Source of the DNA: an uncultured Candidatus Rokubacteria bacterium
Lineage (GTDB): Bacteria; Methylomirabilota; Methylomirabilia; Rokubacteriales; DASRDR01
Assembly (NCBI GenBank): GCA_963708025.1
Contig: CAVPSB010000016.1
Span: 128,001-192,000, forward strand
Length of the DNA stretch: 64,000 nt
Direction of reading: 5' to 3'
In this document: piece by piece, positions 1 to 64,000 of the stretch
Numbering within the stretch: position 1 is the stretch's first letter
How the letters are laid out: each line of letters starts with the position of its first letter
The notes under the pieces: model-generated
Told to the model about the DNA's origin: nothing
The model's input: the letters and a program-made list of their open reading frames with translations, nothing else
Database searches by the model: none
Made by a program: the position numbers and the translations under genes

Positions 1-682
1 CCAGGAAGACTGCGGCCTCGGCGAGGTCCTCGGGGGTCGGCAGCGCACCCGTCGCCGCCGCCTGCCGGCCCTCCTCGAGCACGCCGGGCGGCCAGTCCAC
101 GAAGCCGGTGTCGACCAGGCCCGGGGCCAGGTTGTTCACCCGCACCGTCGGCCCGAAGGCCCGGGCCAGCGATCGGGTGAGGCTGGTCAGGGCCGCCTTC
201 GACGCGCAGTACGCCATGGACGAGCCCATCCCGTGGAACGCGGCGACCGAGGTCACGTTGATGATGACGCCGCGGCCCTGCCGCTGCATCTGCGGGATGG
301 CGTGCCGGATGCAGTACCAGGCGCCGAGGAGATTCACCCCCAGCGTCTTCTGCCAGACCTCGTCGGTGAGCGCGTCCAGGTCCGAGTGGGGCGTCCTCCG
401 GGTCCACCCCGCGTTGTTCACGAGGATGTCGAGCCGGCCCCACTCCTTGACCACGTCGTCCACCAGCCGGCGGGCGTCGGCCTCCTTCGACACGTCACCC
501 TGCAGCGGGATGGCCTGTCCCCCGGCGGCCTCGATCTGGCGGACGGTGTCCTCGGCCCGGTCGCGGGACTTCGAGTAGTTCACCGCCACCTGGCCGCCCT
601 CGCGGGCGAACGCCCGCGAGATGCCCCGTCCGATGCCGGTCCCGCCGCCGGTGACCAGCGCGACCTGTCCCTTCAGTCTCAC
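1..682 (-). CDS. SDR family oxidoreductase (3' end runs off the window)
   Basis: Manual translation from GTG at 682: MRLKGQVALVTGGGTGIG...LVNNAG...YCASK. AGGAG upstream. Not in the ORF track because it has no stop inside the window. Confidence 0.9.
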   Translation of the reverse strand, partial: MRLKGQVALVTGGGTGIGRGISRAFAREGGQVAVNYSKSRDRAEDTVRQIEAAGGQAIPLQGDVSKEADARRLVDDVVKEWGRLDILVNNAGWTRRTPHSDLDALTDEVWQKTLGVNLLGAWYCIRHAIPQMQRQGRGVIINVTSVAAFHGMGSSMAYCASKAALTSLTRSLARAFGPTVRVNNLAPGLVDTGFVDWPPGVLEEGRQAAATGALPTPEDLAEAAVFL

Positions 683-692
683 GTCGATTCTC

Positions 693-1451
693 CTACGCCT
701 GCGGCTGGTGAATGACGAGCGGAACACCCCGTGTCGCGGCCGGACCGAGGACGAGTCCCACGGCCTCCTGCCGGAACGCGACCTTCTGGTCCTGGAGGCG
801 GGTGGCGAGGCCGGTGAGATCCCGGGTCATGAGCCGCAGCATGGAGATGCGCGGCTTCCCCGAGGTCGCGCTGGCTGGGGAGAGCTGGAGCATGACGTCG
901 CCACTGGCGAGCTGGGCCAGCGTCCAGTCGGGCCGCGACATGCGGATGGTCAGGCTGAACAGGTCGCGGTAGAGGTGGGCGGCGCCCTCCACGCCCTCCA
1001 CGACCAGGTGGACGACGGTCAGCGTCAACGGGGCGTCGGCCGGCGGGGTCTTCTCGATCGGCGTGGCCACCTCGATCAGGATCCCGGCGCACGCCCGGGG
1101 GTGGATGAAGGCGATCATCCCGGCCAGCCCCTTCCGCGGGCGGGCGTCGATCATCTCGACCCCGGTGCCGTCGAAGCGCTTGACGTCACGGGCGACGTCG
1201 TCCGACTCGAAGCACAGGTGATGCAGCCCCTCGCCTTGGCTCTGGAGGTACCGTCCGACGGGCGAGTCGGGCGTCGTCGGCTCCAGCAGCTCGATCTCGA
1301 TCGACCCGCAGGCCAGGAGGGCGGCCCGGACCCCCTGGTCCTTCACCTCGGCTTCGCGGGTCACCGACAGGCCGAGCGTGTCACGCCACAACGCGTAGCC
1401 GCTGGCGAGGTCCTGGACGACGAGGCCGATGTGATGGACGCGCTTGATCAT
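693..1451 (-). CDS. VOC family protein, methylmalonyl-CoA epimerase-like, with a second VOC-like domain
   Basis: MIKRVHHIGLVV...IELLEP...GEGLHHLCF...IAFIHP...GILIEV. Confidence 0.8.
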   Translation of the reverse strand: MIKRVHHIGLVVQDLASGYALWRDTLGLSVTREAEVKDQGVRAALLACGSIEIELLEPTTPDSPVGRYLQSQGEGLHHLCFESDDVARDVKRFDGTGVEMIDARPRKGLAGMIAFIHPRACAGILIEVATPIEKTPPADAPLTLTVVHLVVEGVEGAAHLYRDLFSLTIRMSRPDWTLAQLASGDVMLQLSPASATSGKPRISMLRLMTRDLTGLATRLQDQKVAFRQEAVGLVLGPAATRGVPLVIHQPQA

Positions 1452-1513
1452 GGCCGTTCCCGGGCCCTCACCAACGTACCCCAACGGGCAGGGTCATTTC
1501 AAACGGTCTCCGC

Positions 1514-2626
1514 CTACTTGAGCCCGAGCAGGCTGAAGACGGGCACCGGCTTGAGAAACCCCTTGAGCGGCAGCGCGCCGACCGGCTCCGCCGCGATCAG
1601 GGCCTCGACCGCCCCCAGGACCCGCCCGGAGATCAGGATCTGGCCGGGCTTCGCCTCCCCGCAGAGGCGGAAGGCGAGGTTGGTCACGGTGCCGATCGCG
1701 CCGTAGTCCCAGCGCCCTTCGAAGCCGATGGCGCCGATGGTGGCGTAGCCCTGGGCGATGCCGATGCCGATGCCGAGGTCGTCACCGCGCCGGCGCCACT
1801 TCTCGGCCAGGCCCGCCATCGTCTCCCGCATCGCCACCGCCATCCGCACCGCGCGCTCCGCGTGATCGGGGACGGGCACCGGGTCGTTGAAGAAGATCAT
1901 CATCCCGTCGCCGGCGAACCGCTCGAGGGTCCCCTCGTGGGCCAGGACCTCCCGCCCCATCGCCCCGTGGTACTCCCGCAGCACTCCCATGACCTCTTCC
2001 GGCTCGGCCGTCTCGGCGAAGGCCGTGTAGCCCCGGAGATCGAGGAACACCACCGTCAGGTCCCGCCGGTGGGTCTTCAGGGGATCCTCGGCGCCCCCGG
2101 CCAGGATCAGCTCGGCGAGCTGCGGGGAGAAGAACCGCTTGAGCCGGTCCAGCCGCTCGAGCTGGCCCACCTGGTCCTGGACGCGCTGCTCCAGGGTCTG
2201 GTTCCAGTCGGCGAGCTGGCCGGCCTGCGCCTGCACGGTGTCGTAGAGGATCTTGATCCGCAGGAGCGAGCGGACCCGGGCGAGCAGCTCGGGCTGGTTG
2301 ATCGGCTTCGTGAGGAAGTCGTCGGCCCCGGCCTCCAGGCCCCGAACGCGCTCCTGCCCCGGATCGAGCGCGGTGACCATCACGATCGGCAGGATGCCGG
2401 TCGCCGGGTTGGCGCGGATCTTCTGGCACACCTCGTAGCCGCTCATGCCCGGCATCACGACGTCCAGCAGGACGAGATCCGGCCGGTCCGCCTCCACCCG
2501 CGCCAGCGCCTCGGCGCCGGAGGCGGCGGTCAGGACCTCGTAGCCTTTGGCCGTCAGGAGATCGGCGAGGAGCCGGACGTTGAGCGGGGTGTCGTCGACC
2601 ACGAGGATGCGGGCGGCGGCGGTCAC
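1514..2626 (-). CDS. Response regulator receiver fused to class III adenylate/guanylate cyclase
   Basis: REC motifs (ILVVDD, LLDVVMP, KP), then [32 protein letters not shown]. Confidence 0.92.
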
Positions 2627-3018
2627 GCGGCGCCTCCCGGGCTCCGTCCGCGGTCCAGCGTGGCCCGCACGGCCTCCAGGAACTCCCGGATGCTGATCGG
2701 CTTGGACTGGTACCCGTCGAAGCCGGCGGCCATGATCGCCTGACGGTTGTGGGTCATCGCGGAGGCGGTGACCGCGAGCACCGGGATGTCGCGGGTGCGG
2801 GCGTCGCCGCGGAGGATCTTCAGCGCGGCGATCCCATCCATGCCGGGGAGCTGGATGTCCATGAGGATCAGCGCCGGGCCCGATTCCTGGGCCACCCGGA
2901 TCCCCTCCTCGGCCGTCTCGGTCTCCACCGTTCGGTACCCCTTGGCCTGCAGCACGTCCCGGACGAGCTTCCGGTTCTTCTCGTGGTCCTCGACGATCAG
3001 GATCAGCTCGCCGGCCAT
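2623..3018 (-). CDS. Single-domain response regulator (DivK-like)
   Basis: [18 protein letters not shown]...[11 protein letters not shown]...SKPI, the C-terminal part of ORF 2623..5115. Confidence 0.88.
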
Positions 3019-5938
3019 GGTCGCACCGGGATGGTGAAAGTGAACGTCGAGCCCTTTCCGACCTCGCTCTTCACCCAGATCCTCCCTCCGTGCAGCTCGA
3101 CGAAGCGCCGGGCCAGCGCGAGGCCCAGGCCGGTGCCCTCGCGCTTCCGCGCGTAGTCGCCGCCCGCCTGGCGGAATTCCTCGAAGATGACCTCCTGGTC
3201 CTCGGGCGCGATGCCGATCCCGGTGTCGGTCACCGATACCTCCACGAAGCCGTCGGCCGGCACGGCGGCGACCGCGACCCGCCCGCCTTCCGGGGTGAAC
3301 TTGACGGCGTTGGAGAGGAGGTTGAGGAGGATCTGCTTGATCTTCCGCTCGTCGCCGGCCAGCTCGCCGACCCGGGGATCCACCGTGAGGCCGATCGTGA
3401 GCCCGTGGCGCTCGGCGCGCTCCCGGACCAGCGTGAGCGCGTTCTCCAGGGCGGCCGGGAGGCTGAAGCGGGCCAGCTCCAGCTCCATGCGGCCCGCCTC
3501 GATCTTGGACAGGTCCAGGATGTCGTTGATGAGCGAGAGGAGGTGGCGGCCCGAGGCGTGGATGTCCTGCATGTACTCGGCCTGCTTCGGGTTCAGCTCG
3601 CCGAACATCCGCTCCGACAGGACCTCCGAGAAGCCGATGATCGCGTTCAGCGGCGTCCGCAGCTCGTGCGACATGTTGGCGAGGAACTCGGACTTGTGGC
3701 GGCTGGCCGCCTCCAGCTCCGCGCTCTTCCCCTCCAGCTCGCGGAAGAGCCGGGCGTTCTGGATGGCCAGGGCCGACTGGGCGGCGAAGGTCCGGAGGAG
3801 GTCCATCGTCTCGGGCGGGAAGGCGCCCGGCGACTTGCGGGACAGGACCAGGCCCGCCGAGGATGCGATCCTCGCGAAGCAGCGGCACCGCCAGCACCGC
3901 GCGGAAGCCGGCCCGCGGCAGGATGTCGCGCAGCGGGCCCACGTAGGCGCCCTCCGCCGCGATGTCGGGAATCTGGATCGGCTCGCGGGTCACCGCGGCC
4001 TGCCCCACCGCCCCTTCCCCCGGACGCAGCGGGCGGCTCCGGAGCGCCTCCACCAGCGCCTCGTCGAACCGGTGCGTCGCCCGCAGCTGCATCTGTCCGG
4101 TGGCCTCGTCGTACTCGTAGATGGCACCGCCGTCGGTCCCCGAGAGCTCGTCGGCCCGCGACACGATGGTCGTCAGCACCGTCTCCAGGTCCAGGGTCGA
4201 GCTGACCGCCTGGCCGACCTCGCCGAGCGCCCGCAGCTCCTGGACGGACCGGGCGAGCTCGCCGGTTCGGGCCTGCAGCTCCTGGAAGAGGCGAACGTTC
4301 TCGATGGCGATGACCGCCTGGGCCGCGAAGGTTTCCAGCAGCTTGATCTGCTTCTCGGAGAACGGTCGGACATCGAGTCGCCGGATCAGGATGGCCCCGA
4401 GTGGCGCGCCCTCGCGCAGGAGGGGTGTGGCCAGCGTCGTCCGATGACCGACATCCTTCTGGTAGGCCTTGCCTTCCGGGATACTCGGTGTCCGATTCGG
4501 CGGCGAGATCGTGAACGTGGACCGTCCGCCGGTCCACGACCGCGCGCCCGGTGACCCAGTTCCGCGGCTGACCGGCATCCCGCGCTGGAAGACGTCCGGC
4601 CGAATGCCGAGCGATCCGTCGGGAGGCCACCAGGCGAAGGATCGCCTTGAACGCGAAAGATCAGCGCATCGGTGGCCTCGCAGAGCTTGGCCGCACTGCT
4701 CGGCGACCGCGTCGAGCACCGGCTGGATGTCCGTCGGCGAGCTGGAGATGACCCGCAGGATCTCCGCCGTCGCCGTCTGCTGCTCCAGGGCCTCGGTGAG
4801 GTCGCGCGTCCGCTCCTCGACCTTCCGCTCCAGGCCGGCGTAGGACTCGTGGAGCTCCGCGGCCATGCTGTTGAACTGCCGGGCCAGCGCCTCCAGCTCG
4901 TCGCCGGTCCGGACGTCGATCCGCTGGTCGAGGGCGCCGGCTCCGATCCGGGCGGCGCCGGCCTGGAGCGCGCGGATGGGCGTGACCATCCGCCGGGCGA
5001 GAAGGAGGCTGGCGAGTACCGCAAGACCGATACCGAGCAGGATGAGGATGGCCGTCCGTTTGATGGAGGCCGTCAACGGCTCGAACGCCTCGGCGAGCGG
5101 AAGGTCCACGAACACGAGCCAGCCGAGCGGCGCGATGAGGGCGGAGGCCGTCGAGGACCTGCCGCCCGCTCAGGTCCCGGGCCACGATCGCTTCCTCGCG
5201 CTCCGCGGCCGGGCGGCCGGCGGCGGCCTGGGTCGCCTTCACGTGGGGCAACGAGCACATGTCCGTCTTCTGGAGGACCAGGCTGATGTCCGGGTGGGCG
5301 ATCAGGAGGCAGCGGGCGTCCACGACGTACGCGTGGCCGCCGCGGCCGACCTGACCGACCTTGATCTGGGAGACGACGTCCCAGATGAACTTGAGGTTGA
5401 CCTCGGCCACCGTGACGCCGGCCTCGTCCCCCCGCCCGGCGACCGAGAGGGTCATGTACGGCTCGGATTCCTTCCGGAAGTAGACGGGCCCGAACCAGGT
5501 CGTCCCCGGCCGGGCCTCGCGGAACTTCGGCTCCCGCGCGACGTCGATCCCGCTGCCGACCCGGTCCATCGCCAGCCGGGACACGTTGAGCTGCTCACGG
5601 CCGGCGCCGTCGAGGAGGCTGATCTCGGTGACGGCGGGGACCTGCCGGAGGAGCCGGAGGTAGTCGAACCGGCGCTGCTCGAGCGTCGACCGGACGCCGA
5701 TCTGGGGCTGGCTGGCCCAGCCGACCTGGCGCTCGATCTCCTTGATGAACTGCTCGATCCGGGTCGAGGCCGCCAGCGCCTTCTCACGCTGGAGGGCCCC
5801 CAGCGCCGCCTTGTTCTCCTGGTAGGAGAAATAGATCTCGAGGAGGCCGCTGGTGAGCAGGGCCCCGCTGACCAGGCTGACGAAGAGGACGACGTACTTT
5901 CGGAAGAGCCGCCCGCGCGGCTCACGCACGGACGCCAT
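3003..5938 (-). CDS. Sensor histidine kinase (Cache-HAMP-2xGAF-HisKA-HATPase), frameshifted
   Basis: Domains are spread over ORFs 4661..5938, 2623..5115, 3647..4630 and 3003..3806 ([26 protein letters not shown]). At least three frame breaks. Confidence 0.85.
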
Positions 5939-5997
5939 CGCGCCTCCAGGACCGTATCATTCGGCACCCATTGTAGCGCGGTCAGGCAGCCGCCCGG

Positions 5998-7503
5998 TCA
6001 CGCCTTCACGGGAAGCGTGACGGTGAACGTCGAGCCCTTCCCGACCTCGCTCTGGAGCCGGATCGTGCCCCCGTGCAGCTCGGCGAATCGCCGGGCGAGC
6101 GCGAGACCCAGTCCCGTCCCTTCCTGCTTCCGGGCGGTGTCCGAGCCGGCCTGACGGAACTCCTCGAAGATCGCCGCCTGGTCCTCGGAGGCGATCCCGA
6201 CTCCCGAATCGGCGACCGCGATCTCCACGACGCCGTCGCCCGGCGCCGCGGTCACCCCGATCCGGCCCCCGTCCGGGGTGAACTTGACCGCGTTGGAGAG
6301 GAGATTGAGGAGGATCTGCCGGATCTTGCGCTCGTCGCCCACGAAGTCGCCCAGCCGGGGATCGAGGTTGAGCTCCAGGGTGACCCCGTGGCGGACCGCC
6401 CGCTCGCGGACCAGGGTCAGGGCGCTCTCGATCGCCGCCGGCAGGTCGAACGGACCGAGATCCAGATCCATCCGGCCGGCTTCGATCTTCGAGAGGTCGA
6501 GGATGTCGTTGATGAGGGAGAGGAGGTGCCGCCCGGAGGCGTGGATGTCCCCGACGTACTCCATCTGCTTCGGCGTTCAGCTCGCCGAACATCCGCTCCT
6601 GCAGCACCTCGGAAAAGCCGATGACGGCATTCAGCGGGGTGCGCAGCTCGTGCGACATGTTGGCGAGGAACTCGGACTTGTGGCGGCTGGCGGCCTCGAG
6701 CTGCTGGTAGAGCCGGCCCAGCTCCTCGCTCATGCGGTTGAGGTTCGTGGCCAGGGTCCCCAGCTCGTCCCGGTTCGCCACCTCGACCCGGCCGGAGAAG
6801 TCGCCCGGCCGCGATCTCCCGGAGCCGCGCGTCCATCTGCTTGACGGGGCCGATCAGCGACCACGAGATCGCGTAGCCGAGGACCAGGGCCAGGCCGATG
6901 CTCCCGACCGCGAACCCGATGACCACCCGCCGGGAGGTCGACGTACGCGTCGTGGCTCGTCTCGATGCTGGCCACCATGTCGGCCTCGGCCTTGTTCACC
7001 AGCTCGTTGGTGAGCCGCTCGAGGCGGTCGGCCAGCGGGCTGGCCCGGGCGATCTGCAGGTCGCGCCCCTCGGCGGCCTTGCCCGCTCCGGATCAGCTCG
7101 ATCACCTGGGTGACGACCTTGATGAACTCCTCGTAGTCCTCGCGGACGCGGCCGAGCAACTCCACCTCGTCCTTGGCCACGAACTGCAGCCGGTCGAGGT
7201 CGTAGCCGAACTGGTTGAGCTGGCGCAGGGTGGCCTCCAGCGTGCGCTCGTCGGGAACGAGGAGCGCCGACGCGACGCTGTAGAGCTGGCCGGTGGTGTC
7301 GTGCTGGAGCTGGCGGTAGGCGGCGATCTTGCGCTGCAGCTGCACCAGGTCCTCGGCGCGGTGGTTGGCGCCGGCTGAGCACTCGGAGACCGACGGCGCC
7401 GACGATCGATCAGGAGCACGACGATCGCCAGGAAGGCGACCAGCAGCTTGGCGTGGACGGCGACCGGGACCCGGGCGACCAGCCGGGGCAGCCAGTCGGT
7501 CAT
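5998..7503 (-). CDS. HAMP-domain sensor histidine kinase, frameshifted
   Basis: Starts [13 protein letters not shown]. The H-box (SHELRTPLN) is in ORF 5957..6781 and the HATPase in ORF 5998..6564. Confidence 0.82.
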
Positions 7504-8112
7504 CGCGGTGCCGCCCTCGCGGAGCAGGCGCCTGGAGGTCGCGCAGGAACTCGTCGGGATCGAACCGGACCCCGAGGTACTGGACCCGGAGGATGCCGCT
7601 GCGCGATCGACGAGCGACGTCAGGAACGTGTGGTCCACGTCCCCGCGCTCCTGCTTCCGGTAGACGACGCCGTAGCGCCGGGCGACGTCCTGGATCTCGG
7701 CCGGCGTCCCGGTGAGGAACGCCCACCCCGCCGGGTTGGCCCCGTGGGACCCGGCGTACCGGCGCCAGCACGTCCGGCGTGTCCCGCTCGGGGTCCACCG
7801 TGATCGAGACGAAGAAGACCGGGGCCCGAAGCCGGCCCCAGGCGGGCCTGCACGCCGGCCAGCTTGGCGGTCAGCAGCGGGCAGGTGTCGGTGCAGCTCG
7901 CGTAGATGAAGGTGACGGCGACCACCTTGCCGCGGAGGGCGGCCAGGGTCAACCGATCCCCGGTCTGGGCGGTGAGGCTGAACTCCGGGGCCGGGCCGAT
8001 CTTCGAGAGACGGGCATCCTGGCCCGGCTGGTGGCCGAGGCCCGGCGCCGGCCAGGCGGTGCAGGCGAGGAGGAGGAGAAGCGCGGTAGTCCCGCCGCGT
8101 CAGGCTCGGCAC
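7500..8112 (-). CDS. SCO1/SenC family copper-binding protein, frameshifted
   Basis: LRGKVVAVTFIYASCTDTCP (CxxxC), WAFLTG, DVDHTFLTSLVD. Confidence 0.85.
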
Positions 8113-8115
8113 CCG

Positions 8116-9116
8116 TTAGCCTTTGAGCTCCTTCTTCAGCTCGGCGAGGAACCGCCAGTCGGTGCCCTGGGCGATGATCCGCTGCGGGCTCGCCTTGATC
8201 ATCCCGATCTCGAGCAGCCGGAGCGCGTAGAACCGGACGGTATCCTCCGGGTTGTAATCGCGCCATCTATCGTACGGGATTTCCTTCATGGTCTGGAGCG
8301 CATACTCGTACTCCTTCGTGTAACCCCGGTTCACCAGGAGCCGGGCGGCCCGCTGCGGCTCGAGGGCGCACAGGGTCGGCGGCTTTGAGGATCGCCCGCA
8401 GCGCCCGCTTGGCGGCCACCGGAGACTTCCGGATGAACTCGCGGTTGGCCGCCAGCACGCAGCAGAAATACTGAGACCAGGGGCGGTCCACGGCGCTGTT
8501 GACCACCACGTGTCCGATCTTCTTCGCCCGCAGCTCCTGGGGAACCGGGGGAAAGCCGATCAGGGCGTCCACCCGCCCCTCGGCCAGGAGCCGGGCGGAC
8601 TCCGCCGGGTGATGGATCAGCCAGTTGATGTCCTTTCGGGGGTCGAGGCCGACATGGGCGGCCATGCTGGACAGGAACACGTGATGGGCCGATCCCATTC
8701 CGGGGATGCCGACCGTCTTCCCCTTCAGGTCGCGGATCGCCCGGACCCGATCGGTCCCGACCACCTCGAAGCAGCCGACGTGCACGCCACCCAAGAGCAC
8801 GACCGGGAGCCCGGCATCCACCTGGATGAGGAAGGGCGCGACGAACGCCATGCTGATGTCGAGGTCGTTGGCGGCGAAGGCCGGGTACGGATTGGCCTCA
8901 GGGAAGCTCACGTACCGGACGTCGGTGAACCCCTCGGCGTGCAGCAGCTCGTCGGCGATGTACTGGGGCGCCACGCAGATGCCGGCGATCTGCGACAGCC
9001 GCAGCCGCGTCGTCTCCGGCGGCGGCTCCGCATCGACCGGCGTCGCCGTCCACGCCGAGCAGTCCCGCGGCGCCAGCCACGGAAAGGCCACTGAGGAAGC
9101 GACGGCGGGTCATCAT
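8116..9116 (-). CDS. Tat-exported NMT1/TauA-like ABC substrate-binding protein, copy 1, frameshifted
   Basis: MMTRRRFL signal; AEPPPETTRLRL, ICVAPQY, HVGCF, DLKGKTV, RPWSQYFCC, IIAQGTDWRFL. Confidence 0.85.
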
Positions 9117-10117
9117 CCCTTCAGCTCCTTCCTCAGCTCGTTCAGGAACCGCCAGTCCGTGCCCTGGGCGATGATCTTCTGCGGGCTCGACTTGATGAGA
9201 CCGGTCTCGTGCAAGCGGAGCGCGTAGAATCGTAGGGTGTCTTCGGGATCGTACTCGCGCCACCGCGCGTACGGGATCATCGCGTCAGCGCCTGAAGCGC
9301 GTAGTCGTAGCTCGGGGTGAAATCCTGGTCAACGAGGAGCCGGGCGGCTCGCTCGGGTTCGAGGCTGCAGACCTGGTTGGCCTTCAGGATCGCTCGCAAC
9401 GCGCGCTTCGTGGCCATCGGACGGGCGGACGAACTCCCGGTTCGCGACCACGGTACAGCAGAAGTACTGGGACCAGGGCCGGTCGAGCGTCGTGTTGACG
9501 ATCACCCGCCCGACCTTCTTCGCCCGGAGCTCCTGCGGCTCCGGTGGAAAGGCCATGAAGGCGTCGATCTCCCCCGCGGCCAGCCGTCGCATGGACTCAT
9601 CGGGCGGCATCGCGACGAAGTTGACGTCGTGGCGGGGATCGAGACCCACGTGGGCGAGCATGCTGACGAGGAACGCGTGAGGTCCCGACTCCGAGGCTCG
9701 GCACGGCGACTGACGTGCCCTTCAGGTCGCGGATCGCGCGGACCCGGCCGGTCGCGAAGAGCTCGAAGCAGCCGACGTGGAGTCCGGCCACCATCGTGAG
9801 CGGGGCCCCCCTGTCGACCCAGATGACCAGGTTCGGCGCGGTACGACCCCGATGTCGGCCTCTCCGGACGCCAGGGCCTCCCGGATGGCGTCGCCGCCGG
9901 TCGTGGTCCACGTAGTCGATCGCGCTGAATCCCTCGGCCGAGAGCAGCTCCTCGGCCACGTACGGTGGGCGCGAGGCAGAGGGCTGGCGCGCGGACGAGC
10001 CGGACCCGCGGGATCTCGGCGGCGACTCCGCGTGCCGCCGGCGCCGGCCACGCCGCCAGCAGACCTGCCGCGCCGATCCCGGTGAGGCCGCCCCAGGAGC
10101 GCCCGCCGGGTCATCAT
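9113..10117 (-). CDS. NMT1/TauA-like ABC substrate-binding protein, copy 2, frameshifted
   Basis: MMTRRALL start; HVGCFELF, DLKG and RPWSQYFCC in ORFs 9597..9959 and 9329..9661; same C-terminus as copy 1. Confidence 0.82.
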
Positions 10118-10635
10118 CCCTTCAGCTCCTTCTTCAGCTCGGTCAGGAACCGCCAGTCGGTCCCCTGGGCGATGATCTTCTGGGGGCTCGACCGGATCAT
10201 CCCCGCTTCGTGCAGGCGGAGCGCGTAGAATCGGACCGTATCCTCCGCATCGTAATCGCGCCAGCGCCCGTATGGAACATCCCGCATGGTCTGCAGTGTG
10301 GAGTCGTAATTCTTGGCGAAGCCTCGGTCGGTCATGACCCGAGCGGCTCGTTCGGGCTCCTGTGCACAAAGCATGTCGGCCTTGAGGATGGCTCGGATTG
10401 CGCGTTTCGTGGCGACCGGGTACTTGGCCACAAACTGCCTGTTCCCGGTCACCAGATGAGGAGCCAGACAGAGGCTCGGAAACTTCAGGAGCCTGAGCCG
10501 CGTCGTCTCGGGCGGCGGCTCGGCGGCGGCCGGCCCCCCGTCCAGCCCGAAGAGCCCGGCCGCTCCGCTGACGGCCAGGCCGCCCAGGAACTCTCGCCTG
10601 GTCCACGCTTCGGCGCGTCGGCTGGTCATGGCCAC
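10114..10635 (-). pseudogene. NMT1/TauA-like binding protein, copy 3, with a large in-frame internal deletion
   Basis: The TRREFL signal and LCLAP N-terminus are joined directly to the C-terminal third (GNRQFV...DWRFLTELKKELKG). Confidence 0.7.
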
Positions 10636-10646
10636 TCGTCAGCGGC

Positions 10647-10950
10647 TCAGTGCGCCGTCAGGAACGCCCGGGCGTGGGTCAGCTCCGGCCGGTCGGTGTC
10701 GGCCTGGGCGGCCAGCGAGACGAGCTGCCCGTAGTACTGCTTCGCCGTCGCGGTGTCACCGGCCAGCTCGGCCGCCCGGGCGGCGCCGCGGAGGCCATTG
10801 AAGCGGTTCGGCTCCCGGCGCAGCGAGGCCTCGTACTCGACCAGGGCGGGTCGGGCCTGGCCCAGCTCGAGCAGCAGGTCGCCGAGCATCTCGCGAGCCG
10901 GCAGGACCGGGGCCGGGGTGACCGGATGCTTCTCGGTGGAGTCCTCGACC
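10647..10950 (-). pseudogene. C-terminal fragment of a TPR-like protein
   Basis: [25 protein letters not shown]...[16 protein letters not shown]. No N-terminus; abuts the truncated activator. Confidence 0.65.
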
Positions 10951-11856
10951 GATCTCGTCCAGGAAGAGGGTCCCGGGGTGGGCCATCTCGAACTTGCCCC
11001 GCCGGGCCGCCGTCGCCCCCGTGAACGCCCCCTTCTCGTGGCCGAACAGCTCCGCTTCGAGCAGCGTCGCCGGGATGGCGGCGCAATTGATGACGACGAA
11101 CGGGGCGGCGGCCCGGTCACTGGCGTCGTGAATGGCCCGGGCCACCAGCTCCTTGCCCGTCCCGGTCTCGCCCAGGATGGTCACGGTCGCGCGGGTGGGG
11201 GCGGCCTGCATCGCCTGCTCGAGCACCCGCTGGAGGACCGGCCCCCCCACCAGGCCCGGAAAGTGATGGAACGCCGCCCGCCGGAGCGCCGCGTTCTCGC
11301 GCTGGATCGTCTCCTTCTCCTGGCGGAGCGACTGGTAGAGACGCGCGTTCTCCAGCGCGACGGCGATGTTACCGGCGACCGCCTCCAGGAGCGCCAGGTC
11401 CTCCGGGGTGAAGGTCCCCTCCTTCTTGTTGATGACCTGGGTGACGCCGATGATCCCCGACCGGGTCCGGAGCGGCGCGCAGATGAGGCTGCGGCTGGCG
11501 GTGCCGACCTGCCGGTCCACGGCCTGGTAGAAGCGCGGCTCCCGCGAGACGTCGGGTACGAGCATCGAGCGGCCTTCCCGGAGCACCACGCCGCTGATCC
11601 CCTGGCTCGCCGGGAAGCGGATCTCCCGGATCCGCTGGGAGGCGTCGAGCCGCTCGTCGGTGGAGACCGGGAAGTAGAACTCGTCGCGCCCGGGGTCGTA
11701 GAGGATGATGGAGGACGTCTCGGCCCCCAGGAGGCTCTTGAGCCTCTCCATCATGACCGGCAGCAGCGCCTCGACGTCCACCAGCTCGTGGAAGGAGCGG
11801 CTGGTCTCCAGGAGGAGGGCGAGCGTGTCGCGGGTGCGATCGGGAACGGCGTCCAT
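10951..11856 (-). pseudogene. GAF-domain sigma-54-dependent activator, truncated after Walker B
   Basis: GAF domain, [25 protein letters not shown], then unrelated sequence. No sensor/R-finger region or HTH. Confidence 0.85.
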
Positions 11857-11997
11857 CGTCGGACCCGGTCGCCCTGCGGGGCGGCCGGCGTGGAGACTGT
11901 ATGCCGCCGCCCGGGCCAGGGTCAAGCGCCGCCGACCGCTCTACCGTCCACCGCTTCGCCGGGGGCCGGCGGGTCGGAGTGGTACACTGAGGCCGGC

Positions 11998-12291
11998 ATG
12001 AGCCACGGCATGGGAAGGTCCGGCCTGCTCCTGGCGCTGGTCCTGCTCTGGGCCCTGTCAACGCTTCCCCAGCCGGGGTGGAATGGCCTGCCTGGTCTTA
12101 CGGGGATCGCCGGTGTCGCCGACGACGCCGGCCGCCGCTCGCTGTCCGCGCTGGATGCCATCTTCGGTGACTTCATCTCGTCGCTCGCCCCCGTCCTGAT
12201 CCTGCTGGCCGCGACCACCCCCCTCCGGGAAGTCGCCACCGCGCCCCACGCGGTCCCGGCGTTCCAGACCAGAGGACCTCCCCGCCGCTAG
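11998..12291 (+). CDS. Small hydrophobic protein ending in an RGPP motif
   Basis: ATG at 11998 after GAGG; two hydrophobic segments; C-terminus FQTRGPPRR*. Confidence 0.55.
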   Translation: MSHGMGRSGLLLALVLLWALSTLPQPGWNGLPGLTGIAGVADDAGRRSLSALDAIFGDFISSLAPVLILLAATTPLREVATAPHAVPAFQTRGPPRR

Positions 12292-12430
12292 CGTTCCGAG
12301 GAGCCCGTACCGCCCCCGGGGCGGCCAGCCGTCCTCCGAAGGTGAACGGCCGTCCCCGAGGGTCGCGTCTCGTCGTCCGCGAGGCGAACGGGTGCTCGAC
12401 GATGTCCGCGGAAGAGGAGGAGGGTGGTCA

Positions 12431-12859
12431 ATGAAGTGGTTTCGGGACACGATCACGGTCCAGACCGGGCAGAGCCAGGAGTTCATCGACGTCACCAAGC
12501 GGGTCCGCGACGTCGTCGCCCGATCCGAGATCCGAAACGGGATGCTGATCGTGAACTCCCTGCACACGACCATGGCGCTGTTCATGAACGAGTTTCAGTC
12601 GGCACTCATCGATGATCTCGGCGAGATCCTCCAGCGCCTGGTCCCCCGACGGGACGGCTACCGGCACGACGATCCCCGGTTCTCGGACTGCGACCGCGCC
12701 AACGGCCACGCGCATCTCCGGGCCACGCTGCTCGGCCGCAGCGTCGCGGTGGCGGTAGCGGACGGGGAGCCGGCGCTCGGGACCTACGAGAGCCTGGTCA
12801 TCGCCGAGCTCGATGGGCCGCGGACCCGCACCCTGGGCGTCCAAGTGATGGGCGAGTAG
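12431..12859 (+). CDS. yjbQ: YjbQ/UPF0047 family protein
   Basis: FIDVT, HTTMALFMNE, YRHDD, NGHAHLRATLLG, ELDGPRTR. Confidence 0.9.
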   Translation: MKWFRDTITVQTGQSQEFIDVTKRVRDVVARSEIRNGMLIVNSLHTTMALFMNEFQSALIDDLGEILQRLVPRRDGYRHDDPRFSDCDRANGHAHLRATLLGRSVAVAVADGEPALGTYESLVIAELDGPRTRTLGVQVMGE

Positions 12860-12885
12860 ATCGGGGGAGTAACTCGGCGCGACCC

Positions 12886-12912
12886 GGAAGGGGGCCCAAG
12901 GGCCCCCTTTCC
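12886..12912. repeat. GC-rich hairpin (terminator-like or REP-like)
   Basis: GGAAGGGGGCCC-AA-GGGCCCCCTTTCC just after the yjbQ stop. Confidence 0.5.
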
Positions 12913-13271
12913 TTCTTTCTCGCGGGCCAGCGCCAGCGGGAAGGGCTCGGGCCCGCCCCCCTGCTGCGAGACCGCCATCTGTTTCGCCCGCCAGCGCTCC
13001 ACCGTCCCCTGACGACCCGCCTACACGAGCAGGCGCTCCACGAGATACGGCGTTAGACCAGTGAGCCGGAGGCGGCCGGTTCGTGTGGCTCGCCCCGCGG
13101 CTTAAGCGACACGAAGTGACGATTCACGACATCTCGGCGGGCCAATCCGTCCCTGTCTCAGCACGATCCCAAATGAGTCGGGTAGCCTGCGAGTTCGGTG
13201 AGAGACGGGAGCTGCATAGCAACGCAGGGCGTTTGGCCCCGTTCCCATTTTGAAGTCGCTGCAGAAGCGAC

Positions 13272-13287
13272 TGGCCTCTGACTTGCA
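13272..13287 (+). promoter_or_regulatory. Sigma-54 (-24/-12) promoter candidate
   Basis: TGGCCTCTGACTTGCA, i.e. GG-N10-GC, about 190 nt upstream of the FN3/Calx-beta gene. Confidence 0.55.
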
Positions 13288-13332
13288 GCAGTTCGCCGCT
13301 GCTCGACGCCAGTAGAGGACACTGTGCGGACC

Positions 13333-13420
13333 CACGGCCGTCGAGGATAGGCAAGACATTCGGAGTGGCGGGAAGTCCTGGAGGCCGCTTCATCCGAGTT
13401 ACGGTCGCAGGGTTGCCGAG
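13333..13420 (+). ncRNA. Degenerate c-di-GMP-I (GEMM)-like riboswitch candidate
   Basis: GGCAAGACATTC-G-GAGTGG-CGGGAAG-TCCTG...ACGGTCGCAGG-GTTGCCG resembles the GEMM layout, but the GNRA tetraloop is missing. Confidence 0.3.
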
Positions 13421-13476
13421 CGAACGCGGCCTTCTCAAGGCTGTGTCTTCGCCCGCGGACGTGGGGGAGGGAGCCC

Positions 13477-15784
13477 ATGCTCGTCCGATGGAGGCTGCGC
13501 CGATCGGCTGCGCTCACTTCATTGCTCGTCGTTCTCGGCCTGGCCGGCCTTGCGGATGCCCAAACGGCTCAGCTCACGTTGACGTGGGCCGACAACTCCT
13601 CCAACGAAGATGGCTTCGGCATCCAGCGCAAGATCGGGACGAGCGGGACTTACGTCCAGCGGGCCACCACAGGCTCGAATGCCAACTCGTACGTTGATGT
13701 AGGTCTCACCCCCGGCACGACGTACTGCTATCGGACATTCGCCTTCAACGTCGCCGGAAACTCGGCGTACTCGAACGAGGCGTGCGGGACCACGGCGGCC
13801 CTACCATCCATGACGATTGCCGCCACGACGGCCACCGCGACCGAGGTCGGCCCCGCCGCCGGCGTCTTCACCGTCTCTCGCACCGGCGCCACCACCGCGG
13901 CCCTGACCGTCAACTACACCGTCGGCGGCACCGCCACCGCGGGGAGTGACTACGTCACGCTCTCCGGCAGCCTGACCATCCCCGCCGGCGCCGCCTCTGC
14001 GCCCATTACCGTGACGCCCATCAACGACACCCTCGTCGAGCCCAACGAGACCGTCGTCGTCACCCTGGCCGCCAACGCCGCCTACACCCTCGGCGCTCCG
14101 GCCAGCGCCACCGTCACCCTCGTCAGCGATGACGTCGCCTCGCTGCCGACCGTGACCATCGCCGCCACGACGGCCACCGCGACCGAGGCCGGCCCCACCG
14201 CCGGCGTCTTCACCGTCTCTCGCACCGGCGCCACCACCGCGGCCCTGACCGTCAACTACACCGTCGGCGGCACCGCCACCGCGGGGACCGACTACACGAC
14301 CCTCCCCGGCAGCCTGACGATCCCGATCGGCGCCGCCTCTGCACGCATTACCGTGACGCCCATCAACGACACCCTCGTCGAGCCCAACGAGACCGTCGTC
14401 GTCACCCTGACCGCCAACGCCGCCTACACCGGTGCTCCGGCCAGTGCCACCGTCACCCTCGTCAGCGATGACGTCGCCTCGCTGCCGACCGTGACCATCG
14501 CCGCCACGACGGCCACCGCGACCGAGGCCGGCCCCACCGCCGGCGTCTTCACCGTCTCTCGCACCGGCGCCACCACCGCGGCCCTGACCGTCAACTACAC
14601 CGTCGGCGGCACCGCCACCGCGGGGACCGACTACACGACCCTCCCCGGCAGCCTGACGATCCCGATCGGCGCCGCCTCTGCGCGCATTACCGTGACGCCC
14701 ATCAGCGACACTCTCGTCGAGCCCAACGAGACCGTCGTCGTCACCCTGGCCGCCAACGCCGCCTACACCCGCGGCACGCCTGGCAGCGCCACCGTCACCC
14801 TCGTCGGCGATGACGCGCCGAGCAACAAGCGCCTGATCGTCACCGCCCCGGGAGCGGGCGGCGGCCCGCACGTCCGAACCTTCGACGAGTTCGGAGACGC
14901 GGGCGAAGTGAGCCTGTTGGCCTACAGTGCGACCTTCAGCGGTGGCGTCTTCGTGGCCGCCGGGGATCTCGACGGCGATGGCGACCCCGAGATCATCACG
15001 GGACCGGACAGTGGAGGGCAGCCGCTGGTACGGACGTTCCGCAGCAGCAATGCCCCCTTCGGGGTCGAGTTCATGGCCTACGATCCCGCCTTCACCGGCG
15101 GGGTGCGGGTCGCCGCGTGCGATGTTCAACGGCGACGGCCGGGCCGAGATCATCACCGGCGCCGGCCCGGGGGGTGGGCCGCGCGTTTGGGTGTGGAAGG
15201 TTGACGGCACGACGGTGACGAGGATGGTCGGGTTCTTCGCCTACGACTCGATGTTCACCGGCGGCGTGTTCGTCGCATGCGCCGATCTCGACAATGACGG
15301 CCGGGCCGAGATCATCACCGGCGCCGGCCCCGGCGGTGAGCCGCATGTTCGCGCCTTCCGCGTGATTTCCAACGTCTCGGTGGAGGAGGTCGCCAGCTTC
15401 TTGGCCTATGCGTCAACCTTCGGGGGCGGTGTCTTCGTCGGGGCGGGGGATGTCAACGGCGACGGCCGGGCCGAGATCATCACCGGCGCCGGCCCGGGGG
15501 GTGGGCCGCGCGTTTGGGTGTGGAAGGTTGACGGCACGACGGTGACGAGGATGGTCGGGTTCTTCGCCTACGACTCGATGTTCACCGGCGGGGTGCGGGT
15601 CGCGGCGGCCGACCTCGACGGAGACGGTCGCGCCGAGGTGATCACCGGGGCCGGGCCGGGCGGCGGCCCCCAGGTGGCGAGCTTCAGCGTGGTCGGCGGC
15701 GTGGTGATGACCCAGGAGCTTTCGTTCTTCGCCTACGACCCCAGCTTCACGGGTGGGGTGTTCGTCGCGGGGTTCGGGCGGTGA
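13477..15784 (+). CDS. Secreted FN3 + 3x Calx-beta + FG-GAP repeat surface protein, one frameshift
   Basis: Signal peptide; LTWADNSSNEDGF...YCYR; three VNYTVGGTATAGxDY...NDTLVEPNETV units; DLDGDG/DVNGDGRAEIITGAG repeats. There is an extra T at about 15125 compared with the repeat copy at about 15450. Confidence 0.88.
13812..14815 (+). repeat. Three near-identical ~340 bp intragenic Calx-beta repeats
   Basis: Units start at about 13812, 14154 and 14493 and share long runs of DNA identity. Confidence 0.9.
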
Positions 15785-15802
15785 CGAGCAGCCAGGGCTC
15801 GC

Positions 15803-16780
15803 TCAGCGCCAGTCGTCGAGGAGGAGATCGTCCTCCCGCTCGTAGTCGACGTTCTTGCCCCGCTTCATCCGGATCATCAGCATCTCCATCAGGTACCCGG
15901 AGGCCAGCAGCATCTGGTAGGCGCGCCAGTAGGTCGTGTAGACCGGCGCGATGACGCGCTGGCAGCCGGCCGCCACCCCGAAGTCCTCGACGGCGGCCAG
16001 GAGCTGGGTGAAGTGCTCCGGCCGGCGCCGCCCGGGGTCGATCGCCGCGAACTTGATGTAGAGCGTGCCCTGGGGCGCCTCGGAGGCCCCGGGCGTGTGA
16101 CAGATGGCGAAGCCGACGACCGCGCGGTCCTTCTCGAGGACCAGGGTGTCGCCCAGCCCGAGGCCGTTCACGATCTCGATCTCCTTGGTCAGGTCGAGCC
16201 CGCGGTAGATCTTGCCGGTGATCGCCCGCAGCCGGGCCAGTAGCGCCTTCTTCTTCCCCTCCTCGTAGGCCGAGAAGCGATGCACCTGCGGCCCGCCCCG
16301 GACCGGCTTGGCCGGCGGCGCCAGCTCGCGCCGCTCCAGCGACTTGCCGGTGATGGCGACCAGGGACTTGGGCTTGAACCCGAACTTCTGGTAGAGCACC
16401 AGGTGCTTGGGGCTGTAGGGGTAGGTGACCAGCCCCTCCAGGGTCACGTGGTTCTCGTCGAAGAAGCCCTGGGTGGCCTTCAGGAGCTGCTGGGCGACCT
16501 TCTGGTTCTGGTAGGGCGTCAGGACCGCCACCGGACCGAAGAGCCCCACGCTCCCCCAGCAGACGGCGATCGAGGCGCCCACGATCTTGCTGTCGTTCTC
16601 CTCGGCGACGTAGCACCCCCACGGCTCCATCAGCCAGCGGTGGTGCACGTACTGGGCCCCGCCGAAGACCTGTCGGGGGCGCGAGCCGAGCTGGCGCTCG
16701 TAGAAGTCGGCGAAGGCCGACTCGATGACCTCCCGGATCCGGGCCAGGTCACCCTTGCGAACCCGCCGAACCTTGATCAC
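15803..16780 (-). CDS. GNAT family N-acetyltransferase (two GNAT-like domains)
   Basis: CYVAEE, GPVAVLTPYQNQKVAQQLL, LYQKFGF. Confidence 0.8.
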   Translation of the reverse strand: MIKVRRVRKGDLARIREVIESAFADFYERQLGSRPRQVFGGAQYVHHRWLMEPWGCYVAEENDSKIVGASIAVCWGSVGLFGPVAVLTPYQNQKVAQQLLKATQGFFDENHVTLEGLVTYPYSPKHLVLYQKFGFKPKSLVAITGKSLERRELAPPAKPVRGGPQVHRFSAYEEGKKKALLARLRAITGKIYRGLDLTKEIEIVNGLGLGDTLVLEKDRAVVGFAICHTPGASEAPQGTLYIKFAAIDPGRRRPEHFTQLLAAVEDFGVAAGCQRVIAPVYTTYWRAYQMLLASGYLMEMLMIRMKRGKNVDYEREDDLLLDDWR

Positions 16781-16823
16781 GTCCCCCTCCCGAGGTCGCC
16801 CGGCGCCTGAGCCGCGACCATCC

Positions 16824-17720
16824 TCACGCGCGCTTGCGCACTTCGACGCCGGCCAGGTGCTCGAGGAGCGTGATGACGCCCGAATGGTCGAGCCCGCCGC
16901 CCCCGCGCACGCGGACCGCGCTGAACAGCTCCTGCACGACCGCCGTGGTCGGGACCGGCACGCCGAGCGCCCGGGCCGACTCCATGATGAGGCCGAGGTC
17001 CTTGTAGTGGAGGTCGATCTTGAACCCCGGCTTGAACTCGTGGGCCAGGTAGTTCGGCGTCTTCTGCTCCAGACAGCGGGAGCCGGCCAGCCCGCCCCCG
17101 AGCGCCTTGAGCGTCAGCTCGATGTCGAGCCCGGCCTTGGCGGCCAGCGTCAGCGCCTCGGCCAGCGCCGTCAGGTTGACGGCCACGATGATCTGGTTGG
17201 CCAGCTTCGTGAAGCCGCCGGAGCCCAGCGGCCCGAGGTGCGTGATCGTCTTCCCCATCGCCCGGAAGATCGGCAGCACCTCCTCGAAGACGGCGGGATC
17301 GCCGCCCACCATGATCGAGAGCGTTCCCTCGATCGCCCCCTTCTCACCGCCCGAGACCGGCGCGTCCAGCATCCGGACGCCCTTGGCGGCGAGGGCGGCA
17401 CCGACCTTCTGGGAGACGATCGGGGAGATGGTGGACATGTCGACCACGGTCTGGCCCGACCGGACGCTCCCGAGCAGCCCCTGGGGGCCGAGCGCCACCA
17501 GCTCGACGTCGGGGGAGTTGGGCAGCATCAGGATGATGACCTGCGCCTCGCGGGCGACCGCCTCCGGGGAGGACGCGGCCTTGGCGCCGAGGCCGACCAG
17601 CTCCTGGACGGCGGCCTGGCTCCGGTTGTGCACGATCAGGGAATGGCCGGCCTTCAAGAGGTTCTTGGCCATGGGCCGGCCCATGATCCCGAGGCCGATG
17701 AAACCGACAGGCTCTGACAT
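16824..17720 (-). CDS. garR: 2-hydroxy-3-oxopropionate reductase (GarR/GlxR-like)
   Basis: GFIGLGIMGRPMAKNL, LDAPVSGGEKGAIEG, KLANQIIV, FKPGFKIDLHYKDL. Confidence 0.85.
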   Translation of the reverse strand: MSEPVGFIGLGIMGRPMAKNLLKAGHSLIVHNRSQAAVQELVGLGAKAASSPEAVAREAQVIILMLPNSPDVELVALGPQGLLGSVRSGQTVVDMSTISPIVSQKVGAALAAKGVRMLDAPVSGGEKGAIEGTLSIMVGGDPAVFEEVLPIFRAMGKTITHLGPLGSGGFTKLANQIIVAVNLTALAEALTLAAKAGLDIELTLKALGGGLAGSRCLEQKTPNYLAHEFKPGFKIDLHYKDLGLIMESARALGVPVPTTAVVQELFSAVRVRGGGGLDHSGVITLLEHLAGVEVRKRA

Positions 17721-17923
17721 CGTCGCCTCCTGGCTGGAAAGTTCCGGGGCAGGTCGCGCCCGGCGGGACCGAGGCGTGATTCACCGCTCGATTATAGGAA
17801 CCGCGGCGAACGCGTCAAGGTGGGGGTCGCGGGGCCGGAGGCGACGAGCCCCCGGGGCGAGATGCCCGCGACAGTGCGGCCCGGCTGTGCTATTGTTCGG
17901 GGCGCCCGATCAGGCGCCCCGAG

Positions 17924-18697
17924 ATGCTCCGCATGGCCACGCCCGCACGCGATCCCCGGATTCCGGCTGTCCGCCCGGACAGTCGTTCACCCGGCCTCCC
18001 GCTCCTGCCTGGCGTGGTCGAGCGCTGGCGTCCCCCCCGGGCTCCGATCGACCCCTGGACGGTTCTGCGCCTGTCCCGCTACCGCCGTCGTGATGAGGTG
18101 GCGCCGGCGATCTGGGAGACCGCCCGCGGCATGGCAGGGCGGGCCGAGGCGCTGATCGAGCCGGCGGCGCTGCTCACGGCCGTGCGCGTGGCCGCCCGCC
18201 ATCCCGACGCGGTGCAGCTGGCGGCCGGAGCCCTCTTCTCGGGCCGGGCCGTGGCCACGCTCCTCGCCGGCTGCCCGCTGGCGGTGGCGTTCGTCCTGAC
18301 GCTCGGCCCGCGGCTCGAGGCCGAGGTGACGGCGCTCGGCGGGCGGCGGGAGCTGCTGGAGTCGTTCCTTCTGGACACGGCGGGGTGGGCGGCGATCGAG
18401 GGGGCCGTCCGCGCCCTGCGGCTCGACCTGCGGGGCCGCGTGGAGCCCGCCGGCTGGCGCATCACGCACCGCCTGGCCCCGGGATACCGCGACTGGCCCC
18501 TCGAGGAGCAGCCGGCCCTGCTCGGCCTCCTCGGCCAGACCGGCGGGCTGGTCGCTCTGTCCGAGCACGGCGTCCTGGTCCCCTTCAAGTCGATCACGGG
18601 CCTCTTCGGCCTGGCCCCGGCCGCGAGAGCTGAGACGCGTGATGCAATCGGACTCCGGCCTCCCCCCCGGCAAGGCCGAAGGCCGTCCAGACGGTGA
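17924..18697 (+). CDS. Stand-alone methionine synthase B12 activation-domain-like protein
   Basis: AFVLTLG, LLDTAG, RLAPGYRDWPLEEQ, LVPFKSITGLFG. Start uncertain; the 3' end runs into a repeat element. Confidence 0.7.
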   Translation: MLRMATPARDPRIPAVRPDSRSPGLPLLPGVVERWRPPRAPIDPWTVLRLSRYRRRDEVAPAIWETARGMAGRAEALIEPAALLTAVRVAARHPDAVQLAAGALFSGRAVATLLAGCPLAVAFVLTLGPRLEAEVTALGGRRELLESFLLDTAGWAAIEGAVRALRLDLRGRVEPAGWRITHRLAPGYRDWPLEEQPALLGLLGQTGGLVALSEHGVLVPFKSITGLFGLAPAARAETRDAIGLRPPPRQGRRPSRR

Positions 18698-18750
18698 GGG
18701 AGGCAAAGACCGAAGGCCGTCGAAGGATCGGGTAGGCGGGAGGTCCCGAA
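18633..18750 (+). repeat. Intergenic G/C-tract repeat, copy A
   Basis: Family left end (CGCGTGATGCAATCG), two GGCCGAAGGCCGTC-type modules, right end GGTAGGCGGGAGGTCCCGA. Confidence 0.75.
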
Positions 18751-18758
18751 CCAACACC

Positions 18759-19670
18759 ATGCCCACCGCGATCGTGACCGTGGAGGACTTCCGCCCGGGG
18801 CAGCCGGCGAGCCCCGCGCAGGACCTCGCCCATCGCCGCGCGCTGGAGGAGGGTCAGGTCCTCCTCCTGCCGCGGCTCCCTCCCCAGCTGCCGGAGGCGG
18901 ACCGCGCGTTCCTGCTGGGCCAGCGTCAGGTGGAGGCCGGGTACCACAAGAACATCGCCTACCGGCCCGAGTCGGACCGGGTGACGGGCTTCGTCAAGCA
19001 GCGGCCCGGCGACGACGAGACGCTCCGGCGGGTCCTCCGCGACTACTCCCGGCGGGCGATCGCCCTCACCGCGGAGCTGCTGCCGACGTACGCGCGCACC
19101 TGGCGAATCGACTTCGCCAGCTTCCGCCCGCAGGAGGAGGCGGGGCGCCGGCTGGCGCTCCGCTCCCGGAACGACCTGGTTCACGTCGACGCCTTCCCCA
19201 CCCGGCCGAGCCGCGGGGACCGCATCCTCCGCGTCTTCACCAACATCAACCCCAGTGCCCCCCGCGTGTGGCAGACCGCCGACACCTTCGACGCGCTGGC
19301 CGAGCAGTTCGCCCGCCCCTCGGGGCTGCTCGACCGGGCTCGGCGCGGGGGACTGGCGGGAGGAGCCCGACGACTGCTCCACGCCTTCGGGCTGCCGGTG
19401 CGGACCCGCTCGCCGTACGACGAGTTCATGCTCAGCTTCCACCATTTCCTCAAGGAGAACCACGCGTACCAGGCCGAGGCCGCCAAGGCGACCCACAGCT
19501 TCGCCCCTGGCTCGACGTGGCTCGTCCTCACCGACATGGTCAGCCACGCGGTGCTGCGCGGCCAGTACGCGCTCGAGCAGACCTTCATCGTGGCGCGCGA
19601 GTCGCTCGCGCTCCCCGACAAGGCGCCCATCGCGATCCTGGAGCGGCTGGCGGGCGCCCCGCTCCGTTAA
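18759..19670 (+). CDS. kdoO: Kdo hydroxylase (KdoO) family protein
   Basis: KNIAY, SFRP, DLVHVDAFPTRP, RILRVFTNINP, RSPYDEFML, PGSTW, SHAVLRGQYALEQTF. Confidence 0.8.
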   Translation: MPTAIVTVEDFRPGQPASPAQDLAHRRALEEGQVLLLPRLPPQLPEADRAFLLGQRQVEAGYHKNIAYRPESDRVTGFVKQRPGDDETLRRVLRDYSRRAIALTAELLPTYARTWRIDFASFRPQEEAGRRLALRSRNDLVHVDAFPTRPSRGDRILRVFTNINPSAPRVWQTADTFDALAEQFARPSGLLDRARRGGLAGGARRLLHAFGLPVRTRSPYDEFMLSFHHFLKENHAYQAEAAKATHSFAPGSTWLVLTDMVSHAVLRGQYALEQTFIVARESLALPDKAPIAILERLAGAPLR

Positions 19671-19701
19671 TCGGACGACCCGGAGACAGGGAGAACCACG
19701 A

Positions 19702-20694
19702 ATGGCCAAGGGGATCATGGAGCGGCTGCGAGAGGGCATCGTGCTGGGGGACGGCGGCTACGTCCTCGAGCTGGAGAAGCGCGGCTACGTCCTGGCCGGC
19801 CCGTTCACGCCGGAGGCGACCGTGGAGAACCCGGACGCCGTGCTCGGGCTCTCGCGGGAGTTCGTGGACGCCGGGGCCGAGGTGATCCAGGCGCTGGCCT
19901 TCTACGGCGACCGGGGGAAGCTGGCCACCGTCGGCTACGGCGACCGGGTCGGCGACATCAACCGGGCGTCGGTGCGCCTGGCCCGCCAGGCGGCCGGGGA
20001 CCGGGCCCTGGTGGCGGGCAACCTCAGCATGACCTGGGAGTACGAGCCCGAGAGCCCGAAGGCCAAGGACCGGGTCCGGGCGCTCCTCGACGAGCAGCTC
20101 GGCCACCAGATGGAGGTTGGCATCGACTTCATCATCGCCGAGACGTACCTCTACCTCGGCGAAGCCGTCCTCGCCACCGAGTTCGGCAAGCGCAGCGGAC
20201 TGCCGATCATGGTGACGATGTCGTTCGAGGACAAGCTGGTGACCCGCGACGGGAAGTCGCCGGCCGAGTGCGCGAAGGCGCTCGCCGACGCCGGCGCCGA
20301 CATCGTGGGCACCAACTGCTGGCGCGGACCCAAGCACATGCTGCCCATCGTCGCCGAGATGCGGAAGGCCACCAACGCGTACATCGCCGTCCAGGCGCCC
20401 GCCTACCGCACTACCGACGCCACCCCGTTCTTCACCGGGCTCAAGGGGTTCCCGGACGCCATGGAGCCCTACCAGCTCACGCGCTGGGAGATGGCCGACT
20501 ACGCCCGGGAGGCCAAGGCCATCGGGGCCAACTTCATCGGCGCCTGCTGCGGGGCTGTCGCCACCCACATCCGGGAGATGGCCCGCGCGCTCGGCAAGCC
20601 GACGCGGGAGCCGTCCCGGTGGAAGCCGGACGCCTCGAAGCCGATGTCGGCGACCGAGTACTACCGGGAGCGCCGCAAGCAGTCGAAGGACTGA
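19702..20694 (+). CDS. Homocysteine S-methyltransferase family protein (BHMT-like)
   Basis: LGDGGYVLELEKRGY, EFVDAGAEV, VGTNC, FIGACCG zinc ligands. Confidence 0.88.
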   Translation: MAKGIMERLREGIVLGDGGYVLELEKRGYVLAGPFTPEATVENPDAVLGLSREFVDAGAEVIQALAFYGDRGKLATVGYGDRVGDINRASVRLARQAAGDRALVAGNLSMTWEYEPESPKAKDRVRALLDEQLGHQMEVGIDFIIAETYLYLGEAVLATEFGKRSGLPIMVTMSFEDKLVTRDGKSPAECAKALADAGADIVGTNCWRGPKHMLPIVAEMRKATNAYIAVQAPAYRTTDATPFFTGLKGFPDAMEPYQLTRWEMADYAREAKAIGANFIGACCGAVATHIREMARALGKPTREPSRWKPDASKPMSATEYYRERRKQSKD

Positions 20695-20730
20695 CGGGCA
20701 GGGCCGATGAGCGTCGCATCGCGTCGTCGT

Positions 20731-20830
20731 TCGGACGGCCTTCGGCCTTGGGTCGTCGCCGATCCTCGGCGTACTCGGAGTACGCCTGCGGTCGGCGACT
20801 CCCTGCGTCCTTCGGACGGCCTTCGGCCTG
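20731..20830. repeat. Two copies of the TCGGACGGCCTTCGGCCT hairpin module flanking a palindromic spacer
   Basis: Copies at about 20731 and 20812; internal GGCGTACTC-G-GAGTACGCC inverted repeat. Confidence 0.7.
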
Positions 20831-20915
20831 TGGGCGCTGCTCGCTCCTCGGCCCTGCCCCCGAGAACTTGACTCATCTGCCATGACTTTGGCGCGTCAAG
20901 GACTCTAGCGGTCCC

Positions 20916-22091
20916 ATGGAACTCGGCCAGATCAAGGTGCAGAGCTACGAGCTGCCGACCGTCATCAAGCACGGCGTCGGCGCCCTGGCCGCGCTCGGCG
21001 AGGAGACCGGCCGGCTCGGCGTCCGGCGCCCGCTCATCGTCACCGACAAGGGCATGGTCGCCACCGGCCACGTGGACCGGGCCGCCGGCCTGCTCGGGGC
21101 CCACGGGCTCGAGCCGGCGGTCTTCGACGGGGTCGGGGGGAACCCGTCGGTCCATCACGTCGCCCGGGGCAGCGAGGCGTACCGGGACCACCGGGCGGAC
21201 GGCATGGTGGCCCTCGGCGGCGGCTCCTCCATGGACGTGGCGAAGGCGATCGGCGTGGAGGTCGCCCACGCCGGGAAGATCCTCGACTACGAGTACGGGC
21301 ACACCCCGCTCAGCCAGCGCATCCCTCCGCTCGTCTGCGTCCCGACGACGTCCGGCACCGGAAGCGAGGTGACGCTGTGGTCGGTGATCACCGACCCCGT
21401 CCGCCAGATCAAGTTCAACGTGGGCGGCCCGCTCATCGGGCCGCACGTGGCCCTCATCGATCCGCTCCTGGTCGTCGGCCTCCCCCCGCACCTGACCGCC
21501 TTCACCGGCATGGACGCCCTCTCCCACGCCGTCGAGTGTTTCACCTGCGCCTACGCCCAGCCGTTCACCGACGCGGTCGCGCTGCTGGCCATGGAGTACA
21601 TCGGGAAGCACCTCCGCGTCGCGTTCGCCAACGGCCAGGACGTGGAGGCCCGTCACCGGATGGCCATGGCCGCCATGCTGGCCGGCCTGGCCTACGGCTC
21701 GGAGTCGGCCGGCGCCGTCCACGCCATGGCCCAGACGTTCGGGGGCGTCTACGACGTCCACCACGGCTACCTGACCGGCATCATGCTGGCGCCGTGCTCG
21801 GAGTACAACCTGCTCGGCCACCCCGAGAAGTACGCCCGCATCGCCGTCGCGCTCGGCGAGAACGTCCGCGGGCTCTCGACGCTGGAGGCGGCGCGGCGGG
21901 GCGTGGGGGCGATCGCGGCCCTGACCCGCGATCTCGAGTTCCCGCCGTTCCGCGAGTTCACCGGGGCCAGCCCGGCCGACATCCCGCGGCTGGCGAAGAT
22001 GGCCGAGGCCGATCCCCAGACCGTCGGGAATCCCCGCCTCATCGACGCCCGCGGGTACGAGAAGATCTACACCCGGCTCATGTCGGGATAG
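20916..22091 (+). CDS. Iron-containing alcohol dehydrogenase
   Basis: LGGGSSMDVAK, PTTSGTGSEVT, GMDALSHAVE, VHAMA, HHG. Confidence 0.92.
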   Translation: MELGQIKVQSYELPTVIKHGVGALAALGEETGRLGVRRPLIVTDKGMVATGHVDRAAGLLGAHGLEPAVFDGVGGNPSVHHVARGSEAYRDHRADGMVALGGGSSMDVAKAIGVEVAHAGKILDYEYGHTPLSQRIPPLVCVPTTSGTGSEVTLWSVITDPVRQIKFNVGGPLIGPHVALIDPLLVVGLPPHLTAFTGMDALSHAVECFTCAYAQPFTDAVALLAMEYIGKHLRVAFANGQDVEARHRMAMAAMLAGLAYGSESAGAVHAMAQTFGGVYDVHHGYLTGIMLAPCSEYNLLGHPEKYARIAVALGENVRGLSTLEAARRGVGAIAALTRDLEFPPFREFTGASPADIPRLAKMAEADPQTVGNPRLIDARGYEKIYTRLMSG

Positions 22092-22122
22092 GCGCCGGCC
22101 AGGGCCCGAGGGAGGCGGCCGC

Positions 22123-22893
22123 GTGAGGCTCCGCTGCGGCGCCCGCGAGACCGACTGCCGTCTCGTCATCCTCGACAAGGACGGCACCCTCGTCGACTTC
22201 CGGTCGGTCTGGGTGCCGGTCGTGCAGGCCCGCGCGCGCTTCATCGTCGAGGAGGCCGCCGTCGATCCGGGCCTGGAGTCGGCCCTCCTGCGGGCCTTCG
22301 GCTACGATCCCGACGGCGGCCGCGTCGATCCCCGGGGGCCGCTGGCCATTGCGCCCCGGACCGAGACGACGGTCATCGGCGCGACTCTCCTCTATGGGGC
22401 GGGCCTCTCGTGGGAGGACGCGATGGCCGCCGTGCGGCGGGCGTACCGGCGGGCCGACGAGGCCGTCGACCCAGTCCGCGTGGGGCGGGCGGTTCCCGGC
22501 GTCGAGGCAACGCTGCGCCGGCTCCGGGCCGCCGGGGCGCGGCTGGCGGTCGCCACCACCGACACGACCGCCCAGGCCGAGCGTGGGCTCGCCGCCCTCG
22601 GCTGGGCCGACCTGTTCGAGGCCGTCGTCGGCGCCGACGGCGTGACGCTCCCCAAGCCCCACCCCGAGGCCGTCGAGCTCCTGTGCCGGACGGTCGGCGT
22701 GCCGGCGAGCGAGACCGTCGTCGTCGGCGACGCGGTCGCCGACGTGCTGATGGGCAAGGGTGCCGGGGTGGCGCTGACGGTCGGTGTCCTCACCGGCGTG
22801 ACCACGGCGGCCGAGTTCCGGGACCACGCGGACGTCGTCGTCGACTCCCTCGCCGACATCGGGCCGGCCGCCGGCGGCCCGGCCCGTCCGTGA
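22123..22893 (+). CDS. HAD family hydrolase
   Basis: DKDGTL, ATTD, KPHPE, VGDAVADV. Confidence 0.88.
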   Translation: MRLRCGARETDCRLVILDKDGTLVDFRSVWVPVVQARARFIVEEAAVDPGLESALLRAFGYDPDGGRVDPRGPLAIAPRTETTVIGATLLYGAGLSWEDAMAAVRRAYRRADEAVDPVRVGRAVPGVEATLRRLRAAGARLAVATTDTTAQAERGLAALGWADLFEAVVGADGVTLPKPHPEAVELLCRTVGVPASETVVVGDAVADVLMGKGAGVALTVGVLTGVTTAAEFRDHADVVVDSLADIGPAAGGPARP

Positions 22894-23022
22894 GTCGCCT
22901 ACTGCCGTCCACTGGCGCCCACTACCAGACGTCCATGAAACTGGCCATCCGCGGGCGATTCCGCTAGAGTAGCGGCAGTGACCTCCGGCCGCCTCACCGG
23001 CCGTGGCAGCGAGAAAGGAGCC

Positions 23023-24153
23023 ATGGGAGGACGACGCGTCCTGGTCATTGACGACGAGGCGTTGATCACCGATTCCTTCCGGCTGGTGCTCGAGGCGGAG
23101 GGCTACACGGTCGAGACCGCCGCCTCGGGGGTTCAGGCGCTGGCCGCCGTCGACGCGAGCGACTGGGATTGCGCCTTCGTCGACCTCGTGCTCCCGGACA
23201 TGGACGGGCTGGAGCTGCTCCGTCAGATCCGGGCTCGCCGGCCCGGGCTGCCCGCCGTCGTGATCACGGGACACGGGTCCGGGCTCCGCGGCTTCGCCGC
23301 CCGGGAGGCCGGCGCCTACGCGTTTCTCGAGAAGCCGGGCGACATGACACCCGAGAAGATCCTGACGGTTCTCGCCACCGCCCTAGCCCGCCGGCGCGCC
23401 GAGCAGGAGCTGGAGGCGGCCCGTCACCAGGTGGCGATGAGCGAGAAGCTCTCGACGCTCGGCACCCTCGTCTCCGGCGTGGCCCACGAGATCCGGACCC
23501 CGCTCACCTACGTCACCAACAACCTGTTCCTGATCCGCCAGCGGCTGGAGCACGCGGCCCGGACCCGGCCCGAGCTGGCCGGCCTGGTGGACGAGGTGGC
23601 GCGGTACGGGAAGGCCGCCCTCGATGGGGTGGCCCGGATCGATCGCCTGGTGGAAGACCTCCGCCGGTTCGCCAGGCGCGACGAGGGCGGCCCGGTGGAG
23701 GCCGACCTCCGCGACGTGGTCGGGGTGGCCGTGGACCTCTTCCGCGCCACGCGCCGAGGCCGCATCGAGGTCCGGGCCGAGCTGCGCTCGGTGCCCTGCC
23801 TGCGGCTGGAGACCGGCCAGGTCCAGCAGGTCGTGCTGAACCTGCTCACCAACGCGGCCGAGTCGATGCCCTCCGGCGGCCTCGTCCGCATAACGACCCG
23901 CGCGGTCCCGGGAGGCGGCGAGATCGAGATCGAGGACCACGGCGACGGCATCGCGCCGGACGTCCAGGACCGGCTCTTCCACCCGTTCTTCACCACCAAG
24001 GCGGAGGGAACCGGGCTCGGGCTCTCGATCAGCCAGCGGATCATCGAGTCGCACGGCGGCCACATCCGGTTCGAGAGCCACGTCGGACGGGGGACCACCT
24101 TCTTCGTCTTCCTCCCGCTCCGGGAGGCGGACCGGAGGGAGCTGTCCGCGTAG
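23023..24153 (+). CDS. REC domain fused to histidine kinase
   Basis: VLVIDDE, DLVLPDMDG, GVAHEIRTPL, NLLTNA, FFTTKAEGTGLGL. Confidence 0.9.
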   Translation: MGGRRVLVIDDEALITDSFRLVLEAEGYTVETAASGVQALAAVDASDWDCAFVDLVLPDMDGLELLRQIRARRPGLPAVVITGHGSGLRGFAAREAGAYAFLEKPGDMTPEKILTVLATALARRRAEQELEAARHQVAMSEKLSTLGTLVSGVAHEIRTPLTYVTNNLFLIRQRLEHAARTRPELAGLVDEVARYGKAALDGVARIDRLVEDLRRFARRDEGGPVEADLRDVVGVAVDLFRATRRGRIEVRAELRSVPCLRLETGQVQQVVLNLLTNAAESMPSGGLVRITTRAVPGGGEIEIEDHGDGIAPDVQDRLFHPFFTTKAEGTGLGLSISQRIIESHGGHIRFESHVGRGTTFFVFLPLREADRRELSA

Positions 24154-24261
24154 GGCCCCCCTCGAGGGCCAGGGAGGCGACCGGTCTTCCGGCGGCGAAA
24201 TCCGGAAGGGCGCGCGGGCCGTAGAGCGAGTGCGGAATCAATCTCCCTCGGGACCTCGGGC

Positions 24262-24843
24262 GTGACCGAACAACCCGCCGAGCAGGTGGACGGCCTGACG
24301 CTGGCTCGACGCATGGCCGCCGGCGACGCGGGGGCCTTCACCGCCTTCTACGACCGGTACGCCGACCTCGTCTTCGCGCAGATCCGACGCCTGCTACCCC
24401 AGCCTGCCGAGGGCGAAGAGGTGCTCCAGGAGGTCTTCTGGCAGGCCTGGCGGGAGGCGGCGCGCTACGACCCCAGCCGGGGGACTCCCGAGGCCTGGCT
24501 CCTCAACCGGGCGCGCAGCCGGGCCATCGATCGACTGCGTGCCATCCGTAGGAGAAGCGAGACGTTCGTGCAGCCCAAGGACGACACGATGAGCCAGGCC
24601 CCGGACCGGGCGGCCCCCAACCCCGGGAGCCTGGCCGAGGACCGGACGCTCGTCGAGACCGCGCTGGCGATCCTTCCGGCGGCGCAGCGCCAGGCGATCG
24701 AGCTGGCCTTCTTCGGCGGACTGACGCAGACGGAGATCGCCCAGCGCCTGGGCGAGCCGCTCGGGACCATCAAGACGCGCATCCGCGCCGGTCTGGAGCG
24801 GCTGCGGGGATATTTCCGATCCACCGAGGGCGAGCGCCCATGA
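24262..24843 (+). CDS. ECF RNA polymerase sigma factor (SigK-like)
   Basis: EEVLQEVFWQAW, RSRAIDRLR, GLTQTEIA...PLGTIKTRIR. Confidence 0.9.
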   Translation: MTEQPAEQVDGLTLARRMAAGDAGAFTAFYDRYADLVFAQIRRLLPQPAEGEEVLQEVFWQAWREAARYDPSRGTPEAWLLNRARSRAIDRLRAIRRRSETFVQPKDDTMSQAPDRAAPNPGSLAEDRTLVETALAILPAAQRQAIELAFFGGLTQTEIAQRLGEPLGTIKTRIRAGLERLRGYFRSTEGERP

Positions 24844-25608
24844 GCCACGAGGCGTACGCGGAGCTGGCGGCCGGCTACGCCCTCGACGCGCTGGAGTCCG
24901 AGGAGCGGCAGCAGTTCCAGGCCCACGTGGCGACCGGCTGCCCGGAGTGCCAGACGGCGCTCGCCGACTACGCCGAGACGCTGGTCGCGCTGGTCCGCGA
25001 GCTGCCGCGGGCGCCGGCGCCACCGGAGGTCAAGGCCGCGCTGCTCCGACGGATCGCGACGACGTCGCCGGCACACCGGTCCCGAGCGGGCCCGCTCCCG
25101 GCGGTGGTGGCCGGCCCTCGCGGCCACGGCCCTGGCGGCCGCCGCGGCGCTCCTGCTCTACCTCGGCGTGCAGATGGGCGAGCTCCGGCGCGAGCTGGCG
25201 GCGCTGGCCGAGGAAGCGTCCACCCTGCGGGCGGAGACCGCCCGCCAGCGCGACCTCCTGGCCCTGCTCGGCGCCCCCGGCACCCAGGCCGTCGCCCTCG
25301 AAGGCCGGCCCTCGAGTCCGGCCGCTCGCGGGCGCATGTGGTGGAACGGCGAGCGCCGCGCCGGCCTCTTCGTGGCCAGCGGGCTCCCACCCCTCCCCGC
25401 CGGCATGACCTATCAGCTCTGGATCATCAGCGAGGGCAAGCCGATCAGCGCGGGAACCTTCGCCGTGGACCCGCGAGGCGAGGGCGCGTTGCGGGTGGAG
25501 CCCCTGTCGGGGGCGATCCGGGCGGAAGTCTTCGCGGTCACCCTGGAGCCGGCCGGCGGCCGGCCAGTCCCCTCGGGCGAGATGTACCTGGCCGGCAAGG
25601 CCACGTAG
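24840..25608 (+). CDS. Anti-sigma factor (RskA-like) with zinc-finger N-terminus, frameshifted at about 25090
   Basis: YALDALE...HVATGCPEC; C-terminal YQLWII, PISAG, FAVTLEPAGG. Confidence 0.85.
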
Positions 25609-25729
25609 CGCCCTCGCGGCGGGCCGACGCTCGTCGGCTGAGCCGAGGGGGACGCTCCGGACAATTACGAACCCACCCGGTACCGGCTGGTCGTCTCAAC
25701 GAAACCGGCCACTTAGTTAAACTAAGTCA

Positions 25730-26052
25730 ATGCCGCTTTCAAGGCTCACGATAGGACTCGGCTTGATCGTCGTCTTGGCCGGTTGCGCCGGCCGGATGAC
25801 GAGTCAGAAGTTCGACCGCGCCTTTCCACCCGCTTCCACCGTTGGGCCCACGAGGGAGCCCGACGATTCAGTTCAGATGAAGCGCGGCAGGCAGCCGCCC
25901 TGGGCTACCTGGACGCGATTGATCCTGACCACCTCTGGGAGGCCATGCTCCACGAGGCTGGAAAGTCCGTGCCCGAGTCAGAGCGGATGGAGTTCTTCCG
26001 TCTAGTCGATCAAGCAATGCCGCGCGAAGACCTCCAGCCCTTGGGAACCTAA
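25730..26052 (+). pseudogene. Possible small lipoprotein gene, frameshifted or degraded
   Basis: Lipobox LAGC after a hydrophobic stretch; the overlapping ORF 25783..26052 may be its continuation. Confidence 0.3.
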
Positions 26053-26295
26053 GTGGAAGAATATTGCCGATGATCTGCATATCGGTGGCTTTGACCTGAT
26101 GCGACTAGCGCTGGCCAAGCGCTCAGCTTTCCGACGTCCGGCCCATCCTTCCGGGCTCCCCGCCGGCGTTCAGGTCGCCCTCGTTGGCGAAACGTCCCTA
26201 TTCTGACAATAGCTTAAGGCCAGCCACCTTCTCTACAGGTGGTAGGGATCCTCGCGACTGACGTCACAGCTTTTCTGTCTTCCTGCGACATGTAT

Positions 26296-26311
26296 TGGCA
26301 CCGGAGATGCT
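26296..26311 (+). promoter_or_regulatory. Sigma-54 (-24/-12) promoter candidate for wzm-wzt
   Basis: TGGCACCGGAGATGCT (GG-N10-GC), about 20 nt before the ATG at 26333. Confidence 0.6.
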
Positions 26312-26332
26312 ACAGACTGTGCCGATCTATCG

Positions 26333-27142
26333 ATGCTGAGAGATCGACCTGGTGCGACGTCGCAGGGTGGGAGCGCGGATCGCCCTAGACGGCACGTCCG
26401 CGACCTGCTCTACGTCCTCGTCGGTCGCGACATCAAGCTGCGCTACAGGGACTCCGTTCTGGGCGTGCTTTGGTCGTTGTTGAATCCACTGGCCCACCTG
26501 GTGGTTCTGGTATTCGTCTTCCAGTGGGTCGCGCCGCTGAACATCCCGAACTATCCACTGTTCGTGTTCACCGGGGTGTTGGCGTGGAGCTGGTTCAGTG
26601 CCGCCCTGCCGGCGGCCACCATCTCTATCACGAGCAATCGCCAGCTGATTCGACAGCCCGGGTTTCCCGCGGCTATCTTGCCCGCGGTGCCGGTGCTGTC
26701 GAGTCTCGTGCACTTCGCCATCGCGATGGCCCTCGTCCTCGTGGTCCTGGTGATCAGCGGCGGCTGGCTGACCCCGGCCGTCCTTGCGCTCCCGTTGGTC
26801 GTGGCCCTCCAGTTCCTGGTCACCCTCAGCCTTGGGTACGTCACGGCCACTGTCCAGGTGCGCTTTCGCGATACCGCTTACCTCCTCGCGATGCTGCTGC
26901 TCCTGGGGTTCTTCCTCACCCCGGTGTTCTATCGACCGGGTCTGGTTCCGACGGCCTATCAGGTCGTTTACGTCCTGAACCCGATGGCCCATCTCATCGG
27001 CGCCTACCGCGACATCCTGATCGCGGGACAGTGGCCCGATATCCCGGGCCTCTTGGCCGTCGGGGCGGCCGCGACAGCCCTGCTCTGGCTCGGGCATCGA
27101 ATGTTCCATCGCGCCAGCGTGAGCTTCGCCGAGGAGACGTGA
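26333..27142 (+). CDS. wzm: ABC-2 polysaccharide export permease
   Basis: RDIKLRYRDSVLGVLWSLLNPL, FRDT, FFLTPVFY, LNPM. Confidence 0.92.
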   Translation: MLRDRPGATSQGGSADRPRRHVRDLLYVLVGRDIKLRYRDSVLGVLWSLLNPLAHLVVLVFVFQWVAPLNIPNYPLFVFTGVLAWSWFSAALPAATISITSNRQLIRQPGFPAAILPAVPVLSSLVHFAIAMALVLVVLVISGGWLTPAVLALPLVVALQFLVTLSLGYVTATVQVRFRDTAYLLAMLLLLGFFLTPVFYRPGLVPTAYQVVYVLNPMAHLIGAYRDILIAGQWPDIPGLLAVGAAATALLWLGHRMFHRASVSFAEET

Positions 27143-28450
27143 GTGCAGGACGCCATCGTCGTCGAGGGCGTCGGGAAGCTGTTCCGACGTCATGCGGATC
27201 GCCCCCGCAGCCTGTCCGAGCACGTGCTCCAAGGATTGCGACGGCGGCAGCCACCGGAATGCTTCTGGGCGCTGCGGGATGTCAGCTTTCGCGTAGGGCG
27301 GGGACGGGCCCTCGGGGTCATCGGCAAGAACGGCGCGGGGAAGTCGACGCTGCTCCGGCTCGTGGGCGGAATCGGCCAGGCCACCGAAGGGCGGCTCATG
27401 ACGTATGGGCGCGTCCGCGCCCTGCTCGATCTGGGATCGAGCTTCCACCACGATCTGACTGGCCGGGAGAACGTGATCGTCGCCGGCGTGGTGGCTGGAC
27501 TCACCCGGCGTCAGGTCCTGGAGCGGTTCAACGACATCGTGGACTTCGCCGAGCTCGAGACATTCATCGACCAGCCAACTCGTACGTTCAGCAGCGGGAT
27601 GCTGATGCGTCTGGCATTCGCGGTGGCCGTGCACACGGATCCTGAGATTCTCCTGGTGGACGAGCTGCTCGCGGTGGGCGATGTGGGGTTCCAGTACAAG
27701 TGCCTCGAGCGAATCGCCCGGTTCAAGCAAGACGGCTGCGCGATTCTCCTGGTCTCGCACGACATGGCGACCATGGAGGCTCAGTGCGACGACATGCTGT
27801 GGCTGCGCGACGGACGGACCGAGGCGTACGGTCAGCCGAAGGACGTCATCGGGCGCTACGTCGACGAGTCGATGGCCGAGACACGCCGTCGGATGGCGCC
27901 GGGTCGTCCCGCGGCCCGAGCCTCCAGCGGACGCGAGCTACGCCTCAACGAGAACCGCTTCGGCTCGCTCGAGCTCGAGATCACCGCGGTGAGGATCCTC
28001 GATGATCGGGGCGAGCCGATCGAAGAGATCGAGCCCGGCGCTGCGGTCACGATCGAGATCGAATACCACAGCCCGCGGCCTGTCTCCTGTCCGCATTTCG
28101 GCGTGACCATCTCCCGGCCTGACGAGTTCGTGTGCTTCGAGGTCACCACGGCCGCAGATGGGCACGTCCTGCCGGATCTCGTCGGGCGCGGCCGGGTCGG
28201 ACTCGCCATGGAGAGGCTCGATCTGTCCGCCGGCGAATATTTCATCAACGTCAGCGCCTACGAGCGGGAATGGTCGTATACCTACGATTCGCACTGGCAC
28301 GTGTACTCGCTGCGGGTCCGGGCGAGCAACTCCGGCAAGGGGCTTCTCCGGATGCCGCATCGGTGGCGCTTCGAGGTCAACGGCAAGAGGAGTGACCTTC
28401 CCCAGCGACCGGCGTCGAGCGCACCTGGCCCGGCGATGCGGGAGCAGTAG
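27143..28450 (+). CDS. wzt: Polysaccharide ABC transporter ATPase with C-terminal Wzt_C domain
   Basis: FWALRDVSF, GKNGAGKST, FSSGMLMRLAF, DELLAVGD, followed by an Ig-like C-terminal domain. Confidence 0.92.
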   Translation: MQDAIVVEGVGKLFRRHADRPRSLSEHVLQGLRRRQPPECFWALRDVSFRVGRGRALGVIGKNGAGKSTLLRLVGGIGQATEGRLMTYGRVRALLDLGSSFHHDLTGRENVIVAGVVAGLTRRQVLERFNDIVDFAELETFIDQPTRTFSSGMLMRLAFAVAVHTDPEILLVDELLAVGDVGFQYKCLERIARFKQDGCAILLVSHDMATMEAQCDDMLWLRDGRTEAYGQPKDVIGRYVDESMAETRRRMAPGRPAARASSGRELRLNENRFGSLELEITAVRILDDRGEPIEEIEPGAAVTIEIEYHSPRPVSCPHFGVTISRPDEFVCFEVTTAADGHVLPDLVGRGRVGLAMERLDLSAGEYFINVSAYEREWSYTYDSHWHVYSLRVRASNSGKGLLRMPHRWRFEVNGKRSDLPQRPASSAPGPAMREQ

Positions 28451-28458
28451 AGGCACGT

Positions 28459-31400
28459 ATGCGAGTGCTCATCGTGTCGGCCTACCCACCCGATCCTGCC
28501 CCCGAGGCCAACCACGCCCTCCACATCAGCGAGCATCTGGCCGAGGCCGGAGTCGATGTCCACGTCCTGTGCAAGAGGGGGAGCATAGCCGTCGGGACGC
28601 GCCGGAACATCGTCGTGCATCCAGTCATCGCCGACTGGACCTGGTCGGATCTTCCGAGAGTGGTAAGGTGCCTGAGACGGTCCCGTCCAGACGTCGTTCT
28701 CCTCCTCTACATCGGCTGGGTCTACGACAACGAGCCGATGATCACGTTCCTGCCGACTATCTGCAAGGCAGCCCTCCCCGGCGTGCCGTGCGTGACACAG
28801 TTCGAGATCGTCGATCTCGGAACCCCCCGTCGATCGTTGTCGACACGCGCGCTGCGCAAGGCAGCGGCGCTCTTGGCGGGCTGGAAGAATGTGCATTACC
28901 TGTTCGGGACGCTGTTGCGCGATAGCGCCCGGGTCATCGCCCTCAGCAGTCCTCACCGGGCCCGACTCTTGGCCCACGACCCCGCGGTCGAGGAGAAGAG
29001 CGCGGTCATGCCGCCACCGCCGCTCATCCGTGTCTGTGGCGATGATCCCGCCACGACCCGGAGGCGAACGCGCGAGGCGATCGGGGCGGCTGAGAACGAT
29101 TTTGTCCTGATGTACTGGGGATATATCTACCCAGGCAAGGGCGTGGAGACTCTCCTGGAGGCGTTTCGGATGGTATGCGATCGGCATCCGGGCATGCGCC
29201 TGCTCATCGTGGGGGGGAGCCTCGATGTCCCGACGGGGCCGATCAGCCGCGACTACTTTCAGACGGTCCGCCAGCTCCCAGAAGAGCTGGGCATTGCCGA
29301 GCGGGTCGTCTGGACGGGGCATTTCACTTGGGACAGCGACGCCGGATCCCGGTATCTGCACGCCGGCGACCTCTGTGTTCTGCCGTTCCACTACGGGGTG
29401 ACGCTGAACAACAGCTCGCTCGCCGCGGCGGCCACGCACGGTCTCCCTGTGATCGCCACGGAATTGTCGAAAGGACGGGACGAGGCACTGGAGCACGGCC
29501 GGAACATCTACCTGTGCCGGGCGCGGGACGCACAAGCCCTTGCCGAGGCAATCGATCTGATCGGACACAGCACCGAGTTGCGTGAGCGCTTGCGAGCGGG
29601 GATTCGTGGCCTCGCAGCCGACTGGCACCGTTGGGACAGGATGACTCAGCGCATGATCGGGATACTGGGATCGGCGATTCCGCGCAGGCGGTCAGGCGAC
29701 CAGCCGGTAGGCCCGGCGAACGCCATACGGCGTTCTTCATCGACGTGGTCGGAGCTCGATGCAGACGTCGGCGGTGGAGCCACTCCGCTGGTGTCGGTGA
29801 TCGTCGCCGCCTACAACGTCGGACAATACCTCAGTCACTGCCTCGACTCCCTGGTCAATCAGACGCTGAAGAATGTCGAGATCATCGTCGTCGACGACGC
29901 GTCACAAGACAACAGCGCGGCGATCCTCAGTGAGTACAAGGCGCGACATCCGCATCTCGTCCGGGTCGTGACCTGCGAGCACAACATGGGCCTGGCGAGC
30001 GTCCGGAACATCGGGATGAGGCTCGCGAGAGGCGAGTACATTGCGTTCACGGATGGGGATGATTGGGCCGATATACGGATGTGCGAAGTCACGTACCAGC
30101 GAGCCCACGACGACGGCTCGGACGTCGTCATCGCGGACGCCACCGTGTTCTACGAGGACTCCAAGACGTTCGGGCCGTTCTTCGATCAGCACATCCGGAG
30201 GGCACTGGACCCCCAACTGAGAGCCACGCCATTCGAGCTGAGCCGGGACCTGCGCGTGATGTTGCTCGAACCGGTCGCATGGACGAAGCTCTACAGACGA
30301 ACATTCCTGCAGAAGCACGCCCTGGAGTTCGAGGATGGAATGAACTCCTATGAGGACATCTGCTTCCACTTCTCCGTCCTGTTGAAGGCCACGAGAATAT
30401 CGCTTCTCGATACGGCGCTGTTCTTTTACCGACAGAACCGGCCGGGTCAGATATCGGCGCGGACGAACCGAAAGGTCTTCGAGGTGTTCGAAGTGTTCGA
30501 CGCGATCCGAAAGAATCTCACGACCTGGGAAGTCTCCCCTGACATCTGGATGCTGCTCGCCCGGGTGCAGCTGCGACAGTTCGACTGGTTACTGAAAGAC
30601 AGGGTTCAATCCCGCCACAAGCGCGAGTTCCTGGCGTCCGCGGCGAAACAGTTGCGGATGATCCCTGAGAGCGCCACTCGACGGTTCCTCCGGCAGGCGA
30701 CACCGGAGGAGCTGTCGAGATTTGTATGCATGCGGCGGAGCTGGCTGTACGCGTACGAACGGGTCGCACGAGGCGAGTGGCCGCTGCTCAGGCTGGTCTG
30801 CCTCGTGCTGAACGGGCGCCGGCCAGGTGTTCATCGACGGCTCGGCTTCGGGCGCCTGCGGCAGCGAGCGAGGTCCGTGGCTCGGTCGTTCGTCGAAACG
30901 TTGCGCGGTTCGGCAACCCTGGCTGCGCGGCCGGAGGCGATCGAGGCTCGGTCGGCGGAACTCCATGAGCTGACCGCGCGGGGTGAGGAACCGCTGGTCG
31001 AGGTCCGTCAGGTCCACGAGCAGGAGCTTGTTCTGGCTCGGCCCGACAAGGCCGGACTGTCCGACGCGCTGCGCCGGATGGAAACCGACTATTACCTCTC
31101 GCGGGCCGCGATCTTCCGCGAGGGAGACATCGTGGTCGACGTCGGCGCACACGTCGGGGTGGTGTCGATCTACCTCGGCAGGAAGTACCCCTTCATACGG
31201 GTCTACGCCGTGGAGCCCGAACCGACGAACTTCGAGTGCCTGAAGCGGAACATCGAGCTGAATGGCGCCTGGAACGTTACCGCGATCAACAAGGCCGTTT
31301 CCGAGGATGGACAGAAGCGAAGGTTGTCCGAAGCCGCAGCCGTCTTCACGACCACTGAAGCAGGTCCTGCCCGGAGTCGCCTTGCCGATCGAATGCGTGG

Positions 31401-31596
31401 CCATGGTTGGAAACACCTCCGAGACGCTGGTCGTCGTCGCCCGGGGCCCCGATGGGCGCACGTCGTTTTCGTGGGCCAAGCGGCTCGACTATGCCCTTCA
31501 TCAGCTGCCTCTCGAGCTCTGGGGCGACCCCGAGCATGTCGTCCGAACCGTGGGCGTCCACAACGAGATCGTACGGGGTCTGGCCGCCCAGCATGA
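28459..31596 (+). CDS. GT4 + GT2 glycosyltransferase + FkbM-type methyltransferase fusion, FkbM domain truncated at about 31325
   Basis: GT-B motifs (YWGYIYPGKG, GLPVIAT); GT-A motifs (VSVIVAAYN, VDDAS, FTDGDD, YED); FkbM motifs (VVDVGAHVG, VYAVEP). Confidence 0.85.
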   Translation: MRVLIVSAYPPDPAPEANHALHISEHLAEAGVDVHVLCKRGSIAVGTRRNIVVHPVIADWTWSDLPRVVRCLRRSRPDVVLLLYIGWVYDNEPMITFLPTICKAALPGVPCVTQFEIVDLGTPRRSLSTRALRKAAALLAGWKNVHYLFGTLLRDSARVIALSSPHRARLLAHDPAVEEKSAVMPPPPLIRVCGDDPATTRRRTREAIGAAENDFVLMYWGYIYPGKGVETLLEAFRMVCDRHPGMRLLIVGGSLDVPTGPISRDYFQTVRQLPEELGIAERVVWTGHFTWDSDAGSRYLHAGDLCVLPFHYGVTLNNSSLAAAATHGLPVIATELSKGRDEALEHGRNIYLCRARDAQALAEAIDLIGHSTELRERLRAGIRGLAADWHRWDRMTQRMIGILGSAIPRRRSGDQPVGPANAIRRSSSTWSELDADVGGGATPLVSVIVAAYNVGQYLSHCLDSLVNQTLKNVEIIVVDDASQDNSAAILSEYKARHPHLVRVVTCEHNMGLASVRNIGMRLARGEYIAFTDGDDWADIRMCEVTYQRAHDDGSDVVIADATVFYEDSKTFGPFFDQHIRRALDPQLRATPFELSRDLRVMLLEPVAWTKLYRRTFLQKHALEFEDGMNSYEDICFHFSVLLKATRISLLDTALFFYRQNRPGQISARTNRKVFEVFEVFDAIRKNLTTWEVSPDIWMLLARVQLRQFDWLLKDRVQSRHKREFLASAAKQLRMIPESATRRFLRQATPEELSRFVCMRRSWLYAYERVARGEWPLLRLVCLVLNGRRPGVHRRLGFGRLRQRARSVARSFVETLRGSATLAARPEAIEARSAELHELTARGEEPLVEVRQVHEQELVLARPDKAGLSDALRRMETDYYLSRAAIFREGDIVVDVGAHVGVVSIYLGRKYPFIRVYAVEPEPTNFECLKRNIELNGAWNVTAINKAVSEDGQKRRLSEAAAVFTTTEAGPARSRLADRMRGHGWKHLRDAGRRRPGPRWAHVVFVGQAARLCPSSAASRALGRPRACRPNRGRPQRDRTGSGRPA

Positions 31597-31726
31597 AGGC
31601 GTTCTGTTCGTGGACCAGGCGCGTCTGATGCCCGGGTCCGGCCTCTACTTCAATGACCCCTGCCATTTCACCGTCATCGGGGCCACGAAGTTCGTCGAGA
31701 ATCTGCTCGGGGTTCTGCTCCCGTGA
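31330..31726 (+). pseudogene. C-terminal fragment of an SGNH/GDSL hydrolase-like protein
   Basis: HNEIVR...LFVDQARLM...YFNDPCHFT (DxxH) in a different frame from the FkbM domain. Confidence 0.55.
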
Positions 31727-32513
31727 ACGAGGCCGCGCGCGCAACGGGAGTACGTGAGGGCCGGGCTTTCAGGGCTGCTCGAGGGGGTTATGGCGTGTTG
31801 CACAGGATATCTGCGCGCGCGGCCTGATGCCGGCGATCCCTGCGGAGTATCAGGCGTTACTTCTTCCGTTCTCAGCAGTGCTTCGTCTTTGGTAGCGGAC
31901 TCGCCGGTCCACCCGCGGATGACCGTGTCGGCGACATCGTGTTCCGGCTCGCAACACCGCCCGATCTCGAGCATCTTGACGAGCTCGAGCGCTTTGGCCG
32001 GGGTTCACGCCAGGCGCGCTCATGTCGAGCAGGAGAATGACTGGCTCTTCGTGCCACGGTGATCGTGGCAACAGCCCGGTACGGCCGCGTGATACGGGAT
32101 GAGGTGATCTCACGAGTGGTCCAACTCGGACCAGGGCAGATCAGCCAACCCGCGAGGTCACATGATGCGCCCAGAGGCGTCCGAAGGTCACGAATGGAGT
32201 GCCGGTACATTTCGTGCAGGATCTCTGGCCCCCGACTCCATGGAAGAACACACGGCAGCTGAGGCCAGCGGAACGGATTGCCCCGATCACTCGAGAATTC
32301 CGCACCAGCTCGGCACTTCCTCCAGGTGGCAGTTGCGGCTCTCAGATGAGACTGCGCCGATGAGGGACGGCCGAGCGCGCGCAGTGTTTCGCCGAGCGAC
32401 ACGCGTCGTTCAATCCGTGACGCGGAGGTCGGGAGGATTCACGGGACTGACGGGATCGAACGGGCCGATTCGATCGCGGCCATCCGGGATGCGGTGCGGA
32501 CACTCCTCGACGA

Positions 32514-32690
32514 TTGAGCCGGCGCCGGGCCGAGTCCGTCCGCCGCTTCATCGTGGAGAAGGGGATCGATCTCCACCGAGTCCAGACCATCGGCCTCGGC
32601 GAGGCCCGCCCGGCCGCCGCCAACACCACCAAGCAGGGCCGGGACCAGAACCGGCGCGTTGCCGTCCGGCTCGTGACCCCGAGCGAGTAA
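32514..32690 (+). pseudogene. OmpA-family peptidoglycan-binding domain remnant
   Basis: Manual translation LSRRRAESVRRFIVEKGIDLHRVQTIGLGEARPAAANTTKQGRDQNRRV. The N-terminal GHTD part is absent. Confidence 0.75.
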
Positions 32691-32789
32691 CGCGCGCCTG
32701 CGGCCGGTCGGCGTCCGGGTCAGCCCGGCGCCGGCCGGACCCGCCCCGACTAGTCGGCGTGGGCCGGCGAGCCTCGGGGGTTCATACTC

Positions 32790-32805
32790 TGGCACCGGCT
32801 GTGCT
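32790..32805 (+). promoter_or_regulatory. Sigma-54 (-24/-12) promoter candidate
   Basis: TGGCACCGGCTGTGCT (GG-N10-GC), about 195 nt upstream of the FN3 gene. Confidence 0.55.
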
Positions 32806-33000
32806 CCACATCGTTCACAGTCGTCCGGCAGCAATCCGATTTACTGACGGGGGACACGCGCCGCCCGTTACGTGGACCAAACGGCGGCTGACCATTCCGC
32901 TCGCACCGGTCCGGTAGTACGGCGTACGCCAACGCTGTGGCAGTAGCAGAAGGGTTCTGGGCGCGCCACCGGCTTATGCGGGTTCCAAAAGGGGGGGATC

Positions 33001-34032
33001 GTGCTCACTATCAGGCCTCGATTTGTCCGCCTGGAGCCGTGGTTGGTGTTGCTCGCGCTTGTGGTGGCCCCCGGCCCCGCGATGGGTGCTCAGCTCACGC
33101 TCAATTGGACCGACAACGCAAGCAATGAGAGCGGCTACCGGGTGGAGCGGAAAATCGGCAGCGGCGGCAGCTACGGTGAGATCGCAGTCCTTGCCGCTAA
33201 CAGTACGGGCTACACAGATCCCAACCTTGCGGCGTCCACGACGTACTGCTACCGCGTGCGCGCCTTCAACGCGGCGGGCGTGTCCGGCTACTCCAACGAA
33301 GCGTGTGCGACGACGGCCCAGAGCATGCTCAACCTCACGGCAACCAAATCCGGTACCGGCAGCGGTACCGTCAGCAGCTCGCCAGGTGGCATCAACTGCG
33401 GGAGCGACTGTACCGAAGCCTTCCTGAGCGGTAGTGTCGTGACACTCACGGCAGCACCGAGCGCGGGCTCCCGGTTCGATGGGTGGAGCGGTGGGGGGTG
33501 CGCAGGTACGGGACCGTGCATGCTGAGCGGCAACGCGAGCCTAAAGGTCATCGCCACCTTCAACCCAACGGGGAGCACGACGTATCAGGCGCAGGCGGAC
33601 TTCTCGCTGGTGCAGGGGCAGCGCGGCTGGTCCTATCTGGCTTCCACCGGGGCCCTGCTCACCCCCGACGCCGCGGCCCAGTTGTGGCGGGGCGCCGCCC
33701 CGTATGTGATGCTCTGGAGCAGTGGGTGGCACCCGGGCAGCACGATCGATGTGGTGCGCCGCTGGACGGCGCCGCAGGGTGGCAGGGCGCGGATCACGGG
33801 GACGGCGCGGGACCTTGATGCGGGTGGAGGCAATGGGGTCGTGGTGCTCATCCGCCACGGGGCGACTGTGATCTGGCAGGCGACGATCAACAACGGCAAC
33901 ACCACTGGGGTGGCGTTCGACGTGACGGTGGCGATTCGCCAGGGGGAAAGGCTCGACTTTGTCATCAACAGCCGGGCGGACAACTCCAATGACTCCACGT
34001 TCTTCAACCCCACGATCACCCTGACCCCCTGA
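33001..34032 (+). CDS. Secreted FN3 + InlB-B-like repeat protein
   Basis: Signal peptide; LNWTDNASNESGY...YCYRVRAFN; GTGSGTVSSSPGGINCG...FDGWSGGGC. Confidence 0.82.
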   Translation: MLTIRPRFVRLEPWLVLLALVVAPGPAMGAQLTLNWTDNASNESGYRVERKIGSGGSYGEIAVLAANSTGYTDPNLAASTTYCYRVRAFNAAGVSGYSNEACATTAQSMLNLTATKSGTGSGTVSSSPGGINCGSDCTEAFLSGSVVTLTAAPSAGSRFDGWSGGGCAGTGPCMLSGNASLKVIATFNPTGSTTYQAQADFSLVQGQRGWSYLASTGALLTPDAAAQLWRGAAPYVMLWSSGWHPGSTIDVVRRWTAPQGGRARITGTARDLDAGGGNGVVVLIRHGATVIWQATINNGNTTGVAFDVTVAIRQGERLDFVINSRADNSNDSTFFNPTITLTP

Positions 34033-34749
34033 ACTCCACAGGGCCCGACACGACGTCGCTTGCGCCGCGGGACGAGACCCCGCCCGGTATGCTTCTCCAT
34101 GGCGCGTTCCTCCGGTGGCCGTCCTTGTAGGCGGCCGGTCTCGGGTTGACCCGGCCGGTGAGCCGATCGTGAGGAGATGGCCCGCGGCCGGCGTCAGCCC
34201 ACGCGACCGCCTGGCCGGGACGCCAGGCCGGCGCGCCGTCAGGCGGCGTCGTCCCCGACCCGGGGACGCGCGCGGCTAGGAGCGCTTCTCGACACAATCG
34301 TCCTCCGTGAAGACGTGATCGAGATGCATGGCGTGCTGCCCGGGCGCTGGACACCGCCAACCCAGGAGCATAATCGTCCGCGGCATCGAGATGCTCCGGC
34401 TGCTGGACGCCCTGGACGCCGCCTGGCAGGGCCGCGGCCAGGTGGTCCGTCTGCGGGCGCTACCGGAAGGGCCCGACCCCCGGCCCCTGACAGCCGGGGC
34501 TCGGGCCGGCCCGATGGTATGCTCAGGGCCGTGAAGCGCCGTCTCTCTCCATCCGAGGCGTTCCGGGCCGAGCAGGCCGCCGAGCGCCTTGCCCGCGATG
34601 AACAGGGCATCATGTTGACTACCCTCGCGACGGCGGTTCGTCGTGTGCCGAGGCCTGCTCCGGACGCTGCTCGCGGGCTACGCGGGCCTGACCCCGGAGC
34701 AGCTCGCGTTCTCGTACGGCCCCGAAGGCCGACCACACGGTAAAGGAAC

Positions 34750-36144
34750 GTGACTCGACAGCGCGTCGTGGTGCTGGGCGTGGACTCCCTGGACCTCGAG
34801 CTCACGAAGACGTGGGCCCGCGCCGGCGACATGCCGACCTTCGCGAAGCTTCTCCAAACGACCTTCCGGGGTTCGGTCAACAATCCGCTCGGGCTCGAAG
34901 CCGGTAGCGTCTGGCCGACCTTCACGACCGGCGCCATGCCCGACGAGCACGGCCAGTTCGACGGACCCTACAAGTTCGACACGGAAACCTACGAGGTCCG
35001 TCTCCTGAGTCCGGCCGAACGTGCCGGAGAGCCATTCTGGGTCGCGGCATCCAAGGCGGGCCGCCGCGTCGCAGTCGTCGATGTTCCCTATGCCATGCTG
35101 GAGGACGAGATCAATGGCGTCCAGATTGTCAACTGGCTGACCCACGTTCGGACGCAGCCCGAAGGCTTCGCCTCGCGGCCAGCCGGCGCTGCACCCCAGA
35201 TCGCCGCGAAGTACGGGGTCAACCCGTTCGCTGGCTCGAACCGGTGTCCGACCAACGACGTTGCGGTCAACACAGCCGGCGCCATCGTCGCCTTTCGCGA
35301 CCAGCTCATCGATCGGGTCGCTCGGAAGGAAGCGCTCTGCCGAGAGGTGCTGGCCCAGGAGCCGTGGGATTTCTTCATAGCCGTGTTTCACGATGCGCAC
35401 GATATGGGGCACATGTGCTGGCACGTTCACGACGCGACTCATGAGCGTCATGATCCGGCGATTGCAGCGCGGGTGGGCGATCCGCTGCGTGCCGTCTACG
35501 CGGCTATCGATGCGAGCATCGGCCGCCTACTGAACGTGATCGACGACGACGCAACGGTCATCGTCTACTCCAGCCACGGCATGGGCCCGGAGCGAACCGC
35601 GACCCGATTCCTCGACGATCTGCTCCTCAAGATCGAGGAGTCCTATGAGGGCCCGACCGCTCCGCCCGCACCACGGAGTTGGGGTGACCGTATTGTGCCC
35701 TTCTACCGGGCGTTGGTTCCCCGCCCAATTCGGCGTCAGCTCCTCAAGACTACCCCGATGGCGTGGGCCTATCGGCATCGTCATACCGAACAGCTCAAGC
35801 GGCGTCGCTTCTTCGAGCTCGCGGCGAACCACGCCACGGGCGGCGTGCGCTTCAATCTGAGAGGGCGCGAGCGCTGCGGCCGGGTTGCGCCGGGCCGCGA
35901 CTTCGAGAGACTCTCCGACCGGCTCGCCGAGGATCTCCTGCGGATCGTCAACCTCGGAACGGGCCAGCCGCTGATCGAGTCCGTGGTCAAGACATCGGAC
36001 CTGTCATGGGGCTCGAACGCCACACTTCTTCGAAACCGACGGTCCCCGAGTAGAGGACCAGGGAAATCGCCGGCGCCGCACCGCGGCGGGCCGCGAGCCA
36101 GTCGAGGAACGGAAGATCGGGGAGGAGGCCATCGGCGACGATGA
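34750..36144 (+). CDS. Alkaline phosphatase superfamily / nucleotide pyrophosphatase-like protein, probably 3'-truncated
   Basis: VVVLGVDSLD, WPTFTTG, HGQF, HDMGH, SSHGMG, RFNLRGRE. Reads as non-conserved sequence after about 36010. Confidence 0.8.
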   Translation: MTRQRVVVLGVDSLDLELTKTWARAGDMPTFAKLLQTTFRGSVNNPLGLEAGSVWPTFTTGAMPDEHGQFDGPYKFDTETYEVRLLSPAERAGEPFWVAASKAGRRVAVVDVPYAMLEDEINGVQIVNWLTHVRTQPEGFASRPAGAAPQIAAKYGVNPFAGSNRCPTNDVAVNTAGAIVAFRDQLIDRVARKEALCREVLAQEPWDFFIAVFHDAHDMGHMCWHVHDATHERHDPAIAARVGDPLRAVYAAIDASIGRLLNVIDDDATVIVYSSHGMGPERTATRFLDDLLLKIEESYEGPTAPPAPRSWGDRIVPFYRALVPRPIRRQLLKTTPMAWAYRHRHTEQLKRRRFFELAANHATGGVRFNLRGRERCGRVAPGRDFERLSDRLAEDLLRIVNLGTGQPLIESVVKTSDLSWGSNATLLRNRRSPSRGPGKSPAPHRGGPRASRGTEDRGGGHRRR

Positions 36145-36159
36145 CCGCCTCGCCTGGCG

Positions 36160-37434
36160 TCACCCGTCGGGCCCGAGCATGTCCCGCAGTGCATTCACCA
36201 GCTGGTTGTCGCTCCAGCGCCACAGGCGGTCGGGATGCTCCTCGACGTCGACCCGCTGGTTCCATGACAGGTCGTCCCGGAAGGCGCCGATCGCGTGAGC
36301 CGCGACCGACCAGAGGGCGAGCGCCAGGAAGGTGGCCTGCCATGCCCGGCGGCGCATCACCATGGGGGCGAGTGGAACGAGACACAACGCGAGAATCGGC
36401 GTGAGGTCGGCCAGCAGGCGCGGGCCGTAGGTCCACCCGCCCCACCACTTGGCCCACTTGCCGTACATCAGGACGGTCAGAACGACCCCGACGCTCAGCG
36501 CGCGCAGCAGCGGGTCTCCCCCGCGTCGCCAGGCGGACGCGAAGCCCACCGCCGAGAGGATAAAAACCGGCGAGTACACGAGGAGCCCCCGTCCCGGGCT
36601 CAGCAGGACCCCGGTGAGCCCCTCCCACAGAGGGGTCCGCCACAACGATGGCTCGAAGAGGGGCAGCTGCGTGTGAAGGGGACGGCCGAAGTAGACGGTG
36701 TTGTACCACAGGTGGAAGAGCACGCACGGTACTCCGCCGAGAGCGAACACCCAGGCCTGAGCGAGGTGGTACCGCAGGACGTAGACCAGGAGGGGCACCG
36801 CGAGCACGATGTCGGGCGGCCGGGCGAGCACGGCAAACGACAGCGGAAACCCGGCCACGCCCACCCAGCCGGGCTCCGTCCGCCCCCGCACGAGGCAATA
36901 CAGGGTGGTCGCCAGCGCCAGCTGGCTCGGGCCATGCTGCCAGAGCGCCTGGCTGCTGACGCTCAGACTGCTCGTGCCCAGCCCGTAGACCGCGACGATC
37001 GCGACGGCGACCCGCCGGCTCGTCAGCCTCAGGAGAACGAGATAGAGGGCGACGGCCGACAGCGCCACGATGATGGCGGCCGAGAGCTTCTCCTGCTCCG
37101 CCATGCCGGGACTCTCCGGGCTGATTCCCAGCAAGACCGCCGGCACATAGATCGGCAGCGCCACCAGCGCCACCCCCACCGGGTACCACGACACGTAGTG
37201 CCCTTTGGCCTGGACGATGTAGTACGGCAGGCCCCCGATCCGCCCGCCCGGCGCCCTCTCGTCGAAGAGGAAGGGAAACGCATCGAGATGGAAGGTGCCC
37301 CCCCGGAGGATGCTGAGAGGCAGGTAGCGGGCCGGCAGCGTGTCCCCGGTCGCGATCGTTCTCCCGTTGGCCAGGTAGACTCCCACGAGCACGAAGAAGA
37401 TGACGGCAACCTCCGCCAGGCCCCTGATCTTCAA
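36160..37434 (-). CDS. Polytopic membrane protein, GT-C glycosyltransferase-like
   Basis: GDT, SWYPVG, SQALWQHG, SPGRGLLVYSP, WWGGWTYGPRLL; many hydrophobic segments. Confidence 0.7.
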   Translation of the reverse strand: MKIRGLAEVAVIFFVLVGVYLANGRTIATGDTLPARYLPLSILRGGTFHLDAFPFLFDERAPGGRIGGLPYYIVQAKGHYVSWYPVGVALVALPIYVPAVLLGISPESPGMAEQEKLSAAIIVALSAVALYLVLLRLTSRRVAVAIVAVYGLGTSSLSVSSQALWQHGPSQLALATTLYCLVRGRTEPGWVGVAGFPLSFAVLARPPDIVLAVPLLVYVLRYHLAQAWVFALGGVPCVLFHLWYNTVYFGRPLHTQLPLFEPSLWRTPLWEGLTGVLLSPGRGLLVYSPVFILSAVGFASAWRRGGDPLLRALSVGVVLTVLMYGKWAKWWGGWTYGPRLLADLTPILALCLVPLAPMVMRRRAWQATFLALALWSVAAHAIGAFRDDLSWNQRVDVEEHPDRLWRWSDNQLVNALRDMLGPDG

Positions 37435-37817
37435 CGCCGGAACAGGAAGCGGGCGAAGAACGGGCGGTTCCGGGCGACCAGCCGGTAGCCGGCCTCAACC
37501 GCCCAGACGAGCGGCGGGACGCGGAGGACGCGGCCCAGGCGCGGGAAGCCGATCCGCTCGAGGATGAACAGGCTGGCCCGGCCGGCCGCGAGCAGCGTGC
37601 CGTCGGGGCCGAGGACGTGGACGGCGCGCGCGCAGCGCTCGGCCAGGGCGTCGGTCATCGGCGGGCGCGGGGCCTCCTGGTAGGGCACGGCCTCGAAGAC
37701 GTCATCCCGATCCCGTCGCTTGACCCAAGCGACCGACCGCCGTCAGAACCCTCACCCGCCGTCCCAGAAGAGCCAGTAGCGGCCGGGACGCCCCGGCGCG
37801 GGGACCGCCGGGCTCAC
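37431..37817 (-). CDS. DCC1/DUF393 thiol-disulfide oxidoreductase with two in-frame TGA codons at the CxxC cysteines (candidate UxxU selenoprotein)
   Basis: GTG at 37817 ...YWLFWDGG-TGA-GF-TGA-RRSVAWVKRRDRDDVFEAVPYQ...AVHV...GYRLVARNR, all in one frame. TGAs at 37754-37752 and 37745-37743. Confidence 0.85.
37708..37739 (-). promoter_or_regulatory. Bacterial SECIS-like hairpin
   Basis: CGGUC-G-GUCGCUU-[GGGUC]-AAGCGAC-GG-GAUCG, starting 3 nt after the second UGA; G-first apical loop. Confidence 0.7.
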
Positions 37818-38080
37818 GGGAAGACGCGCTTCCCCGCTCTCCTCAGGGCGTGAACCAATACCGGCGACTCCCATTCCCGCCATCCATGCCGGAGGCCCCC
37901 GTCCCCGCCGCCCGGCTCCCACTCCGACCGCCGATCGGCTTCTCGCAACGCTCTGCTCCCCCCAAGCGGCCGTGGCGTTCCGCTTCGAGCCGCGGCCCAA
38001 AGGCCGAAGGCCGTCCAACAGTCGCGGCCTCCGAGGGGGGGGGCATCGGGGGGGTCTTGGAAGACCCCCCCGAAAAGTCC

Positions 38081-38422
38081 TCAGGGCAGGAACTCGTTGG
38101 GCTGCTCGAAGATCCCGAGCCCGATGCACCCCTCGGGCGACCACGCGCTGTGGATCGAGCCCGGCCGGCGCCACACGAAGTTCCCCGCCGTGCAGGCGCC
38201 GTCCTCGTCCACCAGCGAGCCCTCCAGGATGAAGCTCTGCTCGAGGCCGACGTGGCGGTGGCGGGGCAGCCGCGCGCCGGGCTCCATCCGCGTGAGCACG
38301 GTGCGCCGGCCCGAGGCGTCCTGGTAGAGCACCTTGTTCCAGACCCCGGGGAACGGGGTCGGCTCCCAGTCCATCCCGGCGACGTCCACGTAGGTCGAGC
38401 GCTCGGTCTCGTTCAGGATCAT
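38081..38422 (-). CDS. ChrR-like cupin domain protein
   Basis: WEPTPFPGV, PGARLPRHRHVGLEQSFILEGS, PGSIHSAWS. Confidence 0.85.
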   Translation of the reverse strand: MILNETERSTYVDVAGMDWEPTPFPGVWNKVLYQDASGRRTVLTRMEPGARLPRHRHVGLEQSFILEGSLVDEDGACTAGNFVWRRPGSIHSAWSPEGCIGLGIFEQPNEFLP

Positions 38423-38766
38423 CGACTGTCCTCCTCTTGCGCTCCGCCGATGTACTGGCCGAGGAGCATGATCCGATCGCCCTCGAGCAGCTCGGAGTCG
38501 AGGTCGTGGCTCACCCCGAGGACGGCGTTGTTCACCATGACCTCGATGTTGTCGCCGATCTCCCGGGAGCTCTTCGGATCCCAGAGCGCCCCGGCCAGCG
38601 CCGGGTTGCGCTCGCTGACCTGGCGGAGGACCGAGCGAACCGTCGCGCCGCGCGGCGCCTCCTCGGTCAGCGTCACCTCGCCGGTGCCGGGGCCGCCGAC
38701 GAACCGGTTGACCCAGGAAAGCACCTCGACCCGGACGCGGATGGTCGCGCCGGGCGGGGCCGTCAC
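38419..38766 (-). CDS. moaD: MoaD/ThiS family sulfur carrier with a C-terminal extension after GG
   Basis: GATVRSVL, VMVNN, LLEGDRIMLLGQYIGG-AQEEDSR. Start uncertain. Confidence 0.7.
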   Translation of the reverse strand: MTAPPGATIRVRVEVLSWVNRFVGGPGTGEVTLTEEAPRGATVRSVLRQVSERNPALAGALWDPKSSREIGDNIEVMVNNAVLGVSHDLDSELLEGDRIMLLGQYIGGAQEEDSR

Positions 38767-38919
38767 TTCCGCGCGCTGTCGTCCTTCAGGAGGGGGAGTC
38801 CCAACCATCAGATCGCCTGGACGCCTCGGGCCTGCGGCTCTCGGGACGTCCGGCCCCTCCGGTGGTCCCCCTCCTGGACCTCCCCCACCTGGGGGTCGAA
38901 CGGTCATGGCAGACCCTGA

Positions 38920-40860
38920 TCACCTCGGGCCCTGCGGCTTCCCATCGCCCCACACGGCCGGAATCATCCATTCGAGCCCCAGCGCCTGCAGGGTCTCCCG
39001 CTTGGGCCGGCCGGTCGGCCGGTCGTAGCCCATGCCGTCGTACCAGACGTCGAGCATGTGGTCCCAGTGCTTCTCGACCGACTGACCCTTGGCGGGTCCG
39101 TCCACCGGGATCGAGCCGTAGCGCTTGGAGGGCCGCTCCAGCTCCGGCCCGACGCCGGACCGGATGTTGAAGGCGCGGAGCATCGCGCCGATGCGCCGGC
39201 CGAACCGGAACGCCTCGTCCCGCGTGTACTCCCAGCCGGTGGCGGCCGACAGCGCGCGGCACAGGTTCTCGAACGTCGTCCGCGTCGTGAAGATGCAGGC
39301 GCCGAGCGAGTCCTCGAAGTGCCGGCGCCCGTTGAGGGCGGCCGTCTGCCGCGCCACCTGGTCGGGATCGAACGGGTTGATCCGGGCCGGGAGGCCCAGC
39401 TCGGTCGGGTGGACGGGCGGGCCGGTCTCGAGCGTCCCCGTCGAGCCGGTGCAGGTGTCCAGCATCTCGTCCCAGCGCGCGCGGTGGTCGTGGCCGCGGG
39501 GCGAGGCGTTCTTCCCGGTGTAGATCGCGCACTCGGCGGCGCCCCCGCCCAGCCGCTCGGCGGCGAGCTTGACGCCTTCGGCCAGCAGGTCGCCCAGACC
39601 CTCCCGCCGGTTGATCAGCTGGAGCAGGCGATTCGCCCCCTCGGCGTCCCCCCACGGGAGGGCGAAGCCGAGCTGCCGCTCGGTGATGTAACCCTTCTCC
39701 ACGCACTCCATCACCCAGCCGCAGAGCCAGCCGAACTCGTTGACGTCCACGCAGGCCCGGTCGAGCTGGGTGTTGAGCCAGGAGACGGCGACCGGGTCCG
39801 TGCAGCCGATCGTCCAGCCGGCGCCGGACCAGCCCTCGTACTCCGGCTCGTCGACGATGTCGCCCCGGTGCGGGCCGGTCGGGAGCACCTGCATGTGGCA
39901 GTGGTGCATGCCGCAGGAGCTGCACTGGTGGCCGCGATGGTCGAAGCCCTGCCGGAGCGCGGGCGCCTCCCACTTCTTCATGTCCACGTCGGGCGGGGCC
40001 ACGCTGGTGGTGTAGTTCTTGATCGGGAGCGCCCCGAGCCCGTGGAGGTTGACCACGCCCGGGAGCGTCCCGTACTCGTACAGCGTGCGGGCGGCCGGGT
40101 TGGTGCGGAGGTCGTAGGAGATCTCGTCCGCGGCCGCGTAGACCCCGCGGGGATCGACGGCGCGGATCGCACGGGTGCCCCGGACGATGGCGACCGCCTT
40201 CAGGCGCTTCTTCCCCATCACCGCGCCCACGCCGTTCTTGGAGGCGACGTGGCCATAGTCGCCCTGGATGGCGGCGAACCGGACCAGCGTCTCGCCGGCC
40301 GGGCCGATCGAGTAGACGGAGAGCATGTGGCCCTTCCATCCGAGCTCGGCGGAGAGCGCGTCCTGCGTCTCCCACGTGTCCTGGCCGAGGAGGTGGCTCG
40401 CGTCGCGGAGCTCGACGCGGTCGTCGTGGATCAGGAGGTAGACCCACCGCGGCGCCTGGCCCTGGAGGACGATGGCGTCGTAGCCGGAGAACTTCAGGTT
40501 GGCGCCGAAGAAGCCGTTGGCCTGGGTCGAGGTGGCTCCGTTGGTCATCGCCCCCCGGGTGATGACGGTGAGGCCGCCGGTCCCCCAGACCGGCAGGCCC
40601 GCGAACGGCCCGGTCGCCAGCACCAGCCGGTTGTCCGGGTGATCCCAGCCGACCTCGGGCGGCACCTCCTCCCACAGCACCTTCGCCCCCACCCCGACGC
40701 CGCCGAGGTAGAAGCGCATCTCGGCGGGCGTCCACGGCTGGCTCCAGATCCGCCCGGTGGTCAGGTCGACCCGCAAGAGCTTGCCCGCGTAGGCGCCGGG
40801 AAGCTCGGCCTGGGGTGCCGCTCCGCCCTCGCTGCGCGCCATCGTACCGGCCTGCGCCAT
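38920..40860 (-). CDS. aor: Aldehyde:ferredoxin oxidoreductase family (tungstopterin) subunit
   Basis: GKLLRVDL, YLGGVG, GYDAIV, IGPAGE, GVGAVMGKKRLKA, CSSCGMHHC, EPEYE, DSLGAC, YDGMGYD. Confidence 0.92.
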   Translation of the reverse strand: MAQAGTMARSEGGAAPQAELPGAYAGKLLRVDLTTGRIWSQPWTPAEMRFYLGGVGVGAKVLWEEVPPEVGWDHPDNRLVLATGPFAGLPVWGTGGLTVITRGAMTNGATSTQANGFFGANLKFSGYDAIVLQGQAPRWVYLLIHDDRVELRDASHLLGQDTWETQDALSAELGWKGHMLSVYSIGPAGETLVRFAAIQGDYGHVASKNGVGAVMGKKRLKAVAIVRGTRAIRAVDPRGVYAAADEISYDLRTNPAARTLYEYGTLPGVVNLHGLGALPIKNYTTSVAPPDVDMKKWEAPALRQGFDHRGHQCSSCGMHHCHMQVLPTGPHRGDIVDEPEYEGWSGAGWTIGCTDPVAVSWLNTQLDRACVDVNEFGWLCGWVMECVEKGYITERQLGFALPWGDAEGANRLLQLINRREGLGDLLAEGVKLAAERLGGGAAECAIYTGKNASPRGHDHRARWDEMLDTCTGSTGTLETGPPVHPTELGLPARINPFDPDQVARQTAALNGRRHFEDSLGACIFTTRTTFENLCRALSAATGWEYTRDEAFRFGRRIGAMLRAFNIRSGVGPELERPSKRYGSIPVDGPAKGQSVEKHWDHMLDVWYDGMGYDRPTGRPKRETLQALGLEWMIPAVWGDGKPQGPR

Positions 40861-40870
40861 GCTCTCTCCT

Positions 40871-40976
40871 TTCGGGACCTCCCGCCTACCCGATCCTTCG
40901 CGGCCTTCGGCCTTGGCCTCCCCCACCCACCGGGGGGAGGGGGGAGCCGGAGGCACGCGGTTCCTCGACATGCTCT
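40871..40976 (-). repeat. Intergenic G/C-tract repeat, copy B
   Basis: CCCCCTCCCCCCGGTGGGTGGGGGAGG core, a GGCCGAAGGCC module and the GGTAGGCGGGAGGTCCCGA end. Confidence 0.85.
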
Positions 40977-42310
40977 CAGCCGCGCGTCGAGGCGACGACC
41001 GCCGGCGAGGCCGACGGCCGGCCCAGCACGGTCTCGGGCAGGAGCCGCGCCGTCGTCCGCGAGGCGATGTAGGCGGTCTTGACGTCGAACGGATTCCGGC
41101 GGAGGTGCTCCTTCCATTTCCCGAGCGCGATGCCCGTCTGGACGAGCCCCTTCAGCATCCCGACGTCGTTCGTCGTCCAGACGTCCTCGGCCCGGCCGAG
41201 GATCATCGCCCCCGTGAGCCGGTCGCCGTGCCACAGGAGCTTCCGGTAGGCCGGCCGGTCGGGATGGACGGCGGCGAAGATCTCGGCCTGCCCGTCGTCC
41301 CAGCGGCCGAAGCTCGCCACGTCGAGGTGGCAGACCTCCACGATGTTCATGAGGAGGCTGCCGCGGTAGGCGACGGCGCGCCCCGCCATGTTGGCCCCGA
41401 CCACCCGGCCGTGCTCCATCGCCGTCGGCTCGATGGCGTGCACGTCGGGGTGGCCGGTCACCAGGTCGCGCCCCTCGGCGACGTCGCCCGCCGCGTAGAC
41501 GGTCGCCACGCTCGAGCGGAGGTGCTCGTCCACCAGGACGCCGCGGTTCACCGGGATCCCCGAGCCCCGCAGCCACTCGAGGTTCGGCCGGATGCCCGTC
41601 GCCATGATGACGACGTCGGCGTCGAGATCGCCCCCCGATTCCAGCGTGAGCCGCCGCTTGCCCCCCACCGGCTCGATGGCCTTGATCGTCACGCCCGTCC
41701 GGACCTCCACCCCGTGCTGGCGGAGCCACGCCTCCACGATCCCGGCGCCGTCCCGGTCGATCATCCGCGGCAGGATCTGCGGGGCGATCTCGACGATGGT
41801 GAGGCGAGCGCCGAGCGACAGGATGGCGTTGAGGATGGTGAAGGCGATGAAGCCGGCCCCCACCATGACGACGTGGCTGCCCGGCCGGATCTCGGCGACG
41901 ACACGGCGGGCCTGCTCCAGCGTCCAGAAGCTGTGGACGCCGGCGCCGTCGGCCCCCGGGATCGGCGGCCGCACCGCCGAGGAGCCGGTGGCGATCAGGA
42001 GGTCGTCGTACTCCACGACCGTGTCGTCGTCCAGCGTCAGCTTGCCGGCCCTCGGGTCGAGCCCGACGGCCCGCCGGCCCAGGTGCGGCTTGACGCCGAG
42101 CTGGGCGAGCCGCCCGGGTGTGGCCGTGAAGACGTGGGATTCGGCGATCGTGCGGCCGAGGTAGTACGGCAGGACCATCCGGGAGTACGGCCGCTCGGCC
42201 GAGACCAGCGTGATGTCGGACGGCTCGTCCCGCGGCTCGAGCTGGCGGATGGTGGTGATGGCGTTGTGCCCGGCGGTGCCGCCGCCGACGATGACGTGGC
42301 GCCGGGGCAT
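40976..42310 (-). CDS. FAD/NAD-dependent oxidoreductase (AorC / rubredoxin reductase-like)
   Basis: VIVGGGTAG, LLIATGS, VGAGFI, ATGIRPN, YAAGDVAE. Confidence 0.9.
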   Translation of the reverse strand: MPRRHVIVGGGTAGHNAITTIRQLEPRDEPSDITLVSAERPYSRMVLPYYLGRTIAESHVFTATPGRLAQLGVKPHLGRRAVGLDPRAGKLTLDDDTVVEYDDLLIATGSSAVRPPIPGADGAGVHSFWTLEQARRVVAEIRPGSHVVMVGAGFIAFTILNAILSLGARLTIVEIAPQILPRMIDRDGAGIVEAWLRQHGVEVRTGVTIKAIEPVGGKRRLTLESGGDLDADVVIMATGIRPNLEWLRGSGIPVNRGVLVDEHLRSSVATVYAAGDVAEGRDLVTGHPDVHAIEPTAMEHGRVVGANMAGRAVAYRGSLLMNIVEVCHLDVASFGRWDDGQAEIFAAVHPDRPAYRKLLWHGDRLTGAMILGRAEDVWTTNDVGMLKGLVQTGIALGKWKEHLRRNPFDVKTAYIASRTTARLLPETVLGRPSASPAVVASTRG

Positions 42311-42795
42311 CAGCGGCCTCCGTTCCCGCCGACGGCGGCCAGGAGCCGCGCGCCGCGCTCGCTCGCGAAGTCACCCAGCCAGTCGGCCGTCGGGTGCTCC
42401 TCGTAGAGGATGGCCTGGGTCGGGCACGCCGTCGCGCAGGCCGGGTCCCCGCCGCACAGGTTGCACTTGAACGCCTTCTGGGTCTCCGGGTTGTAGAAGA
42501 TGGTGCCGTAGGGACACGCGATCGTGCAGAGCTTGCAGCCCACGCACTGGTCGTCGAGGACCACCTTCGCCCCGACCGGCGAGATGACGATGGCGCCGAC
42601 CGGGCAGGCGGTCATGCACCAGCCCTCGGCGCACTGGGTGCAGGTGTACGGGGCGTAGCTGGTGTGCCCCTCGTAGGGCGACACCCGGATCACCGACCGG
42701 GCGGGCTGGAAGGTGCCGGTCTGCGTGTACGAGCAGGCGTACTCGCACCGGAGACAGCCGGTACACCGCTCCGGAACGATCTTCAGGACCCTCAT
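42310..42795 (-). CDS. 4Fe-4S multicluster ferredoxin-like subunit (AorA-like)
   Basis: CTGCLRCEYAC, CTQC...CMTACP, CVGCKLCTIACPYG, KCNLC...CATACP. Confidence 0.92.
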   Translation of the reverse strand: MRVLKIVPERCTGCLRCEYACSYTQTGTFQPARSVIRVSPYEGHTSYAPYTCTQCAEGWCMTACPVGAIVISPVGAKVVLDDQCVGCKLCTIACPYGTIFYNPETQKAFKCNLCGGDPACATACPTQAILYEEHPTADWLGDFASERGARLLAAVGGNGGR

Positions 42796-42967
42796 GCGTG
42801 TCCCTCGTGGGTTCGGGGCTCGTCGCGGGGCGCCGGGAGAGCCGGACGCGCGGAACAGGCTCGTGAATCGCGAACCGGCTCTTATGTAAACACAGTCTTC
42901 CCGGTCATTCAACCAAGCGGGCCCCGGGGGCGAACCATTCGTCGGGTGGTTCGCTCACAGGCTCCGA

Positions 42968-43053
42968 AAGCGCGTGAAGGAGTCGGGGCGTCCGGCCCCC
43001 CTCCCCCCGGTGGGTGGGGGAGGGGGGTTGGGGGGGTGGGCGGGAGGTTCGAA
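42968..43053 (+). repeat. Intergenic G/C-tract repeat, copy C
   Basis: AGCGCGTGAAGGAGTCG...CCCCCCGGTGGGTGGGGGAGGGGGG...GGGCGGGAGGTTCGA. Confidence 0.85.
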
Positions 43054-43078
43054 CAGTGGGCGGCAGGTCCCGAACAAG

Positions 43079-45271
43079 TCAGTCGGGCGGGGCCGCGGTC
43101 AGCCCATCGGGAAGGCTTCCGGCGGGCACCTCGAAGACGGGCGCCGGCAACGAGCCGGCGAGCGCCTCGTCGGGGTTCCAGACCGCGGTCCCGTCGCTGA
43201 CGAAGAAGCGCGCCACCTGCTCCTGGGCCGCGCGGGCCAGCCTTCCCGCCAGACCGGGCGCCCCGACCCGCAGGAGGAAGGTGTGGGGCTCGGCTAGCTC
43301 ATCCGGGAGCGTGCCGGCGATCCGGTCGTAGCGGAGGAGCGTCGTCGCGTCGGCGAGCTGGCCGGCCCGGACCAGCGCGCTCGTCGTCGGGTTGGGAACG
43401 ATCCGGTCGCCCCGGGCGAACTGGACGAGGACCGGCTTCGGCTCCTGGCCGGCGAGCGGCGCCGCGCGCAGGTAGCGGGCGTAGGCCACCGGATCGCCGC
43501 GCCGGCCCAGCCACTCGGCCCGGGCCAGGTACTCCTGGATGGCGAGCGCGCCGGGCGTCGGCGCGACCACCGGTGGCTCGGTGCGCAGCGGCAGATCCTC
43601 GTGGAACTCGTCGGCGCCGTTGAGGAGCGGCGGGCTCCGGCGGCCGAGGGCGGCGCGGAGAAGCGGCCGGAACGCCGGCGACAGCCGCGCAATCTCCGGG
43701 ATCGGCCCGCCCGGCACGTTCAGGACGCCGAGCCGGACCCGGGGATCGACGGCGAGCAGGAGCGTGCCGTAGATACCGCCGAGCGACTGGCCGACGTACG
43801 CGAGGGGCGCGCCGCGCGTGTCCACGACGCCGTCCCCGTCCACGTCGAGACCGCCGGCCAGGGCGCGGACGAACGCCATCAGGTCCACCACCTGCTGGCG
43901 GAGGCCGTCCCGCAGCCCGAGCGTCGCCAGCGGGCTCGCCGAGGGCGTGGAGAGGCCTTCGGTCGGCTCGATGGCCCCGTCGCCGTTCAGGTCTTCCCCG
44001 CGACCGGGGATGCGCACCTCCAGCGGGGCGCCGGTCGCCGGGGTAACCACCAGCCGCCCATCGGGCCCGCCGCCGTGGCCCACCACGGTGATGGCCGCCG
44101 TCGCGATGCCGTGTCGCGCCAGCGTGCCGGCGATCAGGAGCGCGCTCCCGAACATCTCCCCGCCATAGCCGTGGCCCATGATCGCCACCGGCCAGCCGCC
44201 GGCGGGCGGGGTCCCCGCCGGCACTACGATCACGAACGGCACCGGCACCGCCCGGGACGGGTCGGGCAGCCGGCGCGCGGTGGCGCGATCCACGATGCGG
44301 TGGTCCACGGTGAGGTACGAGGGCGACCAGAACCAGCCCACCCCGAGCCCGGCGACCTCGGACGGCAGGGCATCCACCGGCAGCGGCGCCTCGCGGAACG
44401 CCTCGGCGGCGTCCTTGTCCACCCGCACCTGGCGGCGGAGGACGAGCCGGCGCAGCGCGGCGCGCGGGAAGTACGCGCGGCCGCCGCCCTCGGGCGCGGT
44501 GATCAGCGCCGGCGCCGGCGGGTGCCGGTCCAGCGCCTCCCGGGCCTGCTCGAGGAAGCCGCTGACGCTGCCGGTCGTGAACGTCGCCGCGACCGCCACG
44601 TCGTCGGGCCGCAGGCCCCGGCGGGCCAGCGTGGTCATCAGCGTCGCGAGCGCCTGGCGATAGGCGCGGGCTGGCAGTGGCCCGTCCTGCCGGCGCAGGA
44701 AGCGCTGGAAGGCGGCCGCCGGCCGGATCGGACGGCCCCCGGCATCCCGGAGCTGCCGCGTCACGACCAGGCCGTAGCGGGTCTCCGGCTCGAGGAGGGC
44801 TTCGGGCCGACCGTAGAGGGTGTGGGTGAGGGGGTCGTAGACCAGGCGCTCCAGCGCGGTCGCCTCCGGGGGGCCGGCGGCGAGCCGCACGAGGAAGATG
44901 CTGCGAGGACTCACGCTCGCCGGGTCGATGGGTCCCGAGAACGGCACGGCCAGGCGCGGGCTCAGGTCGAAGCCGTCCAGCTCGTTGAGGAGGTGGACCT
45001 CGTCACAGGCCGAGGACTCTCCCAGGCAGTTCGGGAGGGGCAGCGCCACGCGGAGCCCGGTCCGCTGGCCGGGATCGGGGACCGTCAGGCGATCCGACGG
45101 GAACGGCCCCGGGCCCGCGGAATCGGCATCGAAGCGGGGCTCGACCATCGGCGCCGGAGGCGCGGCCGCGAGCGAATCCGGGGCACCCGACAGGAAGACG
45201 AGGACTGCGGCGAGCGCGGCGCCCGCCGGCCCAGCGAAGCGCCCGGGGCGGCGCCTGATCACTGCTCTCAC
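43079..45271 (-). CDS. Secreted Ig-like domain + alpha/beta hydrolase (lipase-like)
   Basis: Signal peptide, PFPSD, LNELDGF, WPVAIMGHG, nucleophile elbow YVGQSLGG, DRIVPN, PHTFL. Confidence 0.75.
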   Translation of the reverse strand: MRAVIRRRPGRFAGPAGAALAAVLVFLSGAPDSLAAAPPAPMVEPRFDADSAGPGPFPSDRLTVPDPGQRTGLRVALPLPNCLGESSACDEVHLLNELDGFDLSPRLAVPFSGPIDPASVSPRSIFLVRLAAGPPEATALERLVYDPLTHTLYGRPEALLEPETRYGLVVTRQLRDAGGRPIRPAAAFQRFLRRQDGPLPARAYRQALATLMTTLARRGLRPDDVAVAATFTTGSVSGFLEQAREALDRHPPAPALITAPEGGGRAYFPRAALRRLVLRRQVRVDKDAAEAFREAPLPVDALPSEVAGLGVGWFWSPSYLTVDHRIVDRATARRLPDPSRAVPVPFVIVVPAGTPPAGGWPVAIMGHGYGGEMFGSALLIAGTLARHGIATAAITVVGHGGGPDGRLVVTPATGAPLEVRIPGRGEDLNGDGAIEPTEGLSTPSASPLATLGLRDGLRQQVVDLMAFVRALAGGLDVDGDGVVDTRGAPLAYVGQSLGGIYGTLLLAVDPRVRLGVLNVPGGPIPEIARLSPAFRPLLRAALGRRSPPLLNGADEFHEDLPLRTEPPVVAPTPGALAIQEYLARAEWLGRRGDPVAYARYLRAAPLAGQEPKPVLVQFARGDRIVPNPTTSALVRAGQLADATTLLRYDRIAGTLPDELAEPHTFLLRVGAPGLAGRLARAAQEQVARFFVSDGTAVWNPDEALAGSLPAPVFEVPAGSLPDGLTAAPPD

Positions 45272-45308
45272 GATCGAAACCTCCCGCCTCCCCCCCACAC
45301 CGTGCTCC

Positions 45309-46475
45309 TCACCGTGGCAACTCGACCCGCCGGCCCTCCTCGGCCGAGACGTAGGCGGCATAGATCACCTCCACGGTCTCGCGGGCCAGCAGCGCGCCGG
45401 AGAGCGGCTCACGACCCTCGCGCACCGCGTCCACGAAGTCCGCCATCTCTTGCGGATAGCCGCGCATCCAGTCCTCGTCGGGACTCGGGAACTGCCAGCC
45501 GGCCGTCGTCTCCACCTTCTCCGTGATGTACTCGTCGCCCCAGACCCCCGGCGCCGGCGCGTAGACCTGGAGCGTGGTGTTCGGATTGATGTTCGCCTGG
45601 ACGACGCCGTTCGACAAGTAGGCCGTGAGGAGGTTCTTCACCCCGCCCAGGCTCACGTCGGTGGCTAGGACCGTCGCCCGGGTGCCGTCCTCGAACGTGA
45701 GGATGGCGGCCGACCAGTCCTCCACGTCCTCCCACGAATCGACCAGCCACTTCTTCGCCTCGGCCCGGAACGCCGGCGTCTTCGTGAGCTGGCCGACCTC
45801 GGCGACGACGGACCGGACCCGGATGGGCGCGCCGCCCCGACGCTGGCCTTCCCAGTGCTTGAGGTGGATCACCGCGCCGATGGGGTGGGACCCCATCCGA
45901 AGGAGCGAGCCGCCACCGGCCGTGACCCAGCGCCGGGAGTAGGCGGCGTGGGAGCCGGAGTGGCTCTCCTCGGCCCGGAGGTCGAGCACTGTCCCCCCGC
46001 TCCGCTCGAGGAGCCGCCGGAGCTTCGCCACCGGCGGGGCGTAGACGAAGTTCTCGGCGTAGCCGAGGGTGACCCGGTGCTCCCGGCAGGCATCGAGGAC
46101 GGCGTCGGCGTTGGCGAGTGCCGCCTCCAGCATCGCGCGCCGCGAGAGCGCGGACGCCTCGGCGAAGCAGCCGGTCAGGGGCTTCTCGACCACGACGTGC
46201 TTGCCAGCCCGGGCCGCGTCGATGGCGAGCGCGTGGTGGACGCTCGTCTCGACGGGGAGCGTCACCAGGTGGATGTCGCGTCGCTCGAGGAGCGCCCGGT
46301 GATCGGCGTAGACGTGGGGGATGCCGAAGCTCCGGGCGAAGGCCTCCCCGCGCTCCCGCGAGCGGGAGGAGACCGCCACCAGCTCGCAGGTGGCGCCGCG
46401 CAGCGGGGCCAGGGCGTGGGCGTGGAGGTGGGCCGCGAAGCCCGTCCCGACGAGGCCAATGCCGATGCGGTTTAT
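45309..46475 (-). CDS. Gfo/Idh/MocA oxidoreductase with an apparent ATA start
   Basis: EKPL and GGGSLL motifs. The Rossmann motif (RIGIGLVGTGF) lies upstream of the ORF-track start, right after ATA at 46475. In-frame stop at 46499. Confidence 0.85.
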   Translation of the reverse strand: MNRIGIGLVGTGFAAHLHAHALAPLRGATCELVAVSSRSRERGEAFARSFGIPHVYADHRALLERRDIHLVTLPVETSVHHALAIDAARAGKHVVVEKPLTGCFAEASALSRRAMLEAALANADAVLDACREHRVTLGYAENFVYAPPVAKLRRLLERSGGTVLDLRAEESHSGSHAAYSRRWVTAGGGSLLRMGSHPIGAVIHLKHWEGQRRGGAPIRVRSVVAEVGQLTKTPAFRAEAKKWLVDSWEDVEDWSAAILTFEDGTRATVLATDVSLGGVKNLLTAYLSNGVVQANINPNTTLQVYAPAPGVWGDEYITEKVETTAGWQFPSPDEDWMRGYPQEMADFVDAVREGREPLSGALLARETVEVIYAAYVSAEEGRRVELPR

Positions 46476-46584
46476 CGGAACCTCCCGCCTACCCGATCAT
46501 TCGACGGCCTTCGGCCTTTGGCCCCCCTCCCCCACCCACCGGGGGGAGGGGGGAGTCGGAGGCCACGATTGCTGCACACGCTCT
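46476..46584 (-). repeat. Intergenic G/C-tract repeat, copy D
   Basis: Same left end, core, GGCCGAAGGCCGTC module and GGGAGGTTCCG right end. Confidence 0.85.
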
Positions 46585-46751
46585 GGGAGCCGGCGACGAA
46601 ATCGGCTCACGCTCATCCTACCCGGGCTGGCTTCTCGCAGCGCACCGTTTCCAGGACTGACGGGCTGGCGTTTCACTCCTGGCGCGGGCTTCGCCCGCGC
46701 CTCCGCACGGGGGAGGTCCGGGAGGGGGGCGGAGCCCCCCTCACGTTCCGC

Positions 46752-47516
46752 TCAGCCGGCCAGCGTCCCGCCGTCCACGGCGAGGATGTGGCCGGTGACC
46801 ATGCGCGAGGCGTCGGAGAGGAGGAAGACCAGTGCCCCCACCAGCTCCTCGGGCTGACCCAGCCTCCCGGCCGGCACCCGGCGCATGGCCCGCTCCCGGT
46901 ACTCGGGCTCGCGCTCGATCAGGTTGCCCATTGGGGTGTGGAACCAGGACGGCGCGATCGCGTTCACCTGGACGTCGTGAGGCGCCCACTCGACGGCGAG
47001 CCCCCGGGTAACCATCACCACGCCCCCCTTGCTCGCGCTGTAGGCGATGGTGCCGGGCAGTCCGATGCGCCCGGCGATCGAGGCGATGTTCACGATCTTC
47101 CCCCGCCGGCGCGCCAGCATGCCCCGGCCCACCGCCTGACAGCAGAGGAAGGTGCCGGTCAGGTTGATGGCGAGGATCCGGTGCCAGTCCTCGAGCGGGA
47201 ACTCGGCGGCCGGCGCGCGGCGCGTGATCCCGGCCGCGTTGACAAGCCCGTCGATGGGCCCGAGCGCGCGGGTCACCTCGTCCACCATCCGGGCGACGCC
47301 GGTGGGATCGGTCACGTCGACTCCGACACCGAGGCCCCGGCCCCCGGCCGCCACGATCTCGGCGGCCACCGCGGCCGCTCGCTCGGCGGCCACGTCCGCC
47401 ACCGCCACCGCCGCACCCGCGCTCGCCACTCCGCGGGCCATCGCGCCGCCGAGGCCGCCGCCGCCGCCGGTCACGACCACCACGCGGCCGTCGAGGTCGA
47501 AACCCGAATAAGTTAT
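46752..47516 (-). CDS. SDR oxidoreductase (gluconate 5-dehydrogenase/KduD-like) with an apparent ATA start
   Basis: VVVTGGGGGLG, LVNAAG, YSASK, VNAIAP. GGAGGTTCCCA-ATA at 47516. Confidence 0.88.
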   Translation of the reverse strand: MTYSGFDLDGRVVVVTGGGGGLGGAMARGVASAGAAVAVADVAAERAAAVAAEIVAAGGRGLGVGVDVTDPTGVARMVDEVTRALGPIDGLVNAAGITRRAPAAEFPLEDWHRILAINLTGTFLCCQAVGRGMLARRRGKIVNIASIAGRIGLPGTIAYSASKGGVVMVTRGLAVEWAPHDVQVNAIAPSWFHTPMGNLIEREPEYRERAMRRVPAGRLGQPEELVGALVFLLSDASRMVTGHILAVDGGTLAG

Positions 47517-47607
47517 TGGGAACCTCCCTCCCACCCCCCAACCCCCCTCCCCCACCGTTGGACGGCCTTCGGCCTTTGGCGGGGGGGGGGCGGATGACTC
47601 GATTCCT

Positions 47608-47618
<11 letters not shown>
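47517..47618 (-). repeat. Intergenic G/C-tract repeat, copy E
   Basis: Left end GAGCGCGTGAAGGAATCG overlaps the upstream gene's TGA stop; contains the hairpin module. Confidence 0.8.
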
Positions 47619-50439
<2,821 letters not shown>

Positions 50440-50925
50440 CCGTCCGCTCGGCAGGGTCCGGGCGGAGTCTATGGCCTGGAGCGCGCGGCTGTCAAACTCT
50501 CCGGCTCTACGGCTCGAGCTCGGGAGCTCCCGGCGGCCGACTCGCCGCACGCCACCGCCCTTGTCCCTCCGCCACCGAGCGCGCTACACTCCGGCCACGT
50601 TGACGATGGCGCGAGCCCGTGAGCTGGGCTGCCGAGTCGGGCCGCTGGCCTGGCGGTGGCTCCAGGGAACGCGCGGGAGACACGCTTTGGACCGCTCTCA
50701 CGCGGCGCTACGCGGACCACCCGATGCCCTTTCACCGATGCCACGCTCGTCCATCTCGCTCATCGGGAGCCCCCGACGACGGCATTCAGGGGCGAGCAGT
50801 GGACCGACCACAACGCCAGCCGGATGGTGGACGCCGACGCCATGGACGAAGCAGGTCGCGTCCCGCGACGGCGGCAGGCGCGTCGAGAGCACCGCTCGGG
50901 TGACTCCGGGCCGCATGGATCGGCG

Positions 50926-52632
50926 GTGAAGCGATCGCTGGACGGCGCAGTTTTCCTGGTTGCGATCGCGTTCGCTGTCTGGGCGGCCCACGAGGCGTAC
51001 GTGCGCTTCCATTCCGCCTACTACAATGGCGAAGTCTTTCCGGTGCATGCCACCGAGCGACTCGGGGGAAAGGCCGTCCTGGAATTCGAGTTCACTGCGC
51101 GGCACCGGGCGCTGGCGGGGCTCTGGCTGTTTTTCGATGCAGGCGCGGATGGCCCGCCGGACGCGCGACTGGTGCTCGCCGTGCGCCGTCCGCACGACGA
51201 CCAGCCGTTCTGGTCACAGAGCGTCGAATCCGACAAAGCGCAGAAGCGGCACGGGGCGATCCTCGGTGTACTGAGCGGCCTTTCCTTCGTCCCCGGAGAC
51301 CGTTACGTGATGACGTACGCGATGCCGGAGGTTCCGGCCGGTCGTGGATGGCGGGTCAACTATCTCAGCATCGAAGGCTCGACGTCGGTGGTGCGATGGG
51401 GCAACAAGGAACGCGCGGCGAGCGAACCGCCTGTCTTGTGGCTGGAGACACGTCCTGACTTTCCGCGCTCGCCGCTCGTCGTGGGCCTGATCCTCCTGGC
51501 CATCCTCTCGCTCTTGGCCCGAGAGAAGACGCGGCTGGCGATGTCGGCCTGGTTGATCATGGCGGCCTGTTGCCTTCTGGTCGCCTCGTACGGCTGGCAG
51601 TTCCGCCTGTGGCAGTTCTGGGGTTCGTTCTGGCCGGACGAGTACCCGGCGCTCGGTCACACCGTTGCAAGGTTCCTCCGGGGTCAGATCACGTTTCAGG
51701 GAATGGCCGATATCCTGGCCGAGAATCGTAGTGGCCAGGCGTTCTTCGTGCCGCTGGCGATCGGGATCTTCGAGTCGTGGGGCCTATCGCTGCGCGAGGC
51801 ATACACGGTGGTCAATACGGCGCTGTTCTTCCTCGCCGTTGCCGCACTGTGGCGAATCATGCGCTGCTTTCGCTTGGTGGACGACCGGGCGAAGATCGCG
51901 ATCGGCCTCCTGTTCTTCGGCCATGTCTGTGTCATTCGCGCGATCGGATCGTTGCAGACCGATCTTGGTGGGCTTGCCCTGACCGTGCTATTCGCGTGGA
52001 CGATGGTGCGGGCTCTTGCCGAGGAGGGCACCGGCCGGCGCGTCGGCTGGCTCGCTGCGAGTGGGGTCGCGGGTTTCTTCGCGGCGATTACGCGAGTGGC
52101 ATTGGTGCCGTTGTTGTTGGTGCCGGTCGGCCTGTTCTTCTGGAGCTTGTGGTTTGAACGTGGCCGGGCGTGGAGGGAGCGCGGGATGTACCTGGTTCCC
52201 ACGGCCGTGGGTGGTCTCCTGCTGGCGGGCTGCTGGACGGTCCTGGGTCTGTGGGCGTCCGTGAGAGCCGTACAGGCCTATTCGGCACTGCCGGAGTTTC
52301 GAGCGGGATTTTCGTGGACAGCCTTCGCTGGCGCCTCGCTCTGGGGATTGCAGGTCGGCCTTCCGGCCCTGGTGTACGGGTGGCGGGGCTTGTTCACCGA
52401 CCGCGTGTTCGCGGCTCTGGCCGGCGCGATCTTGGGGCTGGAAGCGCTGCTGGGCTTCGGCCGAATCGTGCCATGGCTGCGCTATTGGGCGCCTCTGGCA
52501 GTTCTCGGTATCGTCCTGTTCATCTGGATCGCAAGGGCGCGCCAGAGATCGGCCTTCGTGTTGTGGTTGGGGTGGGTGACCGCGGGCTTGAATGGGTGGC
52601 TGTTGTGGCACGATCCGTTGTTCGCGTTCTAG
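50926..52632 (+). CDS. Polytopic membrane protein, possibly a GT-C glycosyltransferase
   Basis: Long ORF 50656..52632 with many TM segments, WPDEY and RYWAP. Start uncertain. Confidence 0.55.
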   Translation: MKRSLDGAVFLVAIAFAVWAAHEAYVRFHSAYYNGEVFPVHATERLGGKAVLEFEFTARHRALAGLWLFFDAGADGPPDARLVLAVRRPHDDQPFWSQSVESDKAQKRHGAILGVLSGLSFVPGDRYVMTYAMPEVPAGRGWRVNYLSIEGSTSVVRWGNKERAASEPPVLWLETRPDFPRSPLVVGLILLAILSLLAREKTRLAMSAWLIMAACCLLVASYGWQFRLWQFWGSFWPDEYPALGHTVARFLRGQITFQGMADILAENRSGQAFFVPLAIGIFESWGLSLREAYTVVNTALFFLAVAALWRIMRCFRLVDDRAKIAIGLLFFGHVCVIRAIGSLQTDLGGLALTVLFAWTMVRALAEEGTGRRVGWLAASGVAGFFAAITRVALVPLLLVPVGLFFWSLWFERGRAWRERGMYLVPTAVGGLLLAGCWTVLGLWASVRAVQAYSALPEFRAGFSWTAFAGASLWGLQVGLPALVYGWRGLFTDRVFAALAGAILGLEALLGFGRIVPWLRYWAPLAVLGIVLFIWIARARQRSAFVLWLGWVTAGLNGWLLWHDPLFAF

Positions 52633-53597
52633 GAGTCGCGCCAGGCGCTGGCGCGATCGAGGGTCGCGGTGGCCTCCTCGTCCAGGCGGAGCTCGATGCC
52701 CCCCAGGAGCTCCTGGAGCTGGGCCACCGAGGTCGCGCTGGCGATCGGCGCCGTGATGCCGGGGCGGTGGGCCAGCCACGAGAGCGCGACCTGGGCCGGC
52801 GTCGCGCCGAGCCCGGCCGCCACCTTCTCGACGGCGGCCAGCACCGCGAAGCCGCGGTCGGTCATGTAGGCCTTCTGCACGCCGGCGGCCCGGGCGGTCG
52901 CGGGCAGGCTCGCGTCGCGCCGGTACTTGCCGGAGAGGAAGCCGCTCCCGAGCGAGGAGTACGGGATGACCCCCACGCCCTGCTCGAGGCAGAGCGGCTC
53001 GAGCTCGCGCTCGTACTCGTCGCGGAACACGAGGTTGTACTTCGGCTGGAGCGACTCGTAGCGCACGTAGCCGCGCTTGTCGCTCTCCCACAGGGCGCGC
53101 GTGAGCCGCCACGCGTGGTGGTTCGAGGCGCCGATGTAGCGCACCTTGCCCTGGCGCACCAGGTCGTCGAACGCGCGCAGCGTCTCCTCGAGCGGGGTGT
53201 CGCGATCGTCCCAGTGGGCCTGGTAGAGGTCGATGTAGTCGGTCTCGAGCCGGCGCAGCGAGGCCTCGACCCCCTGCATGATGTGCTGGCGCGAGAGGCC
53301 GGTGTCGTTCGGTCCCGGCCCCATCGGTCCCATCACCTTGGTGGCGATGACCACCGCCTGGCGGTTCCGGCGCGCCTTCAGCCAGGCACCGAGCACCGCC
53401 TCCGACTCGCCGCCCTTGTTGCCGGGCGCCCAGCGGGAGTAGACGTCCGCCGTGTCGATGAAGTTGCCGCCGGCCTCGAGATAGGCGTCGAGGACGGCCT
53501 CCGACGCCTTCTGGTCGGTCGTCCACCCGAACGTGTTGCCCCCGAGACAGAGCGCCGCCACCCGGAGCCCGCTGCGACCCAGCCTGCGCATCAGCAT
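52629..53597 (-). CDS. Aldo/keto reductase
   Basis: LGGNTFG, FIDTADVY, IATK, SLRRLETDYIDLYQAH, GKVRYIGASN. Confidence 0.93.
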   Translation of the reverse strand: MLMRRLGRSGLRVAALCLGGNTFGWTTDQKASEAVLDAYLEAGGNFIDTADVYSRWAPGNKGGESEAVLGAWLKARRNRQAVVIATKVMGPMGPGPNDTGLSRQHIMQGVEASLRRLETDYIDLYQAHWDDRDTPLEETLRAFDDLVRQGKVRYIGASNHHAWRLTRALWESDKRGYVRYESLQPKYNLVFRDEYERELEPLCLEQGVGVIPYSSLGSGFLSGKYRRDASLPATARAAGVQKAYMTDRGFAVLAAVEKVAAGLGATPAQVALSWLAHRPGITAPIASATSVAQLQELLGGIELRLDEEATATLDRASAWRDS

Positions 53598-53722
53598 GAT
53601 GACTCTCCCCTGACGAGGTTTCCTCTGGCGGGTGCCCGCCGAGCGAGCCTACCACGATCCGCTCGGCCAGCGATCGCCGCGTAGACAGGCAGGGCGACGT
53701 CCATGAGTCGGGAACGGACTCA

Positions 53723-53811
53723 AAGCGTGTGAAGGGATCGGGGCCTCCGGCTCCCCCCTCCCCCCGGTGGGTGGGGGAGGGGGGCTGGGGGGGTGGGCGG
53801 GAGGTCCCGAA
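53723..53811 (+). repeat. Intergenic G/C-tract repeat, copy F
   Basis: AGCGTGTGAAGGGATCG...CCCCCCGGTGGGTGGGGGAGGGGGGCTGGGGGGGTGGGCGGGAGGTCCCGA. Confidence 0.85.
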
Positions 53812-54061
53812 GATCTCAGTCAGGCACGTAGGCCGGGCCGCGCACCTCGAACCGGGTGGACTCCACGATCCGTCCCGCCGGGTCAACCAGGGAGAGGGCG
53901 TGCTGCCCGGCGACCGGCGCCCAGAGCACGGCGCCGGTCGCGGCGCCGAGGTCGGTCTCGTCCAGCGTAACTCCTCGCCATCCCCCGTTTTCTTCGGATC
54001 AAGGGGTTGGGGCGTCGTCGCTCGGGCGGGAATCGGGGGTACATTGAGCGTGGAGGTGGCC

Positions 54062-55108
54062 ATGTCGGGACCGTCATTTGCTTCCGGGCCGCCAGGGGTG
54101 TCGCCCCGGGCGACCATGCATCACCTGATCCGGGGGCTGTGGATCTCACGGGCCCTCTGGGTCGCCGCAACGCTCGGGATCGCGGACCTGCTCGAGGAGC
54201 CGAAGAACGCCGCTGAGCTGTCGCATGTGACGGGGACGCACGGCCCCTCGCTCCAGCGCGTTCTGCAGGCTCTGTGCAGCGTAGGAGTGCTCACCCAGGA
54301 CGACGCCGGGCGGTTCGCACTGACGCCCGTCGGTGCCACCCTGCGGAGCGACGCCCCCGGCTCCCTGCGGGCCTGGGCGAGCATGGTGCTGGGCGGTGAG
54401 ACCTACCAGGCCTGGGGGGCCCTGATGCACAGCGTGCGCAGCGGCAGGGTCGCCTTCGACCATCTCTTCGGGCAAGGTGTCTGGCAATACCGGACCGGCC
54501 ATCCGGAGTACGCGCGGCTCTTTGACGACGCGATGACAGGGCTCACGGCCGGAATCGCCCCCGCCGTGACCGAGGCTTATGACTTCGGCGCGATCGGCAC
54601 GCTCGTCAACGTGGGGGGCGGGCATGGGGAGCTACTGGCTGTCCTCCTCCAGGCCAGTCCCGGCATGCGAGGCGTCGTGTTCGACCTGCCCCACGTGGTG
54701 GCCGGCACCGGTCCGTTCTTGGCCCGAGCGGGCGTCCTAGACCGCTGCGACGTGGTCGGCGGGAGCTTCTTCGACGGCGTTCCCGGCGGGGGTGACGCCT
54801 ACATCCTCAAGAGCATCATTCACGACTGGGATGACGACTCCGCCACGGCGATCCTACGGAGCTGCCGCCGGGCGATGTCGCCGAGGAGCACCCTGCTTCT
54901 GGTCGAGCGGCTGCTGCCCACCGTGGTCGAGCCGTCCGGCGCGAGCGAGACCGTGACCTTCTCGGACCTCAACATGATGGTCATGCACGGGGGGCGCGAG
55001 CGCACGGAGGTCGCGTACCGCGCACTGCTCGAGGCGGCCGGTCTTCGACACGCGCGGACGGTCCCGACGTCGGTCGGATTCAGCGTGGTCGAGGCGGTGC
55101 CCGCCTGA
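54062..55108 (+). CDS. SAM-dependent O-methyltransferase with dimerisation domain
   Basis: AATLGIADLL, VNVGGGHG, FDLPHV, GSFF, KSIIHDWDD, GGRERT. Confidence 0.9.
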   Translation: MSGPSFASGPPGVSPRATMHHLIRGLWISRALWVAATLGIADLLEEPKNAAELSHVTGTHGPSLQRVLQALCSVGVLTQDDAGRFALTPVGATLRSDAPGSLRAWASMVLGGETYQAWGALMHSVRSGRVAFDHLFGQGVWQYRTGHPEYARLFDDAMTGLTAGIAPAVTEAYDFGAIGTLVNVGGGHGELLAVLLQASPGMRGVVFDLPHVVAGTGPFLARAGVLDRCDVVGGSFFDGVPGGGDAYILKSIIHDWDDDSATAILRSCRRAMSPRSTLLLVERLLPTVVEPSGASETVTFSDLNMMVMHGGRERTEVAYRALLEAAGLRHARTVPTSVGFSVVEAVPA

Positions 55109-55255
55109 TCCGCGGAGTCGCCGAGTCGCCGGGTCGGCTGCTCACTGGCGGGCAGCGACGCGCTCGCCGTCCTCCGCTCCCCGGGCCGAGGATGTCCGAC
55201 GGGAGCTACGACAGGGCCGTCGCTCCCTCCCCGACGTCGAGCATCGCGCTCCCGT

Positions 55256-56293
55256 CTAGGACAGCCGGTAGATCGCGACGCCCGCGGGGCCGGCGGGTAC
55301 CTGAGACGCCGGGACCGCTCGGAGCCGCGCGGCCCACGGAGTCCCTTGGAGCTCCTGCCTCACCGGCTCCGTGACGAAGATCCCCGCCTCACTACCGAGC
55401 GCGTGGGTCGCGGCCTCGACACGGTGCACGACGTCGACGCTCTTGCCGTACAGGTAGGTCCGGTACGCGCGGAACGTGCCCTTGTGCACGGCGATGTTGA
55501 TCGGGCACTCGAGCGCCTCCCGCCGGTCGAACTCCGCCCAGGCTTCGCTCAGCCGCTCGATGGCGGTCATGACGCCGGCAGGCTCGGCGAAGGTGAAGCA
55601 GTAGGCGTCGCCGACGCCGAAGCGGTTCGTGCCGCCGAACTCCTTGCAGACCCCGTCGACCGCCTCGAGGAGCTGGTCGAGGGCCTTCTCGACGACCGGC
55701 ACCGGGCGCGCCTCGACGAGGGCCCTGAAGCGTCGCAGATCCGCGACGACGATGTACTGGTTCTCGATGACGCGCGTCCGGTGAGTCGGGTCCACCCGGT
55801 GGACCGGCACCGGCTCGTCGAACCCCTTCAGCAGGAACGCACCCACGGGGGACGTCCGGACCTCCGCCTTGTTCACCGCGAGCCACGCGCTCAAAGACAG
55901 GTAAATCTCTTCCGGTGGCGTCACCGATTCGATCCGAGCCGCCAGGACCACCGCGTCACCCACCAGGGCCTCCTCCTCCCGCAGCACGTCGCCCAGCGTG
56001 ATGACGATGCGCATGGCCAGCCGATCCTCGCCCTTGCCGGGCTGGGAGAACCCCAGCTCTTCCAGCATGGAGATCGCCGCCAAGGACGCCGCGGTGACGC
56101 TGGGAAAGACGAGCCAGAACGAGTCGCCCTCGGGCTTGACGATCTGGCCCTCGTGCGTCGCGGCGACGCGGGTCACGAGCTGGCGGTGGGCGGCCAGCAC
56201 GGCGCTCAGGTCCGACTCCGGCAGGGCTCGAAACCGGGCCGTGGAGCCGCCGATGTCGGTCTTCATGAGGACCGTCGCCCGCAGGGTGACCAT
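55256..56293 (-). CDS. Protein with two tandem class III nucleotidyl cyclase domains
   Basis: KTDIGGST/KPEGDSF/GDAVVLAARIE and VADLRRF/GVGDAY/GKSVDVVHRVE. Confidence 0.8.
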   Translation of the reverse strand: MVTLRATVLMKTDIGGSTARFRALPESDLSAVLAAHRQLVTRVAATHEGQIVKPEGDSFWLVFPSVTAASLAAISMLEELGFSQPGKGEDRLAMRIVITLGDVLREEEALVGDAVVLAARIESVTPPEEIYLSLSAWLAVNKAEVRTSPVGAFLLKGFDEPVPVHRVDPTHRTRVIENQYIVVADLRRFRALVEARPVPVVEKALDQLLEAVDGVCKEFGGTNRFGVGDAYCFTFAEPAGVMTAIERLSEAWAEFDRREALECPINIAVHKGTFRAYRTYLYGKSVDVVHRVEAATHALGSEAGIFVTEPVRQELQGTPWAARLRAVPASQVPAGPAGVAIYRLS

Positions 56294-56311
56294 GGTCGGC
56301 AAGCCGCAGGG

Positions 56312-57274
56312 CTATCCTGGCGGGCCTACTTGGGCTCCCGGCCGTCGGACGGCGGGACCGGCGGCCGCTTCGGCGCGGCGGCGGATGACGTCGAGGATGT
56401 ACGCCTGGGTCTCCCGCAGGATGGCGTCGGTCCAGAGCCCCGAGTAGAGGTTGAAGTGGGTCGAGAGGCGGTGGCGGCTCGCGAGGTGGAGCCGCACGCG
56501 CCCCGGCGCGATCGGCTCGATCCGGTAGCGCCCCTCCAGCACGTCGAAGTAGGGACCGCCGACGGTGACGTGCTCGTCGAGCGTCCCGGGAGGGACGTGA
56601 TCGTCTCGATGAACAGCACGCCGCGCTCGAAGGTGGCGTGGCGCACCGCGCGATCAGGCTGCGGCGGCGATCGGGCGCGGGAAGCCGATCGCGTGGGTCC
56701 AGGCGCGCCGGTGCTCCTCGGCGCGGATCGGCGGCACGTCCACGATCTCGCGCCAGACCGTGCCCGGGTCGGCCGCGACCTCGATCGCCGTCTCCACGAT
56801 CCGCACCTCGAGCGGCGTGGGTGCCAGCCGCTCGAGCGGCGCCGCCACCAGCGGCAGCAGGAGCGCCGCCGCGATCGTTGATGCCCCCAGGCGCCGGCGC
56901 TGGAGCCGGCGCCAGATCCCGGCCACGAGCCCGCCCAGCGTCAACAGGACCAGGAAGAGCGGGATCCAGAGGAAGATGCAGATCAGCCCCTCCCACCCCA
57001 GCGTGAGCGCCGCGCCGAGGCTCAGGAGGGCCGGCGGCCAGGGCAGCACGAGCCAGAGCGTCCACGGTATCGGCCGGCGCCGCTCGGCGATGGCCACGAC
57101 CAGGAAGCCGACCACGAAGGGCACCCCGAACAGGAACGCCAGCGACATGACCTGGAAGATGGCCTTCCCAGCGTTGAAGCCGAAGAACGCGCGGACGACG
57201 AGGCCGTAGAGGAGGCCGGCGCCGGCGGCCGCCGCGAGCAGCGACCGGTCGAAGTAGCGATGCGGCTCGGTCAT
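56312..57274 (-). pseudogene. Membrane protein with SRPBCC-like domain, broken by small deletions or frameshifts
   Basis: WEGLICI TM region, IGFPRP, then VRHATFERG and LDEHVTVGGPYFDVLEG in other frames. Confidence 0.6.
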
Positions 57275-57399
57275 GGCCGGAGCCTCCCGGGGCGCAGAAG
57301 ATTGCCAATGATGAGCCGGGCGATTCGGACGATCGCGCGCTCGCCCTTGGGCTTCGAAGCCACGACTTCGGCCAAGGAAGCGGTGGCCGGCACGAACAG

Positions 57400-57606
57400 C
57401 TAACCGGCTTGGATCTCGAATTCCACGCGGGCTACGCCACTCTGGCGAATTATTTCGAGGTGATCCGGAACAGGGACGGTCACCGTCCCCGACTGGGTCC
57501 GGCGCTGCATGACGATATGACTTCCTCGCCTCCGCACCTCGACAAAGCCGTGCCGCTCGAGAATTCCGCAGACATCGCGCCCAGACAGGACGCGGAGTCT
57601 ACCCAT
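57400..57606 (-). CDS. hicA: HicA family toxin, apparently with a short internal deletion
   Basis: LERHGFVEVRRRGSHI, VPVPDH...IIRQSG. Confidence 0.82.
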   Translation of the reverse strand: MGRLRVLSGRDVCGILERHGFVEVRRRGSHIVMQRRTQSGTVTVPVPDHLEIIRQSGVARVEFEIQAG

Positions 57607-57823
57607 GCACTGCTTCGAATCTCGTCACGAAGATCTCACTGTGCAGTCGGTCCTTGATTTCCCGTAGGTCCGCGCACTCCAGGAACAACTCGACCGCCTC
57701 CTTCAGGTTGGCCGTGGCCTCTTCCACGGTCGCGCCCTGGCTGGCCACGTCCAGTTCGGGACACAGGGCAACGTAGAGGTTTCCCTCTTTCTCGAGGATG
57801 GCGGTGTAGCTGCTCTTGGGCAT
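57599..57823 (-). CDS. hicB: HicB family antitoxin (short, no DNA-binding domain)
   Basis: YVALCPELDVASQGATVEEATANLKEAVELFLE. Confidence 0.88.
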   Translation of the reverse strand: MPKSSYTAILEKEGNLYVALCPELDVASQGATVEEATANLKEAVELFLECADLREIKDRLHSEIFVTRFEAVHG

Positions 57824-57932
57824 GCTCAGGTTCCTCCCCACTTCAGACTGAACGGCGCGAGCACCAGCGGCAACAACCGCCCCGTTTCACGCTCGCGCCT
57901 CGACAAGTCGTCCGGTGGATGCCGCTGATAGG

Positions 57933-57964
57933 CGCAGCATAGATGAGGATGACTCCCGCAGCAA
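57933..57964 (-). promoter_or_regulatory. Sigma-70-like promoter upstream of hicBA
   Basis: TTGCTG-17 nt-TATGCT; 25/32 identical to 61475..61506. Confidence 0.55.
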
Positions 57965-58069
57965 CTTCTGCGGCGGCCGGATGGGGGGCGGGCGGGCGGG
58001 CGGGCGCGAGCTCCGGGCCAGCCACGCGGCGCTGGTCTACCTGGGCCGAGGATCGCGGGATCTCGGCCG

Positions 58070-59149
58070 TCAGACGACGATCGAATGCTGGCCCGGCGCG
58101 AGGACCTGCAGCGAGTAGCTGAACTCGCTCGCCGGGTACTCCTCCAGCAGCTTCTCGACCGAGGGCGTCCGGTTGGTCACCACGATCGCCGCCGGACGCT
58201 GCTGCTCCTTGGCGGCCTCCACCAGCCAGATCAGGGTGGCCAGATCCGGGTTGTCGTCCTTCCCGTTGGCCGAGGCGACGTAGGTGTCCGCCGTGATCTT
58301 CCGGAAGAAACTCTTGGTGATGTTCCGGTTGCTGCCGTGGTGCGGGAGCTTCAGCACGTCCACGTGCATCCGGCCGCTGGCGTCGAGCAGCCCCTTCTGC
58401 CCGAGCGCGTCCAGCAGGTGATCGCTCCGCCCGTCGCCGGTCAGCAGCATGGTCCGGCCGTCGGCCCGGGCCAGGAGCATGATGCTCGACAGGTTGGGCA
58501 CGCTGGCATCCGAGTTCGCCATCACGAACGGATCGTCGGACAGGATGCCGTTCTCGTGGGCGTCGAGCCAGTCGATCCATTTCTGCTCGAGCGCGTCCAG
58601 GTTGGCCTGCGTCGGACCCACGACGGTGAGCGTGAGGTTGTCGAACACCCGGGGGTCGGGCGCGTTGTCGACGGTGATCAGATCGCCCGGGAACCCGCCG
58701 TTGATCGGGATCTGGAGGGCGAGCGCCTGCGTGCGCAGGCCGGCCCCCTCCTGGATGCCCTGGACCGCCAGCCCCGACCCCGACATCACGGTCGCCCGCG
58801 TCTGGGTGATCAGCGCCGCCAGGCGGGGCTGGACGAGGCCGTGCGGATCCACCGTCCGGGTGAACGAGTTGTGCCAGAGGCCGGGCGGGACCGGCAGCCC
58901 GCTGTTCGCCAGGCGGAGCTCGGCGAAGTAGTCCAGCAGGCCCACGACGTGGTCGTTGTCCACGTGACTCAGCACCACCAGGTCGAGCGGCGCTCCGGCC
59001 TGGACGATCTGCTCCAGCGCCGGCCGGAGATGAAACCGGAAGGTGTCCGGCGGCCCGCCGTCGATCAGGATGAAGCGCGACGAGCTCGTCCCGTACTCGA
59101 GGAGCAGGCAATCGCCGAACGCGGCCTGGACGGCATGAAGCCGGAACAT
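58070..59149 (-). CDS. ComEC/Avs1a-like MBL-fold metallo-hydrolase
   Basis: GDCLLL, LIDGG, LVVLSHVDNDHVVG, NLSSI, LLTGDG, LKLPHHGSNRN. No signal peptide. Confidence 0.85.
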   Translation of the reverse strand: MFRLHAVQAAFGDCLLLEYGTSSSRFILIDGGPPDTFRFHLRPALEQIVQAGAPLDLVVLSHVDNDHVVGLLDYFAELRLANSGLPVPPGLWHNSFTRTVDPHGLVQPRLAALITQTRATVMSGSGLAVQGIQEGAGLRTQALALQIPINGGFPGDLITVDNAPDPRVFDNLTLTVVGPTQANLDALEQKWIDWLDAHENGILSDDPFVMANSDASVPNLSSIMLLARADGRTMLLTGDGRSDHLLDALGQKGLLDASGRMHVDVLKLPHHGSNRNITKSFFRKITADTYVASANGKDDNPDLATLIWLVEAAKEQQRPAAIVVTNRTPSVEKLLEEYPASEFSYSLQVLAPGQHSIVV

Positions 59150-59152
59150 CGC

Positions 59153-61390
59153 TCACACCTCCGTCATCGGCGTCGACAGGCTGCCCGTGACGACCAGCGC
59201 GAAATCCTGCGGCTCGAGGAGATTGCTCGCCACCACCTGGATCAGGTAGCTGCCGGCCGGGGCGGGGTCCAGCCGGATGACCTCGACGTTGTTGGTGGCG
59301 TCGGGGCGGTTCATCCCCTGGGGCACCCCCGCGTTGCCGAACCGCTTGGTTCCGTCCGGGAGCTGGAGGAACAGGTTGAGGTTGTTCTGGAGCGACCGCC
59401 CGGGGGGATCGGTGTAGGCGAGCGTGATCCGGAGCTCGCCCCCGGGGTCGAGAGTGAACGAAAACCGGCGCCGCTGTCCCGTCACGGTGAAGTGAGCGGC
59501 CGGTGACCCCCAGTTGTCGTGGAACTCCAGCCCGAAGCCGCCGACCAGCGCGTTCGGCACGGCCCTCGGCAGGTACACGCAGCCGAAGCCCTGATGGTAG
59601 TTCGGCTGCGTGGGGAAGTCCGCGGTCGAGCTGGCGCCGCCGAGGAGCCGCGTCGAGTTGATCAGGGTCGCCTTCAGCAGCGCGGCGCTCGGCTGGTGGC
59701 TCCGCTGCTGCGTGTAGTACTGCCGCACCACCGCCGCGCAGCCGGACACCAGCGGCGCCGCCATCGACGTCCCGCCCAGGTACGCATACCGGGGGTTCAC
59801 CGGGTCCGGCCCCCAGAAGCGGTGCAGCGGGGCCGCCGACGACCGGCAGGACAGGATGTCGGTGCCCGGCGCCACCAGGTCGGGCTTGATCCGGTAGTCG
59901 TCGCAGGGGCCACGGCTCGAGAAGCCGGCGATCGATTCGGCGTCCCCGGAGATCGGCTCCGTCGCCGCCGGCGGCGCCGGGAACTTCGGCGGCCACACCG
60001 CGCCGTAGGTCAGCGCCGACAGGCCGCCGACCGACCGGTCGCTGCGCGACGCCCCGACCGTGAGGGCGTTCTTCGCGGTCGCCGGCGCGCTCACGCTCAG
60101 CCAGTCCACGAACCCCGGCGCCGAGTTGCGCGCCCCCAGCAGCGGATCGGCGGCCGTCCCGTCGTTGCCCGCGGAGATGACGATCAGCATGTCCTTCTGG
60201 CCGTGGACGTACTCGTCCACCTCCCGCGAGTTCAGCCGGTAGGCCGCCGCCGCCGCCGACCCCCAGCTGTTGTTGTGGATCCGCGCGCCCGCCGCGTACG
60301 CGTCCGCGAACAGACTGCCGAGCCGGAACGGCAAGCCTCCCAGGCCCCCGTTCTTGTCGAGCAGCGACTGGAAGACCAGCCGCGCCCGCGGGGCCGCGCC
60401 CCTGAGACCGCCGCTGGAGGCGCTGCCGTCGCCCAGCACCGACCCCGCCACGTGCGTCCCGTGGCCGTGCGGATCCGACGCGTCGCCGGGCCGACCCAGC
60501 GGGACCAGCTTCACGATCCGGCCGGCGAAGTCGGGATGCGCGTCGTCCAGGCCCGTATCGGCCACGCCGACGATCTCCGTGTCGCCCTCCAGCGGGAAGC
60601 GGAACGGCGGGTTCGCCGACGGGGGACCGTCGAGGCCCAGCAGCACCCGGGCGTGGTCGTTGTGCAGCTCCGGCGGCACGTACGGCTGGATGTCGATGAC
60701 CCAGTCGGTGAGCTCGGAGATCTCGGTCAGCCGCGCGTCGTCCTCGAGCAGGTGGACCCGCACCTTGTTCGCCTCGGCGGCCGCCACCTGGATGTTGCGC
60801 TGCTGCAGCCACCCGAGGAACTCCGGGAGCGGCGCGTCCCGGTCCAGCAGCACGTCGTAGGGCACCATCTCGCGCACCGCGGTGGGCGACCCGAACCCGG
60901 CCAGCTCCCGCCGGGTCGGCAGGTTCCGGTCCGATTCCCGCATCTCGAGGCCCGTGACGAACGGCAGCGCCCGCACCGCGGCCAGCTGGGGTGGCGCGAT
61001 CCGGGTCACCCAGCGATATCCCGCCAGCGCCTCCCGGAACGCGACCCCGAGGCCCTCGAGCTGCGTCCGCCACTCGGCGATCAACGGGCCGGACAGCGTC
61101 AGGTAGAAGGTGTTGCTCGGCGCCGGCGGCGCGCCCGGCGGGGGGGCCGCGGCGGTGTCGGCGGCGGCCATCGCCACGCGCTCGCGCGCCGCCGGCGCTC
61201 CCAGCCGCGGTCGCGGCGCCTCCTCGACCTCCTGGAAGACGATGCCGCGCCGCTCGAGCTCGGCCATGTCGGCCTCGTCGATCTCCCCCACCGCGAAGCC
61301 CGCGGTGACGACGCGGTCGCTGAGCCGCGGAACCACCTGGGCCGCTTCGCTCTCGTGCATGAAGTGCGCGATCACGCGTTTTCGTGCCAT
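59153..61390 (-). CDS. S8 subtilisin-like serine protease (KP-43-like) without a signal peptide
   Basis: VADTGLD, HGHGTHVAGS, SAGNDG, PATAKN, FSSRGP, KPDLVAPG, GGTSMAAP, C-terminal beta domain. Confidence 0.92.
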   Translation of the reverse strand: MARKRVIAHFMHESEAAQVVPRLSDRVVTAGFAVGEIDEADMAELERRGIVFQEVEEAPRPRLGAPAARERVAMAAADTAAAPPPGAPPAPSNTFYLTLSGPLIAEWRTQLEGLGVAFREALAGYRWVTRIAPPQLAAVRALPFVTGLEMRESDRNLPTRRELAGFGSPTAVREMVPYDVLLDRDAPLPEFLGWLQQRNIQVAAAEANKVRVHLLEDDARLTEISELTDWVIDIQPYVPPELHNDHARVLLGLDGPPSANPPFRFPLEGDTEIVGVADTGLDDAHPDFAGRIVKLVPLGRPGDASDPHGHGTHVAGSVLGDGSASSGGLRGAAPRARLVFQSLLDKNGGLGGLPFRLGSLFADAYAAGARIHNNSWGSAAAAAYRLNSREVDEYVHGQKDMLIVISAGNDGTAADPLLGARNSAPGFVDWLSVSAPATAKNALTVGASRSDRSVGGLSALTYGAVWPPKFPAPPAATEPISGDAESIAGFSSRGPCDDYRIKPDLVAPGTDILSCRSSAAPLHRFWGPDPVNPRYAYLGGTSMAAPLVSGCAAVVRQYYTQQRSHQPSAALLKATLINSTRLLGGASSTADFPTQPNYHQGFGCVYLPRAVPNALVGGFGLEFHDNWGSPAAHFTVTGQRRRFSFTLDPGGELRITLAYTDPPGRSLQNNLNLFLQLPDGTKRFGNAGVPQGMNRPDATNNVEVIRLDPAPAGSYLIQVVASNLLEPQDFALVVTGSLSTPMTEV

Positions 61391-61474
61391 GGATCCTCCC
61401 GACGTGATCGGTAACCTGACGAGACCATCCGGATCACACCCCCGTCACTCGAACCATGCCGCGACAGCCGCAGC

Positions 61475-61506
61475 CGCAGCATAGACGAGGGGCACTCCAC
61501 CGGCAA
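61475..61506 (-). promoter_or_regulatory. Sigma-70-like promoter upstream of the S8-MBL pair
   Basis: TTGCCG-17 nt-TATGCT. Confidence 0.55.
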
Positions 61507-61539
61507 GGCGCGCGGCGGCGCGCGCGGCGATCGAGGCGA

Positions 61540-62193
61540 TCAGGCGGTCGCGCGGGCGAGGACGAGCCACTCCCGGCCCTGGCGGCCGTCGGCCGAGGTC
61601 GCCGGGACGTAGGTTTCCTCGAAGGCGAAGCGCGGCTCGAAGAGGCGGCGGACCTCGGTCTCGGTCGTGGCGAACGGCGGCCCGATCTTCGGGTCGCCGG
61701 GACGCCGCGGTCCGTCCCGTCCCTCCGGTGGGCGCTCCCCGATAGGGAAGAAGCAGGCCAGCAGCCAGCCGCCGGGCTTCAGGAGCGCGTGCACCAGGGC
61801 GACGTACTCCGGTCGCCGGGCGGGATCGATGGCGCAGAAGCACGTGTACTCCCAGAGCCCGTCGAAGGCCCCCCGGTAGTCGGCGGCCAGGCCGAAGACG
61901 TCGCGCTGCTCGAAGGCCACCTCGACCCGCGCCTCGGCGGCCAGTGCGCGGGCCTCGCGGATCGCCGGCTCGGCGAAGTCGAAGGCCCGGACCCGGTAGC
62001 CCCGCCGGGCCAGGAGCCGGGCGTCGTGGCCGCGGCCACAGCCGGGCACCGCGATGTGCTGACCGGGGAGCCGCGGATGCGTCGCGAGGTAGTGGACCAG
62101 CGGCGGCGCCGGGCCGCCCAGCTCCCAGCGGTCCCCCTGGCGCTCGTAGAGACCCTGCCAGAACGCCGCCTCGTTGACGGTCGGCTCGGTCAT
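61540..62193 (-). CDS. Thiopurine/thiol S-methyltransferase (TPMT)-like protein
   Basis: FWQGLY...WELG, VPGCGRGHDA, WEYTCFCAI, GPPF, RQGREW. Confidence 0.88.
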   Translation of the reverse strand: MTEPTVNEAAFWQGLYERQGDRWELGGPAPPLVHYLATHPRLPGQHIAVPGCGRGHDARLLARRGYRVRAFDFAEPAIREARALAAEARVEVAFEQRDVFGLAADYRGAFDGLWEYTCFCAIDPARRPEYVALVHALLKPGGWLLACFFPIGERPPEGRDGPRRPGDPKIGPPFATTETEVRRLFEPRFAFEETYVPATSADGRQGREWLVLARATA

Positions 62194-62280
62194 TCGGGAC
62201 CTCCCGCCTACCCCCCCAGCCCCCCTCCCCCACCCACCGGGGGGAGGGGGGGCCGGAAGCCCGATCGCTTCGCGCGCTCT
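62194..62280 (-). repeat. Intergenic G/C-tract repeat, copy G
   Basis: Fills the whole tesA-TPMT intergenic gap and ends GGGAGGTCCCGA-ATG. Confidence 0.85.
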
Positions 62281-62900
62281 CACTTCTTCAGGAGCGGGAG
62301 GAGGTAGGGCCAGACGCGCTCGGCGACGAGCCGGTGCCCCTCCGCGTTCGGGTGGATGCCGTCGGCCTGGTTGAGGCGGGGGTCGGCGGCGACGCCGTCG
62401 AGCAGGAACGGCATCAGCGGCACCTTCGCCCGCTGCGCCACTTCTCCGAAGGCCCGGCGGAAGTCGTCGGTGTACTCGGGGCCGTAGTTCGGCGGGGCCC
62501 GCATGCCGGCCAGCAGCACGCGCGCCCCCGCCGCCTGCAGACGGCCCACGATCGCGGTGAGGTTCGCCTGCATCGCGGCGACCGGCTGGTGGCGGAGGCC
62601 GTCGTTGGCGCCGAGGGCGACCACGACGACCTCGGGCTGGGCGCGCAGCACCCAGTCGACCCGGCGGAGCCCGCCGGCCGTCGTGTCGCCGCTCACCCCG
62701 GCGTTGACGACGCGGTAGGGATAGCCCTCGCGGGCGAGCCGCTCCTGGAGAAACGCCGGCCACGCCAGCTCCGGATCGACGCCGAAGCCGGCGGTCAGGC
62801 TGTCGCCGAAGGCGACGATGACCCGCTCCTCGGCGGCCGGCGCCACGGCGGGCACCGCGAGGCCGAGCGCGAGGAGGGCGAGCGAGCGGAGCAGGCGCAC
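62280..62900 (-). CDS. tesA: Arylesterase / acyl-CoA thioesterase I (GDSL)
   Basis: FGDSLTAG, NAGVSGDTT, LGANDGLR, DGIHPN. Confidence 0.9.
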   Translation of the reverse strand: MRLLRSLALLALGLAVPAVAPAAEERVIVAFGDSLTAGFGVDPELAWPAFLQERLAREGYPYRVVNAGVSGDTTAGGLRRVDWVLRAQPEVVVVALGANDGLRHQPVAAMQANLTAIVGRLQAAGARVLLAGMRAPPNYGPEYTDDFRRAFGEVAQRAKVPLMPFLLDGVAADPRLNQADGIHPNAEGHRLVAERVWPYLLPLLKK

Positions 62901-62914
62901 ACGCCAAGTGTAAT

Positions 62915-63613
62915 ATGAGCAGTGTGATGATTCAGGTCGTGGACCTGGTGATGCGGCTCCCGAGCGGGAGCGGTCCCGTCACCATCCTCGACGGCGTGAC
63001 GCTGGCCGTCCCGGCCGGGCAGTTCGTCGCGGTGACGGGGCCGTCGGGCAGCGGCAAGTCCACGCTTCTCGGCCTCATCGCCGGGCTCGATCGCCCGACG
63101 GCCGGCTCGATCCGCGTGGACGGCCGCGATCTCGGCGATCTCGACGAGGACGCCCTCGCGCGGCTCCGGCGCGACCGGATCGGTTACGTGTTCCAGTCCT
63201 TCCACCTGATCCCCACGCTGACCGCGCTGGAGAACGTCGCGGTGCCCCTCGAGCTGGCGGGCGCCGCCGACCCCGCCGGCCAGGCCGCCGCCCGCCTCGG
63301 CGAGATGGGCCTCGGCGACCGCGCCCACCACTACCCCGCCCAGCTCTCGGGCGGGGAGCAGCAGCGGATCGCCCTCGCCCGCGCCGTCGCCAACCGGCCC
63401 GCCCTCCTCCTCGCCGACGAGCCGACCGGCAACCTCGACTCGGCCACCGGCGCCCGGATCATCGACCTCCTGGTGGCCTGGAACCGCCGCCACGGCGGCA
63501 CCCTCGTCCTGGTCACCCACGACCCGGCGCTCGCCCAGCACGCCGACCGCGTCGTCGAGCTGCGCGACGGGCGGATCGCCTCGGATCGCCTGAACGGCTC
63601 GGGACGCCATTGA
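62915..63613 (+). CDS. ybbA: ABC transporter ATP-binding protein (YbbA-like)
   Basis: GPSGSGKST, LSGGEQQR, ADEPTGNLD; divergent from tesA. Confidence 0.88.
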   Translation: MSSVMIQVVDLVMRLPSGSGPVTILDGVTLAVPAGQFVAVTGPSGSGKSTLLGLIAGLDRPTAGSIRVDGRDLGDLDEDALARLRRDRIGYVFQSFHLIPTLTALENVAVPLELAGAADPAGQAAARLGEMGLGDRAHHYPAQLSGGEQQRIALARAVANRPALLLADEPTGNLDSATGARIIDLLVAWNRRHGGTLVLVTHDPALAQHADRVVELRDGRIASDRLNGSGRH

Positions 63614-64000
63614 ACGCCTTCCCGCTGCGCATGGCGTGGCGCGAGACCCGCGCCGCCTGGCGGCACGTCGCCGTCCTGGTCGCGTGCATCGGCGTCGGCG
63701 TGGCCGCGCTGGTCGCGGTCGGCAGCTTCGCCGCCAGCCTCGACCGCACGCTCGGCCGCGAGGCGCGGGCGCTGCTGGGAGGCGACCTCGAGCTGCGCTC
63801 TGCCCGCCCGCTGGACGCCGAGGCCGAGGCGCTGCTGGAGCCGTGGCGCGGGCGGGGCGCCATGGTCAGCCACGTGCGCGAGCTGGCCGGCATGGCGCGC
63901 GACCCCGGGCGCGGGACCACGCTCCTGGTGGAGCTGAAGGCCGTCGAGGCCGTCTATCCCCTGTACGGCCGGCTCGAGACGGTGCCGGCGCGGCCCCTGG
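63610..64000 (+). CDS. ybbP: ABC transporter permease (YbbP-like), runs off the window
   Basis: MAWRETR...CIGVGVAALVAV...ARALLGGDL...LVELKAVEAVYPLYG. Confidence 0.85.
   Translation, partial: MNAFPLRMAWRETRAAWRHVAVLVACIGVGVAALVAVGSFAASLDRTLGREARALLGGDLELRSARPLDAEAEALLEPWRGRGAMVSHVRELAGMARDPGRGTTLLVELKAVEAVYPLYGRLETVPARPL

Follow-up and report, generated by a model that had tools for sequence, protein, structure and literature searches.

Two selenocysteine (Sec) residues in one redox motif are rare, as the original prediction for the locus described here held, but there are precedents in bacteria. The UxxU arrangement, with two Sec residues three positions apart and their UGA codons nine bases apart, is listed for the Prx-like family PF00578, the metal-binding family NF041115 and the FmdB family TIGR02605 (PMC13188914, Table 1), and the accessible text of a second study places it in Group 4 [NiFeSe] hydrogenases, for which one downstream SECIS was proposed to serve both UGAs (PMC13582414). 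The locus analysed here shares the nine-base spacing and, we propose, the single SECIS; it belongs to a different protein family.

SelL, a eukaryotic Prx-like family with its SECIS in the 3'-UTR, is treated here as an analogue of the chemistry and not as a relative. It carries UxxU in a thioredoxin-fold protein, as our locus is predicted to do, and the title of its description speaks of a redox motif with a diselenide bond (Shchedrina et al. 2007, PNAS 104:13919, as cited in the accessible part of PMC2398784). In the UxxC forms of thioredoxin, glutaredoxin, DsbA-like proteins and related thioredoxin-fold families, Sec takes the place of the N-terminal attacking Cys and the SECIS lies just downstream within the coding region (PMC13188914, Table 1).

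The Cys-type counterparts of our candidate are the DCC1-like (DUF393) proteins, annotated as "DCC family thiol-disulfide oxidoreductase YuxK" or "DUF393 domain-containing protein", with which it has family, length and the place of the D-x-x-C-x-x-C motif in common. We take the name "DCC" to derive from this N-terminal signature. Arabidopsis DCC1 is described, in the accessible text of PMC6603150, as a functional thioredoxin that affects complex I and mitochondrial ROS. A tabulation of prokaryotic selenoproteins from May 2026, with 119 families, does not include the DCC1-like family (PMC13188914), and the deep-Sep report (PMC12013277) does not mention DCC, DUF393 or UxxU. Our literature search found no report linking DUF393, the DCC family, DCC1-like proteins or YuxK to selenoproteins; Deng et al. 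2026 (Cell Rep 45:116760), on selenoproteins of groundwater MAGs, or its supplements might list the family. A search for Rokubacteria together with selenocysteine gave nothing relevant, judged by title and abstract.

Results

The window, that is the whole stretch of 64,000 nucleotides that was analysed, contains two minus-strand ORFs, 37752..38174 (ending ...YWLFWDGG) and 37431..37688, that share a frame (38174-37688 = 486 = 162 x 3). They are connected by GAC GGC GGG TGA GGG TTC TGA CGG CGG, and both sequence and translation bear out the earlier claim that they form one frame joined across two TGAs. The gene, 37817..37431 on the minus strand, has 128 codons plus a stop; its in-frame TGAs are codon 22 (37752..37754), at the first Cys place of CxxC, and codon 25 (37743..37745), at the second, and both are proposed Sec sites. 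With U written for TGA the read-through is ...RYWLFWDGGUGFURRSVAWVKRRD...PYQ..., and a third TGA (37433..37431) is the true stop. The start codon is probably the candidate GTG at 37817..37815, as no other ATG, GTG or TTG lies between the intergenic insert upstream and the conserved YWLFWDG; in orthologues the start is 4-12 codons ahead of the conserved Y/W. TGA ends 6 of 6 named genes around the locus and 25 of the 38 coding-like ORFs of at least 200 aa in the window. It is thus the usual stop, as had been stated, and there is no change of genetic code. At 37743-37745 and 37752-37754 the letters are the same in the contigs that span the sites, drawn from two studies of DNA and one RNA library. 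The RNA-library contig across the site (X15) is 250 nt long and is proof neither of translation nor, since DNA can occur in RNA libraries, of transcription; the other library (X16) is confined to 37324-37482 and scraps of the insert.

With Cys written at both TGAs, the protein matches PF04134 (DCC1-like, formerly DUF393) with an E-value of 7.5e-15 and 56.6 bits against a cut-off of 27.8, residues 16-120 aligning to profile positions 1-109 of 113, in agreement with the original assignment to the DCC1/DUF393 oxidoreductases. A six-frame search of the genome with the same profile gave 36.1 bits at the gene, with "2 TGA" inside. PF04134 is the only Pfam family matched at E <= 0.01, and NCBIfam gave no family at E <= 1, which sets the protein apart from the catalogued bacterial UxxU families; a sequence-profile search of the PDB also returned no match at E <= 1. 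In 90 aligned homologues D19, C22 and C25 are invariant columns, and the two TGAs fall on the two Cys, so that the motif reads D-x-x-U-x-x-U (D-G-G-U-G-F-U). Conservation of at least 90% in the subfamily is also seen at C62, a third Cys, and at His67. Full-length CxxC proteins of the family are 52-72% identical to the window protein over the aligned length and have Cys codons where the window gene has TGA at both places followed by a SECIS-like hairpin.

An AlphaFold2 model (pLDDT 83.1) has a strand at residues 14-18 and U22 immediately ahead of a helix at 23-35; the predicted start is thioredoxin-like beta-alpha-beta with the motif at the helix N-terminus. The best structural neighbours were all thioredoxin-fold proteins, matched weakly: Foldseek gave no match at E <= 0.001, with Grx, Trx, GST-N and TlpA in its top rows, and the best VIA-align Z of 6.1 (GST/Trx-fold) is inside the range that the tool calls common. 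Another PF04134 match in the genome (C12:31356-31571) was considered as a second Sec form and rejected; it covers profile positions 41-112 only, with no in-frame CxxC or TGA motif upstream.

Fourteen TGA-bearing orthologues, the window gene included, were compared at the DNA level (56-80% identity); nine are UxxU, five UxxC and none CxxU, and five further DNA loci are CxxC. The first Cys place is TGA in 14/14 Sec forms, while the second is TGA in 9/14 and TGC in 5/14. Leaving out the window gene, the counts are 13 of 13 and 8 of 13, which upholds the earlier argument that two chance nonsense mutations on the catalytic Cys are unlikely. The nine genomes with UxxU belong, by record label, to two phyla, at 58-80% protein identity, and the protein is conserved on both flanks of the TGAs (WLFWDG before, AWVKRRD...PYQEAPRPPMT after). 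In a set of 61 genomes (60 relatives and its own), all seven matches at 59-98% identity, including its own, carry TGA, and none of the 39 weaker matches (<= 44% identity) does. The window's own phylum has an orthologue (E <= 1e-20) in 11 of 251 genomes searched, with TGA conserved in all 11 (seven with two, four with one). The second phylum has TGA in 4 of 39 homologues, the position at the motif being confirmed only for G251, which is locus L054.

Among the best 120 database relatives, 75 are full-length CxxC proteins; together with the five CxxC loci, these supply the Cys expected at both positions in homologues. The other 45 are fragments that start just past the CxxC place and lack the active site. 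They go under "hypothetical protein" or "DUF393 domain-containing protein", not one being called a selenoprotein, and the window's own entry has 85 aa, which agrees with the earlier expectation that standard annotation splits or truncates the gene. Read from its codons, the family appears to form a natural series, CxxC, UxxC and UxxU, in which the first position is always the one turned to Sec and the SECIS keeps its place from member to member. Three CxxC loci (L047, L048, L050), one UxxC (L049) and one UxxU (L052) have downstream SpoU and Dtd neighbours in common and thus occupy the same chromosomal place. A tree of 94 sequences, made by a quick method only, puts the Sec forms in about four groups among the Cys forms; its starred branches force at least three changes of the CxxC label, and with only 125 columns it does not resolve the order of CxxC and Sec events. 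The near-identity of the hairpin across the Sec forms suggests one SECIS origin followed by reversions or transfers.

This SECIS-like hairpin (37715..37733, minus strand) has a 7-bp stem, GUCGCUU/AAGCGAC, and the loop GGGUC (37726..37722), the loop lying 16 nt from the second TGA and 25 nt from the first. In this genome only, the centroid structure extends it (37708..37739, minus strand) by a lower stem, CGGUC/GAUCG, around the upper stem-loop; the lower stem is without conservation in the aligned orthologues and is probably not essential. The published features of a bSECIS are an apical loop of 3-9 nt that has G in its first two positions, an upper stem of 4-16 bp, a UGA-to-loop distance of 16-37 nt and an MFE <= -7.5 kcal/mol (PMC13188914, Fig. 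2 legend). For both UGAs the hairpin falls within these bounds, with a 5-nt loop, a 7-bp stem, distances of 16 and 25 nt and an MFE of -13.0 kcal/mol (25-nt window). The shorter distance is within one base of that in E. coli fdhF.

Across 10 Sec forms, 94.3% of the cells pair, compared with 20-51% with slid partners, and compensatory U-A to C-G changes occur at two pairs (three cells). This covariation is modest, as 41 of 500 shuffles reached the same count of pairs changed on both sides. A conserved hairpin after the TGAs, one of the features to be expected of a selenoprotein gene, is present in 14/14 Sec forms (MFE -11.5 to -15.0 kcal/mol) and broken in 4/5 Cys forms (-2.3 to -4.5 kcal/mol); the Cys form L053 retains one, at -9.9 kcal/mol. 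In the UxxC form of G014 the stem fits only in a shifted register, 4/7 pairs forming in the common one. The hairpin overlaps conserved codons (VAWVKRR), and third bases that pair in the stem come from codons that are rare in this genome, GCT (3.8% of Ala) and CGA (6.9% of Arg); GCT is used in 12/14 Sec forms versus 0/5 Cys forms. The case for the hairpin is one of conservation and covariation, not of energy, because the 71-nt fold (71% G+C) is no more stable than shuffles (z = 0.27; 118/200 at least as stable). Scanning 36500..39000 with Rfam at E <= 10 turned up five noise matches and no SECIS family, a result that speaks neither for nor against the hairpin.

The genome has selA (512.1 bits), adjoining it a 642-aa frame with a SelB wing domain (76.2 bits), a selD (398.4 bits) that is itself a selenoprotein gene with one TGA in frame at the GU-ACK site, and a tRNA-Sec (anticodon TCA) that scores 76.2 bits in Rfam, where the gathering score is 47, and the four components expected for Sec insertion were thus all found. 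They are on contigs C32 and C7 and the window on C16, in a bin with a contamination estimate of 8.18%. A tRNA-Sec above the cut-off is found in 13/13 other tested genomes carrying the TGA form and also in 2/2 tested genomes with Cys forms, so the machinery cannot tell Sec from Cys forms. Only one gene in the window's genome passes the tRNA-Sec cut-off; the next match, of 44.2 bits and 72 nt, is an ordinary tRNA-Cys, as ARAGORN agrees. Second matches above the cut-off in G005, G006 and G014 proved to be tRNA-Ser. As candidates for tRNA-ReC, two tRNAs that ARAGORN reports as "???" (C14:20467-20561 and window 49363-49447) were set aside as probable false calls, having no Rfam tRNA or tRNA-Sec match.

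Downstream on the minus strand lies a gene for a 424-aa membrane protein (36160..37434), whose TTG start overlaps the DCC stop (TTGA) and which has a weak PMT_2 glycosyltransferase-like match (PF13231, 25.8 bits, just below the cut-off of 26.1). Upstream is a ChrR cupin-like (Cupin_7) gene (38081..38422, minus strand; PF12973, 76.9 bits), separated from the DCC gene by a 238-nt intergenic insert (37840..38077) that is flanked by a 10-nt direct repeat and lies outside the selenoprotein gene. Contigs of related strains (X1 and X4) skip the insert, joining 37839 to 38078, so that the cupin gene stands directly upstream of the DCC gene; BLAST with the ~160-nt core of the insert found 157 pieces throughout the genome, or about 100 copies. 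A search around 14 orthologous loci (E <= 1e-5) did not find the PMT_2-like, cupin and phosphodiesterase neighbours there, which makes the PMT_2-like gene a local neighbour and not a conserved partner. A ThiS-like gene is the only recurring neighbour (in G001 and G005), another synteny block consists of the housekeeping genes Mut7-C, SpoU, DUF1285-like and Dtd, and no metal-handling genes were conserved beside the orthologues in the neighbourhoods compared. As the neighbours are unconserved or housekeeping, they do not point to a functional partner.

Discussion

The gene structure, the family, the conservation of the TGAs, the covarying hairpin and the Sec machinery are directly supported, and we infer Sec at both sites, a diselenide and the physiological substrate. 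The in-frame TGAs are most likely read as selenocysteine in an intact gene, and 37817..37431 on the minus strand very probably encodes a 128-residue DCC1-like oxidoreductase of predicted thioredoxin fold in which both redox Cys are replaced by Sec. The original prediction of a candidate UxxU selenoprotein is favoured alike by the TGA conservation, the hairpin and the machinery, all of them read from sequence.

In the mechanism that we propose, SelB with Sec-tRNA(Sec) would bind the conserved hairpin and first deliver Sec at UGA codon 22, 25 nt ahead of the loop. Three codons on, Sec would be delivered at codon 25, 16 nt ahead, by another SelB complex bound to that hairpin. As one hairpin is to serve both UGAs, SelB would have to reload on the same SECIS with the ribosome already adjacent. 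Judging from the fold and from CxxC and UxxC enzymes in general, Sec22 at the N-terminal end of helix 1 would be the nucleophile that attacks a substrate disulfide or other oxidised target, and Sec25 would resolve the intermediate to give a diselenide, then recycled by a reductant. The five UxxC orthologues are of the same type as the known UxxC thioredoxin-fold selenoproteins; those belong to other families, and in 9/14 DCC Sec forms the resolving Cys is also Sec. It is here the second position that is optional, with UxxC and no CxxU among the orthologues, in contrast to the Group 4b hydrogenases, for which the accessible text of PMC13582414 gives CxxU as the common single-Sec form.

Sec is not the only residue that a recoded UGA could receive. 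It is unlikely, though conceivable, that SECIS and SelB recode these UGAs with Cys entering at one or both, by way of a tRNA of the tRNA-ReC (selC*) type or a tRNA-Sec mis-charged at scarce selenium, and that some or all of the mature protein is CxxC or UxxC. In the accessible text of PMC13582414, tRNA-ReC decodes UGA as Cys with a downstream SECIS, either or both hydrogenase UGAs might be Cys, and tRNA-ReC-like genes are commoner in genomes with UxxU-type Group 4 hydrogenases; the free use of TGA or TGC (nine versus five) at the second position of our family would fit as well. Against Cys insertion stand the single gene above the tRNA-Sec cut-off and the want of Rfam support for the ARAGORN "???" tRNAs, although unusual allo-tRNAs could escape both programs. 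The optional second position, beside a first that is Sec in every Sec form, could also mean that reading as Sec is efficient at the first UGA only and that the second is a leaky stop or regulatory brake at which most ribosomes end, with full-length protein only at plentiful selenium. We regard this as unlikely. That SelB would deliver twice in succession from one hairpin, three codons apart, is for the DCC family a proposal; the second TGA is nevertheless retained in the nine UxxU genomes across their range of identity and phyla, its spacing is inside the published range (PMC13188914), the domain downstream is clearly conserved at the protein level, and a 24-residue termination product has no plausible function.

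There is very little probability that UxxU instead serves to bind a metal or metalloid (Hg, Cu, As or selenium itself, for example) rather than as a redox-cycling diselenide. One catalogued UxxU family, NF041115, is a metal-binding protein, a capacity to bind is predicted for ~20% of selenoprotein families, ~70% of that for metals (PMC13188914), and the conserved C62 and His67 could be seen in the same light. Pfam, however, places the family among the thiol-disulfide oxidoreductases, the plant member DCC1 is described as a functional thioredoxin (accessible text of PMC6603150), and the orthologues lack conserved metal-handling neighbours. A pseudogene with two nonsense mutations, or with assembly or sequencing errors, is how gene callers treat the gene, its database entry being the C-terminal fragment, and its probability is negligible. 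Independent genomes, down to 58% identity, have TGA at these two codons between conserved flanks, precisely the two catalytic Cys codons and no others are hit, and the two DNA studies and the RNA library agree at all six TGA bases. The 56-80% identities and differing neighbourhoods exclude copies of one contaminating sequence, and chance or sequencing error is excluded as the source of the TGAs.

With Sec at both positions as the preferred reading, we think it reasonably probable that the gene belongs to an uncatalogued DCC1-like selenoprotein lineage, seen in bacteria of soil and sediment type from two or more phyla (by record label), in whose UxxU members one 19-nt hairpin acts twice in the space of three codons and the protein made has a diselenide as its redox centre. 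As the DCC1-like family is not among the 119 tabulated, it would extend the prokaryotic selenoprotein catalogue by one and add to the few known UxxU families. The practical importance is moderate, since Sec forms of thiol oxidoreductases are newly found regularly. The headless fragments among the closest database entries expose a systematic annotation error. The one-locus series of CxxC, UxxC and UxxU, with its very small, conserved SECIS, is a convenient experimental handle; it bears on how two near UGAs share one SECIS, a question raised for Group 4 hydrogenases in the accessible text of PMC13582414, and on the advantage of a diselenide over a selenenylsulfide. If the tandem use of the hairpin and the diselenide are true, this 128-residue protein would offer a compact system in bacteria for the study of tandem Sec insertion and of diselenide chemistry.

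In-frame TGA Codons in a DCC1-like Gene

The minus-strand reading frame 37817..37431 passes through TGA at codon 22 (37754..37752) and again at codon 25 (37745..37743) before its real stop at 37433..37431, the strand reading GGG TGA GGG TTC TGA CGG within YWLFWDGG-TGA-GF-TGA-RRSVAWVKRRD. With TGA read as selenocysteine (Sec, U), it gives a 128-residue protein, and the ORF listing contains both same-frame pieces from which the original prediction had joined it, 37752..38174 (ending YWLFWDGG) and 37431..37688. When Cys is written at both TGA codons, the protein matches Pfam PF04134 (DCC1-like thiol-disulfide oxidoreductase) with 56.6 bits against a cut-off of 27.8, spanning approximately the whole profile. 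In an alignment of 90 homologues the invariant columns are Asp-19, position 22, and position 25, and thus both TGA codons fall exactly on the D-x-x-C-x-x-C motif. Alignment and profile match confirm, at the coordinates first given, that TGA stands at both cysteine positions of the CxxC; judged by HMM and motif, the protein belongs to the DCC1-like family.

A six-frame search of 60 relatives and the genome itself, a tally that takes in an unpublished genome (G055) that no specific result depends on, gave a match in 42 of 61 genomes. All seven matches at 59–98% identity (the query's own included) carry in-frame TGA, six with two and one with one; among the 39 weaker ones, at ≤44% identity, none does. 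Across the phylum, 11 of 251 genomes have an orthologue at E ≤ 1e-20, and the predicted conservation of TGA is found in all 11 (two codons in seven, one in four). A one-genome-per-species scan gave 11 further loci, three identical to those in genomes G001, G005, and G014; the close ones are Candidatus Rokuibacteriota or Methylomirabilota by record label. Read at the DNA level, the motif is UxxU in nine cases (own genome, G001, G005, G006, G050, G024, G245, and loci L052 and L054), UxxC in five (G014, L049, G238, G183, and G181), CxxU in none, and CxxC in five (L047, L048, L050, L051, and L053), and in all of these loci the flanking protein sequence is kept on both sides of the TGA positions. 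A downstream SpoU methylase and D-Tyr-tRNA deacylase are common to L047, L048, and L050 (CxxC), L049 (UxxC), and L052 (UxxU), so that Sec and Cys forms are orthologous by position. A homologue at E ≤ 1e-15 occurs in 39 of 201 genomes from the phylum to which L054 belongs (record label Armatimonadaceae); four of these 39 carry TGA, the TGA positions being confirmed for L054 only.

TGA is a normal stop in this genome, as originally noted: all six named genes around the locus, the DCC gene among them, end in TGA, as do 25 of the 38 coding-like ORFs of ≥200 aa in the window. Contigs from public runs of two DNA studies (X1 and X4) and one RNA-library contig (X15, 37651–37900) cover the TGA sites, and none has any other letter at 37743–37745 or 37752–37754; the RNA-library contig is no proof of transcription. 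A variant at 37748 in covering contigs is a Phe-to-Leu change (U-G-L-U) that also occurs in related genomes. A pseudogene or an assembly error is effectively excluded, and the gene is real.

The DCC gene lies between genes for a PMT_2-like membrane protein and a ChrR-type cupin, neither of which is conserved beside the orthologues. The TTG start of the PMT_2-like gene (36160..37434) overlaps the DCC stop as TTGA (37431–37434), an arrangement that points to translational coupling, specific to this genome. A 238-nt intergenic insert (37840–38077) between the cupin and DCC genes has a 10-nt direct repeat, GCCCTGAGGA, on both sides and is skipped in related-strain contigs of X1 and X4, where 37839 is joined directly to 38078. 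Its ~160-nt core recurs genome-wide in 157 BLAST pieces (~100 copies) and has very high contig depth in metagenomes; the insert resembles a dispersed repeat of the MITE/REP type. On the same strand, the upstream stretch 38419–40971 encodes a 683-aa aldehyde:ferredoxin oxidoreductase (AFOR_N and AFOR_C) and a small protein with a weak ThiS-like match (22.0 bits, cut-off 22.5); the gene for the latter turns up again close to the G001 and G005 DCC orthologues. Elsewhere in the genome, C12:31356–31571 matches PF04134 a second time, over profile positions 41–112 only and in a 96-aa open frame, with no CxxC or TGA motif upstream in frame; this could be a DCC-like C-terminal domain that is truncated or has diverged.

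A SECIS-like Hairpin and the Sec Machinery

Nine bases past the second TGA, the centroid structure starts a stem-loop (37733..37715, minus strand; GUCGCUU, loop GGGUC, AAGCGAC), and RNAalifold predicts the same helix. Among 10 aligned Sec forms, 94.3% of stem cells hold standard pairs, compared with 20–51% when the 3' partners are slid by 1–3 columns, and at two pairs both partners have changed, C-G replacing U-A in G001 and L054 at one pair and in L054 at the other. Column shuffles reached the observed pairing in 1 of 500 trials, the covariation score in 4, and the count of doubly changed pairs in 41. Four further Sec forms have the identical stem-loop. Because the Cys forms encode nearly the same peptide (AWVK...), they serve as a natural control: the MFE of a 25-nt segment is −11.5 to −15.0 kcal/mol in 14/14 Sec forms and −2.3 to −4.5 kcal/mol in four of five Cys forms. 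The exception, L053 (−9.9; record label Chthonomonadaceae), has at 1741–1806 a 6-of-7-pair hairpin at the SECIS place beside TGT/TGC codons, possibly left over from an earlier Sec form. The pairing rests on third bases of rare codons: across 1,011 long ORFs of this genome, GCT accounts for 3.8% of the codons for Ala and CGA for 6.9% of those for Arg. Twelve of 14 Sec forms have GCT, against none of five Cys forms, and both Sec forms that have GCC also have the partner base altered.

At spacings of 16 and 25 nt from the two UGAs, the hairpin lies within the limits published for bacterial SECIS elements (PMC13188914, Fig. 2 legend): a stem of 4–16 bp, a loop of 3–9 nt with G in its first two positions, 16–37 nt between UGA and loop, and an MFE of −7.5 kcal/mol or lower. 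Against the hairpin stand a 71-nt region no stabler than its shuffles (z = 0.27), the fit of G014 in a shifted register only, a lower stem in the own genome that is not conserved, and no Rfam family match in the region. What supports the anticipated hairpin after the TGA codons is its conservation and a modest covariation.

The genome (8.17 Mb in 49 contigs, 71% G+C, 99.67% complete, 8.18% estimated contamination) contains the selA, selB, selD, and tRNA-Sec that the original prediction presupposes, all on contigs other than that of the window. selA lies at C32:203523–204620 (512.1 bits), adjoined by a 642-aa frame with the SelB wing-3 domain, and ~2 kb beyond is a tRNA-Sec with anticodon TCA (ARAGORN; Rfam RF01852, 76.2 bits, gathering score 47). 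selD (C7:91381–92304, 398.4 bits) is itself a selenoprotein gene, with TGA in frame at the classical HGAG-U-ACK site and, after it, a hairpin whose loop is G-rich. A second SelD-like match without a stop (C23:88505–89419, 270 bits) is part of an open frame of 833 aa, suggestive of a fusion protein. tRNA-Sec is above cut-off in 10/10 related genomes with the TGA form and in the further TGA-form genomes G251, G252, and G253; two genomes with Cys forms have it too, so that the machinery, though required for the Sec reading, does not tell the forms apart. What is observed is a conserved ORF broken only at two catalytic Cys codons, a conserved, co-varying SECIS-like hairpin, and Sec machinery, the computational features by which the field recognizes bacterial selenoproteins.

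Proposed Decoding and Alternatives

SelB with Sec-tRNA(Sec) on the hairpin would decode UGA22 and, three codons on, a second SelB complex on the same hairpin would decode UGA25. Between the second UGA and the loop there are 16 nt, within a base of the spacing in Escherichia coli fdhF, and UxxC orthologues indicate use of the longer spacing (25 nt) alone. An AlphaFold2 model (pLDDT 83.1, pTM 0.75) has a strand at 14–18 and a helix at 23–35, which puts U22 at the predicted helix N terminus, as in CxxC thioredoxin-fold enzymes, and its structural neighbors, with weak scores, are all thioredoxin-fold proteins. From these features we propose that Sec22 would attack the substrate and Sec25 would resolve the intermediate to a diselenide, analogous to the one that SelL reportedly forms (Shchedrina et al., 2007, by title).

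The most serious alternative is insertion of Cys at one or both UGAs by a tRNA of the tRNA-ReC type, a possibility raised in PMC13582414. No such tRNA was found: a single tRNA-Sec exceeds the cut-off in this genome, and the other candidates are ordinary tRNA-Cys, tRNA-Ser (in G005, G006, and G014), or unsupported ARAGORN calls, although unusual tRNAs could slip past the programs used. Two further rivals, both unlikely, are a leaky stop at the second UGA and a metal-binding rather than a redox role for the protein. We consider a two-selenocysteine DCC-family oxidoreductase the very probable product. Separately, an 85-nt ARAGORN "tRNA-???" in the window (49363–49447, minus strand; four-base anticodon, ggcg) had no Rfam match in 49000–49800 at E ≤ 1 and is probably spurious, the sequence being G+C-rich; elsewhere in the genome, several ARAGORN calls of 94–100 nt look no less doubtful.

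Evolution and Relation to Known Selenoproteins

In a quick tree (94 sequences, 125 columns), Sec forms fall in approximately four groups among Cys forms; the CxxC label is clustered (0 of 500 shuffles as low), and the starred branches force at least three label changes. The hairpin hardly differs among all the Sec forms; for that reason a SECIS that arose once, with later reversions to Cys or transfer, seems more likely than one invented repeatedly.

Among the best 120 database matches, 75 are full-length proteins with Cys at both positions, as foreseen, to which five CxxC DNA loci can be added. The other 45 are headless fragments of Sec forms starting just past the CxxC place, named hypothetical or DUF393 and never selenoprotein, and standard annotation does truncate the gene as predicted. 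NCBIfam has no model for the protein, deep-Sep does not mention the family, and a literature search with the family names and selenoprotein or selenocysteine found nothing; Deng et al. (2026), possibly relevant, fell outside that search. Table 1 of a May 2026 review (PMC13188914) has 119 prokaryotic selenoprotein families without a PF04134, DUF393, or DCC entry; three other families in it have UxxU. Both the principle and the UxxU motif were known before, and the protein would belong to a known kind, the Sec forms of thioredoxin-fold thiol oxidoreductases. The DCC Sec form would add an uncatalogued selenoprotein family and offer a compact natural system in which one SECIS serves tandem UGA recoding.
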